Positions 1 through 64,000 of a DNA stretch of 64,000 nucleotides are shown piece by piece (the first letter of the stretch is position 1; the number at the start of each line of letters is the position of its first letter). The position numbers and the translations under genes were made by a program. Below the pieces are notes generated by a model. It was not told the origin of the DNA. It did not search any database and saw only the letters and a program-made list of their open reading frames with translations. The stretch comes from Eledone cirrhosa. Taxonomy: Eukaryota. The stretch spans positions 207,266,001-207,330,000 of the forward strand of contig OZ024741.1 in the NCBI GenBank assembly GCA_964016885.1, written 5' to 3'.

Positions 1-1400
1 TCACTGGTTGAAAAATGCAATCCTCTCATAATGTATGCATTCCAACAAAAGATCTTCAACGAAAAAGAAATACTTGGACTTTAAACAAACTGTTCAACGG
101 ACCTTGAAAAAAATGAAGTACCAGTGGTGGTCTTCAAAAGCAGTTGAACTTCAAACTGCTACCGATAGGAGGGATATAAAAGCCTTCTTTGAAGGTATAA
201 AAGAGGTTTGTGGTCCTCATCAACGTGAATCCTCACCGGTGTTAACGTCGGATGAATCCAATTAAATTAAAAGGATGACTCCAATTAAAAGTGATATATG
301 GAAAGAACACTTTGAAACAGTTTTAAATACTCCATCATTTGTGGATCATGATGCCATCGACTCAATCCCTGAATTGGATTTTGATCCAAAATAAACCGAA
401 GTAAAAACAGCTATAAAACCAATGGTATCTCGTAAATCGCTTAATGATGATGCACTACCAGCTAGGGTGTACACATATGGAAATAATGTATTTATATATA
501 AGGTTTGGGATTTGTTTATTTTGATTTGTAAGAATGGTCAGGTTCCTTAGGAATTTAAAGTTTTGAATCCCAGTTGAACTTCAACCTCGGGAGAGGAACC
601 ACAGACATAGCTTGCGGCAGGGCTGCATTGAAAGTACGGATGCAGTGACCTATTTATGGTGTTGACGGAACAAAGGCTTTTGACTCTGTCAATCGCGATG
701 CTTTGTGGTCAGTGCTGCAGAAGGTTGGGATTCCCAATAAGATGCTCAGTATTATAACATCCTTCCTTAAAAACATGCAATTTTCTGTTAAATATGATGG
801 TGCTTCATCAGATCCTTTTCGTGTAAAAAATGGTACAATGCAGGGGTGCGTAATGACTCCTTTTTCGTTTTCTATTTACTCTTCTCTAATGCTAGAATAT
901 GCATTTAAGGACTATAATGATGGTGTTTTATTTTCAATTTGGAACATCATGTGGGCTTTTCAATCAGCAAAGATTTAAGGCGAAGACCCTTACAAGAACA
1001 AAATTGCTTTTAGACTTCTTGTCTGCAGATCATGCGGCTCTAGTAGCTAAGTCTTTCTATGGAGCACAAGAAGTCGTAAGCCGCTTTTCCTCTGCAACAA
1101 AAGCGTTTGGCCTAACAGTAAGTGTTAAAACGACAAAAGTGATATACCAGCTCAAACCAACATCTGTTCAAAGAAGAGCTATAACACTACGTGGGCCCTA
1201 ATGCGGTGCACCATTACGTCAAAGTATTGAAGACTCTAAAGTATGTTAAGTCCTTCCCATACTTTGGAAGTAAAATCAATACTAGTGATTCTCTAGACGT
1301 TGAATTAGTGAATAGAATCACCAAGGGTAGTGATTCCTTTGGAAAGTCAGGTAAAAGGCTATGGAATGAGAAAGAGTGAGTCTGAATACCAAATTGTATA
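1..1400 (+). mobile_element. Decayed RTE-clade non-LTR retrotransposon, RT region
   Basis: Frameshifted ORF pieces with RTE/BovB-like motifs: WWSSKAVELQTATDRRD, KAFDSVNR.ALWSVLQKVGIP, NGTMQGCVMTP, LLLDFLSADHAALVA (degenerate FADD), FGLTVSVKTTKV, FPYFGS. Confidence 0.85.
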
Positions 1401-2511
1401 GATGTAACCGAGATTGCGTAACAGCGTATATAAATTTACACATTGAATATGTAGACGTGTAAACGTGCTAAATATACATATTTCCCTGTAAACAACCACT
1501 GTTAATAATAAATATTATTTTAACCTTATAGATAGTATGTGAGATCTTCATGAAGTGCATGTTTTGTCTATTTATTAGAGAACATAAAGGGATATAATCA
1601 GGCCAAAACAGAGCGTGTAGATAAGGTAGTTGGTATGAACCTACATCACTCAAATTTTTGTTCTATTTTTCTTTTGTCTTAATAGTAAGTAAATCATATA
1701 GACTGCATGTACATGAATATACTTTTAAGCCATACATATGTATTTAATACTGATTACTAAAGTACTTAATATGTATTAATGGGCCTTTTACGAGATTTGT
1801 ATAGACCTGGACATAACTAAATATTGCGGGATGTTTTTGTTTTCTGGGGTTTAGCGATTCTGCTCGTCAGTGATTCGAGAATGCTAATATTTATATCAGC
1901 CTAATAATTATACTCCTTAAAGCTGCTGTATAGCTTGTATTATTATGAACAACAAAGAGCCCTGCGTGCCTAATAAAGAAATCATTATTATGAACAACTC
2001 AACTTGAATTTATGTTATGTGCAGTTCAGTCTTAGCCTTTAAACATAATTATATGTTTAGCGAAATTGAATCTCTATAAAATAATCATTTAGGAATTATC
2101 ACATTATCTGAAGCTATTCAAATTATTAAACATACATCATGTAAGTTATACATATATTAATAGTCTATCGGCGCTGATAGGAGAACAAGAGAAAGTATGT
2201 ATGTTGGCAAGGACGGTGTATTAATGTAAAAGAGAAATCGATTGAATCATTGCGATGGCGGAGTACTCAGAAAAATGTCTGTTAGAAACCAAACAATAAT
2301 GTAAATCTAACGCAATCACCAATACAAGTAGACAACAATATTTTAAATATATTTATTTTCAGAAATTACATGTTCACATTAGGTTAATTGGAAGAAATAT
2401 TAAATGCTTGATTCACAAGCTTCAAATATATATTCAGAAGGTTAGGTTGCAAATAAATTCAGTATTGAATTTGTACCCTCCTCCGCTTTGTGTTCCTTGT
2501 TTATCTCTTAG

Positions 2512-2582
2512 ATTGAAGGGAGAGAATAATCCTTATACCAGAAACTTGGACCAAATGCTTGCAACAGTAAACTCTGCCAGAG
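2512..2582 (+). other. Candidate 71-nt internal exon of an unknown host gene (LKGENNPYTRNLDQMLATVNSAR)
   Basis: Pyrimidine tract ending in ctcttAG at 2510-2511, donor AG|GTACGC at 2583, one open frame, no repeat character. No partner exons identified. Confidence 0.25.
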
Positions 2583-2670
2583 GTACGCCCAAAACAAATA
2601 GAGGCGTATTAGTCTACTTGCGCAAAATAGGTGCAGTTCTTTCAAAATACTTACAAACAATATCGGTCAA

Positions 2671-3833
2671 ATAGCGGCGATAGACGAGGTTTCACAAGAT
2701 GAGGCTTCGATAGACGAGCCTGCGATAAACGCGACTTTGATAGACGAAGCTGTCATAGACGAGGCTATGATGGACAAGGCTACGATAGACAAGGCTACGA
2801 TAGACAAGGCTACGATAGACCAGGCTGTAAAAGACGAGGCTGCGATATATAAAGCTGGGATACACGTGGTTGCGACAAACCAGGCTACGATAGACCAGGC
2901 TGCGATAGACAAGGCTGCGAAAGACGAGGCTGCGATAGACGAGGCTGTGATAGGCGTGGCTGCGATATACCAGGCTACGATAGACCAGGCTGCGATAGAC
3001 GAGGCTGTGATAGACGTGGCTCGATATACCAAGCTACGATAGACGAGGCTGCGATAGACAAGTCTGTGATAGATGTGGCTGCGCTAGACCAGGTTACGAT
3101 AGACCAGGTTACGATAGACGAGGCTACGATAGACGAGGCTGCGATATACAAAGCTGGGATAGACGTGGCTGCGATAGAGGAGGTTGTGATAGATAAGACT
3201 GCGATGGATGAGGCTATGATAGACAAGGGTGAGATAGATGAGGATACGATAGAGCATGTTGCGATAGACGAAGCTACGATAGATAAGACTGCGATAGATG
3301 AGGCTGTGGTGAATGAGGTTGTAATAGATGAGCCTGTAATAGATGAGCCTGCGATAGTTGAGCCTGTAATAGATGAGCCTGCGATAGACGAGGCTACGAT
3401 AGACGAGGCTACGATATACGAAGCTTCACAAAATAAGGCTGCGATAGACAGGCCACGATAGGTGAGGCTACGATAGACGGGGCTGTGATAGACAAGGTTG
3501 CGATAGACGAAGCTACGATAAACCAGGCTGCGATAAACAAGGCTGCGATAGACGAAGCTGCGATAGACGAGGTTGCGATAGACGAGACTTCGATAGACCA
3601 GGCTGCGATAGGTGTGGCTGTGATAGATGAGGCTGCGATAGACCACTCTGCAATAGACCAGGCTGCGATGGACCAGGCTGCGATGGACCAGGCTGTGATA
3701 GACAAAGCTATGATAGATGAATCTGCGATAGACCTGGCTGCGATAGATGAGGCTATGATAGATGAGTCTGCGATAGATCAGGCTGTGATAGATGAGGCTG
3801 CGTTGTATAGAGCTTGGATGGACGAGGCTGTAA
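2671..3833. repeat. 15-bp minisatellite, consensus GACGAGGCTGCGATA (reads DEAAI on + strand), about 75 diverged units
   Basis: Tandem units directly visible. The + strand ORFs 2737-3042, 3066-3461 and 3485-3847 are separated by frame shifts near 3021 and 3455. Confidence 0.95.
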
Positions 3834-3849
3834 CAGGCAACACCTGATC

Positions 3850-3920
3850 CTGGTGTCACAGAATGGGATTGAACCCGAAATTTGTAGTGCGTAACGAACG
3901 TCTTAACCAACCATAATCCA
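3850..3920 (-). mobile_element. tRNA-derived SINE head (degenerate)
   Basis: Minus strand reads TGGTTGGTTAAG...GGGTTCAATCCC, resembling pol III A and B boxes. Confidence 0.55.
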
Positions 3921-3929
3921 ACGAGGAAA

Positions 3930-4112
3930 CCTTATTCTATCAGCTATAAATAGTAGCTAATTCCAAATCACACTACAATCTTATGAAAATAGAAAGCACA
4001 TGAGAAAACGTAGTTGTAGATGCATATCTGGAGTATATTAGAGTTGGTCAAGTTTGGAATGCCTATCATTATAGATCTACTCGATCACTTTTCACCTGTG
4101 ACTAAACAACTA
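3930..4112 (+). mobile_element. Degenerate SINE body/tail; related copies at about 4700-4850 and 35870-36060
   Basis: Blocks shared among the copies (tagaaatagc, aaatcacac, ggataatgtag, gacct...gctaaacaac) and a (CAA)n-like tail. Confidence 0.5.
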
Positions 4113-5189
4113 CCATGGCAACATAGCATTTTCTCATTGTTATTTGATAAACTTATGCTCTATTTAGATTTCTAACACCCCACACTTGCAATATTCACTT
4201 AATCAGGCTTAGGACAAGGAAAAAGAGAGACATTTTTATTTAACGTAAAGCCATGTCTGATCTATCAACCAATTTCGAACTGAAGATAAAATTAGCTAAC
4301 GGAAATGGCAGGAATTGGAATAATTGTGTTGAAGATTGATGGATTTAATGTCGTACATAAAATAAAAATTAAAATTAAAATTTCTATTTTTGTTGAAGAA
4401 AGCAAAACATCAAGCGGCAATTGTTAGAGACTCTCAAAGAAAGGTGGGGAAGTTAATTCCGAGAAATAAAAAATAAACTTCTCAAGTTAATTTAAATCTT
4501 TGCGGAAAAGACATTCCGATCTTCGTTTTGTAACAAAGATTAGACTGCCCTTTCAACAAGAATGGACATTTATTTGAGAAAATGAGTATTGATTTCTTGA
4601 AATTATCTTCCCCGAAGAAAACCCAACTAGCTAAAAAAACAATTCTTTTAGCCTAGAGATTTCGAACAAGTTGCGTTTTTTTTCTGTTTCCGTACCCTCA
4701 GAGAAGGGGGCCTTTGCATAGTCATTTGATCTGTTAGAAATAGCTGTCGTATATTTTCCAAAGTACACGCCATTATGTTTAACAGGGGAAGAATACATTG
4801 GATAATGTAGCCTTAGATAAACAATGTCGAATTCAAACGGCAGGTTTTCGGTGAGGTGTTATCCAAGACATAACATTCATACGGACGCTTTAGAAAATTG
4901 AAACCTGTCACTTTCAACGTCTTCTCCATAGATATAAAAAATTGATTGCTGTTGTTGTTGTTTGCTCCAGCTTAGCCATGGTTGGACATATACTCAAATG
5001 AATTTCATCAATGACTATCCCAGTCATAAGTTCTACATTACAATATTGTCCGATGGATCGTTTCAGTTCTCCAAGATTGTATGTGGGGATTTGGCTGTTA
5101 TTTTTTTGTAGAAGAGGCAAATACTTAGATGCTTCGTAAGATGTTTATGCTGCCTCTGTTTAGGTCAACTCTAACTGACCTTTCAAAGA

Positions 5190-6088
5190 GGCCTGAGAAA
5201 ATGTTGAAGACGAACCTCGTTCTGGAAGGCCAATCTCGTCAACAAATGAACAAAGTAAGGAAGTGGTGTGAACGGTGATGGTGAAAGATCACTGATTAAA
5301 TGTTAGGATGATTTCAGAAGAAACGGGCCTGGATAAAATGCAGTTCACAGAATTTTAACAAACCATTTGCTATTGTCCGTGGAGCAAAAAGAAAACCAAT
5401 TGGAAATTTGTGAGGATTTGGTAGAAAGCCTCGAAATTGAGCTAAATTTCTTGGATGAAATAATAACAGAAGATGAATCGTAGATGTTCGAGTGTTTCAG
5501 GAACAAAACGACAAAGCGAGCAGTGGCACACGAAAAATTCTCCTCGTCCAAATAAAGCATGCATGAGCAGACCCAGGGTGAAAACAATGATTATCATTTT
5601 TGTCGACTGTCGTGATATTGTTCACAAAGAATTTTTACCCTCCAGGAGAGTTAATTTCCCTTTCTATTAAAAAGACGTTAAAAACGAGCCCAGCGAGATT
5701 GGGTACTGCACTACGATAACTCACTTCCTTACACAGTACCTGCAATTAGTGAATTTCTGGCGATCAAAGACATTCCCATCCTTCCACATCCACTCTACAG
5801 CCCAGATATAACTCCATGTGATTTCTACCTCTTCCCTCAGTTGAAATCGAAGTCGAAGTGGGATCATTTGGAAACTGTGGAAAAATACATAAAAATTGTG
5901 ACTGACGAGCTTAGGACACTCTCAGAAAATGACTTCCAGTACTGTTACAATCAATGGAAAAAACGTCGGAACCACTGTGTGACTTCTAGGGGGTCGTATT
6001 CTGAAGAAATAACGAGTAATTTCATGTATGTCTAATATACATTTAAATAAAACACCAGTACCCTTACTTTTGTGATAAAACTTGTATA
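5190..6088 (+). mobile_element. Mariner (Tc1/mariner) transposase remnant
   Basis: Fragments VEDEPRSGRP, IITEDES*, TKRQSEQWH, KTMIIIFVD..DIVHKEFLP, LHYDN, PHPLYSPDITPCDFYLFP, CYNQWKKR.NHCV. Multiple stops. Ends in a TIR-like sequence plus TA. Confidence 0.9.
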
Positions 6089-7024
6089 TGACTGCATATG
6101 ACTGCATTAGCTAATGTTTTTAGAGAATAATGGTGCATTCAATGATATTTAGTTTTTTATGTCAAACACATCAGATGACTACATAAATATCTTTAAATGA
6201 TTGTAAACATGAAAATACTCCAGCCTTACCCAATCTGTCTTTTGATTTAAGGGCGAATCTATGATTACATTATCTAATGTGAGGTTACATTTCTTTAGGA
6301 CAGTTGTATGATTTTCTGTCAGATTGGCTGTTATGTCTAGTAAATCAGAAGACCGTGTAGAAGTTTCTTGCTGACTCGGCAATTGATTGTGCAGATAAAC
6401 ATGATAAAATATGACATGAAATCTCGCAATTAGATTAAGAAATCGATCAATAATTTAAATAAATGAATAGACATTGAACAGTGAACAACATAATCAATAC
6501 ATTTTTTAATAGAAATGGATCTATTTTTTCTCATGGGAATTACCATTTACTCTAAATTCTATATAATATCCATGAAATATGTGTGCGCGTGCGTGTATTG
6601 TGTTGTAGATTGAAGCCATCTTCACAAAGGATATTGTAATCAAGGAATTATTAAATATTTTTACTTAAAATTACATCCATTCGACGTATATAATGTTAGT
6701 GGGAAAAATCCGAAAACTGGTTCCTCAAATATGAAGAAGACTTTAAAAGGACGCACCAAACAGGTAACCCCTTTATAAAGCATTTGAACATAACAAGAAC
6801 TACAACAGACACATTTACACCACCAAACCCAACACACACTAACCACAGGCACATCCCCCACCAACACAAACCAAATACGGCCAACTACACCAAAAGAAAC
6901 ACACCCAACCACCACAACACAGGTTTCCGTAGAAATACCCCCTACATAAACCAACGACGAAATAACATAGATCCAACTCACAACACACACACCACATTCC
7001 TCAGAAGAAATCCACCCAGACCAC

Positions 7025-9569
7025 TTGAAATCACAACAGAACTTACCCACAACCACACCAGACATCACCCTCAATCCAACAAAAGACAACCCCCCAACCT
7101 CAACACTCTGTACCACAGAAATAACGCACCCAGACCACATGAACCAACAACAGAACCCTTGCTCATCAACAACCACAACACATACCACCCCCACCATCAC
7201 ATTCACCCTCATGAAACAACAAGCTACAGACCCACACGCAACAGACCAACAAAATATAATCACACACAAAACTACATTCCTTTTTTAGGGAAAAGCCTGA
7301 AATACCAGGATACTCGATGCCCCCCCCCCCCCCTTAGGAGAAACCAAAAATAATCAACCTCTCAAAGACACCTCTAACCAACACACAAATCAACATTTTA
7401 AGTAAGGGCCTGTAATTTACACCTACACCACGTAAACCAAACTTCCCCGAAATGAAGGATGACATCATGGAATACTGCCGAAAGCTGCGACTAACGGAAT
7501 TCTTCTACAACGACACCAACACTGAAGACCAATCACTGGTTAGAAATAAAAGCAATTTCTGCCCACAAAAGGGAAGAAATAAAGCACTGGACACGTACTG
7601 CGAACACATCACCAACTTTTCCTATGAAAAAATTACAAATAAACACACGAAATCAAACCTATCTACACACGAATGGGAAGAATTATTCACACTTAGAAAC
7701 AACCCTGAGATAACTATCAAAGAAGCCGATAAAGGCAGTACTGTTGTCATTATGAATACGGACTACTATAGGACCCTCGCACTTAACATTTTAGAAAACA
7801 ACACATACTATGAAAAAACAGAAAACTACAAACACACCAAAACAATGGGGAACCTTTTGACCTTACTGAATAAATACCGCAACAGCTTAACCACAAAAGA
7901 GTTTAACTATATAAGCCACTTCAAATGCAATACAAGCTCTTTTTACGGCTTACCGAAACTCCACAAATGTAAACCCATAAACGATGCATGTGACACCTCA
8001 ACCAACAATTACATTGAACTAACACCACCAGAAGACCTAAAACTCAGGCCAATTATAGCAGGCCCTACATGTGAAACCCACAGACTTAGCAACTTTCTGG
8101 ACATCCTACTGAAACCCTTTCTACAACATATACAGAGCTACATACGAGATGACCTTGACATGCTGAAACACCTCCCTAAAACAGTAAGTGCAAATACAAT
8201 TCTTGTCTCCTTTGACGTAATAAACCTCTACACAAACATACCCCACAACTATGGAATAACAGCAGTCCAATACTGGCTTAACACACACCCATCAGAAATA
8301 CCGACACGCATCAACACAGATTTTATCACTGACGGACTCCGCTTTATCCTACAAAATAACTACTTCACATTCAATGGTTCAACATACAGACAAGTATCAG
8401 GTACGGCAATGGGCACGAAAGTAGCACCCACATATGCCAACCTAGTCATGGGATTCCATACAGTCAGTCCCTTCTCTTATTTGGAGACTCTTTCCACACA
8501 CACCTCAAAGCCAATTGGAAAATATATCTAGACGACTGCTTTATCCTATGGCAAGAAGACATGAACTCACTTACTACGTTTAAAAATATGATAAACAACA
8601 TAGATAATAACATACAATTCACAATGGAATCCAATCCTAAGGAATTAGCCTTCTTGGATATTCTCATCTCTGTAATAGACGGGAAATTAGATACAGATAT
8701 ATTCTATAAACCCACAGATTCCAAGCAATACCTCTTTTTCACATCAAGTCACCCAAAACATACAAAACTTAACATTCCTTACAATTTGGCCAAACGTATA
8801 TGTACCATAGTATCAGATCCACCTAAACAGGAGCAAAGACTAAAGGAACTTAAGAGCCTTTCCACTTGAAATAATCAACAATGGAATAGACAGGGCAAAA
8901 CACCTAAATCCCCATCAACTTAACAATCCAAAACAGAAAACCACACTCAACACCCTGCCATATGTATCCACTTTCAACCCCAGAAATACCGAAATGTTTG
9001 ATCACTTACACAAAAACCTCCCCATCCTACTTAAAGATGTAAAAATGAAGTCTATTCTTGAAACACACAAGATCCTTAAAAGTAAAAGACAACCCAAATC
9101 ACTTAAACGCATTCTCACTGGACCAAATATACCCAAACCAATCCTCAACCCTACAGTTACCAAATGTGGTAGAACAAACTGTGGAACGTGCCTCTACCTC
9201 ACTGAAGGACAAACATTTACATTCAAAGATGGCCAAACATTTACAGTAAAAAACAATTTCACCTGCAACTCGGAGAACTTGATTTACGCAATAACTTGCG
9301 GTGGATGCAAACACAACTACATAGGACAGACGGGCACCTCATTACGCAAAAGAATGACCATCCACCGCCAACAAATCCGGGACGCTAAAACAAGAAAAAT
9401 CCCCTTGAGCAGCCATATTGCGAACTGCGCAGGAATGACACTACCCAACTTTAAAATCTTCCCCTTCTACAAGTGCTCAGATTCGTTCACACAGCAACAA
9501 AGAATAAACAAAGAAAATCTATTCCTTAACAAATTTAAACCAAAACTAAACGGGTTATCACCCCAATAG
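7025..9569 (+). pseudogene. PLE RT/GIY-YIG polyprotein broken by frameshifts and stops
   Basis: ORFs 7452-8531, 8561-8869 and 8994-9569 are consecutive parts of one PLE ORF. Confidence 0.9.
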
Positions 9570-9849
9570 AATTGTCATAAAATATAAACACACATACGCA
9601 CGGAATCACTACTATTAAAGACCAGAGACCAATTCTGTAGAATCAGGTTTATTCGTTGACAGACCATGCCTTTGTGTGACCAACACATCCATGTTAAACC
9701 CTGCACGTGCACACACATATATCTATATATATATGCGCACACAGAATTCACCACTGTCGGTTGCGGGGCCATATCTACATGAAGAACTCAATGTGATCAG
9801 AATGACTTGTATTTTAATTTCACTGTCCCAACTTCTTATATTATGGAAA

Positions 9850-10026
9850 AAATATATGTGTATGTATGTATATATATATATATATTTGGAGGCCATTTCT
9901 CTGTGTGTGGGTGTATGTATGTGTATATGTGTGTGTGTGTATGTGTGTGCATGTGGATGTATGTATTGTGTGTGCGTGTGTGTGTGTGTGTGTATGTATG
10001 TGTGTATCTGGATGTATGCGTATGTG

Positions 10027-10057
<31 letters not shown>

Positions 10058-10159
10058 ATATATATGTGTGTGTATGTGTATATATATGTGTGTGCGTGTG
10101 TATGTTTGTATGTGTGTATATATATGTATATATATATGTGTGTGTGTGTGTATGTGTGG

Positions 10160-10203
<44 letters not shown>

Positions 10204-10260
10204 ATATGTATATGTGTGTGTATGTATGTGTGTATCTGGATGTATGTGTATGTATATATA

Positions 10261-10303
<43 letters not shown>

Positions 10304-10364
10304 ATGTGTATATATGTGTGTGTATGTGTGTATGTATATGTATGTGTGTGTGTATGTATGTGTG

Positions 10365-10437
<73 letters not shown>

Positions 10438-10486
10438 GTGTATGTATATGTATGTATGTGTGGATGAAGGTATGTGTGTATATATA
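9850..10486. repeat. Compound (TA)n/(TG)n microsatellite
   Basis: Directly visible; explains the spurious YI/CV ORFs. Confidence 0.97.
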
Positions 10487-10798
10487 GGTGTAAGTGCACT
10501 AAATCCCTTTCTATCACGCTCCACTCTCCTACCCACCACAGGAAGATATATGTATGTATATTTCTTCCACCCCCTCACTGACCAGCAGCTGGCCAGTTGG
10601 CCATTGCTAAATCTGACCTTTATAAAATAACCCACACCCCAAATAACTTCTCATTCACTACCAGAAAGGGACACAGCAGTCAACTGTTGTTGCTACCTAG
10701 ATGAAAACTACTATGAAATCCCACAATGAATTTTATACTTGAATTTTCAAATCTCAAATTTTAACTCTTCGTATTATTAATTTTTCTTAATATTAATC

Positions 10799-10846
10799 AA
10801 CATTTGAAAAGATGGCTTTTGCAGACCCATCGAAACCGGTCATTTT
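10799..10846 (+). ncRNA. Minimal type I hammerhead ribozyme, U3:A8 variant core
   Basis: TTGAAAA-GATGG(11 nt)CCATC-GAAA-CCGG-TC^, palindromic stem III ACCGGT, weak stem I. Confidence 0.6.
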
Positions 10847-10985
10847 TTATACCCTTTATTATTTCCTTACCTTATAAAATTATATGTTTTTTCACAAAAA
10901 AGTATTCTGTCTCTTATATATTCCATGTGCCATTACCAACCTCAATTTTCTCTCTCTCTATATATATATATAAATATATATATAT

Positions 10986-11472
10986 AAGTGTGTATGTATA
11001 TGTACACACATATATGTATACAGACGTACAGTAGTATGTATATATATATATACATACATGCACACATATATATATATATGTACGTATGGGTTTACCGAAC
11101 ATTTATTATAATGTTCGGTTTGTTTGTGAACAAACAAACAGCCCGAATTACGCCGTACATATATATATATGTATATGTGTATGTATATGTATGTATGTGT
11201 GGATGAAGGTATGTGTGTATATATCGTCGCCCTTTTGTTCAACACTGACGCAGGAACGATGTACTAGTTTTAAGCTTATTAGGTATCGTCAGCATCGTAT
11301 ACCTTTCTGCCAGATGATTGAACGTCTGAAAGTATATACTTTCCTTATGCATCTTAACGGCTGAGCAGCCTAATTTGCATATCGAGTGTGTTAGTCGGCC
11401 GGGCGCACCGAAAACGATAAATGGAAACGAATGAAACGAAATTTCATTTCTCACTCTTAGTACGGCTGATAC
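10986..11472 (-). mobile_element. ORF-less HHR-bearing element (retrozyme-like or solo pLTR); same family as 58604-59248
   Basis: Flanked by (TA)n on both sides, closely similar to 58604-59248, HHR at 11256-11298. Confidence 0.7.
11256..11298 (-). ncRNA. Minimal type I HHR (GAAA mutated to AAAA in this copy)
   Basis: ACGATG-CTGACGA-stem II-AAAA-CTAG-TA^-CATCGT. Sister copies keep GAAA. Confidence 0.65.
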
Positions 11473-11485
11473 ATAATATATATAT

Positions 11486-14400
11486 AGTTTTGCGAGGTTT
11501 TTGATATGAAATCGTGTGTCGAAACAAATATTGTCATACTTGGGGAGGGTCATATTGTTGTAATAATATTGCCAGAATTAATAACAGAACAGACTCACTG
11601 TTTGGTTGGTTTTCGCTTCTGTATCTTTTATATCAGTTAATTTAATTTATTCGGTCCTCACTGTTTACCATTGACTGACCAACGGTCAAAAATACAGATA
11701 TAATATAGACACAAACACATATATATAGTCTAACAAAATTCTTTCGTTGCACATCTGCAACATCGTCAGTGGTGCTATCATGTTTCCTCCTGTTGTATTG
11801 TATGTCTACGCCATCTTTATTTAATATTTTTATTTATTTATTTATTTTTGTCTTCTCTGCGCGTGCTTTTGCGTGTGTGTGTAGTGTTTGATGTGTGTTC
11901 GTGTTTGGGTGACTGTGTTTTGGTTATTGGATTCTATCTTAGTTTACTAGTGTGTGTTTATATGTGTTTGTTGTTATTGTGCTTGTGTATGTATTTATAT
12001 ATTTATTTATTTATTTATTTTTCTCTTAGGTCAGTATTGTTTGTTTGGGTGTTGTTATTCTATTCATTTTTTCTGTTTAGCCTTGGCCTTCTAAGTTCTA
12101 TTTTGCTGGCCTCTCTGATTTGCCTATCTGCTGGGTGATTTCTATGTTTAGATATTATTTTAATTTCTATGTTGTCTATGTTACCGTCGTGTTGTTGTCT
12201 GGCGTGTTCGTATAGTACTGAACCGCTTTTTCGTCCTTTTAGTTCCCCTCAGTGTTGATCTATCCTTTCATCTATGCTACGAGCTGTCTCGCCTATGTAT
12301 GTTGTTGTCATGTTTCTGCAAGTACCCTCTGTACATCTTATGCTATAGACTACGTTTTTAGTTTTACAGTTTATCCGGGGGTTTACTTTACATATAATAC
12401 TTTTCCTAATAGTACAGTGGGTTTTCTTAAAAGGGGGTGTTTTGCTGATCAGGGATTTTATGGTGGTTCCTGGCTTTTTTACCACCTCAATATTTAAGTG
12501 AGTCTTTCGCAGTTACTGGTTAGCTAATTTCCCTCCGGGGGTAGCGTTCATCAACATGACACTCTGGTATCTCTGGTGGTCGTACCCTGAGGTGGCTTTC
12601 CCTATCTTATGTCTAGTCTATTCTATGATTTGCTCCTGTATAATGGGCAAATTCCATTCATGTCCAGTCTTATGAGGGTCTTATACTTTCCATGGCTCCT
12701 TCGTATACTCTGATTCTGTCTCTTTGGTTGCAGCCAGAGAACAGTATGCGGTTGATGAAGTGTTGGATGTGTCTTTCCATTTCTGTTGGGTCGCACATGC
12801 GGGCCACGTTCTTCATCACTCGTACCAAGTCTGCGATCAGAATATTAAACTTAGCACTACTGGACATTGCTGAGTTTTTTAGTATCAGGTATTTGGAGGC
12901 CATGGGTTTAGCGTAGTGTGAGTGGAGAATTTGGGCTCTCTCATTTATAGTGTTAATCCAGAGTTCTGTGTCTAATACAGGTAGTCTATTGTTAGGGTGT
13001 TTGAAATGGTAGTCAATAGTTACAGTTATACTCTGGTGTATGGAATTAGCTATCTGCTGGATGCTTTCCATTGTGTTACGTTCTAAATCAAACTTGTTAG
13101 TACTCTCTTGTGGGGATGTCCTTATTACTATATTGATGTCGTCTACGTAACGAGAGTACATGATGAGGTCTATGGAGCTCTCATCAAGGAGATCTTTGAG
13201 TCTCCTTTCCCACCATACCATAAAAATGTTGGCAACGTCACCAGCTATGCTGACGCCAATGGCTGCTCTCTCGTTTTGGGTGTAGATATTCTCGTTGAAT
13301 TTGAATATGTGGCCTTTTAGGGTAGTTTTGATACTAGCCCCTATTGCATGTGCGGCCATTTTTCTTACCTGATCATTGTTTTGGGGGGTCCGTATAGCTT
13401 TGGTCCATCCAATCCACCTTCCCATACGAGTCTTTTTTGCCATTGAGGTTATGGTGGGGGGGGGTCTACCTCTTATGGGTCTACTGGGGCAGAAACGGCT
13501 AAGGTCATGTTTGTCTAGGTAGTCGGTGTCATAGGTAAGTCTAAGTAGGAGGCCCAGTTCGTCCGTGTCGACGTCGCAGAATTCCACCTCACTCTCAATG
13601 ATCATCTCCACACATTTTTCCACAGCAAAATCAATGGATGGGTATAGTGACACCACATCCATACTGCCTATTATGCAGTTGGATAGGTTTTTGTTTTTGC
13701 TGCACTCACTAATTCTGCTGAGGAGGTCCTCTCTACTGTCACATACATCTGGGGACATCTTGATTATGGGCCGTATAACCATTGAGAGGAAGTAGGAGAT
13801 CCTGTAGTTGCTAGCTATATTGGCTCCGCATACAGGTCTTGTTGGTGGTCATGTTGTCGACTGTCTTATGGTCTTTGCGGAGCCCATATAAGAATGGTAT
13901 GCCATTGTTAGATGCCTGGAAGTTGTTGGCAGTGCGTCTGCTTGGCTTTAGGATGTCAGCCCACATCATCATGTTGGCGTTGAGGATTTTCTCTCTCCCC
14001 TCATGTATTTGCGTTGTAATTTCGCTCGTGTTTGTAATGTGGGTTGCATAGCCTTGATGTAGTTCGGCATGCTGTCTATTGACATCCTACCAGACTTATC
14101 CGTGGGTAGACATACTACCTCACCATCCCTTGTGCGCTGCTTGAGGCTAACCAAGCCTTCTACAGGTTTCCTCCCAAGTTGTTGGACCTTTGGTCTGCTT
14201 TGTCTCTTAGTATACCTGTCTACTATTTGTCTAATCTTATTTCTAGCTATGGTGAACTGTGCCTCTGTCTCGTCATCTATTTGTTGTGGTATACAAACCC
14301 TTTTATTAAAGGGTAACCTCGTAGGACAAATATTACCCATGTTATATGTTTTGTCAGCTGGATTGAAGAATAGTTTCTCTAATGGATTGTCATTATATCT

Positions 14401-14811
14401 ATCGTCATAGTTGTGTGTGTTGTTATTATTGTTATTATGGTGGTTGTTGTTCCTATCATTAATATTATTATTATTGTTATGATTGCTAGATGTATTGTTG
14501 TTATGATTGTTAGATGTATTGTTGTTGTTTTCTCTATTGTTATTGTTGTTGTTACTGTTATTTCTACCATTGTGGTTGTTACTTTTATTATGTTTCTTGT
14601 GGTTGTTGTTGTTGTTCTATCTATCGTTAATATTATTACCATTATTATTATTACTATTTCTCACTCTCCTGCTATTGTTATTGTTATGACTATTACTATT
14701 ATAGCTCTTATTTCTATACTCAGGATTATTGTTTATATTACTACTATCGTTATTAATGTTGTTGTTGTCCGTATAGTTGTTGGTCTTTACTTTTGTGTTA
14801 CTATTTTGTGA
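11486..14811 (-). mobile_element. PLE family A, 5'-truncated copy (RT + C-terminal GIY-YIG + pLTR)
   Basis: PTDKSG, GSMDVVSLYPSI, AIGVSIAGDVAN, YSRYVDD, LPVLDTELW, HYAKPMAS, NVVYSIRC..C...YIGETARS. Closely similar to 25251-29477; ends in (TA)n. Confidence 0.92.
11733..11772 (-). ncRNA. HHR-like motif in the family A pLTR
   Basis: CTGACGA-T-GTTGCA-gatg-TGCAAC-GAAAG; stems I and III weak. Confidence 0.5.
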
Positions 14812-15428
<617 letters not shown>

Positions 15429-15448
15429 TTATTTATATATATATATAT

Positions 15449-17655
15449 ACAATATATTAACAAATGGAAACTATATTTATAAAACCATATTTATTTCATT
15501 ATACATATTTCAAGGACACCAAAGCAAATTATGGTGCGCTTTCATCAGATAAAATACAAAATTTGTTTTATAAATAATGACATACCCATGGAGATCACAC
15601 CTTAACGGTCCGAAGATTCGCTGGATAGTGGGGACTTATTAGGGGTAATAGAAAGTTATGTGTGGATATGCAAATGAATTTATGAAAAGTTGAAAAAACA
15701 ACCGTTTATTTAAATTACGCTGGGGGAGGATGAGAAGATAGAGAGAGCGAAAAATTACTGTTATAAGATATATAGAAAAATAGAGGGAAGAGAGATTTTC
15801 TCAGTTTTTTCAAGATTTTCTATATTATTCTTAAGGCCTTTAAGATATTCATGGCCTGCGAAATGGTTTTTCTTGAATTTGATGTTTTGTATAATTGATA
15901 TTATTTCATTCTCAAATTCCATTAATAGTTTGTTGTTAGGTGGATTTTTCTTGGATCTAAAGATCATATCGAGGTTGGATTTATTTGCATTTTCATCTGA
16001 TTTTCTATCGAATAATTTCGACATCACCATGGGGTCATCAGACTTGGCGCAAATAACGGATATTGTGATGATATTTATTAATAATATATTACATAGAAAA
16101 CTACCGGAGATGACCGGTGGTTTATATCGTGATGATATGCTGCTTTTAATTGAAAATAATAGTAATTGCGAAATAAATAGAAAAAGAAAATCAATAATAC
16201 AATTTTTTAATAGCTACAATCTTAAGTTAGAAATAGAGAATAACTACAAACTTGTTAACTTTTTAGACGTAACATTAAACCTTAATACAGGGCTCTACTA
16301 TCCATTCCATAAAATTAATGAGAACTTAAACTATGTAAGCTTCAACCCAATCATCCTAAATCTATTAAGAACACTATAGTAAATTCTGTACAACAACGTA
16401 TTTCTCGAATCTCTGAGAATAAAAACATATTTGACGATAAGGCAGAATATTATAATGAAGCTTTAAGTAGAGCAGGCTATACAAATAAAATTAAATACAT
16501 CGAAAACAATGATAAGACAAATAACCATAATATTAACTATAATTATAATAAGAAACCTAACATAAACTCGAATACTAATAGAAAGAATAGAACTAGAAAC
16601 ATAATTTGGTATGCACCTCCATTTTCACTAAGTATTAAAACACGTTTAGCTAAACTATTTTTTAAAGCTCTAGATAAATGCTTTCCCAAAACCCATAGAT
16701 ACCATTCAATCTTTAACAGACGTACAATAAAACTATCTTACTCTACTACTATGAACTTAGCACAAAATATAAATAGAATCAATAATAGAAATCTAAACCA
16801 AAATAACACTAATACCTCTAGCAATATCCAACTTAATAATACTGTTCCGAATAACATAAACTCTGCTAAATGTAATTGTAGAATTAAACCAAACTGTCCT
16901 TTAAAGAATAAATGCTTACATAAAAATGTCGTCTATAAATGCTCTGTCAAAACTAATGATCATACATTCAACTATATAGGTTCTACTTCTACAGACTTCA
17001 AATTCCGTTTCAATAATCCTGTTTAATAATATTGGTAAAAAATCTTCGACTTCTCTATCAAACTTGATATGGAACATAAAATCTAAGAATATAGACTATT
17101 CTTTAACTTGGGATGTGATCTCAAAAGCACCTGCCTACAATAACACAGCTTTATCTAGATTTTGCAAATTGTGTGTTGAGGAAATTTTCTTCATACTTAA
17201 ATGTAAGAATTCAATTAATATACGTATGAATTTATTCAGTTCTTGTAAACATCGCCTAAATTCAACATTTAAAAATATATATAAAATCTAATTACACTTA
17301 TAATTTTTTCTACATATTGTTCGATATATTCAAATGCCTATAATTTTCACTCATTAAAATTTCTTATATTATATACATATATGATCATAAATCTTTAATT
17401 TTAATTTTTTATATTTTTATATTTTTATATTTTTATATTTTTATATTAAAATTTCTTATATTATATACATATATGATCATAAATTTTTATAAATTTTTAT
17501 AAATTTTTATGAATTTTTAATTTTAACTTTAATTTTGATTTTAATATTTTTACTTATTTTTACTTATTAAATCTTTATCCTTTACTGCTTAATATTTTTA
17601 CATCTTTATTCTTTACTGCTTAAATTTTTCACTTTTTATTTTTACTTCCAAAATA
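15449..17655. mobile_element. PLE of the GLYRDD/IIWYxPPFS type (Nematis-like, inferred) with 5' inversion: minus-strand pLTR + RT N-terminus (15449-16020), plus-strand RT/GIY-YIG (16020-17291)
   Basis: DITMGSSDLAQITD, GGLYRDD, VNFLDVTLNL, RNIIWYAPPFS, CNC...CPL..KC..KNVVYKC, YIGST, CKLCVEE, CKHR. Confidence 0.88.
15492..15556 (-). ncRNA. Type I HHR in pLTR
   Basis: TATTTTAT-CTGATGA-AAGCGCACC..GGTGTCCTT-GAAA-T-ATGT-A-TA^-ATGAAATA. Confidence 0.8.
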
Positions 17656-17915
17656 AATGTTTGGACTTGACTCGCTCTTCCTCACTTTTCGTTGCCTCAC
17701 CATCTTTGTTTGTTTACACTCTCGCTGTTCCCTTTATTTACATGTCCCAACGACTTTCTTTAGCCGTTGCTCGCACCAACCGGAGGTATATGGCATTTAA
17801 AGCGAAGAAATACCGATGATGGTTGGAAGATCACTGATGAAGGACCACTTTATTCATATGTAACCCATTTGCAACTCCGCAGCACGTTTATTCTCATATA
17901 TATATATATATATAT

Positions 17916-18406
17916 ATAAAATATTAAACAAATAATGAATAAACAATTCCTTATATTAAACAAAAAAAGTTCATTATTTAACGATCGTTTCTAGGGTATA
18001 TATGTGTTATAACTGGTATGCATATTCAACAGATCTATGTACAAAATTATACAAAATTATACAAATTATCAAGATTAAATATACATGTGTTATATGTGTT
18101 AGGTATGTATATTTAATCTTGATAATTTGTATAATTTTGTATAATTTTGTACATAGATCTGTTGAATATGCATACCAGTTATAACACATATATACCCTAG
18201 AAACGATCGTTAAATAATGAACTTTTTTTGTTTAATATAAGGAATTGTTTATTCATTATTTGTTTAATATTTTATCTTGACTCTGTATACCGTTTATCTT
18301 TCACCGAAAGTGGATTTTCATTACATCTCTTCTTTCCATGATATCCGGAATACATTGAGTTCTTCATACGGATTGGACACTACCGTAAACTCTTGGTAGA
18401 TTTATC

Positions 18407-18410
<4 letters not shown>
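17916..18410. mobile_element. Fold-back pLTR fragment: apparently perfect inverted arms of about 170 bp (17916-18086 / 18105-18273) plus a one-sided tail, between (TA)n tracts
   Basis: Arms directly visible. Contains the HHR 3' half GAAAC-GATC-GTT^AAATA; the core is lost at the apex. Confidence 0.8.
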
Positions 18411-18505
<95 letters not shown>

Positions 18506-19015
18506 CTGTGTGTGTGTCTGTGTAGGGTGCCCCCACCAAAAATACATATGTATACACACTTCAACAGCATTCTAATAAACATTGCCTGTACAGGTAATCA
18601 AAGTGTGAATACATTCTTTTGGTCACTGCGTGTGTGTGGAGTAAATTTGGCAAGGTAATATATCGATATTATAAAACTAAAAATACTTTACTTAGGGATT
18701 ATGTTGAATTTCTCGAGAGTGGTGGGGTTATTTCTGCTTCCAGTAGTCGACGAATCTGAGAAATATTTATCGTGTTTTATGGATCATTTAAACATCCCTC
18801 TGAATCTGTATGATTTATCGTATTGTCTTCCAGAATCTCATGAGAAGACTTTCGATGATTTCTAAGAAACGAAATTATATATTCAAAAGTTCTAGAGTTA
18901 CAACTGGTTGACAAGTGACTTAAACTAAAAACGTATGTTCAAACTGAAATAATTGCATTCTGGAAAGGTCAGGGTAGTAATTTGAGAAAAAAACAAGGAA
19001 ACCTAAATATTCAAC

Positions 19016-19138
19016 ACGTTTGAGTTCAAATCCCGCCGAGGTTAACTTTGCCTTTCATCCTTACGGGGTCGATAAAATAAAGTACCAGTAATGTACTGGG
19101 TAATTGTTGGCCTTGTGCCTAAAATAGAAACAATTATT
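19016..19138 (+). mobile_element. SINE 3' part (octopus-type, by recall)
   Basis: gagttcaaatcccgccgaggttaactttgcctttcatccttacggggtcgataaaataaagtaccag; same family as 42100-42501. Confidence 0.8.
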
Positions 19139-19332
19139 TTAAAATGGTTTATTCTATAAGTAATAGGCCAGTAATTTGCGGAGTGGGAAATCGATTAATT
19201 TGACATCAGCACTTGAGTGGTGCTTCATTTTAGAAAAGCCTAAAATGATGAAAGGCAAAGTTGACATGGGTGAGATTTCAAATCATTCGGAACAAATCTG
19301 ATGCTGTAACGACACTTGCCATGCACTAACCT

Positions 19333-19333
<1 letters not shown>

Positions 19334-19431
<98 letters not shown>

Positions 19432-19482
19432 CACACACACACGCAGATGCACATACACACTCACACACGCACACACACACAT
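19334..19482. repeat. (CA)n microsatellite
   Basis: Directly visible. Confidence 0.97.
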
Positions 19483-19920
19483 ATATATAGATGTATATAT
19501 ATATATACTAATAAAGTTGACGGCCGTATGTATGTAACACACTTTTCGCCAAACGGCTGAACCAAACGTCACCACATTTGCACCATAGATGTAACTTTTT
19601 CCAAGTAAGAAAGTGAGAGTATTCTTGTCTACTAAATTTTGTTAAAAGATTAAAGATATTATTTAAATATTCACTTCTTTAAAATTTTCAAATGTCAACA
19701 TAGCCGGTTATACGACATTCCTCTCTCTTTCTTAGTCTGTCTTTTTAGATAGATACATAACTATAACATCGCGCCCTTATAATATGTCCCTGTGTGTCTG
19801 ACTGTCTGCATTATGAAAACCATTCTGTACATTGACTTCTCTATCTGTGTGTGTGTATATATGTATATATAGTGTGTGTATATGATCACATGAATGTCTA
19901 TATTTATTCATATTTTGAAG

Positions 19921-20750
<830 letters not shown>

Positions 20751-20819
20751 TATATATATATACATATATACACACACGCAGATAGAGAGGTCAATGTACA
20801 GAATGGTTTTCATAATGCT

Positions 20820-21674
20820 GCTTTACTTGGTACTACATAGGTTCCACGGCTGGGGCGTTAAAAAAGATGGTACGTTCACAGACACTCCATGAAGAACCGT
20901 AGACTGGAAAACTCTATAACGCTCGCCAATAAAATATGGCAGCTTAAAATCACAAACCAGGAATATAGGATTAGCTGGTCAAAATTATCGGGAGCAAGGG
21001 CCTATTACAATGGAATGTCCTACTGCAGACTTTGCAATATGGAGCTATCCCATATTTTAAGGTACGATAAGATGCTGCTTAACAGCAAAATAGAAAGATG
21101 AATATTCCGTAGGCATAAAATAGCTACCAAGTTCACAAATTTCAAACCACCGCGATTCGACCCAGCAATCCCAAAATTAGAACTTAACCACATGGATTCT
21201 AACGTACGGAATACATACCATCACACCGCTATTAGCTGTCAAACATCCGACCGGTCACTAGATCATAAATCTCTTAACATCTCTTTCACCCTCTCTGAAA
21301 CCACATCAACCCCATTAAGACAAGACAATCAGTAAAACATTTACCACACACACTTGTCAAAAAAAAAACCTCACCACCCACCCTTAGCCCTTGGGTCTCA
21401 TACTTGTATCTCCCAATTAATTTCTAATTTATTGCTTTTTCTCTTATCTGTCACTGCCTCAGACTCTCTAAATGTATCTATGTATGTTTCGAATATGACT
21501 TTTCATGTTAGCACTAAATCCACCACAACCACTATCATATTCTGTACTTATATGCTCTCACTTATCCTTATCTCTTTATATTTTTATTATTTTTCCATTT
21601 TCTTACTTTTTTATTGTATCTTTTTTCTTACTTTTTACTTTTTATATCTGTAACTTCTTTACCTATTTATCAAT
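20820..21674 (+). mobile_element. PLE family C 3' fragment (GIY-YIG end + UTR)
   Basis: YYIGST, LANKIWQLK..ISWSKLS.A.AY.NG..CRLC..E..LLNSK; homologous to 34130-34400. Confidence 0.85.
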
Positions 21675-23250
21675 ATGTGATCTCAAAAGCACCTGCCTAC
21701 AGTAACACAGCTTTATCTAGATTTTGCAAATTGTGTGTTGAGGAAATTTTCTTCATACTTAAATGAAAGAATTCAATTAATATACGCATGAATTTATTCA
21801 GTTCTTGTAAACATCGCCTAAATTCAACATTTAAAAATATATATAAAATATAATTACACTTTTAATTTTCCTACATATTGTTCGATATATTCAAATGCCT
21901 ATAATTTTCACTTATTAAAATTTCTTATATTATATACATATATGATCATAAATCTTTAATTTTAATTTTTTATATTTTTATATTTTTATATTTTTATATT
22001 TTTATATTAAAATTTCTTATATTATTTACATATATGATCATAAATTTTTATAAATTTTTATAAATTTTTATAAATTTTTAATTTTAACTTTAATTTTGAT
22101 TTTAATATTTTTACCTATTTTTACTTATTAAATCTTTATCCTTTACTGCTTAATATTTTTACATCTTTATTCTTTACTGCTTAAATTTTTCACTTTTTAT
22201 TTTTACTTCCAAAATATCTCATTTATTTAAAAATTACTTACTTTTTAAAAAATCACTTAGTTCTTAAACATTATTTTACTTAAAATTTTTAAAAATTAAA
22301 AAAAAAATTTTTGAAATATTTGAAATATTTTGAAATATTTTGAAATATTTAAAAAATATTTTTAAAATATTTAAAAATTGTTTTAAAAGTATTTTTTAAG
22401 GGTTTTAAATATTTTTAAATATTTTAAGTATTTTAGAATAACTTTAAACACTTTAAATAGTTTAAGTATTTTTTAAAAGTTTTTTTTGAGTATCTTTTGA
22501 GATTCTTAAAAATTTTTAAAAAGCTTTTTGCAGAGTTTTTTTCCAGAATTTTTCCAGAACTCTTAATATTTTTATATTATATAATTTTTTCTAATATTTT
22601 ATATTTTAAAAATATTTTTAAATATTTTTTAATATTTCTTAATACTTTTTATATTTTTTAATATTTTTTAATATAACCAATAACTAATTCTGGCTAAATA
22701 TATGTTTTAAAATTTATATCTTCGTCAAAATGGTCTCATACTAAATAATAAATCAACAAAATTGGGATTTTCCCTATTTTCCCAATTTTAAAATATTTAA
22801 AATATTAGAAACATAAATATTCATATTAACTCAGTTAATTTAATTACTTACACTAAATATAAATATAAACCAGTATCCCTCATAAATTATTAAAATAATT
22901 ATCTATAACAGAATATACCCATATATCCACTCATATATCCATTCCTCTATCCATATAACTATTCTTCTATCTATATTTTTCTATCTATGTTCTACTTATA
23001 TCTATTCACTCTCAATTTATTTTTCAATATATATTATTATATTTTCAATAAATATTCTTATATATATATATTTTTATATATATTTTTTCTATATATATAT
23101 TTCCTTTTACCTATAAAACTTAATATTATATTGTATTATATTACAACAAAATAATTACTAAATATACGTAACTCTAATTTAAGGTTTATTTACGTTATAT
23201 GAGTTCATCCTCTATTAAATTTCTCTCTTCTCTCTATTTTTCTATATATC
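21675..23250 (+). mobile_element. 3' fragment of the 15449-17655 PLE family with a very AT-rich UTR
   Basis: 21675-22216 is near-identical to 17113-17655. About 23217-23250 matches the reverse complement of about 15765-15797. Confidence 0.8.
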
Positions 23251-24185
23251 TCCACCACTCAAACAGCTATCTTAAAAGCCCATGTGCCTATATGGCGGGA
23301 AAACACACATACTGACACCTTAACCCAAATACCCAACCCTACACAGATTTGGGGACTCAGATTCTCAATGGGACAACGGCACATACAGAGTTCGATATGA
23401 GCTGACTACTTGCTCTTCACATGGATGTGTATATACCAAAACATACACTTTTATAGAGGATACGGATGTGTATATACCAAAGCATACACTATTTACAATT
23501 CAATCGATACACGTATAGCAGAACGTTGAACTGAATATACTTGCGTGTGTATAGGGTTGCGGTTGACCCAATTTCTCCAATTTACATCGTCAAATTGAGA
23601 TTTGACCAATATACCATTTGTTGTTTTGTAAACTAACTTTCGATGAATACTATGTTGGTATATATATATTTTTTCTTTGACCTCGCGTCGGTGTGTGTGA
23701 GTGTGTGTGTACTCACTCACACTAACTGTGACAGACTGTAATTCTATAGATTTGATGTTGAGATTAGACCCACCCATCCAGCGTCTTTTACAGCTATTGA
23801 GAGTTAGAGACTTGATAGTTTTATGACCCTAACTGAGGACGATAGCAGTCGGCGTGTTTTGGCTGCTTAATCTTCATATGGGGGACAAAACTCTAGTGAG
23901 TGAACATCGTTAAATTTTCTACCTCATATCAAGGATTTGAAGACAATTCATTTTCACCTGACGAGATCAGTGATAATCGATCATGGCCACACGATCGATC
24001 TATCTCTTATTGTCGTGATTAAAATGATTGGAAATTTACACCATGCCTTCGGATCTTTATTTTGATACAAATACTCCGTTTTAGCTGTTCCCATAAATGG
24101 AATTGGAGATATAAAAAAGCGTGGAGAACTTAATATTGGTAACAAAGTTTATTGGACCGTATGACACAACCCCAATAATACACCT

Positions 24186-24256
<71 letters not shown>

Positions 24257-24260
<4 letters not shown>

Positions 24261-25250
24261 CAAGAAAGAAGAGTGACATGGTTTGCTATACAATAAGGGC
24301 TTTATTCACATTTGCTGACAATTGTTTCTCTGAACTGGTAGGTATAGAGAAAGCTACCCGCCTGTTTTTTAGTCAATCTATCACCAATACTTTGTTATAA
24401 CCAGTCTATTCATCAGAGCATGCGAGAATGAAGGAAATACACAGGCATGGCTTCTATATTTAGTAGTGGCACTAAATCAGAACAATAATAACAATACTCA
24501 AATAAATTAGCTAGATTGTAAATAGTTAAAATAATCGCAACATCAATCTAAGTAAGAAATAGAGTATACTGATGACTTTAGCATGTAAAACGAGCTGATA
24601 CAAAACAGATGTATGAAATTGACATGTAAAAGCTGTCATGGGTATATTATATATAGTGTAGAGATTACCTGGGTCTTGAAACAATGGACCATTTACTTTA
24701 CTGTAGGTTTGCTGACCGTAAGATTGATTTATTATCTGACAGATAAAATATTTTCATTGTAGTGAGGATGGTATTTTTATGTGGTGTAAAGCGGATTCAT
24801 TATTTAAGTGGTCTATATTAGATGGAGGGATTGTTAGTTCGAATCATGGTGTGTTTAGCTTTCACAGCATCAATAACAAATCATGCATGAATAAGACAAC
24901 AATGACAACAATACAGGCAATAAGGTAATACAGAGGTTAAGAAAGCAAGGTATATATAGAGAGAACATGATGAATACTATTACGGATACATTGGGGTGTT
25001 CAATATAACAACAGGAGGAAGGTGATATTTCAAGAACTGTGGTAGTAGTCAAATAATGTACTTAGAATTAAGTTCATCTGTTAAAAATCAAGAGTGAGGA
25101 GGTGGTGTTGACAGCAGCCGAGAAGAGATATATTTATGGGTTGATAAGATATTTGCAGACATTACTGTGGTATAGAATTAAGGAGGCGAGAAGCTGTTTA
25201 AAGAATATTATAGTTCTGTGGTGGTCTGTGTGAGAGTGCGGATTTCATAT
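24257..25250 (-). mobile_element. pLTR/3' UTR of a family C-related PLE
   Basis: Similar to 33400-34000; abuts (TA)n; carries an HHR. Confidence 0.6.
24313..24420 (-). ncRNA. Type I HHR with a long stem II insert
   Basis: TGCT-CTGATGA-..GACTGGT(~60 nt)ACCAGTT..-GAAA-C-AATT-G-TC^-AGCA. Confidence 0.78.
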
Positions 25251-28200
25251 GTCAATGGTAACGATTGAGGACCAAATAAATTGAATTAACCGATATAAAA
25301 GACACAGAAGCGAAAACCAACCAAACAGTGAGTGTGTTCTGTTATTAATTCTGGCAATATTATTACACAAATATGACCCTCCCCAAGTATAACAATATTT
25401 GTTTCGACACACGATTTCATATAAAAAAAACCTCGCAAAACTAATTCTTCGCCGTTATGTGTCAAGCTGAAAGGTTATTGTGTCAAGCTGAAAGATTATT
25501 GTGTCAAGCTGAAAGGTTATTGAAAGACACTGTTTTCTGTAATATAAAAACTACAATAACAACAGAACAAATCCGCTTCTTAAAACACTGTGTTTCCTTG
25601 AAAATATACACAACAAACATATCAAAACAAGTAAATAATTTATTATTAAACAAAATACAAGCTGAACGACTAAAACACACAATAACAGTCAATATGAAAA
25701 GAACAACAGACACAAAAGTTAAAGAACTTTACAGACAGAAACGCATTAACGGTAAGGAAGTTCGAAATCTCACCACACCAAACGAGAAGGATGAACTCAT
25801 GAGCGTCATTCGACGTGAAACGAAATACGCCCGAAACGAGTGCAATAGGCATTTTAATAAGAAATTAGAATGGTTGAATAAGAAAAAACTAGAAGAAAGA
25901 AAAATAGAATATTCACAAAAATACCCAGATAACATCAACAATATCCGTATGACTGACGTAGCACTACCGAAAGAATTTACCAATGACCACACAGTAAATA
26001 TTTATGGGAACACTTTAATCAGTGAACAAGAACAACAAATCCTGCAGCTACCACCAAAATTTTCTATCTACAAAAAGATTAATCCTATTGAGTGCAAAAC
26101 GGAGCTGGAAAAGTGTTTCACAAAAATACGTTGGAATGCAAAAGTAAACAACAACAATAATAATAACGATAGTAGTAATATAAACAATAACTCTGAGTAT
26201 AGAAATAACAGCTATAATAGTAATGGTCATAACAATAACAATAGCTGGAGAGTGAGAAATAGTAATAATAATAATGGTAATAATACGAGTAACAACAACA
26301 ACAACCACAGTGGTAATAATAGAAATAATACATGTAGCAACATTAATGATAGAGACAACAAAAACAAAAACAAGAAACATAATAAAAGTAACAACCACAA
26401 TGGTAAAAATAACAATAACAACAACAATAACGGTGGAGAAAACAACAACAATACATCTAACAATCACAGCAACATTACATCTGGCAATCATAACAATAAT
26501 AATGATGTGAATGGTAGGAACAACAACAACCATAATAACAATAATAGCAACACACACAACTATGACGATAGATATGACAAACCCTTAGAGAAACTATTCT
26601 TCAATCCAGCTGACAAAACATATAAGATGGGTAATATCTATCCTACGAGGTTATCCTTTAATAAAAGGGTTTGTATACCACAACAAATAGATGACGAAAC
26701 AGAAGCACGGTTCACCATAGCTAGAAATAAGATTATACAAATAGTAGACCGGTATACTAAGAGACAAAGTAGACCAGAGGTCCAACAACTTGGGAGGTAA
26801 CCTGTAGAAGGCTTGGTTAGCCTCAAGCAGCGCACAAGGGATGGTGAGGTAGGATGTCAATAGACAGCATGCCGAACTACATCAAGGCTATGCAACCCCA
26901 TATCACCAACACGAGCGAAATTACACAGCAAATACATGAGGGGAGAGAGAAAATCCTCAACGCTCACATGATGATGTGGACCGACATCCTAACGCCAAGC
27001 AGACGCACTGCCAACAACTTCCAGGCATCTAACAATGGCATACCACCCTTGTATGGGCTCTGCAAAGACCATAAGATAGTCGACGACCCGACAACAGGAC
27101 CACCAACAAGACCTGTATGCTGAGCCAATATAGCTAGTAACTGCAGGATCTCCAACTTCCTCTCATTGGTTATACGCCCCATAATCAAGATGTCCCCAGA
27201 TGTATGTGACAGTACAGAGGACCTCCTCAGCAGAATCAGTGAGTGCAACAAAAACAAAAACCTATCCAGCTGCATAATAGGCAGTATGGATGTGGTATCA
27301 CTGTACCCATCCATTAACATTGATTTTGCTGTGGAAACATGTGTGGAGATGATCATTGAGAGTGACGTGGAGTTCTGCGACGTCGACACAGACGAACTTG
27401 GCCTCCTACTTAGACTTACCTACGACACTGACTACCTAGACAGCCATGACCTTAGACGTTTCTGCCCTAGTAGACCATAAGAGGTGGCAAAAAATACTCC
27501 CATGGGAAGGTGGATTGGGTGGACCAAAGCTATACGGACCCCCCAAAACAATGATCAGGTAAGAAAAATGGTCGCACATGCTATAGGGGCTAGTATCAAA
27601 ACTACCCTATAGGGCCACATATTCAAGTTCAACGAGAAGATCTACACCCAAAATGTGGGAGCAGCCATTGGCGTCAGCATAGCTGGTGACGTTGTCAACC
27701 TTTTTATGGTATGGTGGGAAAGGAGACCCAAAGATCTCATTGATGAGAGCTCCATAGACCTCATCATGTATCTCGTTACGTAGACGACATCAATATAGTA
27801 ATAAGGACATCCCCACAAGAGAGTACTAACAAGTTTAATTTAGAACGTAGCACAATGGAAAGCATCCAGCAGATAGATAATTCCATACACAAGAGTATAA
27901 CTGTACCTATCGACTACCCTTCCAAACACCCTAACAATAGACTACCTGTTTTAGACACGGAACTCTGGATTAACACTATAGACGAGAGAGCCCAAATTCT
28001 CCATTCACACTACGCTAAACCCATGGCCTCCAAATACCTGATACTAAAAAATCAGCAATGTCCAGTAGTGCTAAGTTTAATATTCTGATCGCAGACTTGG
28101 TACGAGTGATGAAGAACGTGTCCCGCATGTGCGACCCAACAGAAATGGAAAGACACAACCAACACTTCATCAACCGCATGCAGTTCTCTGGCTACAACGA

Positions 28201-29473
28201 ACGGGACAGAATCAGAGTACATGAAGGAGCCACGGAGAAATATAAGACCCTCTTAGAACTGGACATTATACAGGAGCAAATCATGGAACAGCTTAGATAG
28301 GACTAGACTTAAGATAGGGAAAGTCACCTCATGGTAAGACAACCAGAGATACCAGAGTGTCATGTTTGTGGACGCTACTCCTGGAGGTAAATAAGCTAAC
28401 CAGTGTAGAAAGGCCCTGAGAAAGACCCACTTAAAGATTAAGGTGGCAGAAAAGCCAGGAACCACCATAAAATCCCTGATCAGCAAAACCTACCCTTTTA
28501 AGAAAACCCACTTTACTAATGTTTTTGTCTTTACTGTTTTTGTCTATATTATATCTGTATTTTTGACCGTTGGTCAGTCAATGTTAAGTTATATGTAAAG
28601 TAAACCCCGGATAAACTGTAAGACTAGAAACGTAGTCCATAGCATAAGATGTACAGAGCGTACTTGCAGAAACATGACAACAACATACATAGGCGAGACA
28701 GCACGTAGCATATGTGAAAGGATAGACCAACACGGGGGAGAACTAAAAGGACGAAAAAACGGTTCAGTACTATACGAATATGCCAGACAACAACACGACG
28801 GTAACATAGACAACATAGAAATTAAAATAATATCTAAACATAGAAATGACCCAGCAGAAAGGCAAATCAGAGAGGCCAGCGAAATAGAACTTAGAAGGTC
28901 AAGGCTAAACAGAAAAAATGAATGGAATAACAACAACACCCAAACAAACAATACTGACCTAAGAGAAGTACAAATAAATAAATAAATAAATACATACACA
29001 AGCACAATAACAACAAACACATATAAACACACACTAGTAAACTACGATAGAATACAATAACCAATACACAGTCACCCAAACACTATACACACACGCAAAC
29101 GCATGCGCAGAGAAGAAGACAAAAATAAATAAACAGACTAAATAAAGATGGCGTAGGCATACAATACAACAGGAGGAAACATAATAGCACCACTGACGAT
29201 GTTGCAGATGTGCAACGAAAGAACTTTGTTAGACTATATATATCTGTTTTTGTCTATATTATATCTGTATTTTTTACCGTTGGTCAGTCAATGTTAAATA
29301 TTGAGGACCGAATAAATTAAATTAACCGATATAAAAGACACAGAAGCGAAAACCAACCAAACAGTGAGTGTGTTCTTTTATTAATTCTGGCAATATTATT
29401 ACACAAATATTACCCTCCCCAAGTATAACAATATTTGTTTCGACACACGATTTCATATCAAAAAACCTCACAA

Positions 29474-29477
<4 letters not shown>
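25251..29477 (+). mobile_element. PLE family A, near full length, with direct pLTRs (25251-25442 / 29287-29477)
   Basis: ORF pieces 25457-26800, 26854-27480, 27855-28300 and 28674-28985 carry RT and GIY-YIG motifs. About 190-bp terminal direct repeat; ends in (TA)n. Confidence 0.93.
29190..29229 (+). ncRNA. HHR-like motif in the family A pLTR
   Basis: CA-CTGACGA-TGTTGCAgatgTGCAAC-GAAAG-AA-CTT^TG. Confidence 0.55.
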
Positions 29478-29516
<39 letters not shown>

Positions 29517-29879
29517 ACTAAAACCTGTTGAAAAAGTGGCTTCCTTGTTCAATCATCTTACCAGAAGCCTAAAATTATTTGTGTAAGCGGACAGTACTTG
29601 ATTTAGGAGTCGCAGAAAACCAAATGCTGGATTTTACCAACCATCCAGGGGTCCGGGTAAATTTTCAATCACATATATTTTTATTTGTTTGACCCGAATT
29701 ATTTGGTCGTTTTTATGGCTGTGCGGATGATTGTTTAGCCATCGTCTCAGTGTGTTTAGCGTATCTTGTAGCTCTGGTTCATCTGAATCACTGAGCGCTT
29801 GCCACAAACCTCGGAAGTTGTTTTTCGTTAATTCCTAAGCCGAAATACGATTCTCGCTAATTTATATTTATATATATAT

Positions 29880-30055
29880 AGTAATAATAATAAATGTGAA
29901 GACTAAAATCCAAAGAGGGCTCGATAAGGATAAATATATATCAGATATATAAGAACCGTAGAGCAGATATTTATTAAAATAACAGATTAAAGTTTAAGCA
30001 AAGAATGGCTGATTTCACCCTTAACCGTTAAGGTTAACCGTTATTTTAATATATA
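29880..30055 (-). mobile_element. Family F short copy, truncated in HHR stem II, with a tiny inverted remnant
   Basis: Matches 19960-20102, stops at tttcacccttaacc, followed by filler, gttattttaat and (TA)n. Confidence 0.75.
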
Positions 30056-30559
30056 TATATATATATAGGGATTTGAAAAATGCAATCACTGACTTTTGAC
30101 TATTGAGAAGGTTTCTGCATTCACGTGCCAAGTAACTTGATTATCTTTGTATTTTTTTAACATTAACCTGTTTCAATTGTGTTTACAGCCTTTTCAAAAG
30201 ATTTTCGCTCGAAAGATGTTTTTAATTTATGTTTAGTTCCCGTGGTTGGTCGCTTATATCCTTGTTGAACAGAAAGGATGCAACTGGTTTTATTTTTGTC
30301 GCTTATATCAAGGATAATATGGTTCATTGCATGGGACATAATTCAGGGTTTTCTTTTTCATTTTATGTGTGCGAAAAGTTAGTTTTGGTTGAAATTTAGT
30401 TATGAAAAAACTTTCCTTATTAATACGTTTTTCTTGAGTGAAAATTTCACTACACTGGTGGAATGGGAAGACATCGAAATTTGCCAGAATTCGTCCTCCA
30501 TATACCTCTATGTGTTGGGATCTTTCTGGTGTGTAGGTCGCTGATTTGTTGATGGTGAA

Positions 30560-30830
30560 TTGTCATTGATGCATCCGTTGTTAACCCGCGCGAAGGACGA
30601 TGTGGTCTGAGGCTTTTTCCGGACTCCACCAAGGGTGCGTACTGTCACCTCTCCTGTTCTTTATTTCCATGGACAGGTTGGACATGCTCAGCCGGGTTGG
30701 AAGTAGTATCACGACTGGCAGGTGTAAAATCTGTCGGCTGGAATTTGCAGACGACATGGTGTTAGTTAACTCGACAGAAAGTGATCTCCGACTTGCACTT
30801 GATATGTTTGATGCCGAGTGCTGCATTTCT
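30560..30830 (+). mobile_element. Non-LTR (RTE-like) RT fragment
   Basis: GLHQGCVLSPLLFFISMDR, LEFADDMVLV..ESDLRLAL..F..EC. Confidence 0.8.
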
Positions 30831-31356
30831 GGTCCATCAGGGGTCAGAGTGTCTGGCAATATAGTCAAACACTGTCCTTGGAGTATTAAGACAAAACAAA
30901 ACAAAACTTACATTTATGGAATTATGTGTACAACATTTAAGTCATAACAGTATGTGACGAAGAAGACCAGTTATCCCTAGAGACGAAAACACAAACAGAA
31001 AGTGGCATGTACAGAGGAAAAATATTGGCTGGCCGTCACTACTAAATGGTGCGGAAGACACCGAGACAAAAGAACGAGACTATAGTCACATGATAGAAGT
31101 TATATCGTGGTAAATAGACAATTTAACAAAGGAAGTGGAGTGGGGATGCATGCATCAGATAAATTATTGCAATATTGGCTGCATATACAAAACTCCATGG
31201 TTATCGGCAGGTCACATTTATTCGTCTCTGTGTCTAAATATAATATCGTTGAGCATGTGAACTTTCTTTTGTCAACGCATTTGTGAGAAACACGCATACA
31301 GGCACTCACACATACAGAGATACACATACAGACACACACACACGCGCATACACATA

Positions 31357-31410
<54 letters not shown>

Positions 31411-31411
<1 letters not shown>

Positions 31412-31609
31412 CGAAGAAAGTGTGGTTAGGAACCAGGTGGACCATAACGTACCAGAGTACTCGATACGTAGAGTATTAGAGTGGGTAATAGGAAAAGAGT
31501 CAGGTCCCCTACGGCTGAGCTCCGGCCGTTTCGACAGCTAGATCTTGCTGTCTAGCAGATCTAGCTGTCGAAACGGCCGGAGCTCAGCTCTCGAGATCCT
31601 GACTCTTTT

Positions 31610-31614
<5 letters not shown>
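31411..31614 (-). mobile_element. Fold-back pLTR fragment related to 52677-52870
   Basis: Palindrome centred near 31550, with a tail on the left only and (TA)n on both sides. Keeps the HHR 3' half GAAA-CGGC-CGGAGCTCA-GCCG-TA^GGGG. Confidence 0.8.
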
Positions 31615-31658
<44 letters not shown>

Positions 31659-32943
31659 AGGGTTGACGGACCCACCATATTTATCAATGCCAGTACCGGT
31701 TGTATCTCACCGCACTCCATGGGCAATGTAAGATACATTCCCAGAGTATACACAAAGTTATTTGCTTCAACACAATACACGTAAAACTGGTGCCTATAAG
31801 GTTCCCGGACTCGAGTTTCTGCCACACTAATGCAGCAGTAAGGTGCATTGCACCATCTGTCTGCATATATTATGCAACAATGCACAATCGGCTTATGCGG
31901 CTTCATTAGCGGGTATCGCCTGATCAATAACCAATCGATCGACAGAATCCTAAGACCAGTCTATGCCGGCCATGATTCTTTGTAATGACTGACACGGTAA
32001 AGCTATTAGCAACTGGCACCCGATAGGACTCTATCTCTCAACTAGCCACTGATTTACAAATTTTACGTGGGGACGGGAAGCTAAAATGAATCAATCTTTT
32101 AGTTCCTGTCAGAAGCACTCAGCCAACGTGACTCACACACAAATTATCAAGGGGTGTAAAGATGGCCATTAGAAATAGCAGTTCACATTGATATAAAATA
32201 GAATGGTAGCATTCGGTTCATGTCTCCAATCCCCATGGCTAGAGGAAAGCGATGGTAACAATGGTAGTGCCAAGAACCTTTAACGGATATATATATATAT
32301 ATATAATAGAAAAAAACGAGGAGGTTTCGTTTACATATGAAAAATAATTATTGTATATCAACTTGGTACGCGCGCGTTTCTCAGAGGATTGACTCGAGGT
32401 GACCCATAGGAGTTATGGACCCGACTCCGGTATCGATCTGCTTCTTAGACTGGTGATGCGACAAAACATATATTTTTGTTGTGGTATGTGGACCGAGAAA
32501 GTATATATATAGGCATTGGCCCTATTTTTGTGTATATTTTGGTGGGGCAGCAATGCGGGTGTGTATTCACTGGTATTCATGTGCGTATTTAAGTGAGCGC
32601 TCGAGCAATTAAGGATTGTGTGTGGGGGCGCGTTTTAGAATGTGTATTGGTCACCTACCTCGATAGACCTGACTCTGCACCCAACCATCGGACGAACAAC
32701 AACCAGCCAAACCAAGCCATATACCTTCCAATACCCCGCACCACTCAGCTGCCAGACACCAACGCCTCCCTTTATATATATATATGGAGGTGTGTTTATA
32801 TATGTATATATGTATATATGTATATATGTATATATGTATATATGTATATATGTATATATATGCGATCGGTGCTTTGAGAAAACAACACCAATCTTCACCA
32901 CTGAGCATATCAAAAAAGTCGTTTTTCTGTTTTTTCTGTTCAA

Positions 32944-33012
32944 ATTCTATATGTCTGATGAGGTCATAGATTTTGCATAATGGTTATCACCGAAATATGT
33001 ATAACGGCGAAT
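32944..33012 (+). ncRNA. Type I HHR in a short (TA)n-flanked pLTR fragment (about 32862-33058)
   Basis: ..TGT-CTGATGA-GGT..ACC-GAAA-T-ATGT-A-TA^-ACG..; stem I imperfect. Confidence 0.65.
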
Positions 33013-33057
33013 ATGGATAAACGGAGTTAATTTTAACCTGTTAACTTACGCTTCTTT

Positions 33058-33213
33058 ATTATATATATATAGACATATATATATATAATATATATATAGA
33101 CATATATATATATATAATATATATATAGACATATATATATATAATATATATATAGACATATATATATATAATATATATATAGACATATATATATATAATA
33201 TATATAATATATA
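33058..33213. repeat. About 26-bp TA-derived minisatellite (TATATATATAGACATATATATATATAA-like)
   Basis: Tandem units directly visible. Confidence 0.9.
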
Positions 33214-33214
33214 T

Positions 33215-33755
33215 GGGATAACAAATTATCGTTAGGTGATCCAGTTAGAGGTAATCCAATTAGAGTACTCCGCGTCGTGGATAGTTTTAACGTACGGCTT
33301 TGTTTGACTCAACAAGATGTTGCCATAGTTATGCAGCGAGTTTGTGGTAATGTCTATGCAGGTTATACTTGGAGTAATAATAGTTAAAGAAAGAAGAGTA
33401 ACATGGTTGGCTGTATATTGAAAGTACTGACAATTGTTTCGTTGATCAGGTGTGTCTAGAGTTCGCTAATCGCTTGCGTCAATCGATCTCCCATACATTG
33501 TTTACCACTGGTCAACACATCAGAGTACGTAGATATGAAAATAGTTCACTCGAGGCAAGACTTATATAGAAAAGTAGCGTAACAGCAAAACAATAACATC
33601 AATAATAAAATAGCGTATAATTAAAACAATAACATCAATAGTAAAACATGTATGGTAAATAGATAGAGAAGTTACAGATGTAAAAAGTAAAATATAAGAT
33701 AGGGTACATTAAAAAGTAATAATAATAAGAAGAAAATGAGGAAATGGAGAATACA

Positions 33756-33786
<31 letters not shown>

Positions 33787-34402
33787 TTGAGAGAGTGTAC
33801 GTAGAATTAGATTTTAGTAGTTTTTGGTGCTAACATGAGAAACCAGATTTGAGATGTAGATAAATTTGTGTGGAGAGTCCGATAAAGGAAAGACAATAAA
33901 TTAGAGATTAATTAATGTATGATATTTATGGGCTGACGGGGCGTTTGATAAACGTTTGCTGGTTGTTCTATCTTAATGAGGTTGATGGAGAGAAGGTGGA
34001 AGAAGTGTACAGAGATTTATGGTCCAGTGATCAGTTGGCAGTTTGATAGCTAATAGTGGTGCGATAGTGTGTTTTCTATATGTTAAAATCTAGGTGGTTC
34101 AGTACTAATTTTGGGATTGCTGGTTCAAATCATGGTGGTTTGAAGTTCGTAAATCTAGTAGCTATTTTATGCCTACAGAAAATGGATTTTTCTATTTTAC
34201 TGTTAAGCAGCATCCTATAGTGCCTTAAAATATGTACCAGTTCTAAATTACAGAACCCGCAGTGGGACATACCGTTGCTGTAGGCTTTTGCAGTCGATAG
34301 TTTCAACCAGCTAATCTTATATTCTAGGTTTTTGTCCTTAAGCTGCCAGATTTTATTGGCGAGCGTTGTAGAATTCTCCAGTGCGCGGTTCCTCACGGAG
34401 TG

Positions 34403-34433
<31 letters not shown>

Positions 34434-34472
34434 TGTATTCTCCATTTCCTCATTTTCTTCTTCTTCTTCTTC

Positions 34473-34567
<95 letters not shown>

Positions 34568-34770
34568 TAATGTACCTTATCTTATATTTTACTTTTTTAC
34601 ATCTGTAACTTCTCTATCTATTTACCATACATGGTAAATTGATGTTATTATTTTAATTATACGCTATTTTATTATTGATGTTATTGTTTTGGTGTTATGC
34701 TACTTTTCGATATAAGTCTTGCCTCCAGTGAACTATTTTCATATCTACGTGCTCTGATGTCGTATCTATG
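33215..34770 (-). mobile_element. PLE family C, 5'-truncated (GIY-YIG end 34130-34400), with inverted pLTR piece 34402-34760 containing a (TTA)n expansion
   Basis: LANKIWQLKDK..CGFCNLE..IFCRHK. 34402-34760 is the reverse complement of about 33518-33787. Confidence 0.85.
33424..33528 (-). ncRNA. Type I HHR with long stem II, core CTGATGT
   Basis: GTACT-CTGATGT-GTTGACCAG(~60 nt)CTGATCAAC-GAAA-C-AATT-G-TC^-AGTAC. Confidence 0.75.
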
Positions 34771-35225
34771 TATCCAGAATAGAAAAAACAGAGTAAGTGT
34801 AAATAAAAATTCAGACTTGTTTTAATATATATATGTAGACATGTAAATTGACTAAATGTACGTATTTTTCCATGAATTGAAAAAGTGATAAATACCTGAA
34901 ATCGATGTTCGATCCTAGATGGGTTCCTCAACAGTTGGGGCTTATATAACCTGTCACTTATTTATCATCAGTTTTACCAGGTAGTAGTGATATTCAGAAG
35001 GAATAACAGCTACACGAACCAATTATTCTCAAGATATACAAGCTGATTACACAATACTTGTCTGACAAGAAATACAGAAACGCCGTTACATAAACGCAGT
35101 TACATTAAGTTAAAACATATCATACCATTACATACAGACATGCATACATACATGCGTGCCTACATGTATATATACATACACATGCACACACATGCACACA
35201 TACACTCACATGCACACACACACAG

Positions 35226-35272
<47 letters not shown>

Positions 35273-36360
35273 CAGAGGGATAAAGAGAGGAGGGAGAGAG
35301 AGAGAGAGAAAGAATATGGTTAGATAGAAACTTGTATTGAGAGGCACGCACATAGAAGCTATTTCTTTAAGTTTAATTACATACCACCACTTGTACATAC
35401 TGCATATATATGTGTGTCGGTGTGTCGGTGTGTCGGTGTGTCGGTGTGTCGGTGTGTCTGTGTGTGTGTGTATATACAAATTTATACCTTATATCTTATA
35501 AATATATGTGTATAAGAAATAAACGCTAAGACAAAAGTTACATAATCTTAAATTCGAATATGTATTCAAATGAGTGGACAGATTGTGCTATTTTCCATAA
35601 ATCTTGTTACTAAATTTTACTTGTTTGCCACTTCGAAAGCTGTAGATGAAATTTCATAAGAATTTTAGTTTGTATTTTTCACATCTTAAAACTTAATGTT
35701 TGTCTTATACTGCTCATCGAGTTATATCTCGCGGCGTATGAGTGTGCCGCCACGAACGGTTTGGTAACCATTAACTTAAGGATAAGCCACAAACTGACAA
35801 ATGTTTGTCAGCTCAAATAACAGGGACGCCACGGTATAGCTATTGTCACGACAGTAAAAACGTTCTTTATTCTTAGAGAGCCTTTGTACAGTTGTTTGGC
35901 CTACTAGAAATAGCAAGTAAAACCCCCTCCCTCAAATCCCACCTTACCATCATAATTCAAAGAATAAAACATTGTACAATGGTACAAAGAAAAAAGACGG
36001 GATGCAGTGGTTGGTTTGAACAAGACTGACCTTAGGCTACACAACAACAACGACAACTAAATAACTTCAACAACAACAACGACAACAACGTTGACGAAAA
36101 CAAAAACAGTAACAAACCAAACAAATCAATAAATGATTGGTTCTCTGTTTTAATGAGATTCCATATCTTCTATAATTAAGACATACCAATACTGATCTTC
36201 AATTAAAACATCCCAATATCGATCAGTTCCAGGTGTTTCTCTTAATTAACCCATAATCGATACATACTTTTGTTCATGTTTAGTTTCAAAACTTAACCAT
36301 CTCGTACATGATATATATAATATGATATAGAGTAATCCATTATAACATCTCTTTTTATAT

Positions 36361-36396
<36 letters not shown>

Positions 36397-36421
36397 GTAT
36401 ATATATGTATATATATATATA

Positions 36422-36477
<56 letters not shown>

Positions 36478-36597
36478 CGTAATGTGTATGTATGTATATA
36501 TATGTATGTTTGGGTGTGTACACATGCATATATCAAAATATACATATGATACTGTATATATTATATAGTATATACATATATATATATATATATATAT

Positions 36598-36864
36598 AAA
36601 GTATGTCTTAAGCCAGAAGGCTCATTTGGCCAGTGCTTATCCAGGTTTCATGGCGTGAAGCGACTGAGAGTACAAGACTCCCCCTGGACAGGACGCCAGT
36701 CCATCGCAGGGTTAAACCTCCAGCTGTTGCTGGTACTCATTTCCAGCTGAGTATAGTGGAGCAACGTGAAATGAAGTGTCTTGCTCAAGAACACAACACG
36801 CAACCCAAGAATCGAACCCACGACATTATGATCGTAAGTCCAACACTCTTACCACTAGGCCACG
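36598..36864 (-). mobile_element. tRNA-derived SINE with CORE-like and V-like central blocks
   Basis: Minus strand: A box TGGCCTAGTGG, B box GGTTCGATTC, then gtgttcttgagcaagacactt and ccctgcgatggactggcgtcctgtccagggg. (TA)n on both sides. Confidence 0.8.
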
Positions 36865-36920
36865 TGTATATATATATATATATGAGTCTGTGTGTATGTG
36901 TGAGTGTATGAGTGTGAGTA

Positions 36921-37012
<92 letters not shown>

Positions 37013-37144
37013 CGTAAGTGTGTGTAATCAATGAAAATAGTTTTGTTTGTATTAAGTTTCAAAATGTAACACATCATACACTACACATACGCACACACAC
37101 ATATATGTTATATGCATATTTAAATAAATATTTTATTCTTGCAT

Positions 37145-38398
37145 TTACGAGGAACACTCAAGAGGTTTTGCGACTTTTATCAGAGAGATCAACACAAAAC
37201 TCTAGTTCCCCTCATTTTAGGATCTGCCAACTTTAATGCACTGGTTTTAACGCTCCAACCACTTCTGGAAATCATCCAAAGTGAAGGTGTTCAGGGTACT
37301 TGTCACAGCCTCCTTTATCCCTTCCACATTCTCAAAGCAGATACCCCTGAGCCTCTCTTTCAGCTTCTGAAAATCCAGAAGTCGATTGGGGCTAAGTCTG
37401 GACTGTAGGGAGGTTGAGGGACAGTCTTGATGCCCATATCGGCCAAGTAGTTCGTCATCAGGATGGATTTGTAGCAAGGGCATTGTCCTGGTGCATGTGC
37501 CACTGACCAGACTTGAAGAGTTCTGGTGTCTTGCAAATTAATCTCTTTCCGAGCTGCATCAAAACCTCTACATAGTACTTTTCCTGATGTAGATGATGCC
37601 TTTGCGGTCGAAGAATGGGATCATAATGAACTTCCCAGTGGATCTTTGCTTGACCTTCTTGGGTCTTGAGGAGTCAGACTATTTCCTCTGCCCACTCTGT
37701 CTCTTGGTCTCTGGAGCATAACAATAGACCCAACTCTCGTCACAGGTTACCAGAGACTCAAGGAGACTTGGAGTCCAAGCGATTCACACGACCATCTCCC
37801 CGCTGTCATCAACACACCTCTGCCTTTGATCTTCATTGAACACCCTGGGAACAAACTGTGCACAAACTTTGCGCATGTTCAGATTGTCATGAATGACTGT
37901 GCACAGAGTCCTCAGATACTTCAAATTGTTTAGCAATCGTCAGAAGAGGTGCATGAGGGCCCTCGTCCATAAATTTTGTCGACCAGCTTTTGCGTCTTGA
38001 TGTCCCTCTCCCTGTCACACCTTTCGTTGTCCCTCATCTGTTCCCTGCCCTCCTGGAACCTCTTGTGCCGGCTCATGAAAGTTAGTCCGCAAGCACTTTT
38101 GACTATTTTATAGGTTTATGCAGCGTTTTTGCCGAGCTTGACACAAAACTTTATTGCGTATCAAGCCTCCAAGTTATCCTCACGCCCCAACTGCATTGTG
38201 GAACCAGTCCGCTGTGGCAAGACGTGTATGATGGGTAGTGTTTAAAGTGATGTAGTGCCCCGAACCTTCAACCTAGAAAAGAAAGATTTGGCATGTTAGC
38301 TTATTATAACAATATCAAGGGTGTATTAGAGTGAGAGTTATGAGGTCAATTAAAAGTGCCCCAAAAGAAAAATATCAAAACTTCTTGAGTGTACATAC
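37145..38398 (-). mobile_element. Mariner remnant with TIRs
   Basis: TIR cores ACACTCAAGAGGTTTTG (about 37153-37170) and CAAAACTTCTTGAGTGT (about 38377-38393). Minus-strand fragments LHQDNA, LQSRLSP..KLKERLRGICFENVEGIKEAV, LVTCDESWVY. Confidence 0.85.
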
Positions 38399-39079
38399 AA
38401 CACTCATACACACGCATACACACACAGACACACATTGCCGAAACCAAAAGCATCGCCATTGTGAGCTTCATTTCTCCGTAGAAATGATATGAACTTTCGG
38501 TTGTTTGTTCTTAGGATGGCCAGATGAGGAGATCCTTAGAATTGTTCTCTGAAATGATAAGTGAAACGACACATTACATTTTAAAATAAATATCCTTTAG
38601 ATATTGTTAGAGTTCAAAATATCCACCATCATTGAGTATATATATTTAAAGCATGATGCCATTCTGTAGTATTAGGATTATGTTTTTATTCTGGTTTTCC
38701 TTCATACCCCAAACCCCGTTCGTTATCCCAAGCTGTGCGGTTTCTTCAAAAGGAAGGTTTACTTGACTAAACTGTTGTCTTTAACATAACATTGAAGTAG
38801 TTGCTATTTTTTTAAATTTCATTAAAAAAAATTACAATATAATATTTTTCCATCGACAACAATATAATGAATGCATCAGGCTTCTGAATGTCCTTTTACA
38901 AATTTATTCTATCACATTAAAAATAAAATTATGGATATTGAATATTTTCACAATGACGCATTATATTTTATATAATTGGGTATAGATTTATAGCTGGAGC
39001 TAGTAAGTGCACAAATAACCAAGTAGCTATTTTGGTTAACGAAAGCTTTAGCAGTAGATAAAGAGTCTGTTGATAGATA

Positions 39080-39900
39080 TTGTGGCGCAATTCTGACAAA
39101 TAGTGGAATGACAATGGTGGGAGTATAGGATCTACTGATGATTTTTAAAAATTAGATTGAATAGATTTGAAGACGATAAAACTTATCACGTATATGGATT
39201 TAGTTTAAAAGATGATTATGGGGAATAATAGAGCTGGTTTTCGGTAATAAATCCAAGTGTTCCTTCAAGACAAGGGCTTCATATATAGAATAAGGTACAA
39301 CGGATACGTTAATTCGAGAAAGATGAGGCTCATACAGGCAATCCGGTTTGTAGTGGATAGTTCTTACAGTACATTCGCGGGTAAGGTTTTCAGGCAGGTA
39401 AGAGGCTTACTAACGGGTTGGAATTGTAACACGCTCCTGGTGGATTTATATTTATTCCCCCGATAGTTTGACTATCTAGAAGGTTTAAGAAAGCTTAAGA
39501 GAGTAGGCTTAATTAGGCACTTGGGTGGATGTTGTAGGTATATCGATGATATATTTGTTCCCAATTACAGGCATTTCGAGGGTTTGTTGCATAAGATCTA
39601 CCCCCAAAGAGTTTAGAGGTGAATAAAAATGGTTGTGATGTTAGCAAGGTTAATTATTTAGACGTCACTATCGAAATAGAAGTCGAGACGTTAGTTGCAA
39701 TGGTCTATAATAAGACTAAGGAATTTAGCTTTAGGTTGGCTTGGATGTCCTTTACATCTAGCTGTGTACCAAAATCTTCAGGATACAACATGTTTTCTAG
39801 CCAAGCTATACGTTATGGCAGTGAATAAACTTTTTAAAACAAATGGTAGGACAGAGATACAAAGAGAAATTTCTAATACAGCGTTTTCATGAGTGCCTTT
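39080..39900 (+). mobile_element. Decayed PLE RT of the Naiad type (inferred)
   Basis: FAGKVFRQVRG..TGWNCNTLLVDLYL, RYIDDIF, KIYP, VNYLDVTIEI, VYNKTKEFSF, SSCVP..SGYNMFSSQAIRY; no GIY-YIG seen downstream. Confidence 0.7.
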
Positions 39901-40899
39901 GTACTAATAGGGAGATTTGGGGAAAATTTGGGTTATTTCTAGTTTGCACATGAGAGACATAGGACTTTGAAATTTAACTTATGTTGCCTTACGGTAGTAG
40001 AAGCACAACGCATTTAGGATAGATTAAACAAAATTCTAAAAAATACGGGGTTGGTTTCGGTTGGCTTTGGAAAGCATATAGTTTGAATTTATTTCAATTT
40101 ATTCTTAATTTTATTTATTTGTTTGTGATCTAAGGAAATTTTGGTATATTTCCAAATCGTAATATAGTTCTTTTGTATTTTATGTACTCAATTATACTAT
40201 GTACTGTATTTATATGTACTTCTCTCTATATGTGTGTACATATGTATATGTATGTATTGACATGCATGTACATATGTTTTATGCGTGTATGTCTATCTGT
40301 ATGTTTATATATAGGTGATGCGTATCTACCTATTTGTGAGGGTACATATACGTATGTATATGTGGGAATTGTGTATGTACATGTGCGTGTTTATCCATAT
40401 AATTCGATCGCACTTATGTATAGTGATTATCCCAAGATTCGTGACAAAAAGACATATAATAACTGCCATAAATACATAACAGGTAATCTTATGAAACTTA
40501 TATAAAAAGTTTTGTTTAATAACATAAAGTATGTATAACATAACATTTCCTTTAATATCTTAACAATTTAACACTTTATAAGATTCCTATATCTTAAATT
40601 AAATTAAAGAATCCTTTATATTTTGTATGTATATGTTATATACGTAGTTAGATATGTATATGTATTTTTATAAGTGTGTATATATATTTATATGTACGTA
40701 TTTTTTGCGTGTGTATACGTGTTATGTAATATATAGATCTTTAATAATATATGGATTTCTTAATATATAGATCCCAATTTTTAATATATTGATCTCAGTA
40801 TTTAACTGATTAACTAAACATCTTATCATATTTAAACAATGGTTAAATTTCTCATATTATATATGTATATTCCATTCATGATTATTAACATTTCTAATT

Positions 40900-41297
40900 T
40901 TTATTTATTCATTTCATCTCAATTGTTAAGTTAACTCAACAAGATATGACTTAGTGTTTTTCGTTCTCTCTCATTTTTTCGTCTCCTCTCTCTCTCCGTG
41001 TTTCTCTCTCTGTTTATTCTGCTCTCTCTCTTTACTTCTCTATCTTTCTATTTCTCCGTAACCCAACGGCTTATTTTTAAAATATCCAATACTAATAATT
41101 AACGCTATAACTCCACTATCCGGGAGCTTCCAACAGTAATGGTTGCATTCTTTAAGGGTATGTCAATATTTATTTATAAAACTGATCTATATTATATTTT
41201 ATCTGATGAAAGCACACCATAATTTAACTTGGTGTCCTTGAAATATGTATAATGAAATAAATATGGTTTTATAAATATAGTTTCCATTCGTTAATAT

Positions 41298-41300
<3 letters not shown>
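40900..41300 (+). mobile_element. pLTR of the 15449/55533/57320 family
   Basis: Shares ccactatcc...gggtatgtcaatatttatttataaa...HHR...tttataaatatagtttcca; ends in (TA)n. Confidence 0.75.
41195..41259 (+). ncRNA. Type I HHR
   Basis: TATTTTAT-CTGATGA-AAGCACACC..GGTGTCCTT-GAAA-T-ATGT-A-TA^-ATGAAATA. Confidence 0.8.
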
Positions 41301-41344
<44 letters not shown>

Positions 41345-41411
41345 AAGGTTTAGCAAATAATGAAAAAGTTTCAAAATAAATTTTAAAAAATTGACTTTAC
41401 CTACTATAGTT

Positions 41412-41494
41412 ACCTTTACCGATCAGTTTCGAATCCCAAAAATAAACGGAGGCCATACGGCCTTCGTTGCAAAGAAAGATTCTCGTCAGAAGGT
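41412..41494 (-). ncRNA. Type I HHR
   Basis: ACCTT-CTGACGA-GAATC..GATTC-GAAA-CT-GATC-GG-TA^-AAGGT. Confidence 0.82.
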
Positions 41495-41679
41495 TCTTTT
41501 CATTCGAAGAATATAAAATTCTTGAATTCAAATTACGAACTAGCGCTATCCAAAACTGTTCCCGAGATGAGAGTGAATGAAGTGGAATCAACTTCATTCA
41601 CTCTCATCTCGGGAACAGTTTTGGATAGCGCTAGTTCGTAATTTGAATTCAAGAATTTTATATTCTTCGAATGAAAAGA

Positions 41680-41762
41680 ACCTTCTGACGAGAATCTATC
41701 TTTGCAAAGAAGGCCGTATGGCCTCCGTTTATTTTTGGGATTCGAAACCGATCGTTAAAGGT
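41680..41762 (+). ncRNA. Type I HHR (mirror copy, one stem III mismatch)
   Basis: ACCTT-CTGACGA-GAATC..GATTC-GAAA-CC-GATC-GT-TA-AAGGT. Confidence 0.7.
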
Positions 41763-41942
41763 AACTATAGTAGGTAAAGTCAATTTTTTAAAATTTATTT
41801 TGAAACTTTTTCATTATTTGCTAAACCTTGTTTATATATGTTCTGGCTCGTTAATTTATTAACCTGCCATTGAACCACATTGGCATTTGGTTGGACAATA
41901 CATGCGTCCCTTAACGCCTTGTGCGTGAAGGAACACATATCC

Positions 41943-41992
<50 letters not shown>

Positions 41993-42099
41993 CTTATGTA
42001 TTTAATCAATCTTAATTGTGGTTTGCATTCGAGTATATATTTTGTTAATTTTATTAATGATTTAATAATTGCTGGCCTTGAGCCAAAAGTAGAAATAAT

Positions 42100-42501
42100 T
42101 TAATAATTGTTTCTACTTTTTGGCACAAGGCCAGCCATTATCCCGGTGCATTACTGGTACTTTATTTTATCAATCCCGTAAGGATGAAAGGCAAATTTAA
42201 CCTCCGCGGGATTTGAACTCAGACTATAAAGGGGCGTAACTCTATACTGCAAAACATTGCATCCGACCCTCTACCGATACTGCCAAACTACCGCTCTCTA
42301 TAATAATTTAATAATTGTTTCTACTTTTGGCACCAGGCCAGCAATTTAACCAGTGCATTACTGGTACTTTATTTTATCGACCCCGTAAGGATGAAAGGCA
42401 AAGTTAACCTTGGCGGATTTGCACTCAGAATGGAAAGGGCCGTAACTCTATGCGTCAAAGCATGGCGTCCGACTCTCTACCAATACTGCCAATCCACCGC
42501 C
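42100..42501 (-). mobile_element. Two tandem tRNA-derived SINEs (about 42100-42295 and 42312-42501)
   Basis: Same family as 19016. TAATAATTTAATAAT flanks the second copy (42301 and 42503) like a target-site duplication. Confidence 0.85.
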
Positions 42502-42862
42502 ATAATAATTTAATAATGACACTGAGATGTATACCTCTTGCGTCGCTTATTGGTTATATTTTCTGATATCATATATTTTTCTTATGTGTGTAATTTTCAT
42601 CATAAATTCATTTCACTGATGTCGGTAGTTTCTTAATAATTTGGGTATTTTCTTTAGTTTTATTGGGAGAGATGGAGTAGTAACTATACTTCTTGTATTC
42701 TTTGTCTTTGGAATTTTCGCTCTTTTTTCTTTAATAACTTAGTATTTTGTTTAATTTTAATTATGTTTTATATTGGAGTCTGTATATATTTATTTGAAAC
42801 CTGGGCCTCCCGATCCTTGACATCACAACATCTTAATAATTTAAAGAAAATCCTAGCTATTA

Positions 42863-42937
<75 letters not shown>

Positions 42938-42940
<3 letters not shown>

Positions 42941-45900
42941 AGTAGGAGGTGAGTAATATTATAGAACAATAAAACTATGTGTATATCAGATAAGTAGCAC
43001 TCAACAGTTGGTATAACTGGAGTATATATAAAGAAGAAATTAAAAGATGGTTAAAAAAGTTCCATATATTTTATTATGCGCATTATCCTGGGACAAACAT
43101 TGTGTTCTCATCAGATAAAATAAGGTAACATGATATGAGGCCTAAAAACACTTGTGAACGAGAAAGTGTCCAATCTACATATGACAAAAATATAAGAGAA
43201 GAGAAAATAATAGGAAAAAATGAAGAAAAGAAAAGAAGGAAAAAGGAAAAAGAAATAGAAGAGAGGGAAAAGAAAGAAAGAAGGAGGAGAGTGAAGGAGA
43301 AAGAGAGAGAGACTTTTGATCGGGAACGCTGTAAAAAAAATGAAAACAGCCGTAAATAACGGCTAAAAAAATAAATAAATAAATTGATGAGGTGTATGTG
43401 CTAATATTACAAATATTAGAGGTCTAGAATATAGAAACTGGGTATATTATTTTATATTGAGTTTCAATACTAAAAATGGGATTAAAAAGTGTAAAAATGT
43501 ATTAATAAAATGAAATATAATAAAATTAAATTAAATTAAAAATAAATATAATAATTATAAAAAAAGGTTTTTAAAATAAAATAAAATAAAATAAAATAAG
43601 ATAGAATGGAATAAAAAATAAAAATGAGAATAGTCTACCTATGTCAAAATTAAAAATTACTATTAAAAATTTATATATTTGGGGGTATACTATTTAATTA
43701 TTATTTTATATCAACAAGTAAATAATCGGAAATTGCTAGAAAGGTTTATAAACGTAGAAAGACATATGACGTCATAGTTTGTTTACAAAATCTACGAAGG
43801 TTTGAACAGAATTTAAGGCAATAGAGGAAAAAGGTGAAAGGCTTAAAAATGCAAAGAAAAGAGAATTAATACATTGTAGAATATAATGAAATATGTGAGA
43901 CTCTTTAAATCGGAAAATTCCTCAAATTCGCGGTGGAATATATCGTGATCATGCTCATTTTACTGTCTTAAATTGTAACAAAGTAAACTTTAATATTATT
44001 AAGAAAAATATACTTGAACTATTTAAGCATCTTAATTTAAAAATTGAATTCGTGAATAATGATAAATTAGCAAATTTCCTTGATATCCCTTAACCTAGAT
44101 ACTGGCCTATATTACCCATACCATAAGGATAATGAGAACCTAAATTATGTTAACTTTAAATCAAACCACCCTAATAATGTTAAAACTGCTATAGTCAGAA
44201 GTGTTGAAAATAGTATTTCTAATTTATCCTCTAATAGACATATCTTCGATGCTAACGCCAACTATTATAATAATGCGTTATCTAGGGCTGGATACACTAA
44301 GGAAACTAATCTTGGCAGAACTTATAGTAATAAAGCTAGTAATAAGCATACCAGTAACATAAGGGGGTGACCTAGATATAAAAATATCCTTTGGTAGAAC
44401 ACTCCCTTCTCTCTTTCACTTATTAGTAATATCCCTAAATTATTTTTTAGGGCTTTAGATAACAGCTTCCTCCCTTCACATATATATAGCAAGATTTTTA
44501 ATAAGCATACCATTAAATTCTCATATTCCACTACTTCCAACATTTCTAAAATTATCTCAAGACATAATTCTAAAATATTAAATAATAACTCATATGCATC
44601 CAACCATGAGAGTCATAATAATAACACTATAAGGCCCGACGTCAATGTAAACTCTAGCCAAAATAACATAAATATAAATACAACATCAAACGTAATTTTG
44701 AGGAATGCTTCAAATAGTAATGTAAATCAGGAAACCTTAGCACCTCCTTTAGCTAATTCCACCACTCCAGTTCCTAATATAAATAATCCTGAGCCACTTG
44801 CAAATAACTCTGTTAATAATCTTAATCGTAAATGAAACTGCCCTATTAGAACTAATTGTCCTCTTAGTAATTTCTGTCTCGATAAAAACCTAATATACGA
44901 ATGTAAAGTGGTAACTAGTACCAATACCAATACCTACATTGGCTCTACTTCTACTTCTTTTAAAGCAATACTCTATAACCATTCTTCTACGTTTAAATAT
45001 CCACTTAAAAGAACCAGCACCGCACACTCAGAACTTATTTGGTCCGTAAAAGACAAAAACATTAATTACGAAATTTCTTGGCGTAAAATTTGCAACGCTT
45101 TTCCTTATTCCGATGCTTCCATATTTAGGGTTTGTAATTTATGTCTAGCTGAAAAATTTACCATTATCTCGAATTTCAACTCTTTAATAAATAGACGTAC
45201 AGACTTATTTGGTCGTTGAATTCATAAATCTTTTAAGACCTTTCACAAAGTATACAGCTAATGTCCTATAACATATTCCACGGATAACGGTTAATTTTTT
45301 TACACATATAAATTTTTTACACATATATCTTTTCACACATTTTTTCTCACATATTTCATTATATTCTACAATGTATTAATTCTCTTTTCTCTGCATTTTT
45401 AAGCCTTTCACCCTTTTTCCTCTATTGCCTTAAATTCTGTTCAAACCTTCGTAGATTTTGTAAACAAACTATGACGCCATGTGTCTTTCTACGTTTATAA
45501 ACCTTTCTAGCAATTTTCTTTATTTACTTGTTGATATAAAATAATAATTAAATAGTATACCCCACATATATACATTTTTAATAGTAATTTTTAATTTTGA
45601 CATAGGTAGACTATTCTTATTTTTATTTTTTATTCTATTCTATATTATTTTATTTTATTTTATTTTAAAAACCTATTTTTATAATTATTATAATTATTTT
45701 TAATTTTATTTAATTTTATTATATTTTATTTTATTAATACATTTTTACACTTCTTAATCCAACTTTTAGCATTCAAACTCAATATAAAATAATATACCCA
45801 GTTTCTATATTCGAGACCTCTAATATTTCTAATACTAGCACATACACCTCATCAATTTATTTTTTTTTTTAGCCGTTATTTACAACTGTTTTCATTTTTT

Positions 45901-46233
45901 TGCGTTCCCAATCAAAAGTCTCTCTCTCTCTATCTCTCTCTCTCTTTCGCTTTCTCTCTCCTCCTTCTTTCTTTCTTTTTCCTCTCTTCTATTTCTTTTT
46001 CCTTTTTTTTCCTTCTTCTTTCCTTTTCTTCATTTTTCCTATTTTTTTCTCTTCTCTTATATTTTTGTCATATGTAGACTGGACACTTTCTCGTTCACAA
46101 ATGTTTTTAGGCCTCATATCATGTTACCGTATTTTATCTGATGAGAACACAATTTTTGTCCCAGGATGATGTTGTTTTCGAAATGCGCATAATAAAATAT
46201 ATGGAACTTTTTTAACCATCTTTTAATTTCTTC

Positions 46234-46237
<4 letters not shown>
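42938..46237 (+). mobile_element. PLE family D (Nematis-like): RT C-terminus + GIY-YIG at about 43900-45261 between inverted pLTRs (about 43030-43900 / 45345-46237)
   Basis: GGIYRDH, NFLDISLNL, YVNFKSNHP, NILW*NTPFS, *NC....CPL..FC..NLIYEC, YIGST, CNLCLAEK. About 870-bp inverted repeat, tail on the left arm only, (TA)n both sides. Confidence 0.9.
46130..46199 (+). ncRNA. Type I HHR; the mirror copy at about 43069-43121 has lost GAAA
   Basis: TATTTTAT-CTGATGA-GAAC..TTTC-GAAA-T-GCGC-A-TA^-ATAAAATA. Confidence 0.85.
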
Positions 46238-46313
<76 letters not shown>

Positions 46314-46342
46314 CATATATATATATACATATATATATATAT

Positions 46343-46396
<54 letters not shown>

Positions 46397-46483
46397 ATAT
46401 ATACATATATATATATATACATATATACATATATATATATACACATATATATATATACATATATATATATATACATATATATA

Positions 46484-47227
46484 TTGAGTTAAGAACTCAA
46501 GGTAATCCCTTACAATTAAATAGCTCTCAGAAAAAAGCAGTACAATATAATTGAATAAACAAGAGAGATGAACACTAATATAAACATACATGTGTTCGAA
46601 TCGTAAGGACTAAAATTTGCTAGTGTGAAAAAATACTAGTTTTAGTCCTTACAATTCGAACACATGTATGTTTATATTAGTGTTCATCTCTCTTGTTTAT
46701 TCAATTATATTGTACGTCTCGGAAAAGCTTTTTTCTTAGAGCTATTTAATTGTAAGGGACTACCCTGAGTTCTTAACTCAATATATATTTGTCGGCTCCA
46801 TCATGTAGAGCTAATTTTTATTGTCCTGTCAGCCAGGCTGCTATTTTTAGTCGCAGGGAATTTTGAGACAAGCTGGGTTCCAAATGACACGTGCGATAAT
46901 TCATATCGTACACAATTCATTCTCTAATATTTTTAGAAGTGAAAGGTTCACTAATTTCTCAACAACTACTGAGGAGCAGAGAAACGTGAAAACTTCACTT
47001 AATAAGATGTTGCGAAACAGTCTCCAACACTGTTTAGTTGTTACCAGGCATTTTTGCCCAATATAGGTTTGTTATATTTCTTTATTTTTCTTAATTTAAT
47101 ATTTAAAGTTAAAGATAACAAACTATATTGCTGTAGTTAGTATTTTTTCACCCTAGCAAATTTTAGTCCTTACGATTCGAACACATGTATGTTTATATTA
47201 GTGTTCATCTCTCTTGTTTATTCAATT

Positions 47228-47230
<3 letters not shown>
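46484..47230 (+). mobile_element. ORF-less retrozyme-like element, unit about 521 nt, terminally redundant, with inverted 5' piece (46484-46638)
   Basis: 46640-46709 is repeated at 47161-47230. Full HHR inside; (TA)n on both sides. Confidence 0.75.
46961..47042 (+). ncRNA. Complete type I HHR with stable stem III
   Basis: AACAACTA-CTGAGGA-GCA..TGC-GAAA-CAGT-ctccaac-ACTG-TT^-TAGTTGTT; predicted cleavage after 47034. Confidence 0.88.
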
Positions 47231-47303
<73 letters not shown>

Positions 47304-47311
47304 TGGACTGT

Positions 47312-47393
<82 letters not shown>

Positions 47394-47395
47394 TA

Positions 47396-47890
47396 TACTG
47401 GACTGTTGAGGTGAACAGACGTGTTTCTATTGCTCTCTACCAAGTCTGTAGCCAGTTTCACAGCTTTAAAGCCTATTTGACCGAACTTATATATGTATAT
47501 ATATTTGTAACCATGTGCTTTTCCTACCAACTCGTAAGTACGTTTTCTTAACTACATATTATTATACACTCGTTTTTCTCTTAATATCTTCAAATAACCA
47601 ATTAACCAAAAACTTTTAACAACTTCAAACAACCAAATAACCAAATCTCACATCCATAAAAAAGAATACATATCTATATATACGCTACTTTAATATCTTC
47701 AAATAACCAAAGGCTCACTCACATAAGGAAAAAGTATATACAAATACACGGGCTTTCCCTACAAACTCGCAAGCAAGTCTTCTTAACTACAAACTATTAT
47801 ATACACTCGTTTTTCCTTGGATATCTTCAAACAACCAAATAACCAAAAAAGATTAATATCTTCAAACAACCAAACTCACATCCATAAGAA

Positions 47891-47949
<59 letters not shown>

Positions 47950-50900
47950 GATTCTTTAATTTCTTCAAATAACCAAAGTCTCACTCACGTATCAAATAAA
48001 AAATATCTTAAAACGCACACAAGGGTAAAAGAAAAAGAAAAAATATGACTACTGACCAGCAAGCCCACACCGGACGAAATTAGTCTGAAAATGAAATTGA
48101 CCTCTTAATAAACACATAGTTTTCTCTGTCCCCAAAATATAAACATTAACGCGTCGTGTCTGAATGAAATTTCTGAGAAAAACAGCTCAAACATTTACCA
48201 CGAGGTCTGCTAAGCAGATACACAACAAACTAAAACATGTAGAATTCTCTTTCAAACTAATTCAAAACCATTTTGAAAAACTTCGACATATTTACTCCAA
48301 TGGGCAAACACAACAACAACAACAGCCACAACAACAACAACAGCCAGAAAGCCAGGAGCAACCACTACTGAATTCAAGCATAATAGCTGAATTACTGAAT
48401 GACAGTATCACTCAGCCATCATTATCGCCATCACCATCACCACCGTCACCATCTTCTGCCACATCAACTGCTAGTAATGGACCACTGCTCTCTCTCCCAC
48501 CACAGTTGTCATCATCATCATCACCACTAATGCATTCTTCCCCCACATCACCACCACAGCCATGCCATAATCAAAAGAACTTTAAAAAAAAAGATCTATG
48601 GAGCTGTATGCACCCACCACTACACATACTAGAAACCCCAAAATATGCCGCTACTCACTACGTCAGAGGCTATGCACACGTATCGACTGTATATTTACCC
48701 ATTTACCGGGTACTAGGCGCACTAACACTGCCAGCCAACATCAAAGCATGCTGCCAGCACGTATAGGTCGCAGTCCCAAAATCTGCCAACATTCCCAACG
48801 TGAGAGGCTATGTCTGCTGACTGACTGTCCCTTCACTCATCTTCCTGGGACACAACGCACGAACAGTAAAGGGGCTTCATGCCAACCCACAAACCACAAT
48901 AAAGCCACCCCCTGCTGCGGTAATGCTGCTCCAGTCTCCTCACAAAGATAGGATTACAACAACAAAAACAACAAAAGTAATGCTGCTCCAGTCTTTTCAC
49001 AAAGACACGATCACAACAACAACAAATACAACAATAACAAATACTACAACAACAAAAATAACGCTGCTCCAGTCTTTTCACAAAGACACAATTACAACAA
49101 ATACAACAACAAAAACAAAAGAGGGAACTGCAACCCTATCCAATGTTGTAACCACAAATCCAATCAAAAACTCCTTTCTGAACAAAAAAAAATCTTTCTT
49201 TTTTAGCCATGAACCTCGCAAAAGAGATAGAGAAAAACATTTTAGCCATCACCCAACACGATCCTTGCTGTCACTAACAGACAATCACAAAACAAGCACC
49301 CTGCAACAGTCAAAACCAGCCACCACACTAGCCTCCACATTCTTACGCAATACACAAGGTATCAGCCCATCCATCAATGCACAGAAATGGAAGATCCAAT
49401 TCATTGAGGATTGGGTTGGTAACCATCCATTTCACATCCCTTTCTTCATTCTTACTGCGACCCACCTTAACAACTCCCACTTGGAGGCCGAAGTAAGAGT
49501 GAGAAATTTCACAACCATCCGTGCGGATCGTGTTGGCAGAAGGAAGGGTGGAACTGCCATTTTCCTGCATGATTCCTTTACGGCAGATGGCAACACAACA
49601 TTCTCCAATGGATACTGTGAATCAGTCACTGTGCACAATAAAGCCAATGACCTGACATTAGTTGGGCTCTATAGGCCACCAGAAACACCCATAATCTGCT
49701 TCAAAGAATGCCTCAACAGTATTAAATGCTTTATTAAACAGTGCCATTCTAGCAACATACTTTTGATGGGAGAGTTTAATCTACCCTGTGTCGATTGGTC
49801 TACATGTAGTTTGAAACCAGGCTCCACTACCTCAAACACTGACAAAGAGGCTGTCGAGTCACTTCTTGACTTCATGAATGAGTTTTTCTTGTCCTAACTT
49901 GTCCTTGCACCAACGAGGCATCAGAAGAACATTCTGGATCTAGTGTTTAGTAACCACACTAACACTATATATAATAATACAGTGGAAAAAAACCCTTCTC
50001 TCAGACCATGACATGGTTCTTTGTAACCTGAGATTCCACCAGCCAAAAGCCAATCCCAGGGTCCTCTCTCCAGCCCACCCATTTGATAACATGGATCTCT
50101 ACAATGCCAACTGGGATGTAATTATGAACGAACTATCACATGTCGACTGGTATTTTACAGATGCACACACTTCCACCAACATCAAAACATCTTGGCAGAT
50201 CTTTGTAGACACTGTCACAAATATATGTTCAAAACACACCCCACCAAAACCTGTGAACAAAACCAAGTGCAGTATCCCCCAAAACAGAAAAACAATTATC
50301 AGAAAAATAAAAAGAACAAACAAAAAAATTAACACACTAAAATACTGCCAACAGCAACACACACATTCAATGGCTATCACCCTGCTTGAGTAAAAAAAAT
50401 ATAACCTCCAGCAATGCATGATGACCATCATCAATAACCAGAGAATAGGTGAAGAGAGGTGGGCCATTGAGAAAATCAAACTCAACCCCAAAGTGTTCTT
50501 TACATTTGCTCAAAAACACATGGTCACCGTCTCCACTGTTGGCCCCCTAGTTGCTGAAAATGGCACACTCCAGGACAATGCCAAAACCATGGGCGAGATA
50601 CTGCATAAACAATACTGCTCTGTTTTCAGCAATCCTGATATGGTCGATCTGGGCCGTATCAGTGATGTTAATCCCCAACACACTATATCAGACATAACGT
50701 TTGGCCCACTGGTGTCTTAGCGGCAATAAACGAAATTAAACACAATTCAGCAGTAGGCCCTGACAGGTTCCCTGCTTGTGTCCTGAAGGTGTGTCGATAC
50801 CAACTTGCATCTCCTCTTGCTAATCTGTGGAGGAACTCACTGGACACTGGCTATATTCCTGAAAACTTTCTGTCCCAGTCCGTTGTCCCAGTCTTCAAAA

Positions 50901-52321
50901 GGGGAAACCTCTCATATTATCAAGGTATTTGAGAGGGTGGTGAGATCACGAATAATCCACTTTCTTGAAAGCAACGGCCTCCTGAACTCCAACCAACATG
51001 GGTTCCGTAATGGAAGGGACTGCCTAACGCAGCTCCTGCATCACTTTGACGATGTTTTGAGAGCCTTGGGAGAGGGCACCAACACTGATATCATCTACCT
51101 TGACTTCAGCAAGGCCTTAGACAGGGTTGATCATAAGATTCTACTGAAAAAACTATCCAATGTTGGTGTCTCTGGAAGGTTACTACAGTGGATCAAATGT
51201 TTCCTGACAGGCAGAACCCAGCATGTTGTAGTCGAAGGAGTAAAATCAAGCCATGCCAATGTCAACAGTGGCGTCCCACAAGGCACTGTGTTGGGCCCAC
51301 TTCTTTTCATCATCTACATTAATGACATTACTGACATCATCAAACACAGCAACATGAGAATCTTCGCAGACGATTCCAAGCTCCAAGGGGTCATCAATGA
51401 GGTGGGTGACCGGACTTGCCTTCAGTCAGACTTACTGGCTGTTATCCAATGGGCAGAAATCAATAATATGCTGTTGAATGAAGATAAATTTGAATTAATC
51501 CACTTTGGAAAAAAGGATGCCTTGAAACTACCCTACTCTCTGCCTTCGGGTGAAACTCTAGTGGCATCCAATAACATCAGAGACCTAGGAGTAATTGTGG
51601 ACAACAACATAAGCTGGGCCACTCATATAAACAGCAAAGTTGATATGGTCCGCAGAATGTGTTCCTGGATTCTTAGAACTTTCCAGTCGAGAGATATCCA
51701 CAGTTATCCTTCTCTTCTCCACTTTTTCCTGACCCCACCTTGAATACTGTTGTCCACTGTGGTCACCCCACACGAAACAAAGTATCATGAAAGTTGAAGC
51801 ACCCGAAAGGTCAATTACAAAAAAGATAGATGGCATGACAGGCGACTATTGGAGTCGATTAGAAAAGCTCAAACTTAATTCTCTCCAACGTCGCCGTGAG
51901 CGCTACATTATCTGTATGATGTGGACAATATTCCATCAGCTTTGCCCAAATGATGTTGGCATCACCTTTAGTGTACACCCAAGGCTTGGGCCCCGTGCTA
52001 TCCGCCCACGACAAAAATCTCACTCGCATCACATAACAACAATACGGCACAATTATTTCACCTCAATTGGCCCTGCACTCTTTAACATTACACCAAGACA
52101 CATCAAAGCAGAGACGGACCCCATCAAGTTCAAGAAGTCTTTGGATAAATTCCTTCAAGAAATCCCGAATAAGCCTCCTACACCCGGATATGCCTCCGTA
52201 AACAATAACTCTCTGCTCAAGTGGGCCATGGTGCCCAAACACTGATTTGTAAGACTTCGCTAGGTGCTGCTATTAAGTTAGACATGGCCTGAGCCAATAC
52301 TGGCCGAAACCTATCAAAGTT
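47396..52321 (+). mobile_element. Near full-length CR1-group LINE (ORF1-like region, APE, RT), disrupted, inserted in (TA)n
   Basis: APE: IRADR..KGGTAIF, LYRPP, LMGEFNLP.VDW, PTR..NILDLVF, SDHDMV. RT: QHGFR.GRDCLTQL, YLDFSKALDRVDH, SGVPQGTVLGPLLF, FADDSKL, LEYCCPLWSP. 3' end TATCAAAGT. Tandem repeats in the 5' UTR. Confidence 0.93.
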
Positions 52322-52349
52322 ATATATATATATATACATATATATATAT

Positions 52350-52410
<61 letters not shown>

Positions 52411-52415
<5 letters not shown>

Positions 52416-52620
52416 ATAATAATAAATTTGAAGACTAAAATCCAAAGAGGGCTCGATAAGGATAAATATATATCAGATATATAAGAACCGTAGAGCAAAT
52501 ATTTATTAAAATAACAGATTAAAGTTTAAGCAAAGAATCGCTGCTTTCACCCTTAACCCTTCAGAAGTGTGAAAGCAGCGATTCTTTGCTTAAACTTTAA
52601 TCTGTTATTTTAATAAATAT
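52411..52620 (-). mobile_element. Family F fold-back copy
   Basis: Matches 19960-20102; inverted arm 52569-52620; apex in HHR stem II. Confidence 0.8.
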
Positions 52621-52676
52621 ATTTATATATATATATATACACTGTCGAATATATTTATATATATATATATATATAT

Positions 52677-54305
52677 AACGAAGGAAATGTGGTAAGGAAC
52701 CAGGTGGACCATAACGCACCAAAGTACTCAATACTTGAGGTAGTAGAGTGGGTAATAGGAACCAGTAAGACCCCGACAGCTGAGCTCAAGCCGTTTCGAC
52801 GGCTAATTCTGGACTAAATGAAAATTTATCCTGGTATTTAAATAGCCGATCTTCTCAAGGGGTAATTCCATATATGGTCAAAGTGATTGTCAAAAATCAG
52901 TAGTAATTCTGTGGTTGCAAATTAGTAGGGGAGATGGTGGCTAAACCTGCCAGTAGGAGAAAGAGGGGAGGGGGTGGAGTAGACCCAATCAAGCGTTGGT
53001 AGTGCCAGCTACAGCTGGGCATGAGGTCAAAGAAGATACAGGGGAGGGGGAGGGGGAGGAAGTCGGAACGGTAGGTAGAACAATGGGGGGGGTAGAAATA
53101 GGAAAGAAAAAATACTGAGAGTGAAGAAAAGCAAATAAGTGTAAAGAAAAAAGTAAAGTAAATTAAATTCTACGAGCTAGGTGTCAGGCTATTGTTAGGC
53201 GAGAATAAAATAAAGAAAGAAAGAAGTAAATAAATAAATAAATAAATAAATAAGGAAATAAGTAAAAGAACTAGGTGGGACGGTATAGGCAAGGACCCTT
53301 TTAAGAGGTATAAGTACGTAAATGATACGGTGACGGGTCAACAAAAGGGGCCAAAATACTAAAGAGACTACCACGAAATAAACAATAAAGGTTTCCATCC
53401 CGGGCCAGCAACGACCCAGTGCAGCAAAGTGAACTTGTACGAGATAATAATTCTGAGTCCCGAGAAAAATATATACTAATGCTAACTCTAAAAGATCTAA
53501 AACAAGCTACATGAAAGTTCGTACGAAATAAAGGTAGAATACGGAAAAATAAATTCAGAATCCACCCCGCCCAGAAGAAAAGCGAAGCAAGAAATACTGA
53601 AACGAAAAAATAAGGCATAAGTGCCACTAAGAAATATAGAGGGCACAGAGAATAGTGGGAGCGGTCGGAAAAAGGGGGCAAGTATCCGGGGTCTAAGCCA
53701 ACTGCTATAAAGGGCGGAGTCCGCCAAATCTATTATAGACTAGGGGAGGGGGTGGTGGGGGTACTAAGGCTACATGGGGCCAAAGGGCAGCCTCGGGTGG
53801 GCGAGAAAAGACGCCGACAAAGGAGAAGAGCTGGGGTAGAAGGACAAAGGAGAGAGGGGGGAAGGAAATAAAGGAAGCGACAAAAGAATACAAAGAATAT
53901 CTTACGTCTTCCTTGGCAAGCAGGGGTTACCCATTGCAAAATCGGCAAGTGGGGTGTTATAGCCCTAGTCTACCCCCCCCCCCCCCCCCCGGGTCATTAT
54001 GGGGTTTGAGGGCGAGGTAAGTCCTACGCAATCTATGTTTACATGCAGTAACCAGTTCATCTTTCTTGTTTAGGAGTTGGTCCGTCGAAAACAGCATTTG
54101 TAAAGTTTCCTCCGAGCATAAATTGCACGGACGGCGTCCTCCCGTGTAAGAATTGGCTCTGGACAGTAATCTCCAAGTGAGATCATAGGTGATGTTGTTG
54201 TCCTTGAGGTCCCATATGTGGCCCGAAAGTGTAGTGGCGTGACGCCGGGCCGGGTTTCGGAAGGTATGTCTATGTTGGTATAGCCGGGTCTTGAAGTCAC
54301 ATGCG
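52677..54305 (-). mobile_element. PLE family E, 5'-truncated (GIY-YIG end at about 54030-54300, plus UTR/pLTR)
   Basis: Minus strand reads WRLLSRANSYTGGRRPCNLCSEE..LLNKKDELVTACKHR. HHR near the 3' end; (TA)n on both sides. Confidence 0.82.
52770..52863 (-). ncRNA. Type I HHR with U3:A8 covariant core
   Basis: ACCCC-TTGAGAA-GA(T)CGGCTA..TAGCCGTC-GAAA-CGGC-tTGAGCTCA-GCTG-TC^-GGGGT. Confidence 0.82.
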
Positions 54306-54322
54306 GTATATATATATATATA

Positions 54323-55177
54323 TACGCTGTCGAAATATTCGATAAATATTCCGCTACGGCCGACGCGAAGCGCTAGTTTTGGTTATTTGTCGGAGATTCC
54401 TTCATAGAAGCTTCATTCGTATAGCCTGGTCTATTCGATTTTTTATATAGTTAATTATGCTAATTGGGAGAGGAAACGGTATATATTTTATCTTGTGATT
54501 CTATAGACATGTTTTATGATATATAGCTCTGATTGTTTAATTTATTAATTTTTCATTGAGCCACAAAGTGACCAGTTGCAAAACACGTATATGTATGTGT
54601 ATGTATATATATATATGTAAACTTTTATATGTAATAATCTCCCACTAGGTTGAGATACAAATTTGGCTGTATTGTGCTTTGTTTTCTAGCAAAAATTCCA
54701 CCAGTCGTAAGCAACTACCACACCCCTTCCAACTTGACCGCGACTACGTCACGATTTTTAGCCATTTTGAAATGAATTCTTGGCGCGATCGCCTTGGAAA
54801 ATTTAATGTCTAGATATGAGCGAGCTTCCTGAAGAATCCGGCGCTCGAGTTTATATAATTATTACTTAATTATTGGAAAACTCAAAACACGGACGAAACC
54901 ATGGTAGAGATATTTAAATGTATTCTATTTTCTCCTAGTTTATTTTAAACCTAATTCTGTTTAGTTGACTATATCTAGGCGATTACGCTGTCGAAATATT
55001 CGATAAATATTCCGCTACGGCCGACGCGAAGCGCTAGTTTTGGTTATTTGTCGGAGATTCCTTCATAGAAGCCTCATTCGTATAGCCTAGTCTATTCGAT
55101 TTTTTATATAGTTAATTATGCTAATTCGGAGAGGAAATAGTATATACTTTATCTTGTGATTCTATAGACATGTTTTA

Positions 55178-55186
<9 letters not shown>
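54323..55186 (+). mobile_element. ORF-less retrozyme-like element: 661-nt unit plus about 203-nt terminal redundancy
   Basis: 54323-54525 is repeated at 54984-55186. HHR at 54826-54909; (TA)n on both sides. Confidence 0.75.
54826..54909 (+). ncRNA. Type I HHR
   Basis: TTC-CTGAAGA-A-TCCG..CGGA-C-GAAA-C-CATG-G-TA^-GAG; short stem I. Confidence 0.72.
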
Positions 55187-55214
<28 letters not shown>

Positions 55215-55217
<3 letters not shown>

Positions 55218-55510
55218 CTATACATTGGGAGGGTCATGTTGCCAATAAGAAACACACGCACCAGTTGCTTTCACTTCAATTTATTATAATAAATTTATAA
55301 ATTTAGGAATTTATAAATTTCCGGTTGGTTGGTTGGTTCCACAACCAGATGGTTGTTTATATATTGTCAAAGTTCTTTCGTCACACATTCTGTGACTTCT
55401 TCAGTGACTGGGGATTATTTTCTTTGTTTTTGTGCCTCTCCTTTGTTCTGTCCTACGCCATCTTGTTTTTGTGTGTGTGACACACACACAAAAACAAGAT
55501 GGCGTAGGAC
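55215..55510 (-). mobile_element. Family B pLTR fragment
   Basis: Close match to 59480-59720. Confidence 0.8.
55366..55408 (-). ncRNA. Minimal type I HHR (CUU site)
   Basis: GTCA-CTGAAGA-A-GTCAC.agaatgt.GTGAC-GAAA-G-AA-C-TT^-TGAC. Confidence 0.7.
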
Positions 55511-55577
55511 ATATATATATATATATGTATATATACAATATATTAATAAATGGAAACTATATTTATAAAACCATAAT

Positions 55578-55643
55578 TATTTTATTATATATATTTCAAG
55601 GGCGACCAAGGTAAATTATGGTGCGCTTTCATCAGATAAAATA
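55578..55643 (-). ncRNA. Type I HHR
   Basis: TATTTTAT-CTGATGA-AAGCGCACC..GGTCGCCCTT-GAAA-T-ATAT-A-TA^-ATAAAATA. Confidence 0.82.
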
Positions 55644-57806
55644 CTGATTTTTTTATAAATAAATATTGACATACCCGGAAATAAGACAACCTCAACGGTT
55701 GGAAGTCGCTGGATAGTGGAGATAATTGAGGGTGATACAAAGTTGTGAGTGAGTATGCAAATGAGTGTCAGAAAAATTTAAAAATACAACGGTTTATTTA
55801 AATTAAACTGTTGGAAGAAAATAGATGTAAAAGGGAGAGAGACAAAAAATTGAGAGGGAGAGAGAAAATTGAAAGGGAGAGAGATAGATAGAAAAAATAT
55901 ATTGAAAGGGAGGGAGATAGAATAGTGAGATGGGAGAGAGAAGAGAATAGAAAGAGAAACAGAGGGATAGAAGAAAAAGAGAAAAGATATAATATTGAGA
56001 AAGAGTGAAGGAAAGAACAAATATTGAGATGGAGAGAGAAAGGAAAAAGTATTGAGAGGGAGAGAGAAAAGAATATTGAAAAAAATTGAAAAAGAAAGAG
56101 GGAGAAAGAGTGTGAGAGGGAGAAAGAGAAAGAGAAAGAGGGGCGAAGTGAGCGAAGAAATAAATTTTATATAGATGAGTAGTAAGAATGTAAATATATT
56201 CATTATGTTAAGTTTATATTATTTATAAAGGTAAAGTTAAAAAATTAAATTAATGATAAAAAATCTTTACAAAAGAATTTGGTTATAATTTAGTTAAAAA
56301 TTTAACCAGAAATTTAATTAAAATTTAATTAGAATTTAATTAAAATTTAATTAATTACAATAAGATATATTACAAAGAGAAGTATTTTAAATTTTATTAA
56401 GATGTATTAATACTATATAGGTTTAGATGGTTATTTTATGTTATAGGTTATTTTATGTTATAGGTTATTTGAATGTATAGTATTTTGCATTGGAAAAAAA
56501 ACAAGTATAGTTTAATTGATTAAAGTAAGTTTGGCAAAATTATATTTAGCCATAGTTTATTCATAGTTGTAAGTCAAATCTTAAACGTCAAATATTTATG
56601 AAGATTTACGAGAGTTTAGAAAGGAAAAATTATTTAATTAGAAATATATATTAAAACAATTTACAATTTCGACTATAAATTAAGACTATAAAGATTGAGA
56701 TTATAAAAAACAATAAGGAAGTTTAAAGGAAGTTAAAAGGGATTTTTTTAGAACCCAAATGACTCCAAGGATAGATAAAAATCACTACGAAAGTTATAAG
56801 AAATTATAAAAATTCATCTTAAAATATAATTAAAATATAAGACATATTCACATATATATAAATAATATAAATGATTGGATAGATATGAAAATACATAAGT
56901 ATTAAACATGTTTAGAATATTGGAAGATGTAGGGGTAATGAAAGATGGGAAAATAGTGGTTTTTCGTATCTTTCAAAAGAACCTTTCAAAAACTTAATCA
57001 TAAGTTTTACAAAAATTTCCAGGAGGTGTTTCGAAGGAAATTTTTAGAATTTTTCAAAACATTTTTATAAAAGAATTTTTAGAGGTAGGATTGAAAGGTA
57101 CGATAATATATTAGAAAGTAAAGGTTTTAAGGAGTAAATTAAAATTAATAAGTGTACATTATATATAAGGTTACAATTATATTGATATATATAATCTGAT
57201 ATATATTGATATATATAATCTGATATAATTGATATATATAATCTGAGGGAAGAGATTATAGGTGTTTGGATGTAGAAAACGTTATGTAAGGAAGAATGAT
57301 CATATATTACATTTTATATATTTTTTCCAATGTTCTTTTCTCTCTCCCTCTCAATACTTTTTCCTTTCTCTCTCCATCTCAATATTTGTTCTTTCCTTCA
57401 CTCTTTCTCAATATTATATCTTTTCTCTTTTTTCTTCTATCTCTCTGTTTCTTTTTCTATTCTCTTCTCTCTCCCATCTCACTATTCCATCTCCCTCCCT
57501 TTCAATATATTTTTTCTCTCTATCTCCCTCCCTTTCAATATATTTTTCTCACTATCTCTCTCCCTTTCAATTTTCTCTCTTTATCTCTCTCCCTCTCAAT
57601 TTTTTGTCTCTCTCCCTTTTACATCTATTTTCTTCCAACAGTTTAATTTAAATAAACCGTTGTATTTTTAAATTTTTCTGACACTCATTTGCATACTCAC
57701 TCACAACTTTGTATCACCCTCAATTATCTCCACTATCCAGCGACTTTCAACCGTTGAGGTTGTCTTTTTTCCGGGTATGTCAATATTTATTTATAAAAAT
57801 AATCTT

Positions 57807-57872
57807 TATTTTATCTGATGAAAGCGCACCATAATTTAATTTGGTCGCCCTTGAAATATATTTAATAAAATA
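57807..57872 (+). ncRNA. Type I HHR (mirror copy, stem III mismatch)
   Basis: As 55578, but GAAA-T-ATAT-T-TA. Confidence 0.7.
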
Positions 57873-58003
57873 ATTATGGTTTTATAAATATAGTTTCAAT
57901 TTATTAATATATTGTATATTTACTCCACTAATTTGTTGAGTGCTTTATATCAGTTATAAAAAGTTTTAAGCTTGTTGAATCCCAACAAATTAAATATAAC
58001 CTC

Positions 58004-58119
<116 letters not shown>

Positions 58120-58120
58120 A

Positions 58121-58149
<29 letters not shown>

Positions 58150-58151
<2 letters not shown>

Positions 58152-58268
58152 ACTTTGATAACTTTGATAGGCTTCGGCCAGTATTGGCCCAGACATGTCT
58201 AACTTAATAGCACCACCTGGCGAAGTCTTACAAATAAGTGTTTAGGCACCATGGCCCGCGCGAGCAGT
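58150..58268 (-). mobile_element. Extreme 3' end of the CR1-group LINE family, with a (TATCAAAGT)2 tail
   Basis: Reverse complement matches about 52210-52321; (TA)n on both sides. Confidence 0.85.
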
Positions 58269-58269
58269 G

Positions 58270-58603
<334 letters not shown>

Positions 58604-58612
<9 letters not shown>

Positions 58613-59248
58613 ACGTACATACATATATGTATACAGACGTACAGTAGTATGTATATATATATAGATACATGCACACATATATATATATGTACGTATGGGT
58701 TTACCGAACATTTATTATAATGTTCGGTTTGTTTGTAAACAAACAGCCCGAATTACGCCGTACAGTGTTTGGCAACCATCGTTGCCCTGTTGTTCAACAC
58801 TGACAAAGGAACGATGAACTAGTTTCAAGCTTATTAGCTTTCGTTAACATCGTATACCTTCCTGTCAGATGATTGAACGTTTTTAAAGTATATACTTTCC
58901 TTATGCATATTAACGGCTGAGCAGCAGGTATACGATGCTAACGATAGCTAATAAGCTTGAAACTAGTTCATCGTTCCTTTGTTAGTGTTGAACAAAAGGG
59001 CAACGATGGTTGCCGAACACTGTACGGCGTAATTCGGGCTGTTTGTTTACAAACAAACCGAACATTATAATAAATGTTCGGTAAACCCATACGTACATAT
59101 ATATATATATATATATGTGTGCATGTATGTATATATATACATACTACTGTACGTCTGTATACATATATGTATGTACGTATACATACTTATATTTAGAGTA
59201 CCAGCCGTACTAAGAGTGAGAAATGAAATTTCGTTTCATTCTTTTCCA
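58604..59248. mobile_element. Fold-back copy of the 10986-11472 element (arms about 58604-58858 / 58926-59186) with a permuted tail; mutated HHRs at 58811-58853 (-) and 58932-58974 (+)
   Basis: Palindrome visible. Tail 59202-59240 equals the opposite end of the 10986-11472 unit. Confidence 0.82.
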
Positions 59249-59335
59249 TATATATATATATATATTTATTTATTTATATAGACAAAAATATACCTATTTT
59301 TCTTCAAAGTCCCGACTGCAGTTTCGCGGAATCAC

Positions 59336-59408
<73 letters not shown>

Positions 59409-59410
<2 letters not shown>

Positions 59411-62400
59411 TTTCTGAATTTGTTTAGCAAGATTCTTTATCTGAAAACGTGTGTTGAAACCGATATTGTTATACTTTGCGAGGGTCATGTTGCCAATAAG
59501 AAACATCGCACCAGTTGCTTTCACTCCAATTTATTATGAATTAAATTATAAATTTAAGAAATTTATAAATTTCTGGTTGGTTGGTTGGTTCCACAACCGG
59601 ACGGTTGTTCATATAGTGTGAAAGTTCTTTCGTCACGCATTCTGTGACCTCATCAGTGACCGGGGATTATTTTCTTTGTTTTGTGCTTCTCCTTTGTTCT
59701 GCCATCTTGTTTTTGTGTGTGTTGTGTGCTTAGTTTGCGCATGTGTTACATCCGGGTGTCTTTTGTGTTTTTATTTGTTTATTTATTGTTTTATTTACAT
59801 ATTACTAGTTGATTGTTTGTTCTATGTGTGTGTGTTTTCATTTTGTCCTTAATTGTAAGTTGTGATGTTGCTATTCCATTCATGTTTTCTATTTAATTTT
59901 GGTTGGAGTCTTTACATTGTCCCTCGGTACATCTTATGCTATATACTATGTTTCTAGTTTTGCAGTTAATATGGGGGCTTAGTTTACAGATTATGCATTT
60001 CTTATCTATACAGGGAGGTCTTTGAAAAGGGTATGTATTACTAATAAGTGTTTTTTATGGAGGTACCTGGTCTTTCCACTATCTTAATATTTAGGTTAAG
60101 TTTATCTAGTGCCCTTCTAAATTTGTAAGCTAGTTCACCTCTATGGGTTGTATTGATGAACATTACACTCTGGTATTTATTGCTATCATACCATGAGTGT
60201 ATTCTATTAACCTTATTCCTAGTTCTTTCTATTCTATTCCAAAATTTGCTCCTATACAAGTAACAGGTCCCATTTGTATCATTATTTACCATTTTTCCCA
60301 TTTGGTTCTGGCTCCTCTATATACTCTGATTTTATCTCTCTGATTGTAACCAGAGAACTGCATACGGTGGATGAAGTGTTGTATGTGTCTCTCTGTTTCT
60401 TTGGGGTTGCACATGCGGGACACGTTCCTCATCACCCGTACAAAATCCGCAATCAGTATGTTGATTTTGGTGTGATCCGAAACAGCTGAGTTTCGGTGGA
60501 TCAGATATTTGGAAGTCATGGGTTTGGCGTAATGGGAATGGAGGATTTGTTTTTTGTTATTAATGGTTTCTAACCTCAGCTCTGTGTCTAGTACGGGTAA
60601 TCGATAGTTGGAGTGTTTGCTTGGGTAGTCTCTAGTAACTCTAATACTCTGGTGGATGGAGTTAGCTATTTGCTGGATGCTTTCCATGGTGTTTTTCTCT
60701 AATCCTGACTGTTCTCTAGTGGGGCATTTTTACTACGATGTTTATATCATCAACGTAGCGAGAGTACATAATCAGGGTTAAGAGGTTGCTGTCTTCTAAT
60801 TGTTCTTTAAGTTTATTGTCCCACCATACCATGAATAGGTTAGCTATGTTACCTGTAATGATAACACCAATGGCTGCTCCCTCCTCTTGGGCATATGTTT
60901 TTCCATTAAATTTGAACATATGTTCCTTAAGGGTTTGTTTTATACTGGCCCCCACCGCATGTGCAATCATTTTCTGGAGTTCATCATGGTTTTAGGGGGT
61001 CCGTATGGCTCTGGTCCACCCGTTCCATCTTTCTGTGTTGGTTTTCTTGACCCTTGAGGTAATGGTAGGTGGTCTGCCTCTTGTTGACCTTGTAGGGCAG
61101 AGGTTGCTAAGGTCATACGTATCTAGATAATCATTATTATATGTAAGTTTAAGTAGGAGTCCCAGCTCACTGGTATCAATCCCACGGAATTCAACATTGC
61201 TCTCACTGATAATTTTGACGCATTTCTCCACAGCAAAATCCACGTCAATGCGTGGGTATAGGGGCACTACATCCATATTACCTATTATACAGTCTATTAG
61301 GTCCCTAGATCGGTTATTTTCGCTGATTCTGCTGAGGAGGTCCCCCGTGCTGTCACATATATCCGGGGACATTTCAATGATGGGGCGTACGATCAAGTAG
61401 AGGAAGTAGGAAAGTCTGTAGTTGCTAGCAATGTTAGCTCCACAGACTGACCGTGTTGGTGGTCCTGTGACTGGGTCACTGTTCGTCTTATTGTCTTTTC
61501 GAAGCCCATACAACGCTGCCACGTCTTTGTTCCGGGCCTGAAAGTTGTTGGCAGTCCGTTTATTGGACTGCATTATGTTTGTCCACATCATCATATGAGC
61601 GTTGAGGGTTTTCTCCCTATCCTCTTGCTCTTGTGGTGTTACTTCTCTTGTGTTAGTGATGTGGGGTTGCATTGCCTGGATGTAGTTTGACAGACTGTCA
61701 ACCGACAATCTGCCAGACTTTTCTGTTGGAAAGCATGCAATTTCTCCATTATGTGAGCGCTGCATGAGCTTACGCAAGCCATTTGCAGATTTTTCTCCCA
61801 GTTGTTGGGCCTCCATTCTATTTTGCTTCTTGTTATACTGTTCTATAATATTTCTCAGTTTAGATCTAACTATATTAAATTGTGCTTCTATTTGTTCATC
61901 GACCTACGACGGCAATTGCGTGCGTATGTTAAAAGCTACAGTCATGGCGTGGACTCGTCGTAAGTCGGAGGACATATCGGAAGGGTTATAAAACGTGGAA
62001 TTCCAGGCTGCGTTGTGTTCTATTGCTATTGTTAGTTGTGTTGTTTCTATTTCTATTTCCACCATCAGCCCCATGGTTGTTTCTATGTCTCTCATTGTTA
62101 CTACTGTCCCTTCCTTCTGACTCCTTGTTATTATCTACTCTATTTTGTTTGTCTGTGTGTTCGTCCTGGTTATTTCCTCTGTCATTGTCATTAGTCTTAT
62201 TAGTCTTACCTATCTTGTTTCTATGTCTCTCATTGTTACTCCTGTCTCTTTCCTCTGGCTCATTATTATCTAGTCTATTTTGTGTGTCTGTGTGTTCGTC
62301 CTGGTTATTTTATCTGTCAGTGTCAATAGTTTTTCTACTTCTCTCATTGCTATTACAGTCCTTCACCTCTGTGTTACTGTCATTATCTGTTTTCTGTGTC

Positions 62401-62578
62401 TGTGTGTCTGTTAAGATTGTGGTGGTGGTGAGAGGCATAGGATGTGTGTGTGTGTGTTGTTGTTGTTGATGTGTGTTGTTGTTGTTATTGTTGTTGTCTC
62501 TGTGTGTGTTGTTGTTATTGTTGTGTGTGTTGTTGTTATCGTTGTTTGTGTCTGTGTGTCTGTTGTTGTTGGGATGTG

Positions 62579-62676
<98 letters not shown>

Positions 62677-63191
62677 ATGTCGTTCGTGTTATTACTTTTG
62701 TTTTTGTTTTTGTTGTTGTTGTTGAGGCTCCAACGTAATTTTGGAAATGATTTTTCTATTTCTGACAAGCATCTTATCATGTTTATCTTATTATATGTGG
62801 CATATTTAGGTGGTAGCTGTAAGATGGATAATTCATCAGAGTCGACTGTAGTGTTGCCGTATATATTTGTGTTATTGTTGTTGAATTCGTCCGTTATTGA
62901 AACATCAGCCATGTTTATACCATCAATCATATCTGGATATTTATCTCTATTCTCTGAAGTTTCTTGGTTTAGTTTCATCTGTTTGAGCCACCTTAATTTC
63001 TTGTTAAAGTGTTTGTTGCATTCTTGGATGATGTACTTTTCTTCTTCGTATATAATGTTTATGTATTCTAATTTTTCTTTTGGTGTGGTGATCTTAGTTA
63101 TTTCTTGTATTAGGTTACGCTTATGTTTTTCTTGGTGACTTAATTCTCTGTAAATCTTCTTTTTTATGTTTAGAATTAGTGTTCGTTTTAG
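59409..63191 (-). mobile_element. PLE family B (related to A), near full length, with a deletion in the GIY-YIG region; HHR-like motif at 59618-59660
   Basis: PTEKSG, GNMDVVPLYPRI, AAIGVIITGNIANLFMVWW, YSRYVDD, LPVLDTEL, HYAKPMTS; ends in (TA)n. Confidence 0.92.
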
Positions 63192-64000
63192 CCAAATGGC
63201 GAAAAATGGTAAATAATGATACAAATGGGACCTTCCCCTTGTATAGGAGCAAATTTTGGAATAAAATATATACTGGTGTGATAGCAATAAATACCAGAGT
63301 GTAATGTTCATCAATTCAACTCCTAGAGGTGAACTAGCTTACAAATTTAGAAGGGCACTACATAAATTTAAACTAAATATTAAGATCTTGGAAAGACCAG
63401 GTACCTCCATAAAAACACTTATACATACCCTTTTCAAAGACCTCCCTGTATAGATAAGAAATGCATAATCTGTAAACTAAGCCCCCATTTTCACTGCAAA
63501 ACTAGAAACATAGTATATAACATAAGATGTACTGAGGGACAATGTAAAAATACGAATATAGTGTACATAGGTAATACAGCTCGTAGTAGAGGAGAACGAT
63601 TAAATGAACACTAGCTAGAGCTTCAAGATAGAACAGAATCATCAGTACTCCACCAACATGCTAAAATAGAACATAAGGGCAAATTAGAGAACATAGAAAT
63701 AAAAATAAAATCTACACACAGAAAAGACGCAATGTTTAGACAAATCACAGAGGCAATAAACATAAATGAACTCCAACCAAAGTTAAATAAAAAGCATGAA
63801 TGGAATAGCAACATCACAACTTAGAATTAAGGATAAAATGAAAACGCACACACATAGAACAAACAACCAACTAGGAACCTGTAAATAAACAAATAAATAA
63901 ACAAATATAAACACACACAGACGCCCGGATGTAACACATGCGCAAACTAAGCACACAACACACACAAAAACAAGATGGCGTAGGACAGAACAAAGGAGAG
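63192..64000 (+). mobile_element. Inverted duplicate of the family B 3' part (GIY-YIG + pLTR), running off the window
   Basis: Reverse complement of about 59690-60305; keeps the VYIGNTARSRGERLNEH segment missing from the minus copy. Confidence 0.88.

Follow-up and report, generated by a model that had tools for sequence, protein, structure and literature searches.

Within the 64,000-nt stretch of the Eledone cirrhosa genome analysed here (the window) lies a short insertion, flanked on both sides by TA microsatellite, that carries a hammerhead ribozyme motif and no protein of its own. Two questions follow: what kind of element is it, and which machinery put it there? The preliminary description of the locus, made from the sequence alone, took it for a candidate retrozyme whose self-cleaved, circularised RNA had been copied by a reverse transcriptase (RT) for more than one turn. 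The parts of the locus are given below in window positions. The 521-nt unit U spans 46640–47160 (U1 = 46640), and E1 (U66–75) and E2 (U140–153), 78 nt apart, are the two sites at which copies of the family end.

42938–46235, plus strand: neighbouring broken Penelope-like element (PLE), putatively of the Hydra clade (the likely partner), a separate insertion with an inverted left arm ending at its own E2 and a right end at its own E1
46236–46484: left (TA)n target tract, into which the 3′ end of that separate insertion also runs
46484–46638, minus strand: inverted left arm (U499–521 plus U1–149), its 3′ end being E2 and abutting (TA)n
46640–47160, plus strand: full 521-nt unit U, in which U1 is a recurrent 5′ stop of the family
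46710–46788, plus strand: internal copy of the 78-nt "tail" between E1 (U71) and E2 (U149)
46717–46742, plus strand: hairpin 1, with a 4-bp lower stem, a 2-nt 3′ bulge and a 5-bp upper stem
46794–46812, plus strand: hairpin 2, a degenerate second copy of the lower stem, 4–7 nt 3′ of E2
46961–47042, plus strand: complete type I hammerhead, read directly from the sequence, with a predicted cut after 47034 (U395)
47161–47230, plus strand: second pass through U1–70, terminating at E1
47227–47397: right (TA)n target tract (47231 onward after the end of the copy)

The insertion thus runs from (TA)n through the inverted arm, one full unit and U1–70 again to (TA)n: 1.13 units with a single hammerhead. 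The TA tracts on both flanks and the 70-bp repeat at a 521-nt period, both described previously, were recovered, the two repeats (46640–46709 and 47161–47230) being 99% identical. Because this redundancy extends from a recurrent 5′ stop (U1) to a fixed end (E1), it does not by itself constitute evidence for a circle. The unit end earlier placed near 46785 is real, but is merely one of two fixed ends, and the window copy has one of each. No credible ORF was found inside the unit, as first claimed: the longest stop-to-stop frame outside microsatellite is 71 aa. Nor was there a tRNA-like head of the kind expected for a tRNA-derived SINE, ARAGORN returning 0 genes and Rfam none at its gathering score. 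The idea that this copy is physically joined to the neighbouring PLE was considered and dismissed, as 250 nt of (TA)n lie between them and each has its own two ends. Elsewhere in the window are a broken non-LTR retrotransposon with endonuclease-like and RT (RVT_1) frames (48821–52245) and an inverted pair of short frames between TA tracts (41387–41777), which suggests another palindromic repeat insertion.

Direct reading of the sequence confirmed the complete hammerhead previously proposed: an 8-bp stem I, a CUGAGGA core, a short stem II with a long loop, GAAA and a 5-bp stem III. The cut-site triplet is GUU in the window copy and GUC in 77 of 83 copies of its family (family A). The genome contains 139 exact copies of the motif's 25-nt 5′ half and none of its reversed control. 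Among 14 hammerheads of the sister families described below, two-sided changes were found in 6 of 16 stem pairs, the core being nearly invariant; 91.5% of cells were paired, against 83.1% in shuffles. Rfam gave no hammerhead match to the window copy, at the gathering score or by E-value, and its weak matches to miRNA families, which arise from the palindrome and the TA tracts, were discarded. The free minimum-energy structure of 46955–47050 is not the hammerhead fold (z 0.55). When the 82-nt motif was folded under constraint, the hammerhead form lay above the minimum by 1.5 kcal/mol in one other copy (L002) and by 2.7 kcal/mol in the window copy, where U17 is able to pair into stem III; on these predictions the window copy's hammerhead may be impaired. 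Two hammerheads are present in four of the 84 insertions analysed below. Three of these (L013 at G000:C2, about 284,569,112–284,569,978; L014; and L049) have both cores and GUC intact; in L041 the triplets are damaged. Hammerhead-like cores are also common in unrelated repeats near TA tracts (L226:4928 and 7425; L235, L242, L249, L251 and L255), and many more hammerhead families are apparently present in the genome.

Comparison of the core of U with the 3.0-Gb genome gave 1,309 first-look candidates, the best 40 at 93–96% identity. Exact matches to the end patterns numbered 589 for E1 and 246 for E2 (reversed controls, 0); these are counts of motifs, not insertions, and the E2 pattern also matches a sister family. 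We estimate the family at several hundred insertions. From the core search and three exact patterns 120 loci were taken, which resolved into 86 distinct insertions; two belong to a sister family (family B) and were set aside, leaving 84 insertions with 145 arms. Fifty-one of the 84 contain both orientations, with the arms joined 5′ to 5′. Arms longer than one unit are found in 28 of 120 cases, the longest array is 1325 nt, and long arrays are absent among the 84. In every mapped copy that passes U521 the sequence continues into U1: the unit map is therefore closed and has no place for an ORF. The multicopy, ORF-less, hammerhead-bearing and retrozyme-like family postulated at the outset is supported.

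Of particular interest is the way in which copies end. Of the 145 arms, 120 terminate at E1 (61) or E2 (59) and the other 25 elsewhere, and in 105 of the 120 TA repeats follow directly. The variable permutation points anticipated at first were not seen, the 3′ ends being fixed at these two sites. The proposal of insertion at (TA)n by PLE-type machinery fared better: the ends run into TA, and the arms, tail and tandem are of PLE type. Among 39 two-armed insertions with both ends at E1 or E2, 37 pair one E1 with one E2, one has E1 twice and one has E2 twice (P = 1.4e-9 against 0.5). Within the two of these samples that were not chosen by end pattern, the pairing is seen in 24 of 24 cases. A later sample of 30 loci, 10 of which were omitted as already counted, added 20 new insertions: three of three showed E1 with E2, and three more two-armed copies have one end off both sites.

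Several sister families were encountered. A further class of copies reading through beyond E2 was considered as the possible start of an ORF; it proved instead to be family B, with a unit of 467–498 nt and a monomer GC content of 33%. Families C and D, met through a chance match, have units of 479–524 nt. In the tail region families B and C/D are about 70–80% identical to U. Family B has an E1 and an E2 of its own, which are paired in 10 of 10 head-to-head two-armed copies (29 loci, scored by eye; at L189 a pair of E2 ends, tail to tail and separated by 140 nt, was counted as two insertions). Its E2 is displaced by about 11 nt, with the distance to hairpin 2 kept. At one locus (L122:4648–5512; G000:C2, about 58,798,000) a 30-nt piece of the family B stem II loop is present in ~29 tandem copies between the two arms of a single insertion.

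The neighbouring PLE in the window retains a GIY-YIG remnant (44836–45219) and minimal hammerheads at both ends, one of them near 46140; a further PLE GIY-YIG remnant lies at 53957–54382 on the minus strand, and a Pfam search recognised neither. The family of the neighbouring PLE has 55,132 candidates in the genome. RWK-like and DKT motifs and a C-terminal EN with CxxC were identified by eye in the frame of one copy (L222); these, with the (TA)n target and the hammerhead, agree with the description of the Hydra clade in part of PMC8557442, to which the family appears to belong. The nearest atlas clusters to the neighbouring PLE protein are cnidarian-type PLE proteins. Long copies of Hydra type (L222:2962–3210; L227) begin with a ~40-nt inverted E2 arm just before the ORF, and these starts adjoin the end of another Hydra family within one TA tract. 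In the window PLE's family, too, E1 and E2 are paired in all 13 two-armed copies among 29 loci.

The retrozyme and Hydra families share a further feature. Hairpin 1 stands a few bases 3′ of E1 in both, with a common shape, different sequence and pairing kept; the window copy has its first base mutated in the unit and a 10-nt deletion within it in the inverted arm. In an alignment of seq­uences from seven retrozyme tails, four Hydra tails and one unassigned tail 97% of positions are paired, with two-sided change in six of nine pairs. These 12 were chosen from 87 matches to a pattern in which the lower stem is prescribed, and free evidence therefore comes from the covariation of the upper stem alone. 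The motif occurs in eight of 6660 flank windows. Hairpin 2 is conserved and shows no covariation. Tail lengths are 78–85 nt in the retrozyme families and 81–85 nt in the Hydra family, and about 55 nt in a third, Neptune-like family. At L170 a family B copy is fused directly, with no intervening TA, to a short E2 arm of Hydra type, a single case and possibly a chimera. The link between the retrozyme and Hydra families consists of the 25-nt structure, the tail length and this possible chimera, with no alignable pLTR homology. The same bulged hairpin also occurs near the end of another (TA)n-ending repeat family (L125:3498–3619, with similar ends at L002, L012 and L246).

Together these observations are best read as describing a PLE-mobilised non-LTR retrozyme, real and multicopy. 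That the family is a PLE-dependent, non-autonomous element we hold with high confidence, and a Hydra-type PLE is its likely mobiliser: we are fairly confident of that clade as the partner. The full reading, to which we give moderate confidence, is of a dispersed retrozyme with a closed unit, a conserved hammerhead and ends E1 and E2 at (TA)n, moved in trans by a Hydra PLE, probably largely from circular RNA. Rare copies with two hammerheads would be transcribed, a monomer would be cut out and a host ligase would circularise it. The hairpins 3′ of E1 and E2 would be the binding sites of the PLE protein. [quoted passage not shown] A more specific and distinctly tentative version holds that one circle carries two Hydra-PLE hairpins, each marking one RT start, and that a PLE dimer primes from both (TA)n ends on this one circle, at one site each, and copies round it until a primer is met.

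Could the unit belong to an autonomous PLE, as its pLTR or 3′ end, whose ORF-bearing copies escaped sampling? The anatomy is that of PLE ends, and with four PLE proteins as queries a PLE ORF fragment was found in the 1.1–1.5 kb flanks at 13 of 84 loci; the searches for copies, moreover, scored the best candidates alone. However, the unit closes upon itself and leaves an ORF no place; the 13 fragments are mixed in clade, side and strand; and none of the 84 insertions is the end of an ORF-bearing parent. Among the 33 single-orientation copies, shared 5′ flanks were limited to one local duplicate and to widespread repeats. At the sole locus where a PLE ORF abuts the unit (L029) the Hydra-type insertion is much older, its arms being 81% identical, an age that also rules out reading L029 and L262 as co-insertions of a Hydra element and the retrozyme. 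An ordinary pLTR 3′ of a linked RT/GIY-YIG ORF, which the preliminary description had named as the competing case, is thus highly improbable on this sample, although rare ORF-linked relatives may exist among the sister families. Slightly less so, and still improbable, is mobilisation by another PLE clade, for example a Neptune-like one with frames of 1,100–1,225 aa, in which case the likeness of the hairpins would reflect old ancestry or convergence. The Neptune-like family (L230:2564–6238 and L231:2617–6147, with open frames of 1,177–1,225 aa and tandem pLTRs) has 31,935 candidates, carries a tail, likewise terminates in (TA)n and seems to have been active recently, and the longest Hydra open frame encountered is 760 aa. 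Against this, the shorter Neptune-like tail lacks the hairpin (0 of 4 tails), and no nucleotide homology to the unit was found in 30 Neptune-like PLE ends.

The form of the template is the more delicate matter. The region of the cut is reached by 95 arms, of which 82 read through (16 of 23 where the loci had been chosen without regard to internal sequence); 12 arms stop within 20 nt on the 3′ side of the cut, about 3-fold over background (3.2), as expected of cleaved 5′ ends, and two in the mirror window. Stops and read-through together are compatible with a pool in which some RNAs are cut and others have been closed again. At polymorphic columns one turn matches the next in 107 of 122 cases (62 expected), and no change consistently separates upstream from downstream units; opposite arms match in 87 of 107 (56 expected). 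Such agreement can also result from gene conversion or from the existence of subfamilies. An excess of 5′ stops, 19 in all, lies at the E2/E1 positions roughly one turn on (ratio 2.9, P = 6.5e-4); without the core-search loci it is 2.2-fold (P = 0.08). Natural monomers, taken from cut to cut, have predicted folds much stronger than those of shuffled sequences (z −3.2 to −5.7), a property not specific to circles. Many 5′ ends, moreover, cluster sharply at U1, where the window copy starts, on both the first and the second pass, the second with eight stops in 14 nt (ratio about 7); this is better explained by a linear transcript from U1 than by a circle. Just four of the 84 insertions contain two hammerheads, which likewise speaks against the circle. 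The windows of all these 5′-stop counts were set after inspection of the data. A PLE-dependent family copied from a linear and mostly uncleaved template, starting at U1 or upstream and longer than one unit, with the hammerhead trimming some of the RNAs, is accordingly a rival of some weight, if on the whole an unlikely one. A matching cluster of 5′ stops in family B speaks for it, as do the three of 70 arms that stop within 5 nt of the cut and the use of unprocessed RNA in vitro by PAc, the one PLE to have been reconstituted, whose main substrate is uncleaved RNA (part of PMC11167929). Yet 12 arms extend upstream of the second-pass U1, no recurrent difference between units marks a tandem master, the long arrays are lacking among the 84 insertions, and a complete, covarying hammerhead in mid-transcript would be expected to cut. 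We lean slightly towards the circle as the main template.

How does such a family compare with known systems? Retrozymes with circles have been reported from coral, mussel (a mollusc) and axolotl, with PLEs proposed as partners (part of PMC7229834), and a preprint, which in the parts considered leaves the mechanism open, describes vertebrate retrozymes as non-autonomous derivatives of PLEs and connects them phylogenetically with PLE pLTRs (10.64898/2026.07.22.740005). The kind of element is thus described in parts of both. On the family itself, which the preliminary description did not know from this kind of genome, a search of mainly open-access literature returned nothing, nor did it turn up retrozymes linked to Hydra elements or a hairpin of this type. 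The family may be listed in Repbase/Dfam under a neutral repeat name. As portrayed in parts of these two sources, animal non-LTR retrozymes share with it an ORF-less, AT-rich, head-to-tail unit, a complete type I hammerhead, a self-paired predicted monomer and the coexistence of PLEs. The unit of 521 nt exceeds the 170–400 nt given in PMC7229834 and is within the 51–972 of the preprint. Most copies here are dispersed and shorter than a dimer rather than in arrays; copies that the preprint would call active, with at least two units bearing complete hammerheads, number three of 84, and the window copy has a single hammerhead. To judge from parts of the retrozyme descriptions, the fixed dual ends, the inverted arms and the partner-linked hairpin also set the family apart.

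The insertions themselves resemble those of PLEs, whose signature combines partly tandem copies with a 5′ copy in inverse orientation, a microsatellite target and a tail that is often confined to one end (parts of PMC8557442 and PMC3846280); in PAc the tail is delimited by two internal sites of RT initiation, and extension occurs on both strands (part of PMC11167929). They differ in the absence of an RT/EN ORF, in a complete rather than minimal hammerhead and in a tail of 78–85 nt as against 30–40 nt. Hydra-clade PLEs, as partly described in PMC8557442, and the retrozyme are alike in (TA)n target, tail length, hairpin beside E1 and pairing of E1 with E2, but those of this genome encode protein, measure ~3 kb and have a minimal hammerhead, and their alignable homology to the unit is confined to short tail motifs. 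The Chlamys MRC1-like elements are also non-coding PLE-dependent units with head-to-tail copies; according to part of the same paper they are algal, belong to a different PLE clade and generally lack a canonical hammerhead.

Which RT moves animal retrozymes, and by what signal, is left open in the parts considered of the 2020 review, where no conserved motif indicates the partner (PMC7761336), and of the preprint. The present family displays the scars of PLE insertion on a non-coding hammerhead unit, and offers a candidate partner clade, a 25-nt hairpin to mutate and a 521-nt RNA that suits the existing in vitro PLE assay. The tail at one end, stated qualitatively in parts of PMC8557442 (legend of Figure 2) and PMC3846280, becomes with the counts made here (37 of 39 retrozyme and 13 of 13 Hydra PLE insertions) a near-obligate rule, which constrains how PLEs join both DNA ends. 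If the reading of a circle with two hairpins is true, it would identify for an animal retrozyme both its partner and the signal that acts in cis, and would explain the one-end tail rule of PLEs.

What the first reader, a model, noticed from the sequence alone, without database searches (positions are those of the whole stretch)
58604..59248. Third small HHR family shows circular permutation between two copies 47 kb apart
Seen: the copy at 10986-11472 (-) begins with cagccgtactaagagtgagaaatgaaatttcg, while in the plus arm here that same sequence follows the unit end (59202-59240). The unit is roughly 430 nt with no ORF. The three HHR copies carry core lesions (AAAA for GAAA, CTAACGA, TTAACGA) but combine to a canonical consensus: ACGATG-CTGACGA-AAGCT.AATA.AGCTT-GAAA-CTAG-TH^-CATCGT.
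Basis: partly seen in the sequence, partly recalled or inferred. Interest (0 to 1): 0.7.

Follow-up and report, generated by a model that had tools for sequence, protein, structure and literature searches.

The report
Hammerhead mini-retroelement with Penelope-type ends
This is a very abundant, roughly 440-base non-coding repeat with a hammerhead ribozyme motif that is intact in most sequencing reads, and it is likely a passenger of Penelope-like jumping genes whose known copying habits would explain the swapped order, so it is probably a new member of the known animal 'retrozyme' class and not a new kind of element.

Summary
A 56-nt head (53/56 identical) opens copy 1 at 11472 (-) but follows the unit end at 59198-59253. 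Copy 1's 3' end also carries the same junction letters, so it is one exact turn of a ~444-nt unit. The 58604-59253 locus is a head-to-head palindrome of two 5'-truncated copies plus that extension. The family is large (25,903 reads in one run; 4,274, 1,639 and 8 contigs in three others). Reads confirm an intact type I hammerhead core: G5 in 96-99.8%, cleavage triplet mostly GUA. Two corrections: the two arms share rare lesions, so there are two independent sequences, not three; and stem II most likely closes with a U.U mismatch. An inverted truncated copy plus an optional 'tail' is the published insertion signature of Penelope-like elements (PLEs), so the swapped order does not by itself show a circular RNA. 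Best reading: a non-autonomous, PLE-copied non-LTR retrozyme, likely in an octopod. Head-to-tail arrays, expression, cleavage and circles were not tested; the reads tool skipped the junction. Verdict: new member of a known kind.

The parts
10956..11472 (-). Copy 1: one full turn of the unit (head, middle, hammerhead, 3' hairpin region, junction letters with expanded dinucleotide runs)
11417..11472 (-). Head segment of copy 1 (hairpin); same sequence as the extension at 59198-59253
   Evidence: 53/56, E 1.6e-19
11373..11380 (-). ATGCAAAT octamer (name recalled), about 80 nt upstream of the hammerhead core; also in the loose-end consensus of contigs from three runs
   Evidence: table 7; function untested
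11256..11298 (-). Type I hammerhead motif, copy 1; CTGACGA intact, G12A lesion at 11271, triplet GUA
11159..11224 (-). 66-nt insertion in copy 1, identical to 10420-10485 nearby, replacing 13 nt of the unit
58604..58925 (-). Inverted, 5'-truncated arm (middle, hammerhead, 3' region), ending in a long (TA)n run
58811..58853 (-). Hammerhead motif, minus arm; C3U, G5A, U at 17
58926..59186 (+). Direct, 5'-truncated arm (hammerhead, 3' hairpin region); joined head-to-head to the minus arm at a short microhomology (58925/58926)
58932..58974 (+). Hammerhead motif, plus arm: helix I 6 bp, helix II 4 bp with U.U at its base, helix III 2 bp with palindromic ACTAGT; G5A at 58940, U17 at 58968
   Evidence: read majority G and A at these places
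59187..59197 (+). AT-rich junction between unit end and head; also present, with dinucleotide expansions, at the 3' end of copy 1
   Evidence: pattern found 2 times in the window, at 59186 (+) and 10988 (-)
59198..59253 (+). About 55-nt extension equal to the unit head (the PLE-type 'tail'), ending in a (TA)n run

Best explanation
This is a high-copy, ~444-nt non-coding repeat with a canonical type I hammerhead motif, likely a non-autonomous element (non-LTR retrozyme type) copied in trans by a Penelope-like reverse transcriptase from an RNA that would run across the unit junction into the next head. Shown: the unit, the seamless end-to-head junction, the conserved core, the head-to-head palindrome, ends in (TA)n. 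Inferred from PLE biology: the enzyme nicks AT-rich DNA and starts reverse transcription at either of two sites about 55-65 nt apart, giving copies that end at the unit end (copy 1, minus arm) or one head further (plus arm). 5' truncation of a copy that began at the further site makes it look permuted. A template switch at a microhomology adds the inverted arm from the same molecule. I favour, narrowly, an uncleaved linear read-through RNA from a tandem or part-tandem parent as template. The short palindromic helix III predicts cleavage mainly as a dimer (inferred).
For: Architecture matches the published PLE pattern: inverted 5'-truncated copy, optional tail at one end, (TA)n targets. Two internal RT start sites, AT-rich targets and no need for hammerhead cleavage were shown for an Anolis PLE in vitro. 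Both arms carry G5A and U17; chance for an independent second copy about 0.002 from read shares, so one inactive-core template was copied twice. Seven joint rows in three of the four runs (X1, X24, X4) join the reversed middle to the forward 3' part at other breakpoints, i.e. further head-to-head junctions (tables 5, 5c). All 4 ends lie within 15 nt of a (TA)4+ run, against 8.9% of the window (the two 3' ends are partly the unit's own TA-rich sequence). Core-to-3'-end distance 243-248 nt, against 246-284 nt for three PLE terminal repeats in the window. Helix sizes equal the 'canonical' metazoan hammerhead, not the PLE minimal type; a U.U base of helix II occurs in an active axolotl retrozyme. 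G5 in 12,258 of 12,565 reads and 99.8% and 96.2% of contig depth in two other runs. Helix I variants at 58935/58971 are all pairing-compatible (A-U, G.U, U.G), unphased. PLE-type ORFs are abundant in the window.
Against: No autonomous partner found: the unit has no similarity to any PLE end in the window down to E 5. No full head-to-tail array seen; 59084-59258 was skipped by the reads tool, so the junction rests on one locus plus copy 1's end. The tail (55-65 nt) is longer than the 30-40 bp reported for PLEs. Copy 1 is one exact turn, which a circle predicts at least as well. No target-site duplication can be read in (TA)n flanks. The extra head-to-head joints have short sides and come from an 82% likeness setting, so some may be false. 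In X24, 745 loose ends upstream of the middle give a different, mixed consensus (agreement 0.53), so a second upstream form may exist.
Confidence: 0.55

Rival explanations
1. Same element and same PLE helper, but the template is a ribozyme-made circular monomer. Reverse transcription started at either site runs round the circle; one full turn gives copy 1, a truncated run from the further site gives the plus arm.
For: Copy 1 begins where it ends, within a few bases (junction pattern at 2 places in the window, both in this family; 182 TA-tract ends examined as background; pattern defined after seeing the plus arm). Core conserved in runs labelled as three organisms. No copy starts at the cleavage site, and thousands of reads cross it. 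The unit folds strongly (z -6.3 for both stretches; partly from TA-rich self-complementary parts). Coral, mussel and axolotl retrozymes form circles, and RT on circles is the proposed route.
Against: The template of both arms had G5A, which should block its own core (a dimer partner could still cut it). Cleavage was not needed for insertion in the one PLE tested in vitro. Only two or three 3' end positions are seen, as expected from fixed start sites on either topology. Reverse transcription of retrozyme circles is proposed, not shown, in the passages read.
Confidence: 0.28
2. The sequences are end pieces (pLTR plus tail) of an unseen coding PLE family. The palindrome is an ordinary truncated insertion, and copy 1 is an internally deleted derivative that joins the start of the body to the 3' repeat.
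For: The 58604-59253 layout is the textbook truncated PLE insertion. Paired hammerheads on opposite strands 100-700 bp apart were described for truncated PLEs. About 20 nt between head and middle are seen in copy 1 only. The mixed upstream loose ends in X24 could be a coding parent. Earlier scan notes reached this reading in other genomes (unchecked).
Against: Helix geometry is the canonical retrozyme type, while the window's PLE repeats have the longer helix II with an unpaired 5' base. Contig loose ends in X1 (68), X4 (51) and X5 (2) continue into copy-1-type sequence for 30 nt. Copy 1 would need both a large deletion and a 5' end exactly at the junction.
Confidence: 0.12
3. The swap and palindrome come from DNA-level rearrangement or assembly error in microsatellite-rich sequence.
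For: Copy 1 holds a 66-nt exact duplicate of nearby DNA and looks mosaic (13/156 differences from the arms in its 5' part, 0/76 in its 3' part, Fisher p 0.006). At most 19 of 616 reads over 58925 can carry the locus letter, so the exact palindrome joint is not confirmed in reads.
Against: The arms differ at 4 of 82 positions in the hammerhead region, unlike a fold-back artefact. The junction letters occur independently at both loci. A single-locus joint is not expected to be common in a reduced-representation library of another sample.
Confidence: 0.05

Closest known systems
Animal non-LTR retrozymes (Cervera and de la Pena 2020, PMC7229834; Li, Clavereau and Pollet 2026, 10.64898/2026.07.22.740005)
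   Same: Non-coding unit of 150-450 bp, GC under 50% (here 444 nt, 37.5%), canonical type I hammerhead with short palindromic helix III, U.U at the base of helix II as in axolotl HHR_Amex2, high copy number, co-occurrence with PLEs, dispersed monomers.
   Different: No tandem of two complete hammerhead units seen here; expression, cleavage and circles untested; no PLE with a related pLTR found; head-to-head palindrome and tail were not described for retrozymes in the parts I read.
Endonuclease-bearing Penelope-like element insertions (Arkhipova 2013, PMC3846280; Craig 2021, PMC8557442; Frangieh 2024, PMC11167929)
   Same: Inverted 5'-truncated copy head-to-head with a direct copy, optional extension at one end, AT-rich or (TA)n targets, hammerhead about 250 nt from the 3' end.
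   Different: No RT or GIY-YIG ORF; tail 55-65 nt against 30-40 bp; canonical and not minimal hammerhead.
Non-autonomous Chlamys PLEs such as MRC1 (passage in PMC8557442)
   Same: Non-coding PLE passengers that form pLTR-like and head-to-tail insertions.
   Different: Green algae; those share 3' similarity with autonomous families, which was not found here.
Newt satellite 2 (passages in PMC7229834; promoter type recalled, not found)
   Same: Small hammerhead repeat with dimer-type helix III; I recall an snRNA-type promoter with an octamer, and an octamer lies in this unit.
   Different: Satellite 2 is mainly in tandem arrays and is shown to be transcribed; neither is shown here.

Membership tests
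Type I hammerhead ribozyme | Core CUGANGA ... GAAA ... NUH with three helices, helix I open | tested here: met
   Each window copy has one or two lesions, but read majority restores G5 (96-99.8%) and A17 (60-93%); no variant row shown for other core positions except N7 (18 rows not shown). Helices I and II form in the MFE of the plus arm.
Type I hammerhead ribozyme | Rfam hammerhead model match | tested here: not met
   No hammerhead family among hits at E up to 1 (window) or up to 10 (two loci); the copies searched carry core lesions.
Type I hammerhead ribozyme | Self-cleavage | not testable with these tools
   Needs in vitro transcription.
Non-LTR retrozyme | Non-coding unit of 150-450 bp, low GC, no LTR/PBS/PPT | tested here: met
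   444 nt, 37.5% GC, no coding ORF, no tRNA gene.
Non-LTR retrozyme | Multi-copy | tested here: met
   25,903 reads of 12,467,656 read in X24; 4,274, 1,639 and 8 contigs in X1, X4, X5. No copy number can be derived.
Non-LTR retrozyme | Head-to-tail tandem units, each with a hammerhead | tested here: inconclusive
   One end-to-head junction with 55 nt of the next unit; no full dimer in 64 kb; junction region skipped.
Non-LTR retrozyme | Expressed as linear and circular RNA | not testable with these tools
   No RNA holder was listed, which says nothing either way.
Penelope-like element (autonomous) | ORF with RT and GIY-YIG endonuclease | tested here: not met
   No such ORF in the unit. Neighbouring PLE-type elements are separate: one abuts copy 1 through a TA run but its sister copy ends in plain (TA)n; the other lies about 160 nt away in the opposite orientation to the tail.
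PLE-type insertion (non-autonomous) | Inverted 5'-truncated copy and optional tail | tested here: met
   58604-58925 inverted arm; 59198-59253 extension; further head-to-head joints in 7 rows.
PLE-type insertion (non-autonomous) | Sequence similarity to the pLTR of an autonomous family | tested here: inconclusive
   None within this window; whole genome not available.
PLE-type insertion (non-autonomous) | Target-site duplication | tested here: inconclusive
   Flanks are (TA)n runs, where a duplication cannot be read.

The most novel reading that the evidence does not exclude
A cephalopod retrozyme family with its own snRNA-type (octamer) promoter whose ribozyme-made RNA circle is the template for a Penelope-like reverse transcriptase, leaving exact one-turn monomers, tails and palindromes in the genome. 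This would be genomic evidence joining the retrozyme circle model to the PLE two-start-site mechanism.
Probability: 0.2. Interest if true: 0.6.

Novelty: new member of a known kind. Interest (0 to 1): 0.3.

Why it matters
How animal retrozymes are copied back into DNA is proposed but not shown. A family that bears the full PLE insertion signature (tail, inverted arm, TA target) supports PLE mobilisation, and the spread of its 5' and 3' ends across an assembled genome would test circle against linear template at little cost. I found no paper on cephalopod hammerhead repeats (searches; listings only, subscription journals and one key supplement not seen). The class itself, and each structural feature, is already described, so the surprise is modest.

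Tried and rejected
No whole genome is held, so no genome-wide consensus or array search. Exact motif scans found nothing in metagenome contigs, viral contigs (22, 29) or genome contigs (30). No RNA holder listed among 24 runs; not evidence on expression. Of 24 runs listed, 4 were laid; the reads tool skipped 59084-59258 as repeat, so tail, junction and head have no read data. Rfam gave only microsatellite-driven miRNA hits and weak chance hits. MITE/foldback transposon rejected: the head lies outside the inverted arms and copy 1 is a single unit. tRNA-derived SINE not supported: no tRNA gene by ARAGORN or Rfam. 'Always attached to a coding PLE' rejected for the PLEs in this window. Pfam did not hit the GIY-YIG-like stretch of the PLE-type element beside copy 1 (0 of 2; also 0); its PLE label rests on a weak RVT_1 hit, homologues, a motif match and its terminal repeat with hammerhead. 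A paper for the recalled newt snRNA-type promoter was not found. Earlier-findings look-ups by sequence and by place returned nothing. The supplement of PMC7229834 could not be read and may list cephalopod families; one of the supplement files of PMC4209133 was not searched.

Full report
Setting. The window is eukaryotic repeat-rich DNA; no whole genome is held. An RT frame next to copy 1 has 105 homologues, 14 of them named as Octopus vulgaris proteins; 13 of these 14 are 66-84% identical over short stretches, whereas near-full-length hits reach 53% at most. The host is therefore likely an octopod (inference). The window holds several decayed PLE-type elements (RVT_1 weak hits and one Pfam GIY-YIG hit; five GIY-YIG-like motifs) and several other hammerhead-like families.

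Observation. The segment at 59198-59253 (+) matches 11472-11417 (-) at 53 of 56 bases, E 1.6e-19, and has no third copy in the window. In copy 1 the order is head, middle, hammerhead, 3' region; in the plus arm it is hammerhead, 3' region, 11-nt junction, head. The unit is 444 nt, 37.5% GC, without a coding frame or tRNA gene. The finding's span is a head-to-head palindrome: a minus arm 58925 to 58604 and a plus arm from 58926, joined where the reversed middle resembles the normal sequence before the hammerhead.

After collapsing dinucleotide runs, the 3' end of copy 1 reads like the plus-arm junction. The pattern occurs at 2 places in the window, 59186 (+) and 10988 (-), against a background of 182 TA-tract ends (the pattern was defined from the plus arm). 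Copy 1 thus runs 11472 to about 10956 and is one turn of a unit whose end and head join without a gap.

Hammerhead. The three lesions are as stated. I laid 4 of the 24 listed runs on 58858-59258 at 82% likeness: 25,903 reads in X24 and 4,274, 1,639 and 8 contigs in X1, X4 and X5 (X24 and X1 share an organism label; X4 and X5 have two other labels). G5 is present in 12,258 of 12,565 reads and in 99.8% and 96.2% of contig depth in X1 and X4; position 17 is A in 14,351 of 15,483 reads, 88.4% and 59.7%. So the family core is intact with a GUA triplet, and the first refutation condition is not met. Variants in the helix I pair 58935/58971 are A-U, G.U or U.G compatible and their shares move together between runs, but they are not phased. 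Two corrections follow. Both arms carry G5A and U17, a combination expected about 0.002 of the time in an independent copy, so they come from one template. The base of helix II is T in copy 1 and the plus arm, no other letter is listed at 58945 in the 40 rows shown (18 not shown), and its partner 58958 is T in most reads, so the base is likely U.U. Helix I of 6 bp, helix II of 4 bp and a 2-bp helix III with a palindromic loop are the 'canonical' metazoan geometry that is thought to cleave as a dimer (PMC4209133, part 1 of 4 and passages). A U.U base occurs in axolotl HHR_Amex2, which cleaves weakly alone and well as a dimer (PMC7229834, parts 2 and 3 of 6 and passages). Rfam did not detect the lesioned copies.

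Relation to coding PLEs. Copy 1 follows the 3' end of a PLE-type element through a short TA run, but that element's sister ends in plain (TA)n and its 5' repeat is followed by its own body; the element right of the palindrome is about 160 nt away across a (TA)n run and opposite to the tail. The unit shares no sequence with these ends. The second refutation condition is not met for the PLEs seen here; an unseen parent is not excluded.

What the swap means. PLE insertions often have an inverted 5'-truncated copy at the 5' end and a 30-40 bp tail at either end (PMC8557442, passages); the tail sits optionally at the 3' end of one inverted repeat and head-to-head is the usual form (PMC3846280, passages). 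For an Anolis PLE in vitro, reverse transcription starts at two internal sites that bracket the tail, targets are AT-rich, and hammerhead mutants insert normally (PMC11167929, parts 1 and 2 of 4). The locus fits this in each respect but tail length (55-65 nt). All 4 ends lie beside (TA)n (background 8.9%), core-to-end distances equal those of the window's PLE repeats, and 7 joint rows in three runs show other head-to-head breakpoints, beside 6,549 X24 reads in the 14 listed rows of ordinary middle-to-hammerhead continuity. These 7 rows have short sides and may include false joints. [quoted passage not shown]

Mechanism and rivals. Shown: unit, junction, core conservation, palindrome, TA flanks. 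Inferred: transcription across the junction, PLE enzyme in trans, two start sites, template switch for the inverted arm. The template must span the junction; whether it is a linear read-through RNA (0.55) or a ribozyme-made circle (0.28) is open. The shared G5A and the in vitro data lean to linear; the exact one-turn monomer and the conserved core lean to circle. A coding parent with this pLTR (0.12) is kept because about 20 nt of the head-to-middle link is seen in copy 1 alone and 745 X24 loose ends give a different mixed upstream consensus, although contigs in X1, X4 and X5 continue as copy 1 does. Artefact (0.05) is kept because copy 1 holds a 66-nt duplicate of nearby DNA and looks mosaic.

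Limits. The reads tool skipped 59084-59258, so arrays and junction frequency are untested; five motif scans of public collections were empty; no RNA run was listed.

Promoter lead. ATGCAAAT occurs 5 times in the window (5.5 expected), but 4 lie upstream of hammerhead cores, in this family and in one other (three copies of it). A rough, after-the-fact chance for 2 of 4 small families is 0.001. I recall an snRNA-type promoter in newt satellite 2 but could not find the paper. Untested.

Novelty. Searches (listings) showed no paper on cephalopod hammerhead repeats; a 2026 Octopus vulgaris repeat annotation has no occurrence of 'ribozyme' or 'hammerhead' in its main text and lists 31 recently active Penelope-like families (PMC13282606, passages). 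The supplement of PMC7229834 could not be read and may bear on this. Retrozyme-like repeats are known from mussels and many other invertebrates. Verdict: a real, well-spotted new member of a known kind; interest 0.3.

Noticed in passing
window 11159-11224 and 10420-10485: Copy 1 holds a 66-nt insertion identical to a microsatellite-rich stretch about 700 bp away, at the point where its similarity to the arms changes from about 8% divergence to 0 of 76 differences; templated insertion, chimeric copy or assembly join.
   Followed up: partly
window 11373-11380; 15668-15675, 55755-55762, 57687-57694: An ATGCAAAT octamer lies 80-130 nt upstream of the hammerhead core in two unrelated small hammerhead families, in opposite orientation to the ribozyme strand; possible snRNA-type promoter.
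   Followed up: partly
window 11469 and 11364 (-): An 8-nt motif (TCAGCCGT, then TAAGA within a few bases) occurs twice in the unit, at the head start and just behind the octamer, where the minus arm begins.
   Followed up: no
window 15462-15730, 41108-41288, 55545-55850, 57599-57905; 43040-43263, 45984-46226; 46640-47221: Three other small hammerhead families; the first two have palindromic helix III and sit partly as inverted pairs, the last has a terminal direct repeat (46640-46700 and 47161-47221).
   Followed up: partly
window 11769 (-), 29193 (+), 55404 (-), 59656 (-): Hammerhead cores in the terminal repeats of two PLE-type families with asparagine-rich ORF inserts (about 12-15 kb, 25-29 kb, 60-63 kb).
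   Followed up: partly
window 17931-18260, 41350-41824, 46490-46775, 52511-52608: Several other near-perfect palindromes of 100-475 bp; possibly further PLE-type inverted insertions.
   Followed up: no
window 58270-58603: A very long (TA)n run with TG interruptions flanks the minus arm.
   Followed up: no
loose ends at 58925 in run X24: 745 reads continue upstream of the middle with an A/T-rich consensus unlike copy 1 (agreement 0.53); may mark a second form or a coding parent.
   Followed up: no
window 2673-3840: A GC-richer tandem repeat with a 15-nt period and open frames of 200-318 aa, not examined.
   Followed up: no
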